64,000 bases of DNA from the NCBI GenBank assembly GCA_951406725.2, contig OX597817.1, forward strand, positions 39,246,001 to 39,310,000, in the 5' to 3' direction. The notes beneath the pieces are model-generated. The model saw only the letters and a list, made by a program, of their open reading frames with translations. It ran no database searches and had not been told where the DNA came from. This document shows, piece by piece, positions 1 through 64,000 of the stretch (positions are counted from its first letter, which is position 1; each line of letters opens with the position of its first letter). The DNA is from Octopus vulgaris (lineage: Eukaryota). The translations under genes and the position numbers were made by a program.

Positions 1-1339
1 TTATATTAAACTGATAAAAATATTTTCCTCTCTCCCTTCCTCTCTCTTGTCCCGGGACTACTGTTGTTCTTTTGTTTCAGTTATGTGAATCACAAAAGGC
101 CCCTGACACAATAATGTAAATTTAGGTCCTTCGTCACGGCCTCTTGGTCACAAAAGTTTTATTCTCGGTTTTGTCTGTTTCTATATTGTAGTTTTCTGTA
201 ATTGTGTCGTCGAAATAAATAAACTGAATTAAATTGATGCGTCTCATCGTCAATATTAATGTGCATCTCCGTTTTTTTTAGCCAGACACACTATCTAGGA
301 AAGGGTTTCATTATTTAGAGTCAATAGATCTGTGCTCGTGCGCGGGAAATCCATGAGGTAGTAAAGATGGAGGGTGAGGAGTGAGAGACCTAGTTCTCGA
401 GAGCAGCCAATGGGCTTTCACTTTCATTGTTTATCTTTCGTCTGACTCACATAAATGATATAAGAGAGGGAAGTTTTTTTTAATGCCATTCCTGTAGACA
501 CCTACACATCAAAAATATTGGCCGATATAATATCTAACTGACTACTTCTCTTTATACTACTATCTCCTTAAATCTTTGATTCCCTGTCCATCATTTTGCA
601 TTCACCTCTTTCTCGTATATATTTCAACCCATTTCTTTTCTTCCCCCTTCCCTTCTCTCTCCTTCACTATTCTACACACCTAAATCCAAAGAGAATATAA
701 ACTCTATTCATTTTCTCAAAATGCGGTCCCCCTCCCAAATGACATACATCAACATTTCATCTTCCTTTTCTTTTTGCTTCGTTTTTATATTCAAGCGTTT
801 TGCGCAACTGTTTAATAAATTGGCCGAATTGTTACTGCGTCAGGCATAAATGTCTACTGTATTTAGTTATATCTCCTTAGTTCTGAGTTCAAATCTCACA
901 AAAGTCAGCTTAACCTTTCATCCTCCCAATCATCGATAACATTCGAACTAATACTATGTAAGGTATGTACAATCACGGCGACTTTTATTCTTTATAGTTC
1001 AGGTTTCGGCTCTTTCGAAAAGACTGCTCTCTACACATATCCCGATAAAGGCAAGCTCTGAAATACTTGATTATCCGATGTTTTGAAGCTTGTTACAGGC
1101 ACTCCAGAGCAGTCCCTTCTATATAGGGAAATCTTTTTCAGTGTCAACAAAATAGGATCCAAGGTGTTTGAAGCCATAGACCTCCTTAAGATGTGAGCTA
1201 TCGTTGAAACAAACTGGCTGTGGCTTTCGGCTTTATTGATATATTCGAACTTCTCATTAGGACTCAAAACATCTCATGGACTGAACACAAAACCAAAGAG
1301 GAGATTTATGGACACATTCTGCATCTATCTCTACAATTA

Positions 1340-1551
1340 TTTTTATTTCCATCAGGGGGATAAACATAGAGGAGACAAACAAGGACAGACAAACGGATTA
1401 AGTCGATTACATCGACCCCAGCGTGTAACTGGTACTTAAGGATGAAAGGCAAAGTCGACCTCGGCGGAATTTGAACTCAGAACATAACGGCAGACGAAAT
1501 ACCGCTAAGCATTTTGCCCTGCGTGCTAACGATTCTGCCAGCTCGCCGCCC
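1340..1551 (-). mobile_element. tRNA-derived SINE, family N (Nin/Deu-like central domain)
   Basis: Reverse strand reads GGCGGCGAGCTGGCAGAATCGTTAGCACG...GAGTTCAAATTCCGCCGAGGTCGACTTTGCCTTTCATCC, i.e. pol III A/B boxes plus a Nin-like core. Similar copies at 15383, 38125, 9250 and 62080. Confidence 0.85.
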
Positions 1552-2235
1552 TCGATAACTGTTGCTCAAACTGTGGATAAGCTTTGCTCATTAACAACCG
1601 GCCATATCGGGTATTATATTTTGAAGACCCTAACAGAAGACCTCTCAACTACGTTGATGCCGTTGGCAAACACGCACCATAAAACTGTGAGTCTACCATT
1701 AGCTAATGGGAGAGATTCCTGGCCTAGCATTATGAGATGCATTTCAATGGCGGCCACACGAAGAAGCAAAAGCTATAAAAGAATCAATGAAGGTCTACTT
1801 GTTTTAGGGGTAGTTGATCTTATCCATTGTCCAGTTTAACACTACTGTCCACTTGGAGCCGAGTTCACTCTGGTGAAAATATTCGGACTGTATCTCCACT
1901 CGAAACATATCTCGGTATCTTGAAGTACTCTTTGCTAATGCATCAGTCTCCTTTCTCTGCATCAGTTTTGAAGATTCTGCAATCATTTATAACCTCTTCC
2001 TTTCCTTGTGACAATGTGACCTAGAGTTTATTTATTTTATACAGCAGTGGGTGATTAAATGTGTCGTTGGTTACATATTTTCTGCATTTCTGACATCTGC
2101 AAGAGTAACAAGGGAGTGTCTGTAATTCGATACAGAACAAATATTGTGAGGATCTTCATCTGAAAAGTACTGGATTTTTAGTTTTAGCGTTAATGTTTAT
2201 TTTTTTCGCCAATATTGCCTGTAAAAAGCACACTC

Positions 2236-2352
<117 letters not shown>

Positions 2353-2515
2353 AGTTTCCACATAGTCTTCGCCGAAAAAATTCTGCACACAAGGTATAGA
2401 TTAACACAAGGCTACAATACAAAACACTTGCTTAAAGTGTCGAGCAATGATATCGAAATCAGAACCACGTGGTTGCGAAACGAACTTCTTAATGCTACCA
2501 TTAATTACACCTGTC

Positions 2516-2927
2516 GGATCTTTTCGGTTTGAACGGCAGTTTTTAACATAATTTCTAGGTAACTAAAAAATTTTAAACTTCGTATACTGGTAGAATGTGT
2601 TTATAAAACATCTTTTTCTCTTGGCTTTATTGAGAAAATTCTATAGCTTGTAAGATATTTGTTGTTTTTTTCTTCAATTTCTGCAATTTCAACCAATCAG
2701 TGACGTCTATTGAGGTAAAAAACATTCTGTGCCGTATGAATATGTCCCTCGTTTAAGAAACAGATTGGGTTTATTTACATTTGCGAAGAAAAAAAAAAGA
2801 TACCCTTCCCCCACACCTAACCCTAAAACAGATTGAAATGCAATAGATCGATACTAGGGTCATAATTATGGGTGACAATTTCATATGACACCGCTAGAAA
2901 AAACTACCGTTCAAACCGAAAAGATCC
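2516..2927. mobile_element. Non-autonomous DNA transposon (MITE), Merlin-like
   Basis: About 29-bp TIRs GGATCTTTTCGGTTTGAACGGCAGTTTTT / AAAAACTACCGTTCAAACCGAAAAGATCC; perfect 8-bp TSD CACCTGTC (2508-2515 and 2928-2935); GG termini. Confidence 0.85.
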
Positions 2928-3518
2928 CACCTGTCTCCACACGTCTATGTTAGAAATCAATAACTGAAACATTTTGGAATTTAAAATAATTTACATTTTA
3001 ATTTCTAATTTATTATATTGACTTATAGTATCAGATCTATCAAAAGAAATATGAAACTGTGAGAAGTTCATACCTTTCTTAGCGGTACGAGCGCCTTAGG
3101 TGAAATAAAACTGTATTAAAACTGAGTTTTGAACTCGGCTCTGCCACCACCTAATTGTCAATGTAGGGTGTTCACTTCACAAATTAGTATGGGATATCAA
3201 ATCGTGATAATTAAGCGGTTATGTTGTTAAAAAGCACACTTAATGACTGGAAAACTAAGCTTGAGTATATTCTAACATAATTAATCCTAAAAGACATCAA
3301 GCCACAGATCAACGTCCGTTTATATTGTTGCGCCTTCATTAATTAGTTGGTTTGTGTTTGTTTTATTTCTGTCTGTTCAATAGGATGAAACTAACATAGC
3401 ATTAATAACATACACAATTGGAATAACAACGTGTAAACTTAGAACGAGAAGGCTGACCTCTTATTCACCCGTTCTTCGTTGCATTTCTGAAATAAGTGAT
3501 CACCAAGACAGATACATT

Positions 3519-3829
3519 GTGGAGGTGCAATGGCCCAGTGGTTAGGGCAGCGGACTCGCAGTCGGAGGATCGCGGTTTCGATTCCCAGACGGGCGTTGTG
3601 TGTGTTTATTGAACGAAAACACCTAAAAGCTCCACGAGACCCCGGCAGGCGATGGTGGCGACCCCTGTTGTACTCTTTCGCCACAACTTTCTCTCACTCT
3701 CTCTTCCTGTTTCTTGAGTAACGCTGCGATGGACTGGCGTCCTATCCAGCTAGGGGGAACACATACGCCACAGAAACCGGGAAACTGGGCCCATGAGTCA
3801 GGCTAGGCTTGAAAAGGGCGACAAAAAAA
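3519..3829 (+). mobile_element. tRNA-derived SINE, family R
   Basis: A-box TGGCCCAGTGG, B-box GGTTTCGATTCCC, A-rich tail; near-identical inverted copy at 19805-20120. Confidence 0.9.
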
Positions 3830-3889
3830 AAGACAGATACATTAAGGAAAAGTACATATAGATTTATCATGATGATATCTAATTATATC

Positions 3890-4100
3890 AGACAGCGAGC
3901 TGGCAGAACCGTTAACACATCGGACAAAATGCTCAGCTACATTTCGTCCATCTTTATTTTCTGAGTTCAATTTCCGCCTAGATCGACTTTGTCTTTCATC
4001 TCTTCGAGGTCAATAAAGTAAGTACCAGTTTTATATGGAGTCGATGTAATCGACTAACCTCTCCCTCCTACAGTTGCGGGATTTGTGCCAAAATTTGAAA
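3890..4100 (+). mobile_element. SINE family N, diverged
   Basis: GAGCTGGCAGAACCGTTAACAC...GAGTTCAATTTCCGCC...GACTTTGTCTTTCATC matches family N. Confidence 0.8.
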
Positions 4101-4510
4101 CATTCATTAAATATCATTTTCAAAGTCCGTATAATTGCATACAATTAGCTTTCAATTGTATATTGCGTAATTGTATAATTCGGTTAATTGGGAAACATTT
4201 TAAAACACCGAACCTTTTTGTAAGCAAATCAACGACAAAATTCATCAGTTCATTGCTGATGGATGATTTCAATTTCAGTTAATTTTTATAAAATACATAC
4301 GGCATTTTAAAAAGTTAAGTATTTATTTGTTTTCAGGTAAATAAGATGTTCGGGAGTTAAAACAGTGAATCACCACAAGGAGTTAAATAAGGTGGGTCTG
4401 GAAACTTTCGTTTCCTTGAGGAGTCAAGATGATAGTCGTCAGTACTTCCTGTTTATAAACTGATGTCAAAAGAGTCAAATGTCTTCAAGTTATTCATACA
4501 ATTTCTACAA

Positions 4511-4850
4511 ACTGGTTCCGGGTTCAGTCCCACCTTGAGCAAGTGCCGACCAAAGCCTTGTGAGTGGATTTGGTAGACGGAAACTGAAAAAAAGCCCCTC
4601 GTATATATGTGTGTATGTATATATATATATGTACGTGTGTGTATATGTTTGTGTGTCTGTGTTTCTCCCCCCAACATCGCTTGACAACCGATGCTGGTAT
4701 GTTTATGTCTCCGTAACTTAGCGGTTCGGCAAGAGTTCGGTAGAGTAAGTACTAGGCTTAAAAGAATAAGTCCTGGGTTTGATTTGTTCGACTAAAGGCG
4801 GTGCTCCAGCATGACCACAGTCAAATGACTGAAACAAGTAAAACAAGTAA
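4511..4850 (+). mobile_element. SINE family K (internal TA/TG microsatellite), 5'-truncated
   Basis: GGTTCCGGGTTCAGTCCCAC...GGATTTGGTAGACGGAAACTGA, then the microsatellite, then CGCTTGACAACCG...GACTGAAACAAGTAAAA. Confidence 0.88.
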
Positions 4851-5354
4851 ACTAAAGACTACTGAAGCCAAAATTTCAGTGAATTTTAATCTTATTTTCA
4901 GTTGTGCAATAACATTTTTCAATAAATAAATCTTCATTTGTAAAAACAAAAATGTCTTGAATTAATCTGGGAATGGAAACGGACATTACGGTTTCCAATA
5001 TCAACTGATTAAAATTCTGTAATTGACTCGATAAAAATTTTCTTTATCCACATGACTTAGGTTGTATTCATAGAGCAATCCAAAATGTGTGGAAGTTAAT
5101 TGTTGGAACAAATGAATCTAGTTAACTTTTGGTTATTTGAGAAATTTCACATGGAACTGAAAAACCTTATAAGAAGGATAATGAAATGATTGTTATTTAA
5201 AAATAGCGCGAACTGGATGGAATCTAAATAAATTGTGTCAACAGACAACGTACTTCAAAGTAAAATAATTTTTTTCTAAGTTTATTATATGATCCATATT
5301 GTGTGTAAGGTAGTCACAACGCCTTACTGCTTACAATATGGTGAAATCTAATTT

Positions 5355-5536
5355 TGTATCACATACTGTGCGACTTACTCTGGAAGTCTACTTCCCAACC
5401 ACATGGTTCGGGGTTCAGTCTCACTGCGTGCCACCTTGGGCAAGTGTCTTCTATTATAACCTTGGGCTGACCAGAACCTTGTGAGTAGATTTGGTAGACA
5501 GAAAGATGACCGTCGTGTGTGTGTGTGTGTGTATAT

Positions 5537-5598
<62 letters not shown>

Positions 5599-5719
5599 GG
5601 GGGAAGATATGAAAATCAACGAAAATGCACATTGTAAATAAAAAATGGCTTTTTATGAACGGTAAAGATAAATATATACATTTAGATGGACTGAAATGGT
5701 AATAAAAGTCATAAAAGTC

Positions 5720-5791
<72 letters not shown>

Positions 5792-5993
5792 TGTATGATG
5801 TGTGTGTCCCCACCGCTTGACAACCGGTGTTGGTGTGTTTACGTCCCCGTAACTTAGCAGTTCGGCAAAAGAACAGATAGAATAAGTATCAGGCCTAAAA
5901 AGAAAATAAGTACTGGGGTCGATTAGCTTGACTAAAATCTCTGAAGGCGGTGCCCCAGCATGGCCATAGTCATTGGACTGAAACAAGTAAAAG

Positions 5994-5995
<2 letters not shown>
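5355..5995 (+). mobile_element. SINE family K with a ~125-bp insert (5597-5720) in its microsatellite
   Basis: Both SINE halves match family K; unrelated AT-rich sequence lies between the dinucleotide tracts. Confidence 0.85.
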
Positions 5996-6065
<70 letters not shown>

Positions 6066-6069
<4 letters not shown>

Positions 6070-6890
6070 GTTGAAGAATAATTCATGAGCGTTTTTTTTT
6101 CAATTTTTAATTTTTAATTTTATTGATTTTTTTGTCTATTTTCAGGTAATTATAATAGAATGTCAAGTGGACAAAGCTGAGCATTTTCGACACCATTTGC
6201 TTTTTGCATTTAATCGAGATGTTCAGCCCGCCGAAGCTGCTCGTGAGATTTGTGTTGTGTATGGAGGAGCAATGCCTCAAAGTACCGCCCGCCGTTGTTT
6301 TTCTCGCTTCAAAAATGGGAATTTTGACCTCAAAGATGTATCACACACCGGTCGATTAATTGAGTTCGATGAACCTTGCCTATTGAATGAAGATGGCTCA
6401 CCACAGTTTAAATTTTTTTTATCACAATCCATCTGCTCCCTCAATTCTCTGGTTGTTTGACGTGGATTTTCATGAAGAAGATGATTCAATCGCTCTTCAT
6501 CGGACTCAACTAGTCGACCGGTGTGTGATCCATCTTTGAGGTCAAAATTGGAATTTTTGAAGCGCGAAAATCAACGGCGGGCAGTGCTCTTTCTCCATAC
6601 ATAACACAAATCTCACGAGCAGCTTCGGCGGGCTTAACACCTCGATTAAATGCAAACAGCAAATGGTGTCGAAAATGCTCAGTTTTGTCCACTTGACATT
6701 CCATTTTAATGATCTGAAAATACAAAAAAATCAATAAAATTTTAAAAAATCAAAACACACTATCTTGTAGAGCAAAAAATTATCTTTCAAATAACATTAA
6801 ATAATTTTGCCAATGCATTTTATATTTGCGTACATTTTTAAATTAAAAAAAAAAAGGAAAAAAACGCTCATGAATTATTCTTCAACCCAA
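6066..6890. mobile_element. Mariner-derived fold-back element (two inverted 5' halves)
   Basis: Perfect ~30-bp TIRs TTGGGTTGAAGAATAATTCATGAGCGTTTT, flanked by TA. The mariner N-terminal HTH (HFRHHLLFAFNR..PAEAAREIC..YG) is encoded on + at 6167 and on - at 6734; the second HTH (LLHENPRQTTREL) is on - at 6489. Confidence 0.9.
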
Positions 6891-6972
6891 TATATGTGTT
6901 TGTATACACGCACATGTATACGTACGTACATAGAGACGTAGATATAAGGAATTTATCATTTGCAGAAAATTT

Positions 6973-7051
6973 TGACATAATCCGAAATTTAACTTGATGT
7001 GTTTATTTGTTCCACAGATAAACACTTCAAGTTAAATTCCGGATTATGTCA
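6973..7051. repeat. Inverted repeat / hairpin, ~38-bp arms
   Basis: TGACATAATCCGAAATTTAACTTGATGTGTTTATTTGT-TCC-ACAGATAAACACTTCAAGTTAAATTCCGGATTATGTCA. Confidence 0.85.
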
Positions 7052-7699
7052 TAAACATAAAAATATATTTCGATATAGCTATTAAAAAGGCAATAAAACC
7101 AACACCGAATTAAAAAATGAACAAAAAGAAAAGAAAGGAAAGGAAAATAAAGCAGGGGTGAAATTTTAAATCTTTTCAGACCTTATCTTTACCCACAGCA
7201 ATTTTTCATGTTTGTACAAGAGTACCAGTGACGTAGCAAGAAAGAAGATGTAGGAGTGAAATAATGCTAAATTTCTTCAGGTATTTCATCCTAGTTAATT
7301 ATGATGGGTGCTATAAAAGGGTCTATGCCCTTCTGGCCCTGAGGAACATTGCTATGTCACTGGGGATTGTCTTTGAAGGGATGTGTGTATAATCGACTGA
7401 ATTAATCTCAGACCGTTGCCCCCTGTCATTAACACTTGTTTGCTCTTACTATCTCTATCTTCTTCCTCCCTTACCTATCACTTCTTTCCAGCTCTTATTC
7501 CTCCCCTCCCTTATCCTCCATTGTTATTATTTTCCCTCTCTCCCTATACTCTCGATCTCTATCTCCTGCAACACCAATTGATAGTTCATATCTCGATGAC
7601 GATTAGCTCAACTTTTTCGTGGAAATAATTCTAATGAAATACATACACAGTTTATGTATTGTAAGTTATGTTATTCTTTTTATACACTTTCCTGTAAGT

Positions 7700-8050
7700 C
7701 AGGTCACCTCAAGGTCCCAGCAGACAAAATGGAAAAGGGGTTACTCTAGAAGATGGCGAGGGAGATGCACTGGAACAGTCACTCTGACTCAAGTGGGTCG
7801 CACTCGCGGACAGCCATCTCCTCCCCGATAGCGGTGAGCAGGGATTTGGTCCGGGAGCCAAGAACGCCGGAGGTCTCCACTGCCATAGGCTCGATCATAA
7901 ACCTGTTAAAAAGCGAACGATACCTCGACAGTTTGCTTTCATCAGCCTGACGAGCAGCAGGGCCTGGGCTGGAAACTGAGCACACCACATTACTGTTGGA
8001 AAAGGTGTCACAGTATGTGGCATCCCAGATGAGGGGATTACAGCCACTTT
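7700..8050 (-). mobile_element. Non-LTR retrotransposon 3' fragment, restriction-like endonuclease (CRE-like clade)
   Basis: Minus-strand peptides LIWDATYCDTF...GPAARQADESKLSRY...EPMAVETSGVLG...LLTAIG match the REL motif WD.T..DT...AA..AE..K..KY...P.AVET.G. Confidence 0.7.
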
Positions 8051-8059
8051 ATTTGACGA

Positions 8060-8222
8060 TGTCTTTGCCTTTCCCTTGGATAACATTGAAGAGGGAGGCT
8101 GGTTTGCATGGGCAATTGCTGGTTTCCGTAAACAACTTTGCTCAGACATGTGCCTCGGAGGGTAACTTTCTAGGTGCAATCCCATGGTCATTCATGACCC
8201 AAGGGGGCCTTTACCCTTTACT
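8060..8222 (+). mobile_element. 3' tail of SINE family M
   Basis: Matches 57280-57430 (GGTAACTTTCTAGGTGCAATCCCATGGTC). Confidence 0.75.
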
Positions 8223-8723
8223 TACTCACTCAAGCACTTCGCTCTTAATGGAACAAAGGCTATCGATGATTTTTTTCTCCACCGTTATTGACTCTGGGAT
8301 GCTTTTCCGCTTCTCCCAGATTGGATCCCCACTCTTTGCAGCTTCATTTTAAATTTTGCTGAACCGCGTCATATGCTTCCTTGAGGGAAGCCCTTCTTTC
8401 CCAGGTCTTACTCGTTGTGAATTGATATCGATGCGTCTGTAATTTTGCTTTTTTCTAAGGAGTGTCGGCCCTATGCAAACCCATTTTTACCTCTGGAAAA
8501 AGATGATTCATATTACTCTGGTCTCTATCCTTTAACCTGTCCAGCTCCGCTGGTACACCCATCATACAAGCCATCATATCGCAACATGGTCTGAATCTTG
8601 AGGTACTCGCTAATACTAATTCAACTAATAATTAAATCCCGAATAACGAATCCTTCTTCATTCGTAAGGATGTGGGCATAGTCGATTGAATCAACCGCAG
8701 ATCGTTGTCTCCTGCTACTTAAC

Positions 8724-8945
8724 ACCTCCTCCTCCTCGTCCCCCTCGTCCTCCTCGTCCTCCTCGTCCCCCTCGTCCTCCTCGTCCTCGTCCTCCTCCTC
8801 CCTCCTCCTCCTCCTCCTCTCCTCCTCATCACACTCCTCCTTTTCCTCCTCTTCCTCCTCCTCCTCCCCCTCCTCCCCCTCCTCCCCCTCCTCCTCCTCC
8901 TCCCCCCTCCTCTCCCCACCACTCCTCACATCCCTCCCCTCTTCC
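8724..8945. repeat. (CCT)n-based low-complexity tract
   Basis: Directly visible; source of the poly-E/poly-P ORFs. Confidence 0.95.
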
Positions 8946-9249
8946 TTACTTCGTTCTTCTTTCTGGTCTTCCTATTCATTTGCTTCTCATTAGAGAACTA
9001 ATAAGTTCACCCAATCATCTTCTTTCATGGTGTTCTAACCTTATTAAACTTGATAACTGCTCCAGCTGATTTCTCAATTATATGAAGTTATATTATAATC
9101 GATATGAACTGTTTACTGTCCATATCGATTATTTCTAACCTCACAGATTTTCACACATATCAAACAAACCACCAGTTATGAAGCCAAATGTTAAAAAAGA
9201 TTATTGTATGAAACAATAATTAGTGTTAGATGCAATAATGATAATAATT

Positions 9250-9772
9250 TTAAATTTTGGCACAGAGCCAGCAATGTTGGGGTGGGGGTAAGTACTCAAC
9301 TGGTTCTTATTTTAAGAGCGAAGATGAAAGACAAAGTAGACCACGGCGGAATTGGAACTCAGAACGTAAAGAGAGATGAAATACCTATTTCTTTACTACC
9401 CACAAGGGGCTAAACACAGAGAGGACAAACGGATTAAGTCGATTATATCGACCCCAGTGCGTAACTGGTACTTATTTAATCGACCCCGAAAGGATGAAAG
9501 GCAAAGTAGACCACGGCGGAATTGGAACTCAGAACGTGAAGAGAGATGAAATACCTATTTCTTTACTACCCACAAGGGGCTAAACACAGAGAGGACAAAC
9601 AAAGACAGACAAACGGATTAAGTCGATTATATCGACCCCAGTGCGTAACTGGTACTTATTTAATCGACCCCGAAAGGATGAAAGGCAAAGTCGACCTCGG
9701 CGGAATTTGAACTCAGATGAAATACCGCTAAGCATTTCGCCCGGCGTGCAAACGATTCTGCTTGCTCGCCGT
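9250..9772 (-). mobile_element. Tandem multimer of SINE family N (~3 partial units)
   Basis: Repeated GATGAAAG..AAAGTAGACCACGGCGGAATTGGAACTCAGAAC...TTTCTTTACTACCCACAAGGGGCTAAAC units. Confidence 0.85.
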
Positions 9773-9877
9773 CTTGGTAATAGTAACGCAAAACATTGTG
9801 TCACTGTCTACAGAATCATCTAGCACAAACTGACAAAATCAAGGTCCCCACCATAAAAAGAATATGAGTGAACGCTT

Positions 9878-10037
9878 AGGAGTGGCTGTGTGGTAAGTAG
9901 TTTGCTTACCAACCACATGGTTCCGGGTTCAGTCCCACTGCATGGCACCTTGAGCAAGTATATTCTACTATAGCCTCGGGCCGACCAAAGCCTTGTGAGT
10001 AAATTTGGTAGACGGAAACTGAAAGAAGCTTGTCGCA

Positions 10038-10117
<80 letters not shown>

Positions 10118-10318
10118 TTTGCGTGTGTCCCACCAACATCGCTTGACAACCGATGCTGGTGTGTTTACGTCCCCGTAACAAAGCGGTTCGGCATAAAAGA
10201 CCGATAGAATAAGTTCTAGGCTTATAAAGAATAAGTCCTGGGGTCGATTTGGTCGACTAAAGGCGGTGCTCCAGCATGACCACAGTCAAATGACTGAAAC
10301 AAGTAAAAGAGTAGAGAG
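9878..10318 (+). mobile_element. SINE family K, full length
   Basis: A-box TGGCTGTGTGG, B-box GGTTCAGTCCC, internal (TA)n(TG)n, conserved 3' half. Confidence 0.92.
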
Positions 10319-10499
10319 TATTTAAAAAATCTGTTTCCTGTTTTTAAACGATAAGAAAATATCAAAATCTGGTTCAAATTTTGTGGTTCCTTCAATCACA
10401 ACTGATTGCAAGTAGTTAGTTAACACAATTTAATATATTTCATGCTTGAAAATGTTCTTTCACACAAATAAATTGTGTGAAAAGCCCACTCACAGCAAA

Positions 10500-11888
10500 A
10501 AATTTTTAAAGGAGTAAATCCTTTATCTAGGAGTCATTTTATAAATGTTTTCCCTTTTATAAATGTATTTTCCTTTTAGCATATCATTTGGCAACAAATC
10601 AATAACTTCCGGTTGAAGATCTATTGGATGTCACTTCAATAATGCAGTGAAATGGCTTTTGAAAGGTTTTTAATGATTTCACATTTTTATTGAGATTTGC
10701 CAAACTCTGTTAATATTGTAACTTCTGTCAAGTGAAAATGTGATGCGTGATTTAGAAAGGAAACAAGAATTTTGCTTCTTTCGCATATTTATCACAGCAA
10801 GAAAAGTGACCGAAGTTATTTATCATAAACTGGGATTGGTAAAATGTTATTTTATGCTTCTACAGCAGAGTTTATGCTTATAAGCTCAGAATGGCAATGT
10901 GATCTTAGATGGAGCTCGTGAAGTGGGGAATGCCATTTTCCCACACCATTTGCCGTTTGCAATTTGTGCCTGAGAACAATTTTTCTCATTAAAATAAATA
11001 AAAATCCTCATCAGAAGTTTTAAAAACTTCCTGAGATAACTCCACCGTTACTAAACAATCTTTCAGTAGTGTGGTATAGCTGCTTACTAAACATTACTGT
11101 TACTAAACCATTATTCAATAGTGTAGTACAGCAAATTGCTATATTCAGTTTGTATTTCTTCCCAAAATGTTCGAAACTGACATTGATTGAGCACATGCGA
11201 TCAAATAAAATTCGCTGTTTGTCGCTTGGTTCTGTCACAGACGATAGATTTAAATGTTTTACGCAAAGTTCCTGGTGATGAATGGTGCAGTAAAACACCA
11301 TAGAGTTTTTTTTATTTTTACATTACACTTCATACTGTCACAAGTTGTGTAGGCTCAGTCAATATAACCTTTCTTTACGCCACACAAAATTTTTCCACCG
11401 TCGCTTGTAAAATACTTTAAATGTTTTTAAACCAGGTTGCACTTAGTTAATGTTTTCTCCAGCTCTTAGGAAATGTCATCATCAATAGCTATTCCATAAC
11501 TTCGTAGTCAGCATTAATTCCCTCAACAAACAATAGCAACACCGAACTGTCAGACGCAGCTGTCCATTCATCAAGAACCAGAGAAAACCAAACAGAAATC
11601 TTTCGTATTGTTGTTTAATTGGAACAAGATATTGCTTCCTATGTCTTCGACTCCCCCAGTCTCTGATGTTGTAGAAAGACTAATTTTTTTAATGAATTTA
11701 TTTTTACGGAATATACATATAGGTGCAGGCACGGCTGTGTGGTTAAGAAGCTAGCTTTGTAACCGAGTGGTTCTGTGTTCAGTCTCTATGTGCGGGACCT
11801 TGGATAAGTAGCCTTCTGCTATAGCCCCGGGCCAACCAATACTTTCGTGAGATATTTTGGTGGACGGGAACTACATGGGAGCCCATCG

Positions 11889-11920
<32 letters not shown>

Positions 11921-12450
11921 GATTGTCCCTTCCCACCGGTTGACAAACGATGTTTGGTTTAATTACCTCCTCGTAACTTACCAGTGCGGTGAAGTAAACC
12001 GATAAAATAAGTACCAGACTTCAAAAACAAATACTGGCGTCTATTTGTTCGACTTAAATTTTTGAAAGCTATGCTCCAACATGGCCACAGTCCACTGACT
12101 GAAACAAGCAAAAGATAAAAGATACTTCTTTAGCTGTTGTAATCACAAAAAAAATTAATTAATTCACCGCCACTAAATGAGGTTTCTTTTTTCTTGGTTT
12201 GTAAATAATCTACTCTCAGACTAGCCTTTTAGTTACTTCTTTATTAGCAGTTATCCAAGTAAAAAACCCCAAAAAACACGTCTGTTAAAAATACTGATAA
12301 AATACTTTCATATCTCCCATGACGTAGTTTTTCTATTTGAAGAGAATTAGGATATGAATACTTCGTTTGATAATGCTTACGTATATTATATTCCTCCAGG
12401 ACTGCGTTATTCTTGCTGCATATAACACATAATACGTTTTTGTTGTTTGG
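10500..12450 (-). pseudogene. Decayed hAT (Charlie/SPIN-type) transposase, interrupted by a SINE
   Basis: Minus-strand peptide YCTIHHQELCVKHLNL (HCIIHQE.LC motif) and a FSLVLDEWT.ASD catalytic-D-like motif near 11550-11590; many frameshifts; boundaries approximate. Confidence 0.7.
11720..12125 (+). mobile_element. SINE family K, diverged, nested in the hAT remnant
   Basis: Both halves and the internal (TA)n are recognisable. Confidence 0.85.
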
Positions 12451-12515
12451 CTTTTTCAGTTACAAAATATTCCATCGTCCAATATACTTTAAAAACGTGA
12501 CGTTCGCAACCAATT

Positions 12516-12579
<64 letters not shown>

Positions 12580-12670
12580 TAACGTTCATTGTTATGTCCA
12601 GTTATAATAAAGGCAATTTTTACATTAACCTGATGGGTTACTCCATAGTTTTGTAGAGAACTAATTTATT

Positions 12671-12785
12671 ATTCTAAGACAAGAATATTATTGGTAGTGA
12701 CTTCGAAGTTTTGGCCAGCTAAGCCATCAGTGGACTGCAGTCTGAAACTTCGAAGTCAGTGTCAATAATATTCTTATTTAAGAAT
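12671..12785. repeat. Fold-back inverted repeat with HHR-like halves
   Basis: About 40-bp arms (AAGAATATTATTGG..TGACTTCGAAGTTT / AAACTTCGAAGTCA..CAATAATATTCTT). GAAA-CTTCGAAG-TC on +, CTGATGG on -. Confidence 0.7.
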
Positions 12786-12790
12786 ATTTT

Positions 12791-12821
<31 letters not shown>

Positions 12822-12824
12822 AAG

Positions 12825-14005
12825 CAAAATATGAGTTAGAGGTTATTCAACCATCTAAGGAATAATGTATCCGTTGACACTACTGGTCTATTACCTCACT
12901 AAGTATAGTTATAGTTATAAGGTATACAGTAGTTGGTGATCTAATGGTAAAACCGTGGTTTAATATATATAGAAAAGAAAAGAAATGGAGCAGTGATTAA
13001 CAATGAGAAGTTGATCATTGGTATTAAAAAAGTCATAGTTTAATTGTAGTTCAGAACCGTTTACAGCTGTTTCTGTTTATCAAATCAAAGTAAATTTGCA
13101 TTTATCTCGTTCAATTTAACAAACATCGTCAGAATGATTTAGAGAAATATAAATAGGAGAAAAGGGAAAAGGAAAAAGTTCGTTAAGACGTTAGGCTTAA
13201 ATTTTTTGTGACTATTTGGGTTCCAAGTGTGTGTACGTTTCTTCAATTTGCTGAATGGAGCAGTAAGTGGGAAGTGACAAGTTGACCGGCGGTGTAAGTC
13301 GAAGGAGATATACCTGGTGGAGATATTCGGTGTTGTTAATTGTAATACATAACGCTGTTTGTGACTGCTAGGTCAGTTCCTATGGTTACAAATAATGCCC
13401 TTGTTAAAAACTAAGGATGCTTCATGGGCTCTGTAAAGGAATGATAAAAAAAAGATAAAGAGTACATAAAAAATCAATAAAGATCAATTAAAATAAACTA
13501 ATACATAACGTGTTAAGTGTGTCGGCTATCTAGCTTTAAAGTGAATATATTATCGAGGATTATATGCCCTAATGTACAACGCAGAGTCTAAATAGTTTGG
13601 TTAATCTGGGTAATTTAATTTAAAATTGCGATGTGATGTTAAATTATGCTCTGTGGTAAGTGGGATGGTTCGGGGAGATAATAAGATGTTAGGTAGGTCA
13701 GCTAATAACCTGTAATGTGAGTATTAGCGATATTTTGAGAATAAGAATTTATCTTTATGCAAATATGTCATATTTCTCGTTTCGTTTACTAAGTAATTCT
13801 GATTTGGTCATTAAAATGAAGAATTTCTCATTTATGCATAAATTACAGCGATTATTATTAAGGTTTTAGGAAGATGCTTTGGCTAGGATACGCCATTCTA
13901 ATCTATAATTAATGTTGTTGTCTTTCAGTTCCCAGATCTAAATACTTAGTCTTGTAGGGTTCGCTTTACTTCTGTTTCTGAAACTTGAGCGATGGGAGTT
14001 ATTAC
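12825..14005 (-). mobile_element. Penelope-like retroelement 3' fragment (GIY-YIG C-terminus plus pLTR)
   Basis: Minus strand ~14003-13735 translates NSHRSSFRNRSKANPTRLSI*IWELKDNNINYRLEWRILAKASS*NLNNNRCNLCINEKFFIL, the typical PLE endonuclease C-terminus. An HHR lies downstream and the element ends at (TACA)n. Confidence 0.85.
13055..13139 (-). ncRNA. Type I hammerhead ribozyme, canonical core
   Basis: AAUCAUU-CUGACGA-[12-bp stem II UGUUUGUUAAAU/AUUUGAUAAACA]-GAAA-CAGCUG-UA-AACGGUU; palindromic stem III ACAGCUGU; stem I 6 of 7 paired. Confidence 0.85.
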
Positions 14006-14153
14006 AACTGGATTCAGGCTCTTGGTATTGACCACGTGTAATGATACTCTTCATATTGGGGCACCGGCTATATGATAATTGTAACTATCGCGACCAGGAT
14101 CCTTTTCACAAGTACTCTTCCTCTACTGTCGCTCTTGGGAAGAAGATGTAAGC

Positions 14154-14200
14154 AGATCCTGATGAGTAATTAAATAACAATGAAATCAATCGGTCTATCT
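14154..14200 (+). ncRNA. Minimal hammerhead-like motif
   Basis: AGAUC-CUGAUGA-GUAAUUAAAUAACAAU-GAAA-UCAAUCGG-UC-UAUCU; core intact, stem II weak. Confidence 0.55.
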
Positions 14201-15382
14201 TCATCACATAGTTGTCTTCTAGTTACAGGCCAGTCCCGATTGATCAGATCAATAACCAAAACTACAGAGTCATGATCATCCAGTCTTTTTTTTTTTCTGA
14301 TATAGTGCATCGAGGATCATATACTACATTTGATGGCATAAAAGACACATGGGCATATTAAACTCACCCCAATTTCAGGAGAGAATATTCAGGTAAAAAA
14401 AAAAGGCTTAAGCGTTAAAGCTTATGGGATGCCCAACTTCACATATAGGACCTGATGGGGATTTTTGAAACATTTTCCGGGGTAATAAAAGTGTGCTTTT
14501 TATATGATATCAAATAAAGTACTTTGTTTAATGTGTCCTTCCTTTTTTAAGACGATAAAATGTATCAAGAAGATTTGACTGTTATTTTCAATTCCTTGAG
14601 CGGTTACGCAGAGGCTACTTCCTCATTGGTTCGTAAATGTAGATGTCATTCCAATAGCTTATCATTTTTAGTAACTTCTTCCAAACACAAAAATGGGTAA
14701 TTCTAGTGTATGTACGAGGTAGAACGAAATTAGAAGATTCCGCTTTAAATAAATTGTTGTGTTTATTAAAGCTGCAATTTAGTTGAAGCTACATTTGTTT
14801 TATTTATTGAAATTACAATCCAGCTTCTTGGCATCGGTAGTTCAGACTTCTTCCGTAACGTATAATTATCTGAACTGAAAAATGTCTGTTGTATCCGGAA
14901 TGAAAACAGTTTACAACTTATCATTGTAATTGATGTTGTGATCTATATACAAGCTAGTTGAGAATTGCCAGACTGGTCTTATCTTGTCGGACAAGGTAGC
15001 TATTCATAGCAGTGATTTTACAACTTTCGTAAAGTAAGAAGATAAATTTGGTGTGCTGTGAAGCGAGGTGATATTCTGACGCTTTAGGGTAGAAAGTATC
15101 TTTGAAGAAATGAGAAGTGTGTTGTTAGAAGACAGTTGATTTAAGTTGAAGAGTGAAAAAAAACAACATACACACAAGTGAGAAGAAGTTGGGGGCGGTA
15201 TTAAGCGGGGAGGAGATCAACAACGAACGCAATGACAGGTAAAGAATAGTAAGATGGGGAAAGAAAGAAAAAAGTAAAACATTTGAAGAATATATATAAC
15301 GGGTTATGTTACGATTAAATTGCTCGAAGTCTGTGAGATAGCGTAATAATGAACGATCTCTTACATATGTTCTATATATGTA

Positions 15383-15617
15383 TTTATTTCTTTATTGCCC
15401 ACAAGGGGCTAAACATAGAGGGGACAAACAAGGACAGACAAACGGATTAAGTCGATTACATCGACCTCAGTGCATAACTGGTACTTAATTTATCAACCCC
15501 GAAAGGATGAAAGGCAAAGTGGACCTCGGCGGAATTTGAACTCAGAACGTAGCGGCAGACGAAATAACGCTAAGCATTTCGCCCGGCGTGCTAACGGTTC
15601 TGCCAGCTCGCCGCCTT
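15383..15617 (-). mobile_element. SINE family N, full length
   Basis: Near-consensus copy. Confidence 0.9.
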
Positions 15618-15887
15618 ATGTTTTATATATGTATAGATCACACGTTCAACGACACATAAACGTGTATGCAGACACGGTGGAGTTGGGGGGGAGGTCCGGT
15701 AAGGGTAGATGCCAATAAGAATTAGTGTTAGCATGCAATGAAATTAGTTAAATCATTTTCGAGTGTCCAAGCTTCTAAATTTACATGTTTAAATTTATAT
15801 CAATGTTAATAGATGGTATCGACCGTAAGCAATAACATGAAAAAATATACGTTATTTCTCTGTGAGAGCAACCGGTTTTATTTAGAG

Positions 15888-18800
15888 CAGGGGTGGGGAA
15901 ACCCCCGCCCACTGGTGCAATTGCACCCCCGAGCCCATTTTATTGCGCTCGCAGGATGATATTGTATGTACAAAATAAAGTAAATTTTTCAATTATGAAA
16001 TTTATACAATACTCGTATGCCCATTTGCGACATAGGTATCCACTACGACTTCAAACGGTCAGACTCGAACAGAAATCGTCCGGTAATTGCCATTTGGATG
16101 GACATTTTGTCTTCACTATAAAACACAGATTGTTAGGTTTGTACCACCTACATGAGACCCAACTACACTTTAGCTGAGAAAACTAAAAATATATTGCATG
16201 TATCGAAATAATTTTTATATGAAACGAAAGCTGAAGGGTTGTAGAGGTACTGTGTAAAAGTTATTCATATCCAAGAACCCCAAGTATTTAAATTTTCCTC
16301 CTTATTTCATTTGTCACGTCTTCATCCTCTCTTTGTCAATCGATAAGCAAAAAATATTTTAAAATCTATTAAAGATCAAAAACAAATTGGTAAAGCTTCA
16401 TCGAAACAGAAAATACTAAAAAGGCAGTGAAAAATAACGTTTTTCGAAAGGGGTGTCACATTTTTGCTGTCAGTCGGAGTCAAGAAAGTCAACAGGAGTT
16501 ATTTTCATCTGCCATCGGCTTATCAGTTATCGCCTTTCCTTATCCACTTGTCAACACCTGTGTGGAGGAGGGAAAGAGAAAAATCAAGTTAAACCTTGCA
16601 GAACCAAACAATATTTTAATTTTTTGCAGATTTTTATTTTTTACTATTTTTACAACACTGAACGCATGCATTACGACTACGAGCCAGTTGGCTTTTGTTT
16701 TTTCTAGGCAGCGGTAATAGCAAAAATTCCGAAAGTGATAATATAAATTTAACCGGTTTATAACTTTGTAGTGATGCCATTTTGGAAATCTTCGGCACGC
16801 ATGAGCAGAGTTTGGATTCTTCCGGGAGGCCTACCGGAAGTTCTCTCATGCGCATGCGCAGAAAACTAGCAGCAGCAAAATTTCCCGCGTATCGACCTCT
16901 CTCGAAGGCTGACAGTCGAACAGGACGATCGTGTTTTAACAGCTCTCTCAAACTGCTACATCGTGGCGTTGCTACACTATGCTTGAACGGACAGGATTTG
17001 GCTCACTCCACTTGACTACTGCGACGAGATCCTAAGCTGCCGATTCGCCCTGAAGAAGATCTATATATTGCGAATCCAGAAATAAAAATATTTATACTGT
17101 TGAAGTTATTAGAAGTCTTGGCTTTTCTTTCGATTAATAATTTAATGTAAGTGATGAGAGTTGCACCCCTCCAGTGTTACAGACCTTTAATCCTGTTACA
17201 ACTTTGTTAACGTTGTTAAATCAATTTGTCAATACACTTATCAATATGGCAAGTGGTTATAAAAACCCTATGAAAAGAACGTGCTTTGTTCGATGAAAAA
17301 TGGACTGAGCTATATTTTTTAATTGAAATAGATAACAAGTACATTTGTCTTATCTGCTACGAACAAGTAGCCGTTCATAGAAAATATAATATAGAGGGGC
17401 ATTTTGAGAGTAAGCATAAGACCTATGAAAATTTGAAAGAATCTGAACGTTTAGACAAGCTAGCCTCCTTGAAAGTAAATCTGATCAAAAGGCAAACTTT
17501 TTTTTGAAGGCCGATTCTTGAAAGTGGATCAGTTACTCGAGCTAATTATGCGATATGCAAAAATATTGCTAAAAAATCTCAAGCGGCGTAGCGATGATGA
17601 ATTCGTGACAGAATGTATCCTTACTGGTGTTGAGAATATATGCCCAGAAAAAAATTAATTTGTTTGGAAAATTTAGCTTATCAAGAAGAACTGTTTCTGA
17701 TCGTATTAAATATATTGCTAATGACATTCAAAATTCTCATACATCTGATTCAGCAGAATTCGTATTGTATTCATTAGCTATAGATGAGACAACTGACCTG
17801 TCTAATACTGCTCAGATGGCAATATTTATACATTGAATAACTGCAACATTCAACATTCGGGAAAATTTCCTTGAAAGATTTTGATTTACTATATGAAAAA
17901 ATGAGTGGTCTTGCTCCATCTACGGTAGGTCGTGAAAAAGGGTTCGTAGCTCTGATTAAGAATGAATTTAAGAAGCGTCTTTTGGATCTGGAAACTTTAA
18001 TTGTGTGTCACTGCTTTATTCGTATGGAAAGTTTATGTGCAAAATCTCTCAAAATGGGCAATGTAATGATAATTGTAACTAAGGCCGTTAATTTGATAAA
18101 AAGCAAAGGGTTGAATAGTAGGGAATTTAAAGAATTTTTGAAAGATCTTGAAACCAATTATGGGGATTTATTGTACCATTGTGAAGTTATGTGATTAGGT
18201 AAGGCCCAAATGCTTAAGCGATATTATGAACTGAAGGAAGAAGTGGAACATTTTTATGGATATTAAAGGTGTTCCTATTATAGAACTGGAAGATAAAAAG
18301 TTTCAAGGTGATTTAACATTTATAGTAGATATAACTAGTCATTTAAATAATTTGAACTTGAAACTACCAGGCTCCAGTCAGCTAATAACCAGTTTGCTTT
18401 CTCATATGAAAAGCTTTGAATCGATGCTTCATTTATTTGTCACACAATTGAAAAGAAAGTGCTTCACACATTTTCCGAGAATCCTGAATCAACAAAGGAA
18501 TATTTTGACGAGTGTGAAAGTCTTTTAAAGAAATTTGAAAGTAAATTTTAAAAAATACAAGATAAAATCCAATTTACGTGTTTTTGAAACACCTTTTGAT
18601 ACGTGTCCTGAAGAGGATCCGGATTCTTTACAATTAGAATTAATTGATTTGCAGCCGGATAACTTATTAAAATCGAAATGTAATAATCTGTCTTTATTTG
18701 ACTTCTACAGACCCATCACACCTGAGAAATTTCCTGCTTTACATAAAACGCCTTGAAATTCATGTCTCAATTTTCGACAATTTATCAATGTGGGTAGTTT

Positions 18801-19369
18801 TTTGCCAAATTGAATTATGCAAGCAACGTTTTCGTACCAGACTTACAAACGAAAACCTGAGTAATGAACTAAGAATAGCTGTTTCTTCAAAGGCGTGATA
18901 TTCCTAAACTTTCAAAAGGAGACGAAAAAAAAAAAAAAAATAATAACTGTTTCATCCTTCTCATTAAACAAAGCCAAATTTTAAAATTAAGGTTAATTAG
19001 CTTCGATAAAATTATCACTAGGGTAGATTTGTTTAAATATGTCGTTTACATATATTATTAAGGTATTAATGTAATTTTTTCAAAATTAAATTCGGTCTGT
19101 GCTTGACTGTTATGATTTCTTCAACATTAGGATAAATACATTTTGAAAAATATAGAATACCTCATAAGTAATATAAACGTCCTAAATTCAGTGGCGGCGT
19201 GAATGAAGATGTTACGTGTTAATTTAATGGTTAAACTTATCTTTATTAATGTATATCGGATTACACATAGATATATACAAGATTTACACAGTCAGTATTT
19301 TTGATCCGCCTGCGAACCTTTTTCTCGGGAAATTTTTGCCCGCTGCGCTAAAAAGTTTCCTCATCCCTG
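15888..19369 (+). mobile_element. Complete but decayed hAT transposon (Charlie/Buster/SPIN type)
   Basis: TIRs CAGGGGTGGGGAAAC / GTTTCCTCATCCCTG; perfect 8-bp TSD ATTTAGAG (15880-15887 and 19370-19377) of the NNNTANNN type. Confidence 0.92.
17246..18900 (+). pseudogene. Frameshifted hAT transposase (GTF2IRD2/SPIN-like)
   Basis: BED finger CLICYEQVAVHRKYNIEGHFESKH, SLSRRTVSDRI, YSLAIDETTDLSNTAQMAIF, HCFIRMESLC, YGDLLYHCEV, LQLELIDLQ and RTRLTNENL, spread across stops and frameshifts. Confidence 0.92.
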
Positions 19370-19804
19370 ATTTAGAGGCTGCGAGGTTTGGAAGAAGTTG
19401 GTTAAAATTTGCAATGTATGTGTGGCACTCTAAGACAGAAAAGCAGTTATAATTATAAGAGCTTTATCGTTCACTCAATTTATTCAACTTAATTTACCTT
19501 CAAATCAAGTAAATCGTTCACTTAATTTAAATCAACTTAATTTACCTTCAAATCTCTGAAATTAAGTGCTTGCCATCGGTTGTTTTATTACTCAGATAGT
19601 CAGTAACTCAGCCAACAAACAGAGGTGTCTTTCACAGAAACTTCAAATGCTGGAAGTTGAGCTTTCAAGGAATTAGAGTCAACGTAATCGGCGTAATGTT
19701 CTGATGCGTTCTGTTCTCTTTATCGAAACAGTTGTTTCGAGCTATGAACGTACCTTGTAAATGCTTGATCAAAGCGTGGGTGGAAAGAAGAGATTATTGT
19801 ATCA

Positions 19805-20120
19805 GTTTTTTCGTCGCCCTTTTCAAGCCTAGCCAGGCTCATGGGCCCGGTTTCTCGGTTTCTGTGGCGTATGTGTTCCCCCCCCCCAGCTGGACGGGAC
19901 GCCTGTCCATCGCAGTGTTACTCAAGAAACAGGAAGAGAGAGTGAGAGAAAGTTGTGGCGAAAGAGTACAACAGGGGTCGCCACCATCGCCTGCCGGAGC
20001 CTCGTGGAACTGTTAGGTGTTTTCGCTCAATAAACACACACAACGCCCGTCTGGGAATCGAAACCGCGATCCTCCGACCGCGAGTCCGCTGTCCTAACCA
20101 CTGGGCCATTGCGCCTCCAC
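19805..20120 (-). mobile_element. SINE family R
   Basis: Inverted near-identical copy of 3519-3829. Confidence 0.9.
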
Positions 20121-20125
20121 AAATT

Positions 20126-20204
20126 GTATCAGTGGTCTCAGTGGACTGTGTATCAGTGGTCTCAGTGTATCAGTGTATCAGTGGTCTCAGTGTATCAGTG
20201 GACC
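20126..20204. repeat. Minisatellite of GTATCAGT/GGTCTCAGT units
   Basis: Directly visible, next to the SINE 5' end. Confidence 0.85.
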
Positions 20205-20275
20205 ACTATTGATAATTCTGGTCTCAAAATATTCATGAGTATAATGGCACCGTACTCGCCATGGAAAAGCACCTT

Positions 20276-20436
20276 CAGTTGTATAGCTAGAAGGGAAGAG
20301 CGAGGTGAGGCTGCCTGCCTTGGGCGACATTTTTAGGGGGTGGCACCTGTGGATTTGCAGTATAAACCTGTATAAGGGGCAGGGGCGGCACAGTCATGGG
20401 TTGCCATGGACGGCACACACTCTAGCTACGCCACTG
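20276..20436. mobile_element. Short hAT-type MITE
   Basis: TIRs CAGTTGTATAGCTAGA / TCTAGCTACGCCACTG; imperfect 8-bp TSD AGCACCTT/TGTACCTT. Confidence 0.65.
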
Positions 20437-20870
20437 TGTACCTTCTCTAATTCCTATTTTAATTTTTCAAAAATTATTTCACTTCCATAGTACTACAAGT
20501 TCGGTGGCGATATGGTGTGTCTCTACCTAAAATACAAATGAATCTCCATTCCTCAGGTCTTTGAAAACTAGTTTAGTAATTTCAGCCATTTTTTGTCCAT
20601 CCGCTGACAACATTTTAGATACTTGCAGTGGTTTTGAATGTCTGTCTGTACGCGTGTTCAAGTCCTAGCCTAGATTTAACCCAAAGAAGAAATTAAACGT
20701 TTTGAGCTCTACATTCGATAAGAAGATTCCGAGCATGATCATCCGATTATAACAGTACTATTGCACAAGACTGAATAATTACCAAAAATTCATGAAAAGC
20801 AAATAGCGGGTACTGTCCACTTGATTGTATAAGATATCATCGTACATAGGTTTGCTTTCAGATCCTACCG

Positions 20871-20873
20871 TTT

Positions 20874-20932
<59 letters not shown>

Positions 20933-20933
20933 G

Positions 20934-20992
<59 letters not shown>

Positions 20993-21024
20993 CTCCCTCT
21001 TTCTTTCTTCCTTTCTTTCTTTCT
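20871..21024. repeat. (TTTC)n microsatellite
   Basis: Directly visible. Confidence 0.97.
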
Positions 21025-21099
21025 CTCAGGTAGTACCTTACATTGTATTGTAGATTCCTTCAGAACTAGACTTGAAGAATCTGCTTGACAATGTGTTGC

Positions 21100-21880
21100 T
21101 AAAGATTTCGGTTGAAGCTTTCCCAAACTCTTGGCCAATCCACATATGTTAAGCATGTTGCTCGCTGCTTCAAAGCACGCCTTTTACATGCATAAATGTT
21201 GTTGCAAATTTCTGAATGCACATATGATAACTGAAAATATTGCTGAAGATTTAAAATCTGGTAAGCAATAAAAACTTTGAAAGCGTTTGTTGATCCAAAG
21301 AACAGACGAAAGCAAAACCTTTTTCTGTTTTTGGATGCATTAGCATATTTGTTGTAATAAGTGGGGGAAAATTGCTTAATTCTCAGCGTACATCTCCCAT
21401 AATAAATTCAGCCATTACAGAACAGAACTCATTTTATACATCGTGGTTCAGCTTTGTTGAATCACTCCAGAAGACCAGAATCATCTTTCCCTTTCAATCA
21501 TTCTACGTGATTCTTCATCATATCCTTGTTTGGATATTCTTTGTTGACAAAGGAAGCGCAAACACTCAAACATTTCTATTATGCAAATGTTTTCTTGCAG
21601 GTTCATCCAACAATTCTCTGGCGTTATTACATTTAGTAAACAGTGTTTCCAGTTCAATAAATAGCAGCGCAGTAGCATTTAGAGAATCGATGTTTCAGAA
21701 AGCACCGAAGAGCTTTCCCAATTATAAAACCAGTCTATTAAAACCTCATTTCCTTTACATCTAGCATGCTGTAGTTTTGAATTCTCTTTATACTTTGCAT
21801 CGATAAAAACAATAAGCACAATCATAGGTTTAGTCGTAATGAACGAAGCCAATCTGCTTGAAAACAACTGTTTCTAGTTG
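21100..21880 (-). pseudogene. Decayed hAT transposase fragment (ZMYM1/Tip100-like)
   Basis: Peptides WFYNWESS and IIEMFECLRFLCQQRISKQGYDEES resemble the GF.NWK and L.FL..Q....RGHDE motifs. Confidence 0.55.
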
Positions 21881-22109
21881 CCAGATAAGTAACAGCAAAC
21901 GGCGTCACCTGAACACAAACACACATATACATCCCTAAATACATGTAGGCACGCATGTAAACTCATACACAAATACATACACACGCTTACACACAGAGTG
22001 ACACGCCGACACACGCACATTTAATGAGTCGTAGACCACTCTGAATAAATAAATGCCTCGTTTAAATTAATGAAGACGTAGTGTGTTGTTTGGTTTATGT
22101 GCGTCTAGT

Positions 22110-22153
<44 letters not shown>

Positions 22154-23294
22154 TCGATCGTCTGCTGTAAAATCTTGGCTTCTCCTCTCGTAAAGTCCCG
22201 AATGAATGACTGAATAGATAAATGTTGCTCTGAAGCCATTGATGAGGTGACTCGCTCCGGTGAAGAGAGTCGCAAGCCAGTTAAATGAACTGTCAATGAA
22301 ATTAAGGGTACGCTACATAATTTAATTCCTTCTTACAAATTTCGTATATAGTCAAGAAGAATCAATATTTATTTATCTTTCACAATGAATTAATTCTTAT
22401 TCAAATAACAGATGAGCACAGTGGAATAGACAAAAAAGACACTTATCCAACTGAGACTCAGTTTGGCTCGATTCGCTGTTGTAATTAAATCAATGAACTA
22501 CGAATTGCGAAACCAGTAATGAAGGCCGGAGATACTCCCGACGTCACAAGATTTGGGTTGACTCGGGGCTATAGAAAATGACACTTGCCTAAGATTCCAC
22601 GCACGGTAATTGCGAAGTGAAAGTTGTAGATTGCTGAGGTGGTAGAAATAATGGCCGATTAACAGAAGAATCACCGTTTCGTATTCTCACAACAGTATTG
22701 TGTGTCGTGTCCACAGCCAAGATAGTTTGCCTCAAGGTCTTGATTTACCAAACAGTAAATAAGCGACAAATGCTTAACTGCAGAAAGCAGCAGCGACACC
22801 GAAAAATTGATGCGTGTTTCGTTAATTTCTGGGGCTGCCAGTGACTATGGCTGTTAGCGGTGTTGTGTTCCAATGGGTGTATTCATATGTCTACAAATAC
22901 AAAAGCCTTACCTGTTGACTTCGGCGGAATGAGCGATCACTCTCAAGAAATTTGCTCGCTGTCTGCTCGAACTGACCACACATGTTTCCTGCCCACGCAT
23001 GCCCCGTGACTGTGCCACAGACCCCTGCAGTCTTAACTTCCGTCTACCTCATCTGCAATCCACTCCACCAACACCACATAGCTCATCACAGCCCATAATA
23101 CCAGTAACACCACATGTAGCATGGCATTGTCCACATCTCTATACATGATGATGAAGTATTTTTCTTTCCTTCTTTTTTAGAAACCCGAAATACCCCTTAG
23201 TATAGTATTCATCTCCTTGTACTAAAATGCTTTAAGTGAGCCGACTTTGTGACTCGATCTTGATTCCCTTTCACCATACTTAACCACACCATTG

Positions 23295-23550
23295 TCATGG
23301 TGCGTGGTATAATGGTTAGGGTGTTACACTCACGATTGTAAGATTGCGATTTCGATTCCTGGACCAGGCAATGTGTTTGTTCTTGAGCAAAACACCACTG
23401 CACCAGTCCACTCATCAGAAACGAGTTCCAGCAATGGTAGGGAAATTAAGCCAGCATCTCGTTCAGTGGAGAGTGTTGTAACCTCGGTCACTTATAGGCC
23501 ATGGAAACTGGGGTTTAAGCTTCGATCTTATGAGTCCTAGGGTTGAAGAC
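23295..23550 (+). mobile_element. SINE, family M-type head, diverged
   Basis: TGGTATAATGGTTAG...TTTCGATTCC...GTTCTTGAGCAAAACAC...CCAGTCCACTCA. Confidence 0.7.
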
Positions 23551-23697
23551 AAATCCAGGCTGAGGTGATCACTTCACTTCCTTTTCTTTTAGGTTCCAAC
23601 ATCATTGAAAACGGCAAAAACGATGTTGGTACCAAATGAACATCTTCGACTATTAATTAATTGATACCACTGTTTTCAAGTAAGACTGATATCGATA

Positions 23698-24007
23698 CTT
23701 CGTCGGTTGCGACGACAAGTGTTCTAGATGATCCGACCAATCTGCTCGTGAAGTTAACGTTCAAGTGGCTGAGCACTCCACAGATACGCGTACCTTTAAC
23801 GTAGTTATCAAGGAAATTCAGCGTGACACAGAATGTGACAAGGCCGGCCCTTTGAAATGTAGGTACTACTCATTTTTGTCGGATGAGTGGATTGGAGCAA
23901 CAAGAAATAAAGTATCTTGCTCAAGGACACAACGCGTCGCCAGGAATCGAACTCACGATCTTACAAATGTGAGCCGAATACTTTAACCATCAAGCCACGG
24001 GCCTCCA
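23698..24007 (-). mobile_element. SINE, family M head plus tail Y
   Basis: tRNA-like head at 24007-23930; the tail at 23698-23865 matches 59620-59790. Confidence 0.8.
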
Positions 24008-25629
24008 AGTAAGACTGATATCTCAGTTACTCATGACAGTGAAATATGACATAGACACAGCGCTGCGTATTGATAAAGGAGGGGAAATAAAAGTCTCTAG
24101 GTCTTCACGCCATGCTCATGGACGCTAGTAGCATAACATGAATTGATCTCAAACAATAAAAATAAGACTGCATTAAAGACTTGACTAGCTAAGAGCTCAT
24201 TCTTGATTTTCAGCGCCAGCAACGAGACAAGACAGTTTTTAAATATTAATAATATCTAATCACTCGACAATTCTAGAAAAAGACGAAAAAAGTGTTTCCG
24301 ATGATAGTGACATAATTAAAACTATGAACTCAAATCAGGTATCGAAAACTGATCATGAGTTTGTCTTGCCGGAAGCACACTTCTTGTCCAACAAAGTTTG
24401 CAAACCTGCGTTCAACTGCGTTCATAAAGCTTGTCTGGGAAAAAAATAACCAAAGAAAAACAAACAATAAAACTCCCAAGACAACAGCATTACAATTAAA
24501 CTGAAAACTGCTTTTTGATGGAAGCATCTGTTTGACGACTTGCTACGATATTGATTATTATATCTGTTATAAAGGAGAGTCAGTTCATTATGTTATCTAG
24601 CAACCAAGAGAGCACTTTCAGATCACTCTCTCTTCCTGATAGAGAAAGCTATGTCACACAGACCTCACTCACTCTACAGCCGTTGTTGATATTGATGGGA
24701 ATTCTAGAATCTCTCGTGGTTTCAATCGCCCCCATATTTAACTGGTCTCAAGAATAAACGTTTCGTGATTCAAAACAATATATTTAACCTGTGTAGATCG
24801 AATGATGAAGACAAATGTGTTTAGACAGTTTGAAAATATGCCACATTTCTGTAAAATAAATACTATTACACAGCATGTTCAATAGGTTATAACATTTCAA
24901 CCAACGGATTATGTATGTATGTATGTATGTATGTATGTATGTATGTATGTATGTATGTATGTATGTATGTATGTATGTGTGTGTGTGTGTAGGTGTATAT
25001 ATGTGAGTGTATGCCTGTCTATATGTGTGTGTTTGTTTGAAGAGAGATATTTCTGTGGAAAAAAATCAAAAACAAATTAATAATATTAAAATAAAATTCA
25101 ACAGAGAAAAAGTCTTCCTCTCTCTCTCTCCGTCCGTTTCTCTCTCTCCCCTCCCGTTCTCTCCCTACTCTCTCTCTCCCCACTCTCTCTCTCCCTAAAA
25201 AAAACAAAACAAAGACAATAGAAAATGGGAAAAAAATTCTCTGGCGAATCATGGTATTTACCCAATCGATCGATTGACTGCATTGCAAATACTGCCATTG
25301 ATTCTACTCCGAACATTCACCTCCTGTTTTCCCCCCAATTCAATATCGGTTAGATGTATCATATGTGAGTGTGTGTGCGTGCGCGTGATGTCATTGAAAC
25401 CAGGCGTAATGAATGATGCTTGCTGTGTTAGTTATTAACATCAATTGTTTGTTGCTGGTTGTTATTGCCAGCAAAACTAACATTTATTCCACTCAATCAG
25501 ATTAAAACAAAAAAAATATTGTTCAGGAAATTGCTGAGGCCAGGTTTGAAGCCATCAGCAGAAAAAAGATCGGGAAAGTACAAATGATGAGGATTCGCAG
25601 TATGGACTCTACATAAAAACCAACAACAT

Positions 25630-25935
25630 ATCACCATCATTGTTTTAACGTCCACTTTTTCCATGCTTGCATGGGTTAGGCGGAATTTTTAGAGACGGTT
25701 TTTCTACGACCGGATATTCTTCCTGACGCTAACCCTCACCTCTTTGCAAGCAAGGTATGACAGCGATGCTCGTTTACAACCACGATATGATACACACTCA
25801 CACACCCGACGGACTATCAGATCCATTCCCCAAACCCTGGGACTATAATGGAAGACTCTCGAGCAAGGTGCCATACACTGGGATTGAACCCGAGAGCACA
25901 TGGTTGAAAAACAAGCTTCTTAACCCCAGAGCTAC
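25630..25935 (-). mobile_element. Retroposon fragments (tail shared with 42100-42330, plus a diverged family K head)
   Basis: TTTTCCATGCT.GCATGGGTT.G.CGG...GGAT..CTTCCT.A.GC.AACC is shared with 42105-42330. Confidence 0.55.
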
Positions 25936-26046
25936 ACCTACTAGCACGCACACTCACCATTAAGCATCAATAAAACTAATTACTAACAAAATGTCTTATC
26001 ACTATGAAACAATACACACACGCACACACACACACACGCGCGCGCG

Positions 26047-26149
<103 letters not shown>

Positions 26150-26900
26150 ATTGAAATGTGATTAATTATTCAAATCTTTTGAAATATTGTATTTTACCTA
26201 AGTGTGAATAGCGGAGATAAAAAGACGATAAAATACTATTAGAACCATTCCTACCCATCAAAATATATTCATTTCTAGTTTTGATACGTGGCTTGATATT
26301 TCGGGTGTAGGATAACGTTGAATCACTTGACGCTTCGTCCTTGATTGCATTTAATTCATTGATCCTCAGAATGACGATGGGCGAAGTGGAGCCCAACAGG
26401 CCGAGATTTGAACTGAGAACGTGACAAGATATAACCAAATACTGCATCGTATTTTCCGCTGTCCTTCCAATTTTGATACGTAATGGCGTTTTACTGAAAG
26501 GGTATGTATGTATGTATATGTATGTGTATGTGTGTATGTGTTTGTGTGCGTTTGTGTGTGTGTGTGTATGTGCGTGGTTCGCAGCGCGAGTGTGTGTGTG
26601 TGAATATAAAGATAAAATAGCAGGATATGTATATATGTGTGCGTGTATGTATGTGTACGTATGTATGTATATGTATGTGTATGTGTGTGCCTGTGTTTGT
26701 GTGTGTGTGTGTATATATATATGTATGGACAGAAGAGCGTGCAACTGAATGCGTCACCTCATTTGTTATACGATTGCGTTTAGGCGCACACTCTCCGTAA
26801 TCACCGTTTTATCACCATTAGGCATCAATAAAATTAATTACTAACAAAATGTCTTATCACTATGAAACAATACACACACACACATACACACACAGGCACA

Positions 26901-26985
<85 letters not shown>

Positions 26986-27384
26986 GTGTTTAAAATTTAT
27001 ATACGTAGACACAAACACATATGATTCGTTATAGAAAATTATGTTTATAATGATTTGAAGGCAATGTACTGTTTTATATTTAATATTAATATTTATAGTT
27101 TTATTCTGAGCGGGAATTGCCTTTCTTGTCTACCGTTACGGCACGTAATACATATGAAGTAGCTATGTGGTAAGAAGTTTGCTTATAAACCACATGGTTC
27201 CGGGTTCAGTCCCACTGTGTGACAGTGCCTTTTTGGTTGACTAAAGTGCTGGTATATATATACATATATATATATATTTTAGCATGACTGTAGCTCCGAA
27301 AGGTCAGAATGATCTTATAATATATCATTATAAAGTCTTGTGAATTCTTTTTATTAATATATTCTTCTATACAATCACACACCC

Positions 27385-27450
<66 letters not shown>

Positions 27451-27458
27451 GTAACTGG

Positions 27459-27484
<26 letters not shown>

Positions 27485-27490
<6 letters not shown>

Positions 27491-27850
27491 TACGATAGTG
27501 TATATTTATATACACATAAGGAATCTACACTTAGGGTGAAGATTCAGCACATTAGAGAGCCACAAAAATAATGGACAAGATTCGACAGGAACAAAATTTG
27601 AAAATGAAAAACAATTTTTCATTTTCAAATTTTGTTCCTGTCGAATCTTGTCCATTATTTTTGTGGCTCTCTATGTGCTGAATCTTCACCCTAAGTGTAG
27701 ATTCCTTATGTGTATATAAATATACACTATCGTATAATTAATATATTGTCTTTTTGTAAATTTTTTGCACGTTAGACCACTGGAAATGTAAATTTTGATT
27801 GAATAATTTAAATTTAATTAAATTCCATTTCCCTTTTGATATGATTATGT
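27485..27850 (+). mobile_element. Fold-back insert in (TA)n: ~127-bp near-perfect hairpin (27485-27740) plus ~110-bp tail
   Basis: Arms appear identical except for one indel; 3-nt loop CAA; tail motif GTTAGACCACTGG shared with 28822 and 31262. Confidence 0.85.
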
Positions 27851-27851
27851 A

Positions 27852-27937
<86 letters not shown>

Positions 27938-27946
27938 CACATACAT

Positions 27947-28152
27947 ACATGAGGAGGTAATGAGAAGTTCCTGGCTTTAAGGGTGTCGCAAAAGGCCTGG
28001 TTGGAGGCCCAGCCTTTCGAGTTCTTTTATAGGGCTTAGAAGCGCTGAAGGACCGCTGCAATAAGTGTGTGAATCTGAGAATAAAATCATAATTAACTGA
28101 TGTTCATCTATTTTCTTTTCTCCAAAGTCAAGAACTTTTCAGTAACCCTTCG
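27947..28152 (+). mobile_element. Mariner-derived MITE
   Basis: Degenerate TIRs GAGG.GGTA.TGA.AAGTTCCTGGCTTT / AAAGTCAAGAACTTTTCAGTAACCCTTCG; internal GLEALKDRCNKCVNLR matches the mariner transposase C-terminus. Confidence 0.75.
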
Positions 28153-28155
28153 CAT

Positions 28156-28212
<57 letters not shown>

Positions 28213-28426
28213 GTGTTGGTTTGTTTACATCCTTAACAGAATAAGTACCACGCTTAAAAAAAAATAACAAAGTACCGGGGTCGATTTGTTCGACTAAAAC
28301 CTTGAAGGCGGTGTAGCAGCATCGCCACAGTCTAATGACTGAAACAAGTACATACATACGTATGTATGTATGTATGTATGTATGTATGTATGTATGTATG
28401 TATGTATGTATGTATGTATGTATGTC

Positions 28427-28867
28427 GAAGGGAATGAAAAGTAAAAACATTTACCATATAACTCCTGGACCAATGGTTTCAGACTTTTTTTTAGCAAATA
28501 AAATAATTTGCTAGGCGAAGTCTTCTTCTGGATTGCCTCGTGTATATATATATATATTTAATCTAAGGTGTACCTGCTGAAGAATATCACGCCTAGCAAA
28601 TTATTTTTTTGCTAAAAAAAGTCTGAAATCATTGGTCCAGGAGTTAGATGGTAAATGTTTTTATTTTTCATTCCCTTCAAAATTTGATCCCTAATAGTGG
28701 TTTGGAATTTAACTGTCCTCTCTAGCGTGCAAGGAATCCTATGATGGATGCCTCTTGTGTGTTTAAATGTACACTGTATTTATATGAATAATTTATAGTC
28801 TATTCACTAAATTTTTTACAGGCTAGGCTACTGGTAATAGAAATTTCAAATATTTATGATTACTCTT

Positions 28868-28870
<3 letters not shown>
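28427..28870 (+). mobile_element. Fold-back insert with HHR (arms 28427-28517 / 28590-28678) plus ~190-bp tail
   Basis: Inverted arms lying between (TATG)n and (TA)n; HHR motif in the arms; tail motif GCTAGGCTACTGG. Confidence 0.85.
28573..28641 (+). ncRNA. Hammerhead ribozyme motif (mirror copy on - at ~28463-28531)
   Basis: CCUG-CUGAAGA-...AGUCU-GAAA-UCAUUGG-UC-CAGG. The mirror copy keeps stem II AGACUU/AAGUCU and stem III ACCAUUGGU but has core CAGAAGA. Confidence 0.75.
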
Positions 28871-28939
<69 letters not shown>

Positions 28940-29496
28940 ATATACATGTCTGTCTGCATGTATGTATGTATGTATGTAACGAGAAATAATTTATTACATT
29001 CAATTACACCATCTCTACAGTCGCTTTTTCACGTCAACAGTATCGCATTAAATAATGACGCGTCTCTGACCGTTTTTAGCAGTAAATGTTGATTACGTAA
29101 CATGCATTATGTTACCAATAATCACCTTAATTTGACGAAACGTACTTGACATGATGTAATTAAATATCTTATAAACAATCTCTCGTGTCTTATTTTCTTT
29201 TCTAAATATAATCCGTATAACACTGGAACCCGGATTTAAAAATGGAAGATACAATTACAATGCACGAACGGATATACGCATGGAGGTCTTAATGCTGGTT
29301 ATTGTCAAACAGTTAAAAGTTTAAATTGCGTTGTACGAATACATTAATGTGTATATTTGTGTCTATGGAGAGAGTTGTTGATTGAATGGAAAGATAGGGG
29401 GATAGATGGTTGGATGTATTCTCAGGCCGAAACTGGTGATTCATTCTTTCGCTATCGAAAGTTTTGCGCAACGTGAGGTTTTTAAGGCAACAAAAT

Positions 29497-29528
<32 letters not shown>

Positions 29529-29606
29529 CATACATACATACATACATACATACATACGTACGTACGTACGTACGTACATACATACATACATACATACATA
29601 CATACA

Positions 29607-29637
<31 letters not shown>

Positions 29638-29644
29638 TTATGTA

Positions 29645-29905
29645 TGTTGTCCTTGCCTTCAGAACGCGGAGTAGATGAAACAGGGACAACTGAAGAAGGA
29701 AATATTCTTTATGTTGCACGTCTCGTTTCTATGTTTTTGTTTCTCATTGTGTTCAACGTTTTTTTGATGTCCTGTACCCATATATGCATGTATATATACA
29801 TACATATGTCGGTATGTACATATATGTATGTATATATGCATATATTTATATATTATTTATATTATTATATGATCGAACGCCACGCATCCTTTTCCAAGTA
29901 AGTTT
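29645..29905 (+). mobile_element. Short insert in (TACA)n, homologous to 49225-49440
   Basis: Shared GAGTAGATGAAAC...ACTGAAGAAGG...GTTTCTCATTGTGTTC.AC...TGTCCTGTAC.CATATATGC.TGTATAT. Confidence 0.75.
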
Positions 29906-30395
29906 TATCTACATACATACATACATACATACATACATACATACACGTATGCACACATGCATACATACATACATACATACATACATACATACATACATAC
30001 ATACATACATACATACATACATGCATACATACATACATACATACATACATACATACATACATACATACATACATACATACATACATACATACATAGACAG
30101 CTCAAACAACACACTAACTCAAACGCATATTTACAAACACCAGGAACTTTCTTAATTAAAAAAGTCTTGTGGTTTTCTTAGCGATCAGTTTGAACTCTCT
30201 CAAGAACTCAAATTAAACTCAAAGAAAAATCATTCGTGAAACATTAAGCAAGTGTCTTTTCCTGTAGCCTCGGGTCAACCAAAACCTTGTGAATGGATTT
30301 GGTAGACAGAAATTGCAAGAAGCCCCTTTTGTAAGGATACACATCTTAGAAGAACAGAATGGAGTAAGTGAAGCAAGAGCACACGAAAACGAAAA

Positions 30396-30441
30396 GTGTC
30401 GCTGAAGAGGCCACAGATATGTGACGAAAGATTTCCGGACA
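30396..30441 (+). ncRNA. Minimal hammerhead motif in an insert (~30335-30560) nested in a family K SINE
   Basis: UGUCG-CUGAAGA-G-GCCACA-GAUA-UGUGAC-GAAA-GAUU-UC-CGGACA. Confidence 0.7.
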
Positions 30442-30750
30442 ATGGACATGAGTTAAGAAAAAAAAAAGAACAGTAATAAACGAGTGAAGAACAAATATAT
30501 AGTGCGTGTGTTTATTTGGCCCCAAAAAGTGACCGTCCCGCAATACAACAAAATATGTATTTATATATATATATTTATATATATGTATATATCTATATGT
30601 GCATATCTTTATGTCTGTGTTTATCCCGTCCCCAAACCGCTTGACAATTGCCGAATATTAAAAAAAAGTATATATATATATATATATACACACTCACACA
30701 CGCACACGCACACACACACACACACATATGTATGTATATATATAGATACA

Positions 30751-31188
30751 TGCAAGAGTTATGAAATGGAGTATGGGAAATCCGGGCTACATATGTTTCA
30801 TAGCGAGTGGAACCTCAGAAGTGGTAAAATCCAAGTGTGGTGTATATCGCCGGCTACTTTTCAGGCCAGGATATCCTGAAGAGTAGCCGGCGATATTACA
30901 CCACACTTTGATTTTACCACTTCTGAGATTCCACTCGCTATGAAACATATGTAGCCCGGATTTCCCATATTGCATTACGTAACTCTTGTATTCTTCTTCG
31001 TATACTCAGCAACCCTGTTTGCTTACTGAAAAATATAATAACCTTTTTCAGTTTATCGTTCTTCGATAAAAAAATCCGCAACCTTCCGTATCAATAAACC
31101 TCTATTGTTCCTGAAAGTTGTCTTTTTATATTCATTACGGATTGCTCGAAGTTAAATTTCTTCCTACACTTCGATCCCTGGAGCTTAC
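30751..31188 (+). mobile_element. Fold-back insert with head-to-head HHRs (arms 30751-30865 / 30875-30990) plus ~200-bp tail
   Basis: About 115-bp inverted arms lying between TA-rich tracts. Confidence 0.88.
30875..30956 (+). ncRNA. Hammerhead ribozyme motif (mirror copy on - at ~30785-30867)
   Basis: CUGAAGA-GUAGC...GCUAU-GAAA-CAUAUG-UA-GCC; palindromic stem III ACAUAUGU. The mirror copy has stem I GGC/GCC but core CUGAAAA. Confidence 0.8.
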
Positions 31189-31199
31189 ATATATATATA

Positions 31200-31399
31200 T
31201 GTAAATTTAAAATAATAAGGGTGAAAAATGAAATATTAATTTGATTAATATCAATTTAAAACCAGTGGTCTAGCATATTTAAAAATCTGAAGTTTCAGAA
31301 AAAATTATATTACATACATATAAAAGTGATGACCGGTAAGCGGACATCCATTATGCTATAAGAAGATCCGCTGGATGTCCACTTACAGGTCATCCCTTT

Positions 31400-31404
<5 letters not shown>
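31200..31404 (-). mobile_element. Short fold-back insert in (TA)n (arms ~31319-31351 / 31372-31404) with left tail
   Basis: ATAAAAG.GATGACC.GTAAG.GGACATCCA inverted; tail motif CCAGTGGTCTAGC (reverse complement GCTAGACCACTGG). Confidence 0.75.
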
Positions 31405-31471
<67 letters not shown>

Positions 31472-31475
<4 letters not shown>

Positions 31476-31842
31476 ATATTTGCCACTTAAATGTGGCTAA
31501 CCCTTAAAGGTGGATGCTACTGTAGCTTGTAGTCCCAGGAGGACAACTCCTCCAGCTAGCTATTGACACACTATCAGAGCCCTATCAGTATTTGCAAAGG
31601 GAAGCCATCCTTCACATCTCCAACCTGACATGATACACACGGACTCGAGTTTCTGAATATTGATCCGCCATCAGCGTGTGACAATCACCGGTTGTCGATG
31701 TGAAGTGGAGGAGGTGTCCTCCTGAGGCTACAACCTATAGTAGCATCCACCCTTAAGGGTTAGCCACATTTAAGTGGCAAATATACTTCACGATGTCGTG
31801 CAGCTACTGTTTATACCTCGCTCAGAGATTTATTATTGCTTA
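31472..31842. mobile_element. Fold-back insert in (TA)n (arms ~31472-31554 / 31705-31787) with internal HHR and ~55-bp tail
   Basis: AAGTATATTTGCCACTTAAATGTGGCTAACCCTTAA.GGTGGATGCTACT inverted; (TA)n on both sides. Confidence 0.88.
31636..31680 (-). ncRNA. Minimal type I hammerhead motif
   Basis: CACACG-CUGAUGG-CGGAU-CAAU-AUUCA-GAAA-CUCGAG-UC-CGUGUG; perfect 6-bp stem I, palindromic stem III ACUCGAGU, GUC site, A9G deviation. Confidence 0.8.
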
Positions 31843-32699
31843 TATATATATATATATATATATATGTTGGTTGTCCGAAAAGTTCGTGCCGATTTTTAAA
31901 GGAAAGAAAAAGGTCAATAAATACTTATAGGAACATAAACTTTCTTCCACGAAAAATAGCTTAAACTATGCTCTAAATGGAGGTGTAGTCAAATGTATGG
32001 AAGGGGGTGGGGTGGAATTTCTGGAAAACGGAGTTTCGGATCAAACGGCTTACATATGTTGGAGTTTTTCCGTTTTGATGTTTAAAAAAAAATTGTTAAT
32101 AATTTCAGAGGAAATGTGTGATTTAAGGGAGATCTGGCTGTTGTTTCTAGCACATTCCAAACCCCCCTCCTCGTTTCTTTCACACTCACACATTTATTGA
32201 CATTTTTCAATATTTTTATTCCCATAAACAAATTTTATGGAATGATGATGTAACACACGTATGTGTAAGAAAAAAAACACCTAAAGCATCTTCAATGTTC
32301 ATATTAATCTGTAAAATGTAATCCTTATTTGTTCACGTTATTTTGAATTATTCAGGTTCAATAGGGGTGTCCACAATATTTCCTAGTAATTTTATACATT
32401 TTTTGCATACAGATTTGAAATTTTGTCAGTGGGTGCTTTATATACCACTGGTTTATAGTTATGTAATTTTAGTTGATCTTGCTAATTAAATTCGACTTTT
32501 ATGGGCAGGTAAATTTAATTAACAAGTGTAAAAGCAATGACGTTATGGATAAACACTAAAACTGAAATTCTTAATGCATCTTACCTGTTTGATTTGTAAC
32601 TAAAATTATCCCAGATGGCAAGCGACAAAAATTTTGCCACTTTTCAAGATTGAGGTACATTAATTTGATTTAATTAAAATACAGGTATAATCGGTACAA

Positions 32700-33320
32700 G
32701 ATTTTATTCTTTCGGTAAGTATTTCGTACCACGGTGTGAAATAATTTTTTCCCAGTTTTTTTTTTCGGGTGCATTCAACGTGTCTGACCTCCAAACCCGC
32801 CGGAAGCCACTTTTTTCCGGAAAAGAAAGGTGAGAGGGGTGGTGGGGACCTTGAAGCTTTCCACCAAGGAAATTTTGTTTCGCGGATCTTTTTATCTTTT
32901 CCAGGTTATTTTGCATGCTTTCGTTATTTAGAAACCTTACTGTTTCTTTAAACCTCTTGTTTCATTATCACAATTAAAAAGCGTTTAAGACTCGTTTACT
33001 TTCAAAGCGAAAAAAAAACAAAACCGACGTAATTTCCAGACAACCAAATTTAGTATAGATTGATCCAGCGGTTTGGCCGTGCATAGAAGAAACACACACA
33101 GAAGACAGTAAGAATAAAAGTGAAACTATTATACCGCTGCAAAAAAAAAAAAATCGGACGGGGCGTATAGGGGGTGGGGGCTAGAGCCCCCTATATGGGT
33201 AAGGACCAAAATTTGACTCCCACCAACAACCTTCCCCGAGTAATGAAAAACCTTCATCCAAAATTTAGTACAGATTGATCCAACGGTTTTGCCGTGGATA
33301 GAAGAAACACACACAGATAC
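32700..33320 (-). mobile_element. Probable Helitron/DINE-like non-autonomous fragments (two related ends)
   Basis: Duplicated AAATTTAGTA.AGATTGATCCA.CGGTTT.GCCGTG.ATAGAAGAAACACACACAGA at ~33047 and ~33261, running into a microsatellite; family assignment by resemblance only. Confidence 0.45.
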
Positions 33321-33431
33321 ACACATACACACACAGATACACACATACACACACAGATACACACATACACACACAGATACACGCGAGCGCACACACGCAC
33401 ACACATACACACAAAGGATTATACACAAAGG

Positions 33432-33462
<31 letters not shown>

Positions 33463-33798
33463 TGCATGTGTGTAGGTGTTTGTATGTGTGCGCGCGCGCG
33501 TTTGTGTACACACACGCATAGACATATATAATTCAATATTCGGTCAAGTGGTTGATGAGGAAGAAGACGAAAATGAAAAAAGAAATAGAAAAAGAAACAT
33601 CTGTCCCATTTCGACTAATTACTACACGAAACACACCCACACACACTCACAGCAACACACAGGCGCATCTGTGCTTATATATATAAAAGTATAATTATTG
33701 AATGCGTGCGTGTGTGTGTGTGTGATTGTGTGAGTGTGTGTGTTTGCGTGTATAATTCATGACTACGTGTAGAAATAAATATATTTATAAATTACTCA

Positions 33799-33848
<50 letters not shown>

Positions 33849-34069
33849 TCACACACACACTCTTACTCATAGATATGCATTTTCACACACATCTGCTCTA
33901 ATTACTCCTTCAGTCCAAATTCACTAATTACTCCTTCAGTTCTACAATGGTACTCAAATACTCATTCACACCATTATTAACTGATGTACATTTTCGCGCA
34001 AACAGACATACACCCACTCACACACGCATCTACACGCGCACAAATACACACACAAAATTAAATTATTTT

Positions 34070-34485
34070 GCTTATTTATTTGCTTCAGTTATTAGACTTC
34101 GGCCGAGCTGATGCATCGACTTGAGGGGCTAGTCGAATAAATCGCTCCCTTATTATTGTTACGTTTTAAAGTCTGGTACTTATTCTATCGGTCACCTTTT
34201 ATCGAACTGCTAAGTTACGGAGACATTAACAGACCATCACCGGATTTCAAGCAGTGGTGGTTGTGGTGGTGGTGGTGATGGACACACGCACAAAACATAG
34301 GCACACACGCACATACACAACATATTCGACGGACTTCCATCTCCGTTTCCGTCCACCAGATTCACTTTCAGACATTGGTCGTCCCGAAGCTAGCATAAAG
34401 GACACTTACTCAAAATGCTGCTCAGTGGGACTGAACCCGAAGCCACGGAGTTGCAAAGCAAACATCTTAACCATACTGCAATGCC
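34070..34485 (-). mobile_element. SINE family K, diverged
   Basis: Both halves recognisable in reverse orientation. Confidence 0.75.
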
Positions 34486-34599
34486 TTGCAATATACAGAA
34501 TTTCTTTTCCATGAGAGAGTTTGGTGGAGTCCTGTGACTCAAGCGGATATGACTTCGACAGGATACTTTAAATCAGGGAGTTGAAACAAGAACACAAAT

Positions 34600-34865
34600 A
34601 TCGTTGTTTAATCTCAGATCTCTGCGTGTTAGTGAAACATACTTGAGATAAGTGAAGTTTAAGTATTTCGGGACAGTATAGACGTGTGATGAAAGGCAGG
34701 ATGCTGAACTGGATGTTAGAATCACAGTTGCTAGCACAGTAATGCACCAGCTCCAGCATTGGACCTTCAGAAGAGAATATGTTGGTAAAAAAAATCCCCC
34801 AAACTTAGCTATTAGCAATTCGGTTTTCGTGCCTATCCTCATCTATAGCCACTTGAGGACTTTAT
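34600..34865 (+). mobile_element. RTE-clade LINE fragment (RT C-terminal region)
   Basis: KFKYFGTV*TCDERQDAELDVRITVASTVMHQL...KLAISNSVFVPILIYSH matches RTE F.YLG...SDG...E...RI..A...SVF.P.L.YG.E. Confidence 0.75.
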
Positions 34866-35129
34866 GAATAAAGGAGGTAATCCTCCTCAAGCAATCCAAA
34901 CCCATCATCAGCAACTATTTTATCTGCGCGTCACAAACACAGCTGATTACAATCTGAACATACAAAGATTTCTTTCAAATACTACTTTACTATCCCCACA
35001 CTTCATTCACACACGGCGTTATTCTATCATACGATTACGAATTGCTGACACACTAAAACGAATCTCTTCGTATCTTCATATTCTATGACTAGGGCCTTTT
35101 TCGACGAAATATTAGGTTTATTAGGTTTT

Positions 35130-35491
35130 AGAGTAGAGGTTTAAGCTGCGTTCTGATTTATATTCCCAACCACATGGTTCCGGGTTCTGTTCCACTGCGT
35201 GGCACCTTAGGCAAGTGTTGTCTACTATAGCCTCGGGCTGACCAAAGCCTTGTGAGTGGATTTGGTAGATGGAAACTGAAAGAAGCCTGTCGCATATATA
35301 ATATATATATATATTTTTTTCTCTCCTTCTTTCTGTGTTTTTTTTCTCTCTGTGTATCTTTCTGTTGAAGAGCGTAGGCTCGAAACGTTAAAGACTTGTT
35401 TTATTTATATTTCCTGAGCGCCATACTAATACAATTGTTCGTTTGTTTTCCACCTGCCTTCGTCTTTTGTCTATTTTCATAAAGCTTCCCG

Positions 35492-35559
<68 letters not shown>

Positions 35560-35780
35560 GTGTGTTTGTGTCTGTGTTTGTCCTTTCACCACCGCTTGAC
35601 AACCGATGTTGGTGTGTTTATGTCCCTATAACTTAGTGGTTTGGCAAAAATGACCGATAGAATAAGTACCAGGCTTACAAAGAATAAGTCCAGAGGTCGA
35701 TTTCTTCGACTAAAAGGCGGTGCTCCAGCATGACCACAGTCAAACTGACTGAAACAAGTAAAAGAATAAAAGAATAAAGA
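35130..35780 (+). mobile_element. SINE family K carrying a nested HHR-bearing insert (~35315-35493)
   Basis: The SINE halves flank (TA)n-insert-(TA)n. Confidence 0.88.
35357..35394 (+). ncRNA. Minimal hammerhead-like motif, A6U core variant
   Basis: UCUUU-CUGUUGA-A-GAGC-GUAG-GCUC-GAAA-CG-UU-AAAGA; 5-bp stem I, 4-bp stem II, palindrome AACGUU. Confidence 0.7.
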
Positions 35781-35830
35781 ACTTCATCCAAAGAGTACTG
35801 CAATTTGCCCCTAATTTTCTCACCGGTGAT

Positions 35831-35902
<72 letters not shown>

Positions 35903-38004
35903 CAAGATTCCACATAATTTCCTACTATGAAATTTCATTCACAATGCGATCAAACCCAGAACCGCATAGCAGCAAAGCGATCTTCTTCACCACACAGCCA
36001 TCGGTGATTTGCGACGATTCCTACACTCGCCAATGATCAATACCAATAATTACTGTTATAACTACTGTAATAATGGCTTTATTAATGTGAATCACTGCAG
36101 GATTGACAGAGATAGAAAAATCAATCAATTTCCTGTCTCCTCCACAATTATCGATCAACCTAACTGATTTATTTGACATTGTTCCGTTTAATTTCATTAT
36201 TCCAGTATCATTAATAATGAATCAGTGACGGTTGTTGTACGTATTTCAGAAACGATTCTACATTAAAGAAGAAAGTTTCTAATTGGTCGTTTCACTTGAT
36301 AGAAATCGCAATTAAGTCTCCCTGAAATCATACCCCATATACTTAAAAACGGGGACAATGTAGTCCTCGAAAAAAATTGATGGGAGAGCCTCTACACGGT
36401 CGTGTAGAAATTATAACCACATCTTTCTTGAATTACACTCTTAAAAACGAAACGACATATTGGATATGACCTTGGATAAAACAAACCATCATTCGCAGGC
36501 AAGTATGCTCTCGTAGCATGTACTATGCTTTTGCTAATTGCTTCAGGTGCCTAAGTAGTTGTGAGTAGACACAGACATCTTCTCAACCATCAAAAACGTA
36601 ACTCAGTAGAATATCGAAGATGTAACAACAGGAAGGAAGACGGCTAAATAGACTGGAGCAACGTGAAGTAAAGTGCCTTGCTCAAGGATTCAATGTACCA
36701 CGCGGTTCAAGAATAGAACCTATGAGTCCTTGACCGTAGGCCCAGTGCCTTAACCACTAGGCTATGTGCCTTACAGCTCTAGGAAACACTAAGTCTTAAA
36801 AACAAAAGAAAAAAAGACTGGAGGACTATGACGTTTAATCACAGATTTACTCGATTAGGAATTAGCCTTGGACTAAATAACAACAATAACGGTTTCAAAT
36901 TTTGGCACAAGCCAATAATTCTGGGGAAGGGAAAAAGTCAATTACATCAACCCCAGTAGTCACCCATCTAAGTACTCACTAGGCTCGACTTTGGTGATCG
37001 GACGAGAACCGGTGCATGCAGCGTGATATGGCCGTAAGCGACAATAGCAACAATGTTAACAACTAGCAACCTTCATCCGGTCACTCAACCTGCTGAAAAT
37101 ACTCATTACATTCTGTGAATGTTATGGATGTGATGATGTATGTTTACATGTGCTCCCTCGACAAAACGTACTCACTTTAGCCTGATGTCAAAGTTAACCG
37201 TTTGTAGGGACTCAATATTCTATATGTATACGATATTTGAAATCTATACGTACATACACGCACATACATGAAATATATACGTACGTACACAAACACAAAC
37301 GCACAAATCCATCCATCCATCCATCCATCCATCCATCCATCCATACATACATACATACAAACGATATATGTGTCTGAAGAAGGAGCTGGTTTCTGACAAA
37401 GATACAAAGCTCCATCTTTGGAATGTAGATAACGAAAACAATGTCTTATTACAAAACTGAGAAAAGTCTTGCATTGTTTTACTGTTTCGCTTACAGATTA
37501 TATTCCAGTTACATATGAGAATGACATTTGTAAAAATATGACCGTGGTTTGAAACACTTGCCCGCTTGTGCAGCTGTAGAGCAACACACCAGTTGAAAAA
37601 AAGAAAAAAAAAAAAGAAAGGATATTCTCTACACATATCCTGTATTGAGTCCTCTATTGAACTCTGGTCCTTCCGTTCTTCGAAAACTACAACACACACG
37701 CACTCACGCACGCACACGCACACACGCGCACGCACACACACGCACACACACCTGCTTGCGTGCATCCGTATATGTGTGTGCATTGATGCGTGCAATTCTC
37801 TCAACGAGATATCATATCAACTTTAGCTTTTGTGTTTACCCACGCGTAACCATAAAAAAGAGAAAAAAAATGATTATATTTTCGCGCCTAAAGAACTTTT
37901 ATCTTTGCAAAAGGATTTGTTCATTCAATATTATAACTGAAAGAGGGGAGGTAGAGAGAGTTGAAGGAGAGATAGATTGAGATTGAGCTAAAAAGATAGG
38001 AATA

Positions 38005-38035
<31 letters not shown>

Positions 38036-38124
38036 GGGGGGAGGGAGAGGGCGCGAGACGGAGGGAGGAAGGGCGAAGAGGATTTGACATATATACTAAC
38101 CAACGAGAGAGACTTTTGTGGTTA

Positions 38125-38307
38125 CTATTTCTTTACTACCCACAAAGGGCTAAATACAGGGAGGACAAACAAGGACGGACAAACGGATTAAGTCGATTAT
38201 ATCGACCCTAGTGCGTAACTGGTACTTATTTAATTGACCCCGAAAGGATGAAAGACAAAGTCGACCTCGGCGGAATTTGAACTCAGAACGTAACGGCAGA
38301 CGAAATA
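38125..38307 (-). mobile_element. SINE family N, 5'-truncated
   Basis: Near-consensus; flanked by the direct repeat ACTTTTGTGGTTACTA (TSD-like). Confidence 0.88.
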
Positions 38308-39351
38308 ACTTTTGTGGTTACTAACCTGCCAGAAATACTAGCCAAATATCCCTCAAATTTTACTCTGTTGCCTTTAAAAGGGAAACCATATTAGATGTAA
38401 TTCTTGATATACGAAAAGTCAGGCTGGTCACGGATAGAATGCATTTCATCATCTGTCCGATCTTGGTTGGTTCGGCTGAAAAACAACAATAGATGAAATG
38501 AGAAACAGGAGTCGAGTCTAGCGAGTATATCAAAAATAAACATAAAAGAAAATAAATATCAAGAATAAGTGTGATTTCAGTCAATACTAATAATAACAAC
38601 AATACTAGCAAGAAATGATATTAGAAAAAATGACCAGTCGAAATGTGAAAAATTATGAATAAAGCTAAATACATAATGATATGAATAGATATGTAATATT
38701 CAACCGAAAGAATATATGTTACGGATGGAATGGAAATATTAATAAAACAGTCGCTAGTTTCTGAAGCAGTCGTGTATGAGTATGTGTGTGTGTGTGCGCG
38801 CGCGTGCGTAAGTGTGTGTGCATCGACGTGTGTGAGTACGAATGTGTTTGCTTCTGTGCGTATGCGTTCGTGTGCATGTCTGTCTTTTGTGTGTGTGTGT
38901 ATGCATGTGTGTATGTATGTGTATATTTGTGTATGTGTGTGTGTGTATGAATGTATGTATGTCTGCCTCGGTGTGTGTGTGTGTGTGCATGTGCGCGTGT
39001 GTGTGTGTCTGCCTCAATGTGTGTGTGTGTGTATGTGTGTGTGCTCGTGTGTGCGTGCGCGTGTGTATGTATGTGTGTACGTATTTATATTCGTGTGTGT
39101 GCATGAATGTATGTATGTCTGCCTCAATGTGTGTGTGTGTGTGTGCCATTTTTATGAACATATTGCAAGAATGTCTTTGAATGTCTTTGATGTTTTGTTG
39201 TCGTGGTTTTAATTTCCGCATTCATTGTTCTTCAGCAACCAACTATTTACACGATATATTAGTTGTTGTTGGCCTGTAACGCCATCGGTGACCGACCGAT
39301 CCAATAGCGACCACCACCACCACCTACTCTCCCTCAAACTGTCCCAACACC

Positions 39352-39354
39352 ATA

Positions 39355-39437
<83 letters not shown>

Positions 39438-39510
39438 GACTGTTGCTGCTGCTGCTGCTGCGACTGTTGCTGCTGCTGCTGCTGCAACTGTTGCTGCTGC
39501 TGCTACTGCC
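39352..39510. repeat. (CTA)n(CTG)n trinucleotide tract
   Basis: Directly visible; source of the poly-Y/poly-C ORF. Confidence 0.97.
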
Positions 39511-39679
39511 GTTTTGGTTTGCTTACGTTCTCGTTAGAATAAGTGTTAGATTTAGAATAAGTACCGGGATCGATTTGATTGCCTAACCTGCCGAGGCGGT
39601 TTCCACCCCTAGCATAACTGCAATCTTATGATAGAAACATCTGAAAGAATAAAATAAAATGAAATTTTAAAATCCTTTT

Positions 39680-39915
39680 ATCCTTTTATTTGCTTCAGTC
39701 ATTTTGACTGCGGCCATTTTGATTGTTTCAGTTATTTTGATACCGCCTTAAAGGTTTTTTTTTTTTAGTCGAAAAAATCGATCCCAGGACTTATTCTTTA
39801 TAAGCCTAGTACTTATTCTATCGGCCTCTTTTGCTGAGTTACGGGGATGTAAACACACTACACCGGTTGTCAAAAGGGATGTGGGGGTACAAACAGACAC
39901 AAAGACACGCACATA
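39680..39915 (-). mobile_element. SINE family K, 3' half
   Basis: Reverse of the family K 3' half. Confidence 0.8.
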
Positions 39916-39971
39916 TGAGTGTGTGTGTATGTAAGTATATATGTATATATATGTATATATATGTTTATATA

Positions 39972-40047
<76 letters not shown>

Positions 40048-40049
<2 letters not shown>

Positions 40050-40620
40050 AATTGAGATAGGGGTTGTAAATGCAACCCTCCATGGGATAACATATATCCA
40101 ATATACTGCTAGTGAAGTACCCAACAAGGTTAATACATAAATGTTAAGGATTGCGATGCAATCAATTCATTTACTGTATTATATGGGCAAAGGTAAAATG
40201 TTTTACTACAAATTCATAATTCAAAATAAGAAAATGGAGAAATACATCTAAATCAAATATCAATTACCAGATAATACTCAATCACATACTTTATTAAACC
40301 ACCACATAAGAAACTATAGGGTTAAACATAAAAAAGTAGAGCAAAACAGTATACATAAAGGGGTATACATAAAAAAAGTGTACATAAAAGAGTAATGTAG
40401 AATATATATAAGTAGAATATATATATAAGAGAATATAAATATAAGTAAATATAAATATAAATATAGATTACATCTTACAGCTGTTTCGGCCATGTAGATA
40501 AGTATGTCTCATTTTACTCATATTAGCCTTTTATGGTAGGTCAATATGTAGTTATAAATGAGACATTTACAAAAATATCATAAGGCCTCTTCGGAGATTA
40601 TGTGATATAAATCAGTCTAT
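40048..40620 (-). mobile_element. PLE pLTR-like insert in (TA)n with HHR
   Basis: Terminus GAGATAGGGGTT...CAACC...TATCC resembles 12833-12895; same GAAACAGCTGTAA HHR half as the EN-linked copy. Confidence 0.75.
40472..40598 (-). ncRNA. Hammerhead motif, U4C core, extended stem II
   Basis: AUCU-CCGAAGA-GGCC...(AUGUCUCAUUU/AAAUGAGACAU)...GGCC-GAAA-CAGCUG-UA-AGAU. Confidence 0.78.
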
Positions 40621-40849
40621 ATATATATACCTATATGGGTGCGGGCATATACCCACAATACATCATATACATATACATAAGAGTGCATATACTCACACTC
40701 ATATACATACAAATACATACATATACATAATGATATAAATAATATAAATTAGTAAACATACATATGTTCCACATTCAATGTTACAGTTTTTCAACTTAAT
40801 ATTGTGATAATAAACATACACATACTATTGACTCTGTATATCTGATGGG

Positions 40850-41410
40850 CCTGGACATGACAACAAAACCACAATCAGTCTACGATGCGCCAGGATTGGC
40901 ACATGCTTCTCAGTTCCGTGATGTGTGTGGTCTTCCAGAAGCACTTCACATGACTGTTTGAGTTGGACAAAGGGTCAATAACAGCAGCGTACTTTATTTC
41001 GTACCTGGACAGCCTGCCTCAGCACTCAGCAGCAGACACAAGGTTCTACAAAAATCTGTGGAAATACGGAAGGCAATGAACTATTGGATGGTCTGCTCTA
41101 TGAATTCCATGAATTCATGTCAAATTTGTTTGGCAGTCTCGTGACACACATATGTGTATATTTCTGCATGTGTGTGTGTGTGTGTTTACCGCCAGCCCCC
41201 AACAAAGAACTGTTGCCAAAAACAGGGTGACTGGATAGTCAGCCATGGATATTCAGCACACACTGTACGCTGCGTCGATGGAGTCGATTCTTTATGAGAG
41301 AAATTTGTCTGCGCAAAGAGCCTATCTATACAATTATGAAGCAACAAAGAACTCTTCAACCACTTCCGTTTCCAAAGATCAACCAAGTATGAAATGCCAT
41401 CAAAGAGAAC
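40850..41410 (+). mobile_element. Possible highly decayed L1/Tx1-type RT fragment
   Basis: VSHGYS...LYAASMESIL near 41240-41295 weakly resembles VRQG.PLS..LY...EPL. Confidence 0.3.
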
Positions 41411-41419
41411 TTACCAATG

Positions 41420-41586
41420 TTTAGGTGCAGGCATGACTGGTTGGTTAAGAAGTCTGCTTCTCGGCCGGATGGTTTTGGGTTCAGTACCACTGCCCAGCAC
41501 CTTGGGCAAGTGTCTTCTACTATAGCCCTGGTTGATTAATGCATAAGAGTTTGAATTTGGTTGGTAGAAACTGTGTGGAAGCCTGT

Positions 41587-41623
<37 letters not shown>

Positions 41624-41825
41624 CTTTGTGAATGTCTTCATCACCACTTGGCAACTGATGGTGTTTTATTTAAAACCATGTTACTTAGCTGTTCAGCAAA
41701 AGAGATTGACAGAATAGAGACAAGGTTTTATAAAAATTGGTCCTCGGGTTGATTTGTTTGACTAAACCCGTCAAGGTAGTGCTCCAGTATGGCCACAGTC
41801 ACAATTGAAACATGTAAAAGATAAA
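41420..41825 (+). mobile_element. SINE family K, diverged
   Basis: Both halves and an internal (TG)n. Confidence 0.82.
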
Positions 41826-42099
41826 TTAAGAGTGAAAACCCTGACTTTTACCCTTGTGAAGCTTAATGCCACATTTCCTACTTTGAATGACCAGCTCCCT
41901 GGTGTGATGTCAAGGTAGACTGACTGGTGTCTGTCATATCCTCGATGTGGAACATGATTTTTTATTAAAGCGGATTCACATGCCACCTCCTTCCCTTGCA
42001 TATAGGAGGTTCACTGACTGGAAGGTTAAACTGCTTGGCTACTGACCCTACAGCAATAAGTTCAAGTCTTTGTTGTTAGCTAGTGATTCTTTTTTCTTT

Positions 42100-42470
42100 G
42101 ATCATCATTTAACATATGTTTTCCATGCTGGCATGGGTTGGACGGTTTGACAGGAGCTGGCAAGCCAGAGAGCTACACCATGCTTCACTGCCTGTTTTCG
42201 TATGGCTTTTACAGCTGGATGCCCTTCCTAATGCCAACCAACTTACAGAATGGACAGAATGCTTTTTATGTGGTACCAACACTGAAATGATTTTTACAGC
42301 TGTATGCTCTTCCTAATGCCAACCACTTTACAGTGTGGACGGGATGCTTTTTACATGGGACAAGCACTGGTGGGGTCACCAGATAACTTGCAAGACAAAG
42401 ATCCTTTGTGAAGAGGGAGTTGGAGGAGGTGGCATTGTGCCAGGTGAAGAGAGGTTAGAGTGTGACAGAC
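42100..42470 (-). mobile_element. Retroposon 3' fragment
   Basis: Shares sequence with 25630-25760; internal duplication of CTTCCTAATGCCAACC. Confidence 0.55.
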
Positions 42471-42512
42471 CAAGAAATGTTGCATGTATGCAGACACATG
42501 CATGAGTACACA

Positions 42513-42552
<40 letters not shown>

Positions 42553-43112
42553 TGCACGTACGCAGACACATGAACACATAAACACACACACACACACATA
42601 CATAGATAAACATATATACACACACAGACACAAACATACACACATGAATGTACACACACACACGCAGGCATGTATACACACACACACACAAAGAAATAAT
42701 CACGTACTCATATGCAACAGAGTTTTAGGCAGTAATGGCTTCACAGCAATTGTGGTGCAACCGATGCGTGATTATTGCCAATTGAAAAGTGTACAAGAAC
42801 ATGTATGTATGTATTGTACGTATATCTGCAAATATGTATGTGTGCAAATGTGCGTGTTTATGCAGTGAAGCATTTATATGTAAAATGCACATGTGTGTGT
42901 GTGTGTGTGTGCGTGTGTACACAACGTGTAAATACATGTGTTATGAATTAATGCATTATATTTTCCTTTTAGTTGTCGTGATGTTCAAAATTATTGTTTT
43001 ATGAAATTCTTTGTCTATTGGTATAGATGTATATATATATATATACATATATATATATGTGTGTACGTACATACATACATATACATACATACATACATAT
43101 ATATATACATAT

Positions 43113-43200
<88 letters not shown>

Positions 43201-43547
43201 ACCAACAGCTATCTTTCTTTTTCTAACTTAAATTTCTTTCTTTCCTCTTGTTCAGCTACAGGGATAAAATTCAGCTTTTCCTGTTAATACTGAGCTGTCT
43301 CTGCTGTAATTTTCCCCTTTCTCTTATATTTATTAAATACATCATGACACTCAAATTCCAGCTACTAGTCATCTCTGCTAAATTTTCCTCCTTCACTTAT
43401 ATTTATTCTTTAACTCAAACCGTTTGTGATAAAACCTTTTCTAGGTGAATAAAATAAAGTACGAGTTAATCACTAGGATTGGTTTATCGATTTTAGTTTC
43501 TCTCAAATTAAGTCAAATAAACAAATTTGTAATTATAAAACAAAACT

Positions 43548-43760
43548 AAGGCGGTGAGCTGCCAGAATCGTTACCGCGTCGAACAAAATGCTTAATGGCA
43601 TTCTTTTCGGCTCTTATGTTCTGAGTTGATATATCACTGAGGTCCACCTTACCTTTCATCTCTTTGGGGTCAATAGACTAAGTAGCAGTTGAGTACCGGG
43701 GTCGGTGTAATCGACTCACCCTCCCCTTAAATTTGCTGGCTTTCTGCCAAAATTTGAAAC
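43548..43760 (+). mobile_element. SINE family N, diverged
   Basis: GGCGGTGAGCTGCCAGAATCGTT...CCTTTCATCTC. Confidence 0.8.
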
Positions 43761-46007
43761 GATATATAACAAGACTTGTGAGATGGTCAAGAAACTTAGA
43801 AATGTATAACTACGTTTCTGTAAGTGTTTATCTTCGTCTCTCCCGCTCTCCCTCCCCCCTCTCACTCTTTCTGGGTTCAAATCATTCCAAGGGTCAACGT
43901 TGTCCTTGAATTCTCTAGAACTAAAGAAATAATTTGGATCCTATTGTACCGATGCTTAATGCCAATTCCAGTAGTAATGAATCCTTATGTTTTGCACGCA
44001 GTTAGCAATAGACTGTTACCTTTTCACTGCAAATAAGTGACCTGAAACAGTGTAGAATTGAACGTCGTGTTCAGCAGTTTAGTGAAACACCTGCGGGAGA
44101 TTTAAACATCCAATTGATGAACCGGCATTTTTATTCCTTTTCTACACGCCCTTTTCGCTTCTTTGAAACATATTGAAATGACTTCACTCAATGAAACTTC
44201 TCCTCCAACAAACAGTCTTCTCAAGCAGTATAATCAACAGAAATTTCTGAATCGTTATGTAAGATGATTCTTTTATCACTTTATCCTTTTATGTTAAAGC
44301 TATTAGAGAATGTCATCGTGACATTATAAAGAAGGTAACCAACACAAAAAGTAAATTGCAAAGGAAGTTGACCAAATAAAATTTGAAATAAAGATGACCA
44401 TTCTTTATCAAATGTTACCATTTCTTTCATTTTCAGCAATATGGTGGCTTTCATCATGTTCCGGTATTTTTGCACATTTAGCACCCGTTTTAATACCATC
44501 ACATGGTGTTTGGGTGCCTTTAATGGAGTGTATTCTGTTAAAAGATTCCGGGTCAGGTCTCTGGCCTCAGGTATAACCTCCTCCCATTTTCCCTTTTACC
44601 AAATTTGGAGGCTGTGAAAAGGTATGAAGCGTGCTACCCGACCTTCTATGATTAAGATAAAAAACAAAACAAACTAAAACTAACAAAAAAGTACGCATTG
44701 AGTCAACTAGGAAGTCTTTGTGTGATTGTGTAACATGGTAGAAATAGCAGCTAATTCTCTCTCAAATTATATCTTGCCACCTTGAAAAGAGGGAAACATT
44801 TTAAAAAGAGGGGAACTGAAGTACTAGATACGCCGTACTCATGAGAAAGGTGTGGTGGTTATGATGGTTGGAATACCTGTGATTATAGGTTAGCTCAACT
44901 TAATATCAATTTATTGAATGAATTAAGACAAAATCAATGCCACCACAAAGATTGCTGCTAAGGAATTTCAATAAGAAAGAATATATTGAGTGAGAAAAAT
45001 AAACTGAAATTGGAAGAAAATAATTGCAATATCGCCCACGTACAATTCATATTTTTTTTTCATTAATTTCAATCTGAATTGCAAATAAAGAAGAGAAATA
45101 AGGAAAAATGTCTAAAACTCTATTGCCTACATGAGGATATACTATTGTATTTGTATCTAAGAAATATTGTTATCGTTGTCAGTTTTCGTATTTCGTCCGC
45201 TTTCGTAGTTGTCTGCTTTCACGCTTTTGTTTAATTTATGGTCTAACAGCAGAAAGTATTCAAATAAGAAACTATTGTAATATTCGCTGATTGTTCCTAC
45301 TTGAAAGACGATTGCCTTTGCAAAGAGATTCTATACTTAAGATCTATCAAAAGCTGTTATAAGGACCACGCCTAAAGAAATAGTCACGCGTATAAGCGGT
45401 AAAGTTTGTTTAACTATAGATCTGTTTTTTCTTTATGTTTCTCTTTGTTGTAAAGTTTAGTTTTCTGTTCTATTCAATATAATGATGGCGACTCTCTATT
45501 TTTTCAGTTTTAAAGAGGTACGTACACACTAGATATATTCTCATTTACATTCATAAACACACTCAGAAGTACACACAATCTCAGTCAAAGATATTGAAAG
45601 ACAGAAAATTAAAACATCTTAAAAAATTGAAGGTGCTAGACTGCAAAGAATGCTTAACTTGAATAAAGAATTATTACCAACAGAAATAATATTCGAAATA
45701 TTGAGTTGTAACATAGGCGTAAAATTTTGAGGAGGGAAATTGTCGATTATATCGATAGAATAAGGACCAGGCTTTAAAAAAAATCTTAGGGTCGATTCTT
45801 TCAGTTAAAAATTCTTCAAGGCGGTGTTCCAGCATGGCTGCAGTCTAAGACTGAAAGGAATGAAAGATACATACTCTTTGACTGATCTAGGGACTGAACT
45901 CACGCTCATTAACTAAACTACAAATATATATACTTGACTTCAAACAGAACGACAAATTAACATCAGAAGTAAGGAAATAAATAATACGAAGATAACTCTT
46001 CAGAAAA

Positions 46008-46049
46008 CACCTAAAGATGACTGGAGAGTACAATAGTCGAAACATTGTG
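46008..46049 (+). ncRNA. Degenerate minimal hammerhead motif
   Basis: CAC-CUAAAGA-U-GACU...AGUC-GAAA-CA-UU-GUG; G5A would be inactivating. Confidence 0.5.
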
Positions 46050-46508
46050 ACCATAACAACCAAAATGAGGACGCTTATCCAAAGATGTCAGTGTTCAATA
46101 AGTTCTATAAGGTATTTAGTTATATATAGTTCGTATTATTAAAGTTGTAAATGGAATTTGTTGTTTTCCCATTCTTTGATAACAATCCAAATACCTATGT
46201 TATCTTTTTCGTTATATACATCACTGTCCATTTCCAATCGATAATCACAGCCTTTGTAAGAACACGTACAGCTCACCTGTTCTGTGTTTTAGTGCCACTC
46301 ATACTGGAAGAAGTCTCTTTTTCTGGCACGAAGAAATAAAAGACTGATATGAATAACCTGTTGTCGTTATCTCTGCGAATCCTTTATAGTCTGCAAGCTA
46401 TTTTAGATCGTAGAGAATAAAGGTCGACCGTCTGGTTAGTGAGTCATCCTTTTACTCATTTGCAAACCTTCGAAATGTGTCTCCTCTCATTTCTTGATAC
46501 AACTATTT

Positions 46509-46517
46509 ATCATCATT

Positions 46518-46604
<87 letters not shown>

Positions 46605-46618
46605 CCATCACCACCACC
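46509..46618. repeat. (CAT)n microsatellite
   Basis: Directly visible. Confidence 0.97.
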
Positions 46619-46821
46619 AGACATGGCAGTTTGTCTAACCCCCTTTTCCGTTCTCACAGTCCTCCATCCACACAGCGGGCACGCTCCATCCCACGAGAAA
46701 CACTGCATTATGATGTGACACCATTTGGTAATGAAGGAAAATTACGAAGAATACAGACACAGCGCACGCACGAGCGTGTTTGTGTATGTGTTTGCACGCA
46801 TGTGATGTGCGTGTGTGTGTG

Positions 46822-46881
<60 letters not shown>

Positions 46882-47256
46882 GTCTCTCTCTTATTATTGC
46901 CACTCCTAATAGAAAACGAAGGCAACGACACATCGTAGACACCAGCACCACCGCCAACAGTAACAAAAACATTATCATCATCATCACCACCATCACCACC
47001 ACCACTACCATCAAGATTATTATGATCATGATGATGATCATCATCATCGTCAGAAATATTTGATTAGGAATTATCGAACAAAAGCAAATTTCACAAATAT
47101 TTCAGCCATTGTTTTCCTTGTGTGAAAAAAGCACCCTGTTCGTCCTGAAAGTGTGTTGGGTTGAAGGAAATATGCCTGAAGGTTGAATAGAATTATAATG
47201 CTTAATATTGATATTTCTGGTTTCGGTTCCGTTATCTTAACTGCAAGTTAGACGAA

Positions 47257-47332
<76 letters not shown>

Positions 47333-47333
47333 A

Positions 47334-47430
<97 letters not shown>

Positions 47431-47666
47431 CGTAGTCATTACTCGCAAGCTTATACCACGCTTTCGCTAGTTGTTTGAGGTGCCTGTATAATCTCGAGTT
47501 GATACAAATAGTCTCTTAGCCCTCCTGCCTTTGAAATAACGGAACATAGAGGATGTGACAACTGGAGGGGAAGAGCACTGCATCAGCACGAGGCTGGGAC
47601 TCATTTGCACTTGTATACACAAAGTTTGTGTATACATATATATATATATATATACAGTATATATAG

Positions 47667-47740
<74 letters not shown>

Positions 47741-47782
47741 ATATATTGGAAGGTTTGGAGATGATGTACAGGTATTATATAG

Positions 47783-47903
47783 AAGAAATGAGGTACTCAG
47801 AAGATCGGATGGTTTATATTTACAGATCTTTATTTATATATTACATTTTTTATATACATATCGTTTCACTTAGATCATTAGCGACCTTCTGAGTACCTCA
47901 TTT

Positions 47904-47906
<3 letters not shown>
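47783..47906. mobile_element. ~125-bp element with 25-bp inverted termini, in TA context
   Basis: AAGAAATGAGGTACTCAGAAG / CTTCTGAGTACCTCATTTCTT; internal minus-strand CTAATGA..GAAAC. Confidence 0.65.
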
Positions 47907-47971
<65 letters not shown>

Positions 47972-47985
47972 CATATATATGGATA

Positions 47986-48454
47986 TTTATAAAAAAGAAG
48001 TTTGAAAACGCCACTATATAAGATAAATTTTAATTTTCTGAGAGATTTTACATGTTTCGGTTCTCCTTGAAAAAACGAACCTTAAAAAAATATATTCTTT
48101 AAAAGTTAAGTGTAATAAAAGAAAAGTTCATAATTATTTCTTACTAGTCTCAACAGAGTCCACGTGGTGGTGGTTTGTGTGTGGGAACAAATGGCTGTCT
48201 GGCCAACGATTCTAGTCAACTCACAAGACAGCCATTATGTTCCCACGCACAAACCACCACCACGTGGACTCTGTTGAGACTAGTAAGAAATAATTATGAA
48301 CTTTTCTTTTATTACACTTAACTTTTAAAAATATATATTTTTGATAAGGTTCGTTTATTCAAGAAGACCCAACACATGTAAAATCTCTCAGAAAATTAAA
48401 ATTTATCTTATATAGTGGCGTTTTCAAACTCCTACACTTTTTATAAATGTATAT

Positions 48455-48489
<35 letters not shown>

Positions 48490-48545
48490 TATAAATATAT
48501 ACCCACTCGTTTATGCCAACTACACTTTCTATAAATGTATATGGA
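47986..48545 (+). mobile_element. Large fold-back insert in (TA)n (arms ~47986-48200 / 48226-48447)
   Basis: About 215-bp inverted arms with a 25-nt spacer; residual CCGAAACATGTA half-motif in the left arm. Confidence 0.88.
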
Positions 48546-48564
48546 TATATATATATATATGGAG

Positions 48565-48636
<72 letters not shown>

Positions 48637-48804
48637 TGGCCTGCTCGCTTAGCCAGCGGAGTGGCGTCATTCGAAGGCTAAAGCAATGCGAACGCATTGT
48701 GACCAGCGATGTGTAACAACATCTGATGGTCTGGTCGGTCACGTGATCACGTGATATATATATATATGTATATGTATATATATATGGATATATATATATA
48801 TATA

Positions 48805-49441
48805 TTCTCCATTCTTCATGGTTTCCTCGCAGCCATTCCCCTTCTCTCCCTTTCTCTTGCTCCTCCTCCCCCCTTCCCGTCGTTCACCCGCGACGTGACT
48901 TCCGCCTTCCCGTCGTTCACCCGCGACGTCACCTCCGCTGCTGTCTCTCTAGCCTAGCCCTCTCAAGGTAATGGACGACATTCTTTTTGCTCCGCTCGTC
49001 GTCCATAAAAAATTCTGCGTTCGCAATAATTTTTTTCGTTCGGCGTTAACAGCCCTTCTTATCTTGTTTTTCCTTGTCCTGTCTTTTACTGTTTATAATT
49101 TGTACTGTCGTTACTGTCCTGTTGTTACCATTTTTTTTACCCCTCTGCGAAAAGATCTCAGAATTTTAATTGATTTGCTTTTCGCAGGAAGGAAAGTTTC
49201 TTGTCGAAGATACGTCTCGCTTTTATCCTTCGAAACGTAGAGTAGATGAAACCTTTAGCGACTGAAGAAGGGGTTTTTTTCTTTGTGTTAATTGACCTGT
49301 ACGGTTTGTGTCTATGTTTTCGTTTCTCATTGTGTTCGACTTCCTTTTGGTGTCCTGTACTCATATATGCGTGTATATGTACATGTAGAGCTAGGTACGT
49401 ACATATATGTTTATATATATGCATATGTTTTATTTTATTTA

Positions 49442-49445
<4 letters not shown>
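48805..49445 (+). mobile_element. ~640-bp insert in (TA)n, structured and non-coding
   Basis: Bounded by TA tracts; its 3' part matches 29645-29905; internal hairpins (ATGGACGA/TCGTCCAT, CTGCGAAAAG/CTTTTCGCAG) and a 34-bp tandem duplication at 48871-48937. Confidence 0.7.
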
Positions 49446-49504
<59 letters not shown>

Positions 49505-49613
49505 GTAGAGAAAGAAAAGTGAGAGATCCACTTCCTAGTCTAATCACTGGACTGAGGTTCAGAGAGCACTGAAATACAGACGTGACAGATTACATAGAAA
49601 AAAGAAGATAGAT

Positions 49614-49652
<39 letters not shown>

Positions 49653-49660
49653 AGGAAAGG

Positions 49661-49711
<51 letters not shown>

Positions 49712-50224
49712 CGGGGGAAAGAAGAGAAAGCGCGGTGACTGAAAGAAAAGGAGGCGCTGAGATAGCTGTAATTAAATTTGACTACAGGTATTTATTCGGC
49801 TTTCCTTTTCTAAATACCTTTCACGCGTATTAATGATTTTTTCAATGATAATTAATTCTTTTATATGTATATAATGAGAGAATGTCTCTTGTTATTCGCT
49901 GAATTCACATCTCAAGGCATGGGTGAACAATGCGTGAGTGTGTGTTATAAGGCATAGAACAAAATGCAATGAAAATATATCTTCTTAAATGAGATTATGT
50001 CTTGCTTTGTTTTTTTTTTAGATTAAGTAGATATAAATGCCAAAGAGTCAATATGATATTCCGTCAAAAGCCAACTTTGTGGATGCCGGAAACACCTTTT
50101 TAGATTTTGTGTTGGGTAAATCCTTTAATTTTATACTCATGTACCACACGCTAAATTTTTAGTTGATTAACATTTATAGGAACCCCGCCTCCGGACAGTT
50201 TTTCTGATGGTGATTATACTAAAA

Positions 50225-50268
<44 letters not shown>

Positions 50269-50623
50269 ATTCTAATAGAGCAAACCAATAGAGTAAACGA
50301 GGTAACACTTGTCCAAGTGATACATCCCTTAGTTACATGTTATATCATAGGTGAGATATTCATTCATCCCCAAATTACTAGGTAGATAGATAGACAGATA
50401 GACCAATATACGCACTTGAAACAAACAATATTAGATTTATAAAGAGGTTTGGGTAAAACATTTATAATGCATATTCAAACATATAATGACGCTAGCCGTA
50501 TTATTTTGTTTCGGGGAAACTTCCCATATATGTCTTTCAATACACAAGTCATTGAGAAGTTTCTCTGGGACCAAACATCACAGCTAGACCGTTCAACGTT
50601 TGTAGATAGATAGATAGATAGAT

Positions 50624-50683
<60 letters not shown>

Positions 50684-50751
50684 TGATAAATAGATAGCTA
50701 GAAAGTTAGATAGATAAGTAGATAGACAGACAGACAGACAGACAGATAGAC

Positions 50752-51081
<330 letters not shown>

Positions 51082-51196
51082 AAAACTTGTAGATTTCAGC
51101 GGTTCAACATAGCGAATGAATAGATAGATAGATACATAGATAGACAGACGGTGAGCGGGAGAGAGAGAGAGAGAGAGAGGTGTTAATCGTCTAAAG

Positions 51197-51518
51197 CAGA
51201 AGTTCTCAATGATTTAAAAAAAATCTATGGACTTCTTTAATTACTATTTTATTCTGGTAGACTTCCATAGTCATTCGATGTTTAAAAACTAGTTTTATAG
51301 TAACTTCTTTTAAAATTCCTATTTTGCTTTTCACACATTAACTTGTGTAGGTTGAACTATGTAAAACTTTCGAGAAACCTACCTGTTCTTTGCAATACAC
51401 ACCAATACATACATCTAAAGCAAATTTTTTCATTGGCCTTTAAAATAGTATAGTGGACCCCGCCCCGAATCTTATATGGATTCTCAGGGGCCAAATGGAT
51501 CCCGGTTGAAAACCAATG
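51197..51518. mobile_element. Charlie-type hAT MITE
   Basis: Perfect 8-bp TSD GTCTAAAG (51189-51196 and 51519-51526); degenerate TIRs CAGAAGTTCTCAA / TTGAAAACCAATG. Confidence 0.8.
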
Positions 51519-51987
51519 GTCTAAAGTAAATGGTGATGTACGGTACGACAAAATGTTTTTCCATTTCTATCAAATTTCTTTCTCTTTTTCATACTCATTC
51601 TTCGTTTTTTTATACGCATATACACTTCCAGGACCTCCACTCTCTCTGACACGCACGCACACGTATGTATACTCTTTCCTCCCCTCTCTCTCTCTTTTGT
51701 TTCCATTATGATGTTTTCCACATCTCCCAGCATGAAAAGGCTTTCACATCAATTTACACAAATTTAAAAACCAACTTTGCTCTGTGAGTCAGTCTCGGTA
51801 CAGAATTGACCATGAGTAGACTGAAATAAGGAAACAATGTTAAACAAATAACAGCAACGTTCAGTTTTAATTATTAGGTCAAAGTTGAAAACAAGACTAA
51901 GTCAACGGAGTGCATTACCAAATCTTAAAGTTGATTGTTCCAGAAGCACACTTCCGTTAATTTGAACTGAAGAATGAGCAGCTAATG

Positions 51988-52038
<51 letters not shown>

Positions 52039-52039
52039 G

Positions 52040-53394
<1,355 letters not shown>

Positions 53395-53850
53395 GCCTTT
53401 GCACAGCTTCTAACGCTGGAGATGTACTACAGAGTCAACTATTCACTACCAGTGAAGTAAGGTAATACCTCTTATTTTTCGAGCCCCTTCCGGAATATTC
53501 GAACGGTTCCAAGCAGTGCTCCACTCTTATTGCAGTCCCTATTTGTTCCACGTACTTCTCGAGCTTTTTGCTCACTGTTCCCAGGGCTCCGACAATTATT
53601 GGTACTACTGCTACCTTTTTCCTCGACCACAACTGCTTAACTTCCCAAGTTAACCTGTCATATCTCTCGACTTTTCTTTCTTCCTTATTGCCTACCTTGT
53701 TGTCAGCTGGGCATGCTATATCTGTGATACAGCATAGTTTGTTTTCTTTCTCAATTAAGACTATGTCTGGCTTCCTCTTTTCTATCTCATGGTCGCACTG
53801 AATCATAAAATCCCATGGATCTTTGCATTTCTATTTTCGACGATTATTAG
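53395..53850 (-). mobile_element. Second, distinct Dong/R4-clade 3' fragment
   Basis: IQCDHEIEKRKPDIVLI...DIACPAD...KVERYDRL...VPIIVGALGTV; 3' end abuts (TTA)n. Confidence 0.9.
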
Positions 53851-53924
53851 ATGATTATCATAAAAAGCTCAGAAATATCTGGAAAAACCGCCGTCATCTC
53901 CAAATTTTCTGGAATCATGTTTAT

Positions 53925-54165
53925 CTCTTATCTTTTACTTGCTTCAGTCATTAGTCTACGGCCATGCTGGGGCACTGCCTTGAAAAAATTTCAGTCGATT
54001 GAGTCGACCCCAGTACTTATTAAAAAAAAACAAACTAGTACTTATCCTATCGGTCTGAATTGCCGAACCGCTAAGTTACGGGGATGTAAACACATCAACA
54101 CCGGTTGCCAAGCAGTGGTGGAAGACAAACACAGACACAAATACACACGCGTGCACACACACGCA

Positions 54166-54200
<35 letters not shown>

Positions 54201-54350
54201 CAGGATTCCGTCTACCAAATCCACTCACAATGGCTTTAATCGGCCCAAGGCTATAGCAAAAGATACTTGCCAAAGATACCATGCAGTGGGACTGAACCTG
54301 GAACCATGTGATTGGGAAGCAAGCTTCTTATCATACATCCGCACCTGCGC
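53925..54350 (-). mobile_element. SINE family K
   Basis: Full reverse copy with an internal (CA)n. Confidence 0.85.
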
Positions 54351-54932
54351 CTATCCATATTCAAGCAACAATTTCTTTTAAAACCATTGAGTCTATTATT
54401 AGTGAGAAATTATTATAACTAAATGTTAGAAATTATTATTTCTACGCCTCTTATTATGCATTATAGTTCTCCCTTCTCTTTCCTTTATGAAATGCCTCGT
54501 TTTGTTATTATTTTAAAGTAGCACAATTTATATAATAACGGCAACTGCAAAGTAATTAAGCCAGCTGTATATTGTACTGGGCTCGGTAGTATTGTATAGT
54601 GTCCATTGTTATTCAAAAAGATTACTCATAATGAAACACACAGGAAAACAAGCTTTATCTTTTGTTGGCTTGATATTGAAAAATAACCTTTCGTCTACTT
54701 TCGCCCCCAAAAAGTAATATTCCTAAAACACCGTATATAGTTTTGTGTTCTGGTATGGTTTATTTTTATTGTATAGCTAACTTACTCTCAGATAATTAAT
54801 CTCGCAGCTAAATGATGGCTAATTTAGGCTATGCACATCGACACAAATACGCTTATACGTAAGCATGCAGACGCGATCTCTTGTTTAGAGAATTGTGGGT
54901 AAACTGTGGCTGGCGTACTCAGTATTAACAAA

Positions 54933-55373
54933 TCTATACATATAAAGCTGAAGTTATCTGTGTGTGTGTGTGGCAGGTTTGGTAGCCTGCAACTAACACT
55001 TTCTCCTCCGAGACCCTGCGGCGCAAGTTGACCAGAATTGACAGTATGATAGAAGAAGGCTTGCTCTTAATTCAGTAAAAGAAAAAATTCAAATCGGACA
55101 ATGTTAAGACCAAAAATTATTTACATCAAAAAGGTGCTTTTTTTTCTATAAAAATCTCTATTTTTTACGATTTTTTGACTGCTGTGTCGCCATTTTTCGG
55201 TGTATTTCAACCAGAAAAATGTTCACTTGAAGAGAATAACAAGCTACATAATGCAAAATTTTTGCTTTTCAAAAAAGATTGAAACAATGTCAAAACTGTT
55301 AACGCGACATCAAAGTCTGCCGTTTTAAGCGTAACTAAAAACAAATCCGAGCAACGCCGGGCAATACTGCTAG
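54933..55373 (+). mobile_element. Non-autonomous Helitron
   Basis: 5' TCTATACATATAAAG followed by (TG)n; subterminal hairpin CCGAGCAACGCCGGG; 3' CTAG; inserted between A and T with no TSD. Confidence 0.8.
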
Positions 55374-55490
55374 TATGTTGTAATTTGGAACATACATATT
55401 TCCTGCTTCCAAATAAATTATTTTGGGATATTACTGTAACTCGTAAATATCGCTTTTTAGTACTATAGCAGAAGCATGTTTACCATTTGG

Positions 55491-55948
55491 CTGTTAAGGC
55501 TTAAATAGGCTCATATCAGCTTGTACGCTTGTTTTCGGCAAGTGGTCACATGGCCTGGTCACACATTGACAAACCTGTTCGTGCCGACTGGATGCTTTAA
55601 ATTATCCAATCAGACCATTTGCCAGACCAGCAAAGCGCGCCAAATTGACATTGGTATGCTGGAACCTCACGACGGCTATAAATAAATCATTTCCTCTAAG
55701 CTAACTTAGGAGGTGAAATTTATCAGCACAGGGTTTTGACACGATGCCTTGTTCCTTTCCCGCGCACTTCCTCTTGTACCAACTGCACGAGGAATTATTT
55801 TATATTTTCAAACACTATTATTTATGTTGTACCAGTTTGTTGTGTCTTCTATTAGTGTTGAAATAAATGTGACCGTCAATTATAACCTGTGTCTTCGTAT
55901 TTCTTGGTGCTCTTAATCATAACTCGTTTGGAACCAGAAGATTATAAC
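55491..55948 (+). mobile_element. Possible solo LTR
   Basis: TGTTAA...ATAACA termini, TATAAA at ~55677, AATAAA at ~55862; TSD not convincing (TTGGC/TTACC). Confidence 0.35.
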
Positions 55949-57106
55949 ATTACCTGATCCATAGCCCCACACATCCCACTAAACGTCTGTCATCGTTTAT
56001 CTCTGATTCATTCTTCACTGATCTGAGATGATACGGTAATCTCAATTGAGAACCATGTTACGTTTATCACGCATTGATCTGTGATATATGTGCGAACAAT
56101 CAAAGATTCTGCAGGGTCCGCAAAAGCGCCACCCAGCGGCCATTCACAAATCTCAATTACCCAGAATGAACTAATTATCGTTCGTGTTTACATCTCTGTG
56201 CTCTGAGAACGTGTATATTTTATACGGATTTACGTACACGTACCCATCAACATGTTACAAAAAGTCCAAGTATTTACGTTAAACTAAAATGCACAAACAT
56301 GTGACATTCTAATTAAATAGAATTATTATAGAAATTAAAATTTCGACACGCCAGGCTTAAAAGGTTCGCCATCACCGAGCTAAATAAAAGTAATTGTTAT
56401 GGTACTAAAATTATAGTCATTACTTAGCAAGTTTATGTTTAATAAACATTTTCTGCTTCGCTATGAAAGTAGGCCTAGGCTTAAATATGTCTATGAAAAA
56501 ATGTTACGCAATGCACATTAACTGCAAAAATATCTTATTACAGCGTATCATGAAAATATTCGTCTGGTACTTAAATTGGCAATTGCGTAGTAGCAAAGAA
56601 TGGTGAGGGAAAAGTACTGAAAGACTTATTCCATCCGGGTTAGATTGTGTAAGATGTTCCAGAGACCCAGGAACTATCTATCGCTATCTATCCTATATGT
56701 TACCGTATAGGATAGATAGCGACAGCCTTTGAACCAGACTTGGGTTTCGGATCAGCGAGCAACGTAAATACTGTTGTAGGCCTGCAACAAGTAGCGTAAC
56801 GAGGGGTGGGGTGGGGAAGTCGGGGAAGGGGCACGTGCTCCAGGCGCCGATTGAAGTGGGGCGCAGAATTGACCATAATACGATAAGCTTGATCTTCATT
56901 TATAAAACTTATAACAGTAAACAGTCAAAAAATATTTTTTGAATCACAGGCTGTACGGAACTGGCAGGTAAATGAACCCTGGTAAAGTATTTATTCCTAA
57001 AATATTTCTTTAAAACATTAATTGCTTATAATAAATAAATACTATATAATATAGTGGATCTTGTAATTGGTGAGTGGGTGGTGGTGGTGGTGTGTGTGTG
57101 TAAATA

Positions 57107-57485
57107 TATGGCTCACTGGTTAGATCGTCGGGCTCACGATCATGAGGTTGTGAGCTCGATTCCCGGACCGGCTGTGCGTTGTGTTCATGCGCAAGGCACT
57201 TTATTTCCCTGTTGCTCCAGTTCACTCAGCTGTAGAAATGAGTTGCGATGTCACAAGTGCCAAGCTGTATCGTCCCCTTTGCCTTTCCCTTGGATAACAC
57301 AGGTGGCGTGGAGAGGGGAGGCACGTATGCATGGACGACTGATGGTCTTCCATAAACAACCTTGCCCGGACTTGTGCCTGGGAAGGTAACTTTCTAGGTG
57401 CAATCCCATGGTCTGTGTCGTGACCGAAGCTCCAGTTCACTCAGATGCTCCAGTTCACTCAGCTGTAGAAATGATTTGCGATGTC
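57107..57485 (+). mobile_element. SINE family M (tail Z) with partial duplication
   Basis: TGGCTCACTGG A-box, GAGCTCGATTCCC B-box, GCAAGGCACTTTATT...GCTCCAGTTCACTCAGCTG core. Confidence 0.85.
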
Positions 57486-57739
57486 AATGGTATTGACAGA
57501 TATAGCACATACCTGCCTACCCACCTACCTACCTACCTACCTACCTACCTACCTACCTACCTACCTACCTACATACATACATACCTGCCTGCCTGCCTGC
57601 CTACATACCTACCTACCTACCTACCTACCTCCCTACCTGTTCTTACATACGTACATACATACATGCACACATACACACATATACATAGTGTGTGTGTGTG
57701 TGTGTGTGCGTGAGTGCGTGTGTGTGCGTGTGTGTGTGA

Positions 57740-57846
<107 letters not shown>

Positions 57847-58813
57847 AAGCAAAACAAGGAATATCCATTGGAATTAAATAATTTTTTAATTGCAGTATGG
57901 AATCCATAGGAAAGTTGCCATTGTATAGTTTCTGTTAATGAAACTAGTTGCAGATATTACAATCTCTCACGTCTATCTTCTTTTATTTATTGTAACTTTG
58001 CAATTGCATTGAAATTGACTGCAGTTTCCGAATTTGATTTGTTATATAAAACTTCACGTTATTACCTTTTCAAACAAAAAAGAAAATATAAATAAAATGT
58101 TCCCCATGAAACAAAATAACCCCCTCCCACCAAAAAAAAAAAAAAAAAAAGAAAGACTTTGGCCGTCTTCACAGTTTTCTCTCCGATTCTTACCCGGACC
58201 GATACAAGGCACTGGTGCTGCCTTTTTGTTGATATACTTGTTATTATGCACTACGAAGACTTACTTGCAAATAGTGGCAAGGAAAAATATATAACGATAT
58301 AAAAGTTTTACAACACTTTTCAATAAATTCCTGTTCATCCTACCACCAAAAAGTTAAAAAAAACAACAAAGACATTGATCGCAGTTCCCACAGTAAGCCT
58401 ATCAAACCGACATTACTACAAGATGAACAACAAGCCTTTTTTCATGAAACTTCTCGTTTGTATAGTCATTTTTATGACTGGGTACAAAGCATTAATGTAA
58501 CTTTCTATTCTACTGGATGATTTCTTTATTCCGCAAAGACGATTTTTATTTCGTTTGGCCGACTTTGTATAATATGGGGCGCGAACGTGTAAGTCTATCT
58601 ATCTTTATGAGTCTTTCTCTCTCTGTCTCCCCCACTCTCTCTCTGTCTCTCCCACTCTCTCTCTCTCTACATATAGATACACATACACACAAACAAGCGA
58701 ACATTGGAGACTTTACAAACTGCTGACACAAGGGTGTATTGAGCTCTTTTAAGTTGTTGTACAACAAATAATCTCTACTATAGTCTCAACCCACCATTCT
58801 GTCTCACTATATG

Positions 58814-58866
<53 letters not shown>

Positions 58867-58949
58867 TATTTATATAAGTATGTATGCACACGTATATGTA
58901 CATATGTGTGCGTCTGTGTGTCGATATGTATACGTATATGCATATATAC

Positions 58950-59345
58950 GAGTGAGTAGACAAACGAAAAAAGGGCACTCAACACATTTATTGGGAGTTA
59001 CATGTATAGATCAAAACAGTTTGATTCAACCTCCTTGGTATTTTGAGTTTCTAGCACGTGGCTAGTTTTCGGCCATTGGAATCAGAATGAGAGTTCGATT
59101 GAAGTGAGTCAATGTTTATTACTGGACGATAGCTTGTGATTGGTCGACAAAGGTCAGGTGGTATTAATGTCGGTAATTCAGTGGCAACAGCTAGTGATAG
59201 CAGTCACTACCACGTGACCTTTCTCGACCAATCGCCCAGTAATAAACATTGACTCTCTTTAATCGAACTCTCATTCAGACTCCAATGGCCGAAGACTAGC
59301 CACGTGCTTGAAACTCAGAGTACCAAGGATTCTGAACCAAACTGT
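58950..59345 (-). mobile_element. Fold-back insert with HHR (arms ~59016-59163 / 59198-59345) plus left tail
   Basis: About 145-bp diverged inverted arms lying between TA-rich tracts. Confidence 0.85.
59286..59325 (+). ncRNA. Minimal hammerhead motif, U4C core (mirror copy at ~59036-59076)
   Basis: UGG-CCGAAGA-C-UAGC-CACGU-GCUU(A in mirror)-GAAA-CUCAGAG-UA-CCA. Confidence 0.7.
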
Positions 59346-59419
<74 letters not shown>

Positions 59420-59423
<4 letters not shown>

Positions 59424-59790
59424 ATGCGCAATGGCTTAGTGGTTAGGGTAACGGACTCGCGGCCATAGGATCGCGGTTTCGATTCCTAGACCGGGCGTTG
59501 TGAGTGTTTATTGAGCGAAAACATCTAAAGTTCCACGAGGCTCCGGCAGGGGGATGGGTGGCGAACCCTGCTGTGCTCTTTCACCACCACTTTCTCTCAC
59601 TCTTTCTTCCTGTTTCTGTTGTACCTGGATTTCAAAGGGCCAGCTTTGTCACGCTGAATCGCCCCTAGAACTACGTTAAGGGTACACGTATCTGTAGAGT
59701 GCTCAGCCACTTGCACATTAATTTCATGAGCAGGCTGTTCCGTTGATCGGATCAACTGGAACCCTCGACGTCGTAACCGACGGAGTGCCA
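59420..59790 (+). mobile_element. SINE: family R head plus tail Y
   Basis: 59420-59615 matches 3519-3715; 59620-59790 matches the reverse of 23698-23865. Confidence 0.85.
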
Positions 59791-60244
59791 CGGATCCGTT
59801 TTCTTCCGTCCTTGTTTTCGTATACATTCGCTGCTTTCTTCCAAGGAATCTAATGCTCTTAGCTTAGTTTTTCTTTGGGGCTGGCCAGATTGTATAATCT
59901 CGAGTATAACCAGCCGAAATTGCAAAGATAATTTGGAACTCGACTGAGAATAGGAAACTCCGACAAAATTCCGTGCAGCACAGAATTTTGTCAGTGAACA
60001 GGTCGCGGTCTCAAAGCGACGAAAATATTTTGGCAAATTAAATTTAAATGTTGAAGTGAATCTTACGGTTTTTGTATGTTTCTTAAATAGCTTGTAAACA
60101 CCTTCCTCGCTGCAATTGTTTTCGCTCCAGCACACGATCTCAGATTAGGTCTCTTGCTTTGCAAGTACATCTCCGTCCGTATATATATATATATATATAT
60201 ATATGAAAGAAGGTTTGAAAATGCAAAGGTCTTTTAGAGATGTT

Positions 60245-61215
60245 TCTGTAGTTAGATGCCAGACCATAGACCCACCACCAAGAGAAAGCGCCACCGGAAA
60301 GTACTGTGGTTCACGCCGCCATTCTCTTTAAATGTTAAGATCAGAGTAGGTAAAGTCTTTCTTAGTTTAGTTGATAGACATTTCTCCCGTTCCAATAGAT
60401 TGTGCAAAATATTTAATAGCCTTACCCTGAGATTATCCTTTAGCTATACCCGCACTCGAGGCAGGAGCAGGATGCTCATGCAGGGATAACACAACTTGTC
60501 CACTGAACGGTCACTACAATACGGAGACAGTTGTTAACGAGGCAGAAGTAACAGCAATAGGACCCAATGGACAACCGAGCGTGCGGAAGTATGTAGGGGT
60601 AATGGAAGGTCCTTTCAGAACCTGCGTTAATAACCACAAATCCTCCTTCAACATTTCAGAGATACGCAACTCCACAACTCTAGCCAAGCACGTCTGGGCT
60701 TTGAATGAAAGTGCCGCGGAGTACAACATAAAGTGGAAGATCTTAGAAAAATACAAACCATACTTCAATAGCTGCAGGAAGTGCAGATTATGCCTGGCTG
60801 AGAAGAGCGATTTTAAAAGGTACCCAACAGCCGGATGTCTACCTGAATAGCAGGAGTGAGGCGTTTAATCCTTGCCCGCATGAAAGGAAGTACATCCTAT
60901 CGTACCTGAGCACTCCACCATGACTGCAACTACAGGCTCTCTACTCCGACCCTCCATCAACGACCTTCTACCAATGCTCTCGGGCCCGGCAAAAAGCGTT
61001 TGACCAAAGTACATCCATGGCATACCTCTTTAAGGCGGACACTCCACAAAATAGACTTCCACCACCCCAACACATACCCCTGCACACAAATATATCCCTA
61101 CACATATACAGACCTCCCCACACGCATTACATATTACGCACACATTACGCACGCTAACAAAAAGCACCGATTGGTAAGATCAGCTGTGATGGATATTTAA
61201 TACTATACATTTCGG
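60245..61215 (+). mobile_element. Penelope-like retroelement 3' fragment (RT-EN linker, GIY-YIG, 3' region)
   Basis: RKVLWFTPPFSLNVKIRVGKVFLSLVDRHF...KIFN..TLRLSFS; CPLNG...VVNEAEV...KYVG...HKSSF...STTLAKHVWAL...IKWKIL...CRLCLAEK; flanked by (TA)n and (TATG)n. Confidence 0.92.
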
Positions 61216-61246
<31 letters not shown>

Positions 61247-61635
61247 TGTATGTATGTATGTATGTATGTATGTATGTATGTATGTACGTACGTACGTATG
61301 TATGTGTGTGTGTATGTATGTATGTATGTATGTATGTATGTATGTATGTATGTATGTATGTATGTATGTACGTACGTACGTATGTATGTGTGTGTGTATG
61401 TATGTATGTATGTATGTATTTATGTATGTATGTATGTATGTATGTATGTATGTATGTATGTATGTATGTACGTACGTATGTATGTGTGTGTGTATGTATG
61501 TATGTATGTATGTATGTATGCATGTATGTATGTACGTACGTACGTATGTATGTGTGTGTGTATGTATGTATGTATGTATGTATTTATGTATGTATGTATG
61601 TATGTATGTATGTATGTATGTATGTATGTATACAT
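61216..61635. repeat. (TATG)n tract with higher-order TACG/TG interruptions
   Basis: Directly visible. Confidence 0.97.
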
Positions 61636-62079
61636 GCGTGCGCATGTTTATTCACACGCACAGATAAACAAACAGAAACGCTTACATATGCGTATACGTA
61701 TTTTACACTTCCGTGTTCGATTCTCGATCTTAGCTACTTCACTTTCTTCGCTGTTGTTTTCAACAAATGTATGAGCGTCACAACTCATCTTCTTATTCAA
61801 TCACACCCTGAAACCAGTGAACCGCTTGAATACTTCCGGTACCGACAAATCAAGCAACTGCCTCAGTTCTGCCTGAATCCGTAATCTGAGATCGAACGTG
61901 AAACATTAATTATCCTCATAGTTCGGACACCTTGTGTGTTACGCCTCGTAATGATGACGCAATTGCTTGATATTCAAGTATTTCAAGCGAAGACATTTTC
62001 ACATAGATCTGGCTTTAGATTTATCATTCGAGTGTTTTCATAGTAATTCGTTATTTCAATGAAACAACCATAACAAAAT

Positions 62080-62692
62080 CTTTTCTACTCTAGGCACAAG
62101 GCCCGAAATCTTTGGGGAGGAGGCCAGTCGATTAGATCGACCCCAGTGCGCAACTGGTACTTAATTTATCGATCCCCGAAAGGATGAAAAGCAAAGTTGA
62201 CCTTGGCGGAGTTTTGACTGAGAATGTAAAGACAGAAGAAATACCGCGAAGCATTTCGCCGGGCGTACTAATGTTCCTGCTAGCTCGCCGCCTTAGGAAT
62301 AAAAGTCTTTTCTACTCTAGGCACAAGGCCCGAAAATTTGGGGAGGCGGCCAGTCGATTAGATCGAACCCCAGTACGCAACAGGTACTTAATTTATCGAC
62401 CCCCGAAAGGATGAAAGGGAAAGTCAACCTCGGCTGGATTTGAACACAGAACCTTAAGACCGACGAAATACCTATTTCTTTACTACCCACAAGGGGCTAA
62501 AAACAGAGAGGACAAACAAGGACAGACAAACGGATTAAGCCGGTTATATCGACCCCAGTGCTTAATTGGTACTTATTTAATCGACCCCGAAAGGATGAAA
62601 GGCAAAGTCGACCTCGGCGGAATTTGAACTCAGACGAAATATCGCTAAGCATTTCGCCCAGCGTGCTAAAGTTTCTGCTAGCTCGCCGCCCT
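62080..62692 (-). mobile_element. Tandem cluster of three family N SINEs
   Basis: Three repeated CCCGAAAGGATGAAA...CGGC cores; two have a TTTTCTACTCTAGGCACAAGGCCCGAAA tail and one has the CCCACAAGGGGCT tail. Confidence 0.88.
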
Positions 62693-63109
62693 AACAACCA
62701 TAATATAATCATACTCTTACCGGCTTCACAGCACGCCCATCCAAGGGGCCAAAATCATACACTCCATTGTATTCTTTATTCGAAACCGATTGGTAAGATC
62801 AGCCTTTATTGATTTAGTGCAAGGCTGTTTTAAGAACATTATAGTCCTCATCCGGGTAAAGGCAAAGCAATGCACAGGGGCCTCAGGACCTTCCTGATGT
62901 ATAGGCACACAGGGCAGTTGCCCGGGACCTCACGAATTAGGGGGCCTAATTTTGATCTATATACTATGTGGCTTGCTGTCAATAAATAAACCTTACAGCG
63001 TCCAGTGCCCTGATTTGTTTGGGGTGAGTGGGGCTATAATTCTGCTTTAATGGTTCTACCTATATTATTTATTTATTGATAGCAATCCTCAGCATATATA
63101 GCTAAGCAA

Positions 63110-63335
63110 TGGACCCCTAGTTGGGCTGGCAACATCACGCAGCTGGAGGACAAAAGATGGACAATTAAGGTGACAGAACGGACACCAAAAGAATGGACAA
63201 GATCAAGAATTCGATCAAAGACAAGATGGGGAGATGATCTCACCCACTATTGGGGGCTTACATTGCTACGATTGTTCAGAGACAGACAGCTGTGGTAGGA
63301 GTCCAGTAAGGGGTTACTTCTTCAGGAATGATGAA
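63110..63335 (+). mobile_element. RTE-clade LINE 3' fragment
   Basis: WAGNITQLEDKRWTIKVTERTPKEWTRSRIRSKTRWGDDL matches RTE WAGH..R..D.RW...V..W.P....R..GRP..RW.DD. Confidence 0.8.
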
Positions 63336-63860
63336 GCCCTGGATATAGAAGAGAAAGGGCCCCTAAGCACTTTGGTTCCCATGCACCAAATACTGGTATT
63401 GAAATAGCTGAAAATGACTCTCAAACTATAATTGAATTACATCAGTATATAAATCGGTGATTCCAGTACCTAGTTTCCAAGTAAACATATGGTAATTAAA
63501 TAAATTATGAGAGAAAATACGTTAAGAAATTCAATACGATAATTCAATGCGAAATACGAAGACCTATTTTCCCATGTCATAGTAAATATATTACTCGTTT
63601 TATGACGTCATGGATTTGCTTTCTAGTGCATCTATCTATCAACTAATAAGTGTGTGAATATATACTGGAACACACCTTTCTTGTCTGTGGGTCTGTCTGT
63701 CTGTCTCTGTCTCTGTCTCTCTCATGTATGTATGTATGTATGTATGTATGTATGTATGTATGTATGTATGTATGTATGTATGTATGTATGTATGTATGTA
63801 TATGTATGTATGTATGTATGCATGTATGCATGCATGTATCTGTATGTGTGCATGTATATG

Positions 63861-63895
<35 letters not shown>

Positions 63896-63913
63896 GTATA
63901 TAGATATGTATGC

Positions 63914-64000
<87 letters not shown>

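Follow-up and report, generated by a model that had tools for sequence, protein, structure and literature searches.

The closest described systems are the hammerhead ribozymes carried by Penelope-like elements (PLEs). These ribozymes are reported to be inactive as monomers and weak as dimers (PMC4209133, PMC6765202), and G-C is the pair preferred beside their core (PMC4209133). In one active PLE the hammerhead needed the protein of the element and was dispensable for insertion in vitro (PMC11167929). The Hydra clade of PLEs is marked by RWK, DK[TS], a CxC..C linker and CxxC..E (Craig et al. 2021, PMC8557442, section 11), and in its supplement alignment W.LK and CxLC..E appear in the displayed Hydra rows and not in the adjacent Penelope/Poseidon rows. 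File S2 of the same work has 26 Hydra rows with a 3' hammerhead, five of them with an ACAG..CUGU stem III, and a plant element, PLE-X1_sMoe, whose domain II is about 53 nt, so that a domain II of this length has a precedent among PLEs. PMC8557442 gives inverted 5' pieces as usual for these elements. In the sections covered of that paper and of bioRxiv 10.64898/2026.07.22.740005 the Hydra clade is listed from invertebrates only. PLE hammerheads and the Hydra clade, including an octopus member, are already published, and the family described here is another.

The locus under study lies in a 64-kb window (the whole stretch of DNA that was analysed) and its features are given in Table 1. The motif at 13055-13139 probably represents the type I hammerhead at the 3' terminus (pseudo-LTR) of a Penelope-like retrotransposon of the Hydra clade, now decayed. 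The linkage of the parts into one element, the dimer mechanism and the history of integration are presumed.

Table 1. Features of the locus, in the direction of the element from 5' to 3'
Feature	Positions	Strand	Basis or remark
Inverted piece at the 5' junction, about 29 nt, corresponding to the beginning of the deleted segment	14081-14109	+	
Short RT-thumb/linker piece	14005-14080	-	profile 524-542, weak alone: iE 8.2
C-terminal half of Hydra-clade PLE endonuclease	13724-14002	-	profile 612-689 of 703, iE 3.6e-21
Putative 3' UTR / pseudo-LTR region, from ORF stop to ribozyme, about 590 nt	13140-13723	-	
Splice-acceptor-like AG after pyrimidine tract	13431-13432	-	match of a possibly-RNA contig starts here
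Type I hammerhead ribozyme motif, whole	13055-13139	-	core boxes read in sequence, folding, random-window count
Stem I, 5' arm	13133-13139	-	partner is 13061-13055
Core box CUGACGA (C3-A9)	13126-13132	-	sequence
Domain II, 52 nt: stem of 16 pairs (G.U included) with a small internal loop and an inner hairpin of 4 pairs	13074-13125	-	
GAAA box, palindrome ACAGCUGU of stem III (8 nt) and A17 of the cleavage site	13062-13073	-	
Stem I, 3' arm	13055-13061	-	
Element 3' tail	12825-13054	-	family contigs; exact end not fixed, alignment began at 12825

The core of the motif is that of a type I hammerhead (CUGANGA, GAAA and U16.1-H17) and contains each of the conserved bases. GAAA is found at 13073-13070, ACAGCUGU at 13070-13063 and A17 at 13062, all on the minus strand, and the predicted cut site is between 13062 and 13061. 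The original prediction of a minus-strand hammerhead cut at this site agrees with the core boxes as read, and the palindromic stem III that it described is present and loopless. Its description of the core as fully canonical holds for all the conserved core bases, with the exceptions of the U-A pair of stem II beside the core, where the usual G-C is found one step outward, and of an A13135.C13059 mismatch in stem I. The latter stem is paired in six of seven positions, one as G.U, the mismatch being the third pair. G-C is the preferred pair beside the hammerhead core. Stem II had been given as 12 bp, and folding gives 16 pairs counting G.U, plus the inner hairpin. Domain II folds far better than its own shuffles (z -3.93, 0 of 200) and the stability of the whole 96-mer is not unusual (z -1.39, 19 of 200).

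A strict descriptor matches the 64-kb window only at this motif. The rate of chance matches was estimated with 3477 random 64-kb windows, generated by an order-2 Markov model in 2-kb blocks, which contained 802 descriptor matches with a stem II of at least 4 pairs, 26 with at least 8 and 1 with at least 12. Rfam identified no hammerhead at gathering score in the whole window, and six weak matches, none of them a hammerhead, in 12600-14600; the model probably marks down this motif for its long domain II. A CUGAUGA..GAAA on the plus strand at 14159 was rejected as a hammerhead, having a stem II of fewer than 4 pairs and lying in single-copy DNA.

The endonuclease half contains two in-frame stops and a frameshift near 13770, and the frame holding the last endonuclease motif reaches a stop at 13726-13724 (minus strand). 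The RT-thumb/linker piece is joined directly to it. Comparison with the profile places at about 14003-14005 an internal deletion by which the copy lost its CxCx5C linker and, together with the catalytic Arg, its GIY-YIG core (profile positions about 563-611). What had been described as a GIY-YIG fragment is the C-terminal half of a PLE endonuclease, the GIY-YIG motif itself being deleted. Family contigs at the deletion point carry other letters (30 nt seen), and those with loose ends at 14005 read as the CxCx5C linker (22-29 contigs per DNA run, by-eye translation). In this copy CxxC..E is intact, CxH is decayed and frameshifted with the H in the next frame, and the CxCx5C linker is cut off after its first Cys by the internal deletion. 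The RT is truncated away, the 5' end of the copy being at 14080.

The peptide used as query was the frame 14081-13728 with X written at four stops. It found 2529 relatives at E<=0.001, the best at 5.5e-16, which bears out the predicted match to PLE endonucleases. By way of one relative, P0010, 120 longer proteins were retrieved and the 59 with 690-735 aa were kept. These full-length relatives contain RWK (57 of 59), DK[TS] (59), CxCx4-7C (58) and CxxC..E (59); RWK and DKT, absent here with the RT, are thus seen in the relatives derived from P0010. The endonuclease is without a CCHH motif in the alignment with relatives. Membership in Penelope/Poseidon, Neptune or Naiad was ruled out by the endonuclease motifs, and the sequence supports the Hydra clade. 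Named databases gave little: Pfam identified 0 families on the window peptide and only weak GIY-YIG or RT matches in two sets of relatives (12 and 5), the broken peptide retrieved no named protein of the family or its host in word-based searches, and a full-length relative as query had no match in PDB. P0010 is a Hydra-type protein annotated in the pipefish Nerophis ophidion, on a 62-Mb contig, and could be there by horizontal transfer or contamination.

Hydra-clade elements insert in (TA)n. On the 3' side the element adjoins TATATA and an (ATAC)n at 12791-12821; most family copies cover 12937-13054 and some reach about 12826, beside this microsatellite. On the 5' side is single-copy non-repeat DNA, which follows the inverted piece at 14113-14280. 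Paralogous contigs end at 13724 and 14002 and present loose ends at 14005 and 14080, the latter continuing into the RT-thumb region by by-eye translation. This copy is therefore 5'-truncated at 14080 and internally deleted at about 14003. The inverted piece agrees with the loose-end letters at 14005 in 24 of 30 letters with one gap (by eye), and would have arisen by template switching at integration. At insertion the copy would already have been truncated at its 5' end, with a small inversion there, and would have lacked the endonuclease core through the internal deletion; the stops would have come later. The insertion is common to three organism labels: the inversion junction is spanned by contigs from both organism B and organism C, and the deletion junction by one contig from C, in each case with few differences. 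Beside the insertion flank, 14281-14500 is another multi-copy repeat, with many loose ends at 14328. Beyond the other end, 12670-12786 is a long imperfect inverted repeat, a MITE-like hairpin which draws weak matches to miRNA families.

The depth of the family was obtained from 4 of 24 sequencing runs aligned on 12825-14500 at 80% likeness. None of the runs listed is on record as RNA, which carries no information about expression, and bins of X15 without cover were left out of the evidence. The summed depth in X1 is about 50 on 14113-14224, 3,400-4,100 on 13777-13944, 21 at 13441-13496, 1,300-2,200 on 13217-13440 and 9,300-12,400 on 12937-13160, the ribozyme being about three times as deep as the endonuclease. 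Contigs less than 90% alike were 662 of 1287. This points to a family of some hundreds of related loci, mostly old, the summed depth being no copy number. With the exception of the T-rich tract 13441-13496, the region 13140-13723 is multi-copy, and it presumably belongs to the same element as the endonuclease and the hammerhead. Immediately 5' of the ribozyme (13132-13160) the depth is lower by a factor of about eight, and 13132-13144 is where six of the joints listed (15 of 35) begin. The cause may be frequent stops or jumps of the reverse transcriptase at the foot of the long hairpin, or simply poor alignment of the CT-rich spacer. A literature search that covered subscription journals thinly turned up no paper on this family and none on cephalopod PLE hammerheads with a long stem II; the family may already be catalogued in Repbase/Dfam.

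The ribozyme had been placed about 600 nt downstream of the endonuclease C-terminus on the same strand, and the spacing was measured as about 590 nt. Motif searches identified no other hammerhead between the ORF stop (13724) and 13132. At other loci the ribozyme is connected with 13275-13400, as in 6 of the 15 joints listed (35 in all), and further joints connect 13422 to 13505, 13472 to 13592 and the endonuclease to 13624. The bridging joints are formed by one contig per run, with a short side of 24-61 letters at 80% likeness, and among the contigs listed no single paralogous one spans from endonuclease to ribozyme; the tract 13441-13496 is near single-copy. Other family copies support the linkage of the two piecewise, not in one span.

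The Hydra relatives used for comparison comprise the best 80 of 348 metagenome-contig loci. A sense hammerhead after the endonuclease was identified by descriptor in 48 of these 80 loci, and in 33 of the 48 with at least 300 nt downstream; of the remaining 32 loci, 22 were searched with a model and yielded 10 more, giving 58 of 80. The antisense control gave 3 descriptor matches in 209 kb. The spacing from stop to hammerhead is 48-351 nt in the 58 relatives (median about 120 nt in the 48 found by descriptor), all of them below the about 590 nt identified here, and their domain II is 11-36 nt against 52 nt here. A covariance model of 40 distinct Hydra hammerheads presents strong covariation, its rows having been chosen by descriptor for this fold. 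With this model the motif at 13055-13139 is absent at E<=10 in the window, and scores 4.2 bits in a search of 201 nt. Six relatives (L001, L012, L016, L026, L029 and L070) have a hammerhead upstream of the endonuclease match, as a 5' pseudo-LTR, and three (L030, L043 and L071) an antisense copy downstream of the endonuclease.

In the folding prediction the active fold of the native monomer is 5-7 kcal/mol above the minimum. Pair probabilities are 0.001-0.008 in stem III, 0.01-0.18 in stem I and mostly above 0.8 over the first 13 pairs of stem II. Two native copies co-fold via the palindrome at -39.1 against 2 x -15.5 kcal/mol, stem I not being formed in the free co-fold, and a double hammerhead as drawn, with the inner hairpins left out, reaches only -26.3. 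No tandem partner or second copy of the unit was found in the 64-kb window. The A.C mismatch at 13135/13059 belongs to this copy, whereas its family and the Hydra relatives pair there: a letter pairing in stem I is found at 13059 in 96-99% of the depth of three DNA runs, and at the equivalent position in 40 of 40 Hydra relatives. With the family letters at 13087, 13081 and 13079, stem II has Watson-Crick pairs in place of G.U, but the letters at 13083 and 13084 (20-28% of X1 depth) would break stem II pairs unless compensated. The differences listed, which leave out 222 others, suggest covariation of stem II within the family. The pair beside the core tolerates U.U in the Hydra relatives, 19 of 40 being unpaired there.

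By analogy with the known PLE hammerheads, the long stem II would fold at once and stem III could not close within one molecule. Two motifs in a tandem transcript would pair via the 8-nt palindrome into a double hammerhead, which would cut after GUA, probably with the help of the protein of the element, and would in this way trim element RNA out of longer transcripts. The copy at 13055-13139 had been named the best candidate for real activity. It is instead a poor one, because of its stem I mismatch and the lack of a tandem partner; stem III is also predicted unformed in the monomer. Being solitary and with a weakened stem I, it is most likely silent or weak. Measurable cleavage of the monomer would hardly be expected. 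As a dimer or with an extended stem III the same copy might cleave measurably, although failure would be the somewhat better guess, and a family copy with a paired stem I would quite likely be cleaved as a dimer.

Instead of one element, the locus could comprise two. A separate short non-autonomous element (a retrozyme-like monomer or solo pseudo-LTR), extending over about 12825-13440 or only over 12937-13160, would have landed behind an unrelated Hydra remnant and would also cleave as a dimer, with the PLE protein supplied in trans. This is unlikely, although it has several points on its side. The spacing and domain II are long compared with the 58 relatives, the 40-Hydra model fails on the motif, and X1 depth is much higher on the ribozyme than on most of the endonuclease, with only 21 at 13441-13496; however, an excess of 3' depth is expected from 5' truncation, joints of other loci bridge 13422-13505 and 13472-13592, and no many-contig joint skips the unit among the 15 of 35 listed. 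PLEs tend to insert beside one another and retrozyme monomers are common (PMC6765202 and bioRxiv 10.64898/2026.07.22.740005, respectively), but the unit has no tandem repeat in the window, no hammerhead is found at the usual distance behind the ORF stop, and chance adjacency is about 1% for one strict motif and about 5% for five by our own estimate (600 nt for each of two remnants, over 128 kb). A tandem retrozyme was ruled out, no 170-400-nt hammerhead units being found in tandem in the window. It is exceedingly improbable that the AT-rich DNA matches by chance and that the motif has no relation to ribozymes. The lack of Rfam and Hydra-model matches and a z of only -1.39 for the whole motif would fit such a match, but a comparable one occurred once in 3477 random windows, the motif belongs to a multi-copy family whose commonest letters improve its pairing, and it is located behind a Hydra endonuclease and on its strand. 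The 3'-terminal hammerhead of a Hydra-clade element is the preferred reading.

A further possibility, very improbable, is that the dead copy is part of a host transcript, in which the AG at 13432-13431 would receive an upstream exon by splicing and the hammerhead would lie in an exon on its sense strand. The exonised hammerhead could then cut or end the host RNA on meeting family RNA via the palindrome. The hint comes from a 261-nt X15 contig which matches 13433-13202 with 0 differences and whose first 29 letters do not fit, a DNA contig continuing across the 13433 break; it is however one contig of depth 2.3, from a run whose RNA nature is a guess, and 70 nt separate its end from the ribozyme. 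Of 83 AG sites in the stretch this one most resembles an acceptor, its pyrimidine richness is equalled at 15 of 3049 YAG sites in the window, and the insertion is present under three organism labels, but a stem I pair kept by the family is lost in this copy, which speaks against selection for cleavage. A scan of 60 of 239 frames gave no host exon. A native intron running from 13709 (donor) to the AG at 13431 would bring the spacing within the usual range but is unsupported, the donor being poor and no such joint being found among the 15 of 35 listed.

The window contains four other hammerhead-like motifs, without BLAST similarity to 13055-13139. The original prediction used this locus to interpret ORF-less hammerhead inserts as PLE-derived, which holds by analogy only; the four motifs being dissimilar, the locus does not prove their origin. 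At 30778-30962 there is a diverging inverted pair with cores at 30876 (plus strand) and 30864 (minus strand, G8 changed), a domain II of 58-59 nt and an 8-nt palindrome ACAUAUGU, in an inverted pseudo-LTR-like arrangement. The motifs of 13132 and 30876 were rejected as one family, as they do not align. A minimal hammerhead-like motif with A9 changed, a 6-pair stem I and the palindrome ACUCGAGU is found at 31632-31684 (minus strand). The motif at 59279-59332 (plus strand) is a decayed Hydra-type hammerhead in which U4 is changed; a (TA)n begins about 20 nt after it, and it is the best window match of the 40-Hydra model (14.8 bits, E 0.26). A second Hydra-clade remnant, from another family and 32% identical to that of 13724-14080, is located at 60206-61216 (plus strand). 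It is 5'-truncated in (TA)n and frameshifted, contains the linker and GIY-YIG region, and by eye resembles Hydra-1_Obim; no hammerhead was found between it and a (TATG)n array. Remnants of DNA transposons are found on the plus strand at 6089-6457 (Mos1 HTH, E 2e-15) and 17274-17504 (Spin-doc zinc finger, E 9e-10).

The hammerhead of 13132, with its long domain II, is missed by Rfam and by the 40-Hydra model, and hammerheads that escape standard models matter for counting these ribozymes in animal genomes. A broader reading is that a lineage-specific subtype of PLE hammerhead, long-armed and with a loopless palindrome (domain II of 50-60 nt and 8-nt stem III, in the two unrelated families of 13132 and 30876/30864) and escaping both Rfam and a model of other Hydra hammerheads, exists together with trans pairing of hundreds of copies and with the splicing of this copy into a cuttable host transcript; as a whole this is very improbable. 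This copy and its better-paired relatives form a natural pair for the need of stem I in a dimer-dependent hammerhead. If the splice hint were true and the ribozyme cut host RNA, the importance of the locus would be greater.

The Hydra-clade PLEs, including Hydra-1_Obim from Octopus bimaculoides, have in common with this locus a C-terminal endonuclease with CxxC..E and N/H motifs and no CCHH, a sense hammerhead near the 3' end and a TA-rich microsatellite beside the end (PMC8557442). In File S2, stem III ACAG/CUGU with A17 is found in Hydra-1_aMil, Penelope-1_NV and Penelope-1_SK, as here. Hydra-1_Obim itself is roughly one third identical to 13724-14002 over the endonuclease half (by eye) and has other stems II and III, and its spacing from stop to hammerhead is about 126 nt against about 590 nt here (by eye). 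Domain II is 52 nt here and does not exceed about 26 nt in any of the 26 Hydra rows (by eye). The loopless stem III also sets this motif apart from the Hydra hammerheads of File S2 and of the metagenome loci, and this copy is a non-coding remnant.

The PLE hammerheads described by Cervera and de la Pena 2014 (PMC4209133) and by Lunse et al. (via PMC6765202) are, like this one, of type I, with a palindromic stem III, an enlarged stem II and a short stem I without a defined loop; they are also mostly solitary copies from truncated elements, and dimer-dependent. Exceptions are stem II, with 16 pairs here against 6-8 in those described, and the pair beside the core, U-A here against G-C. Non-LTR retrozymes, as presented in PMC7229834 and bioRxiv 10.64898/2026.07.22.740005, also have a type I hammerhead in a short AT-rich non-coding animal repeat, whereas this locus has no tandem array, is adjoined by coding PLE sequence and lacks their canonical 6-bp stem I and 4-bp stem II. 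On the sequence features compared, the motif at 13055-13139 would work as the hammerheads of PLEs do, and by the features tested it appears to be such a ribozyme, located at the 3' end of a remnant of the Hydra clade.
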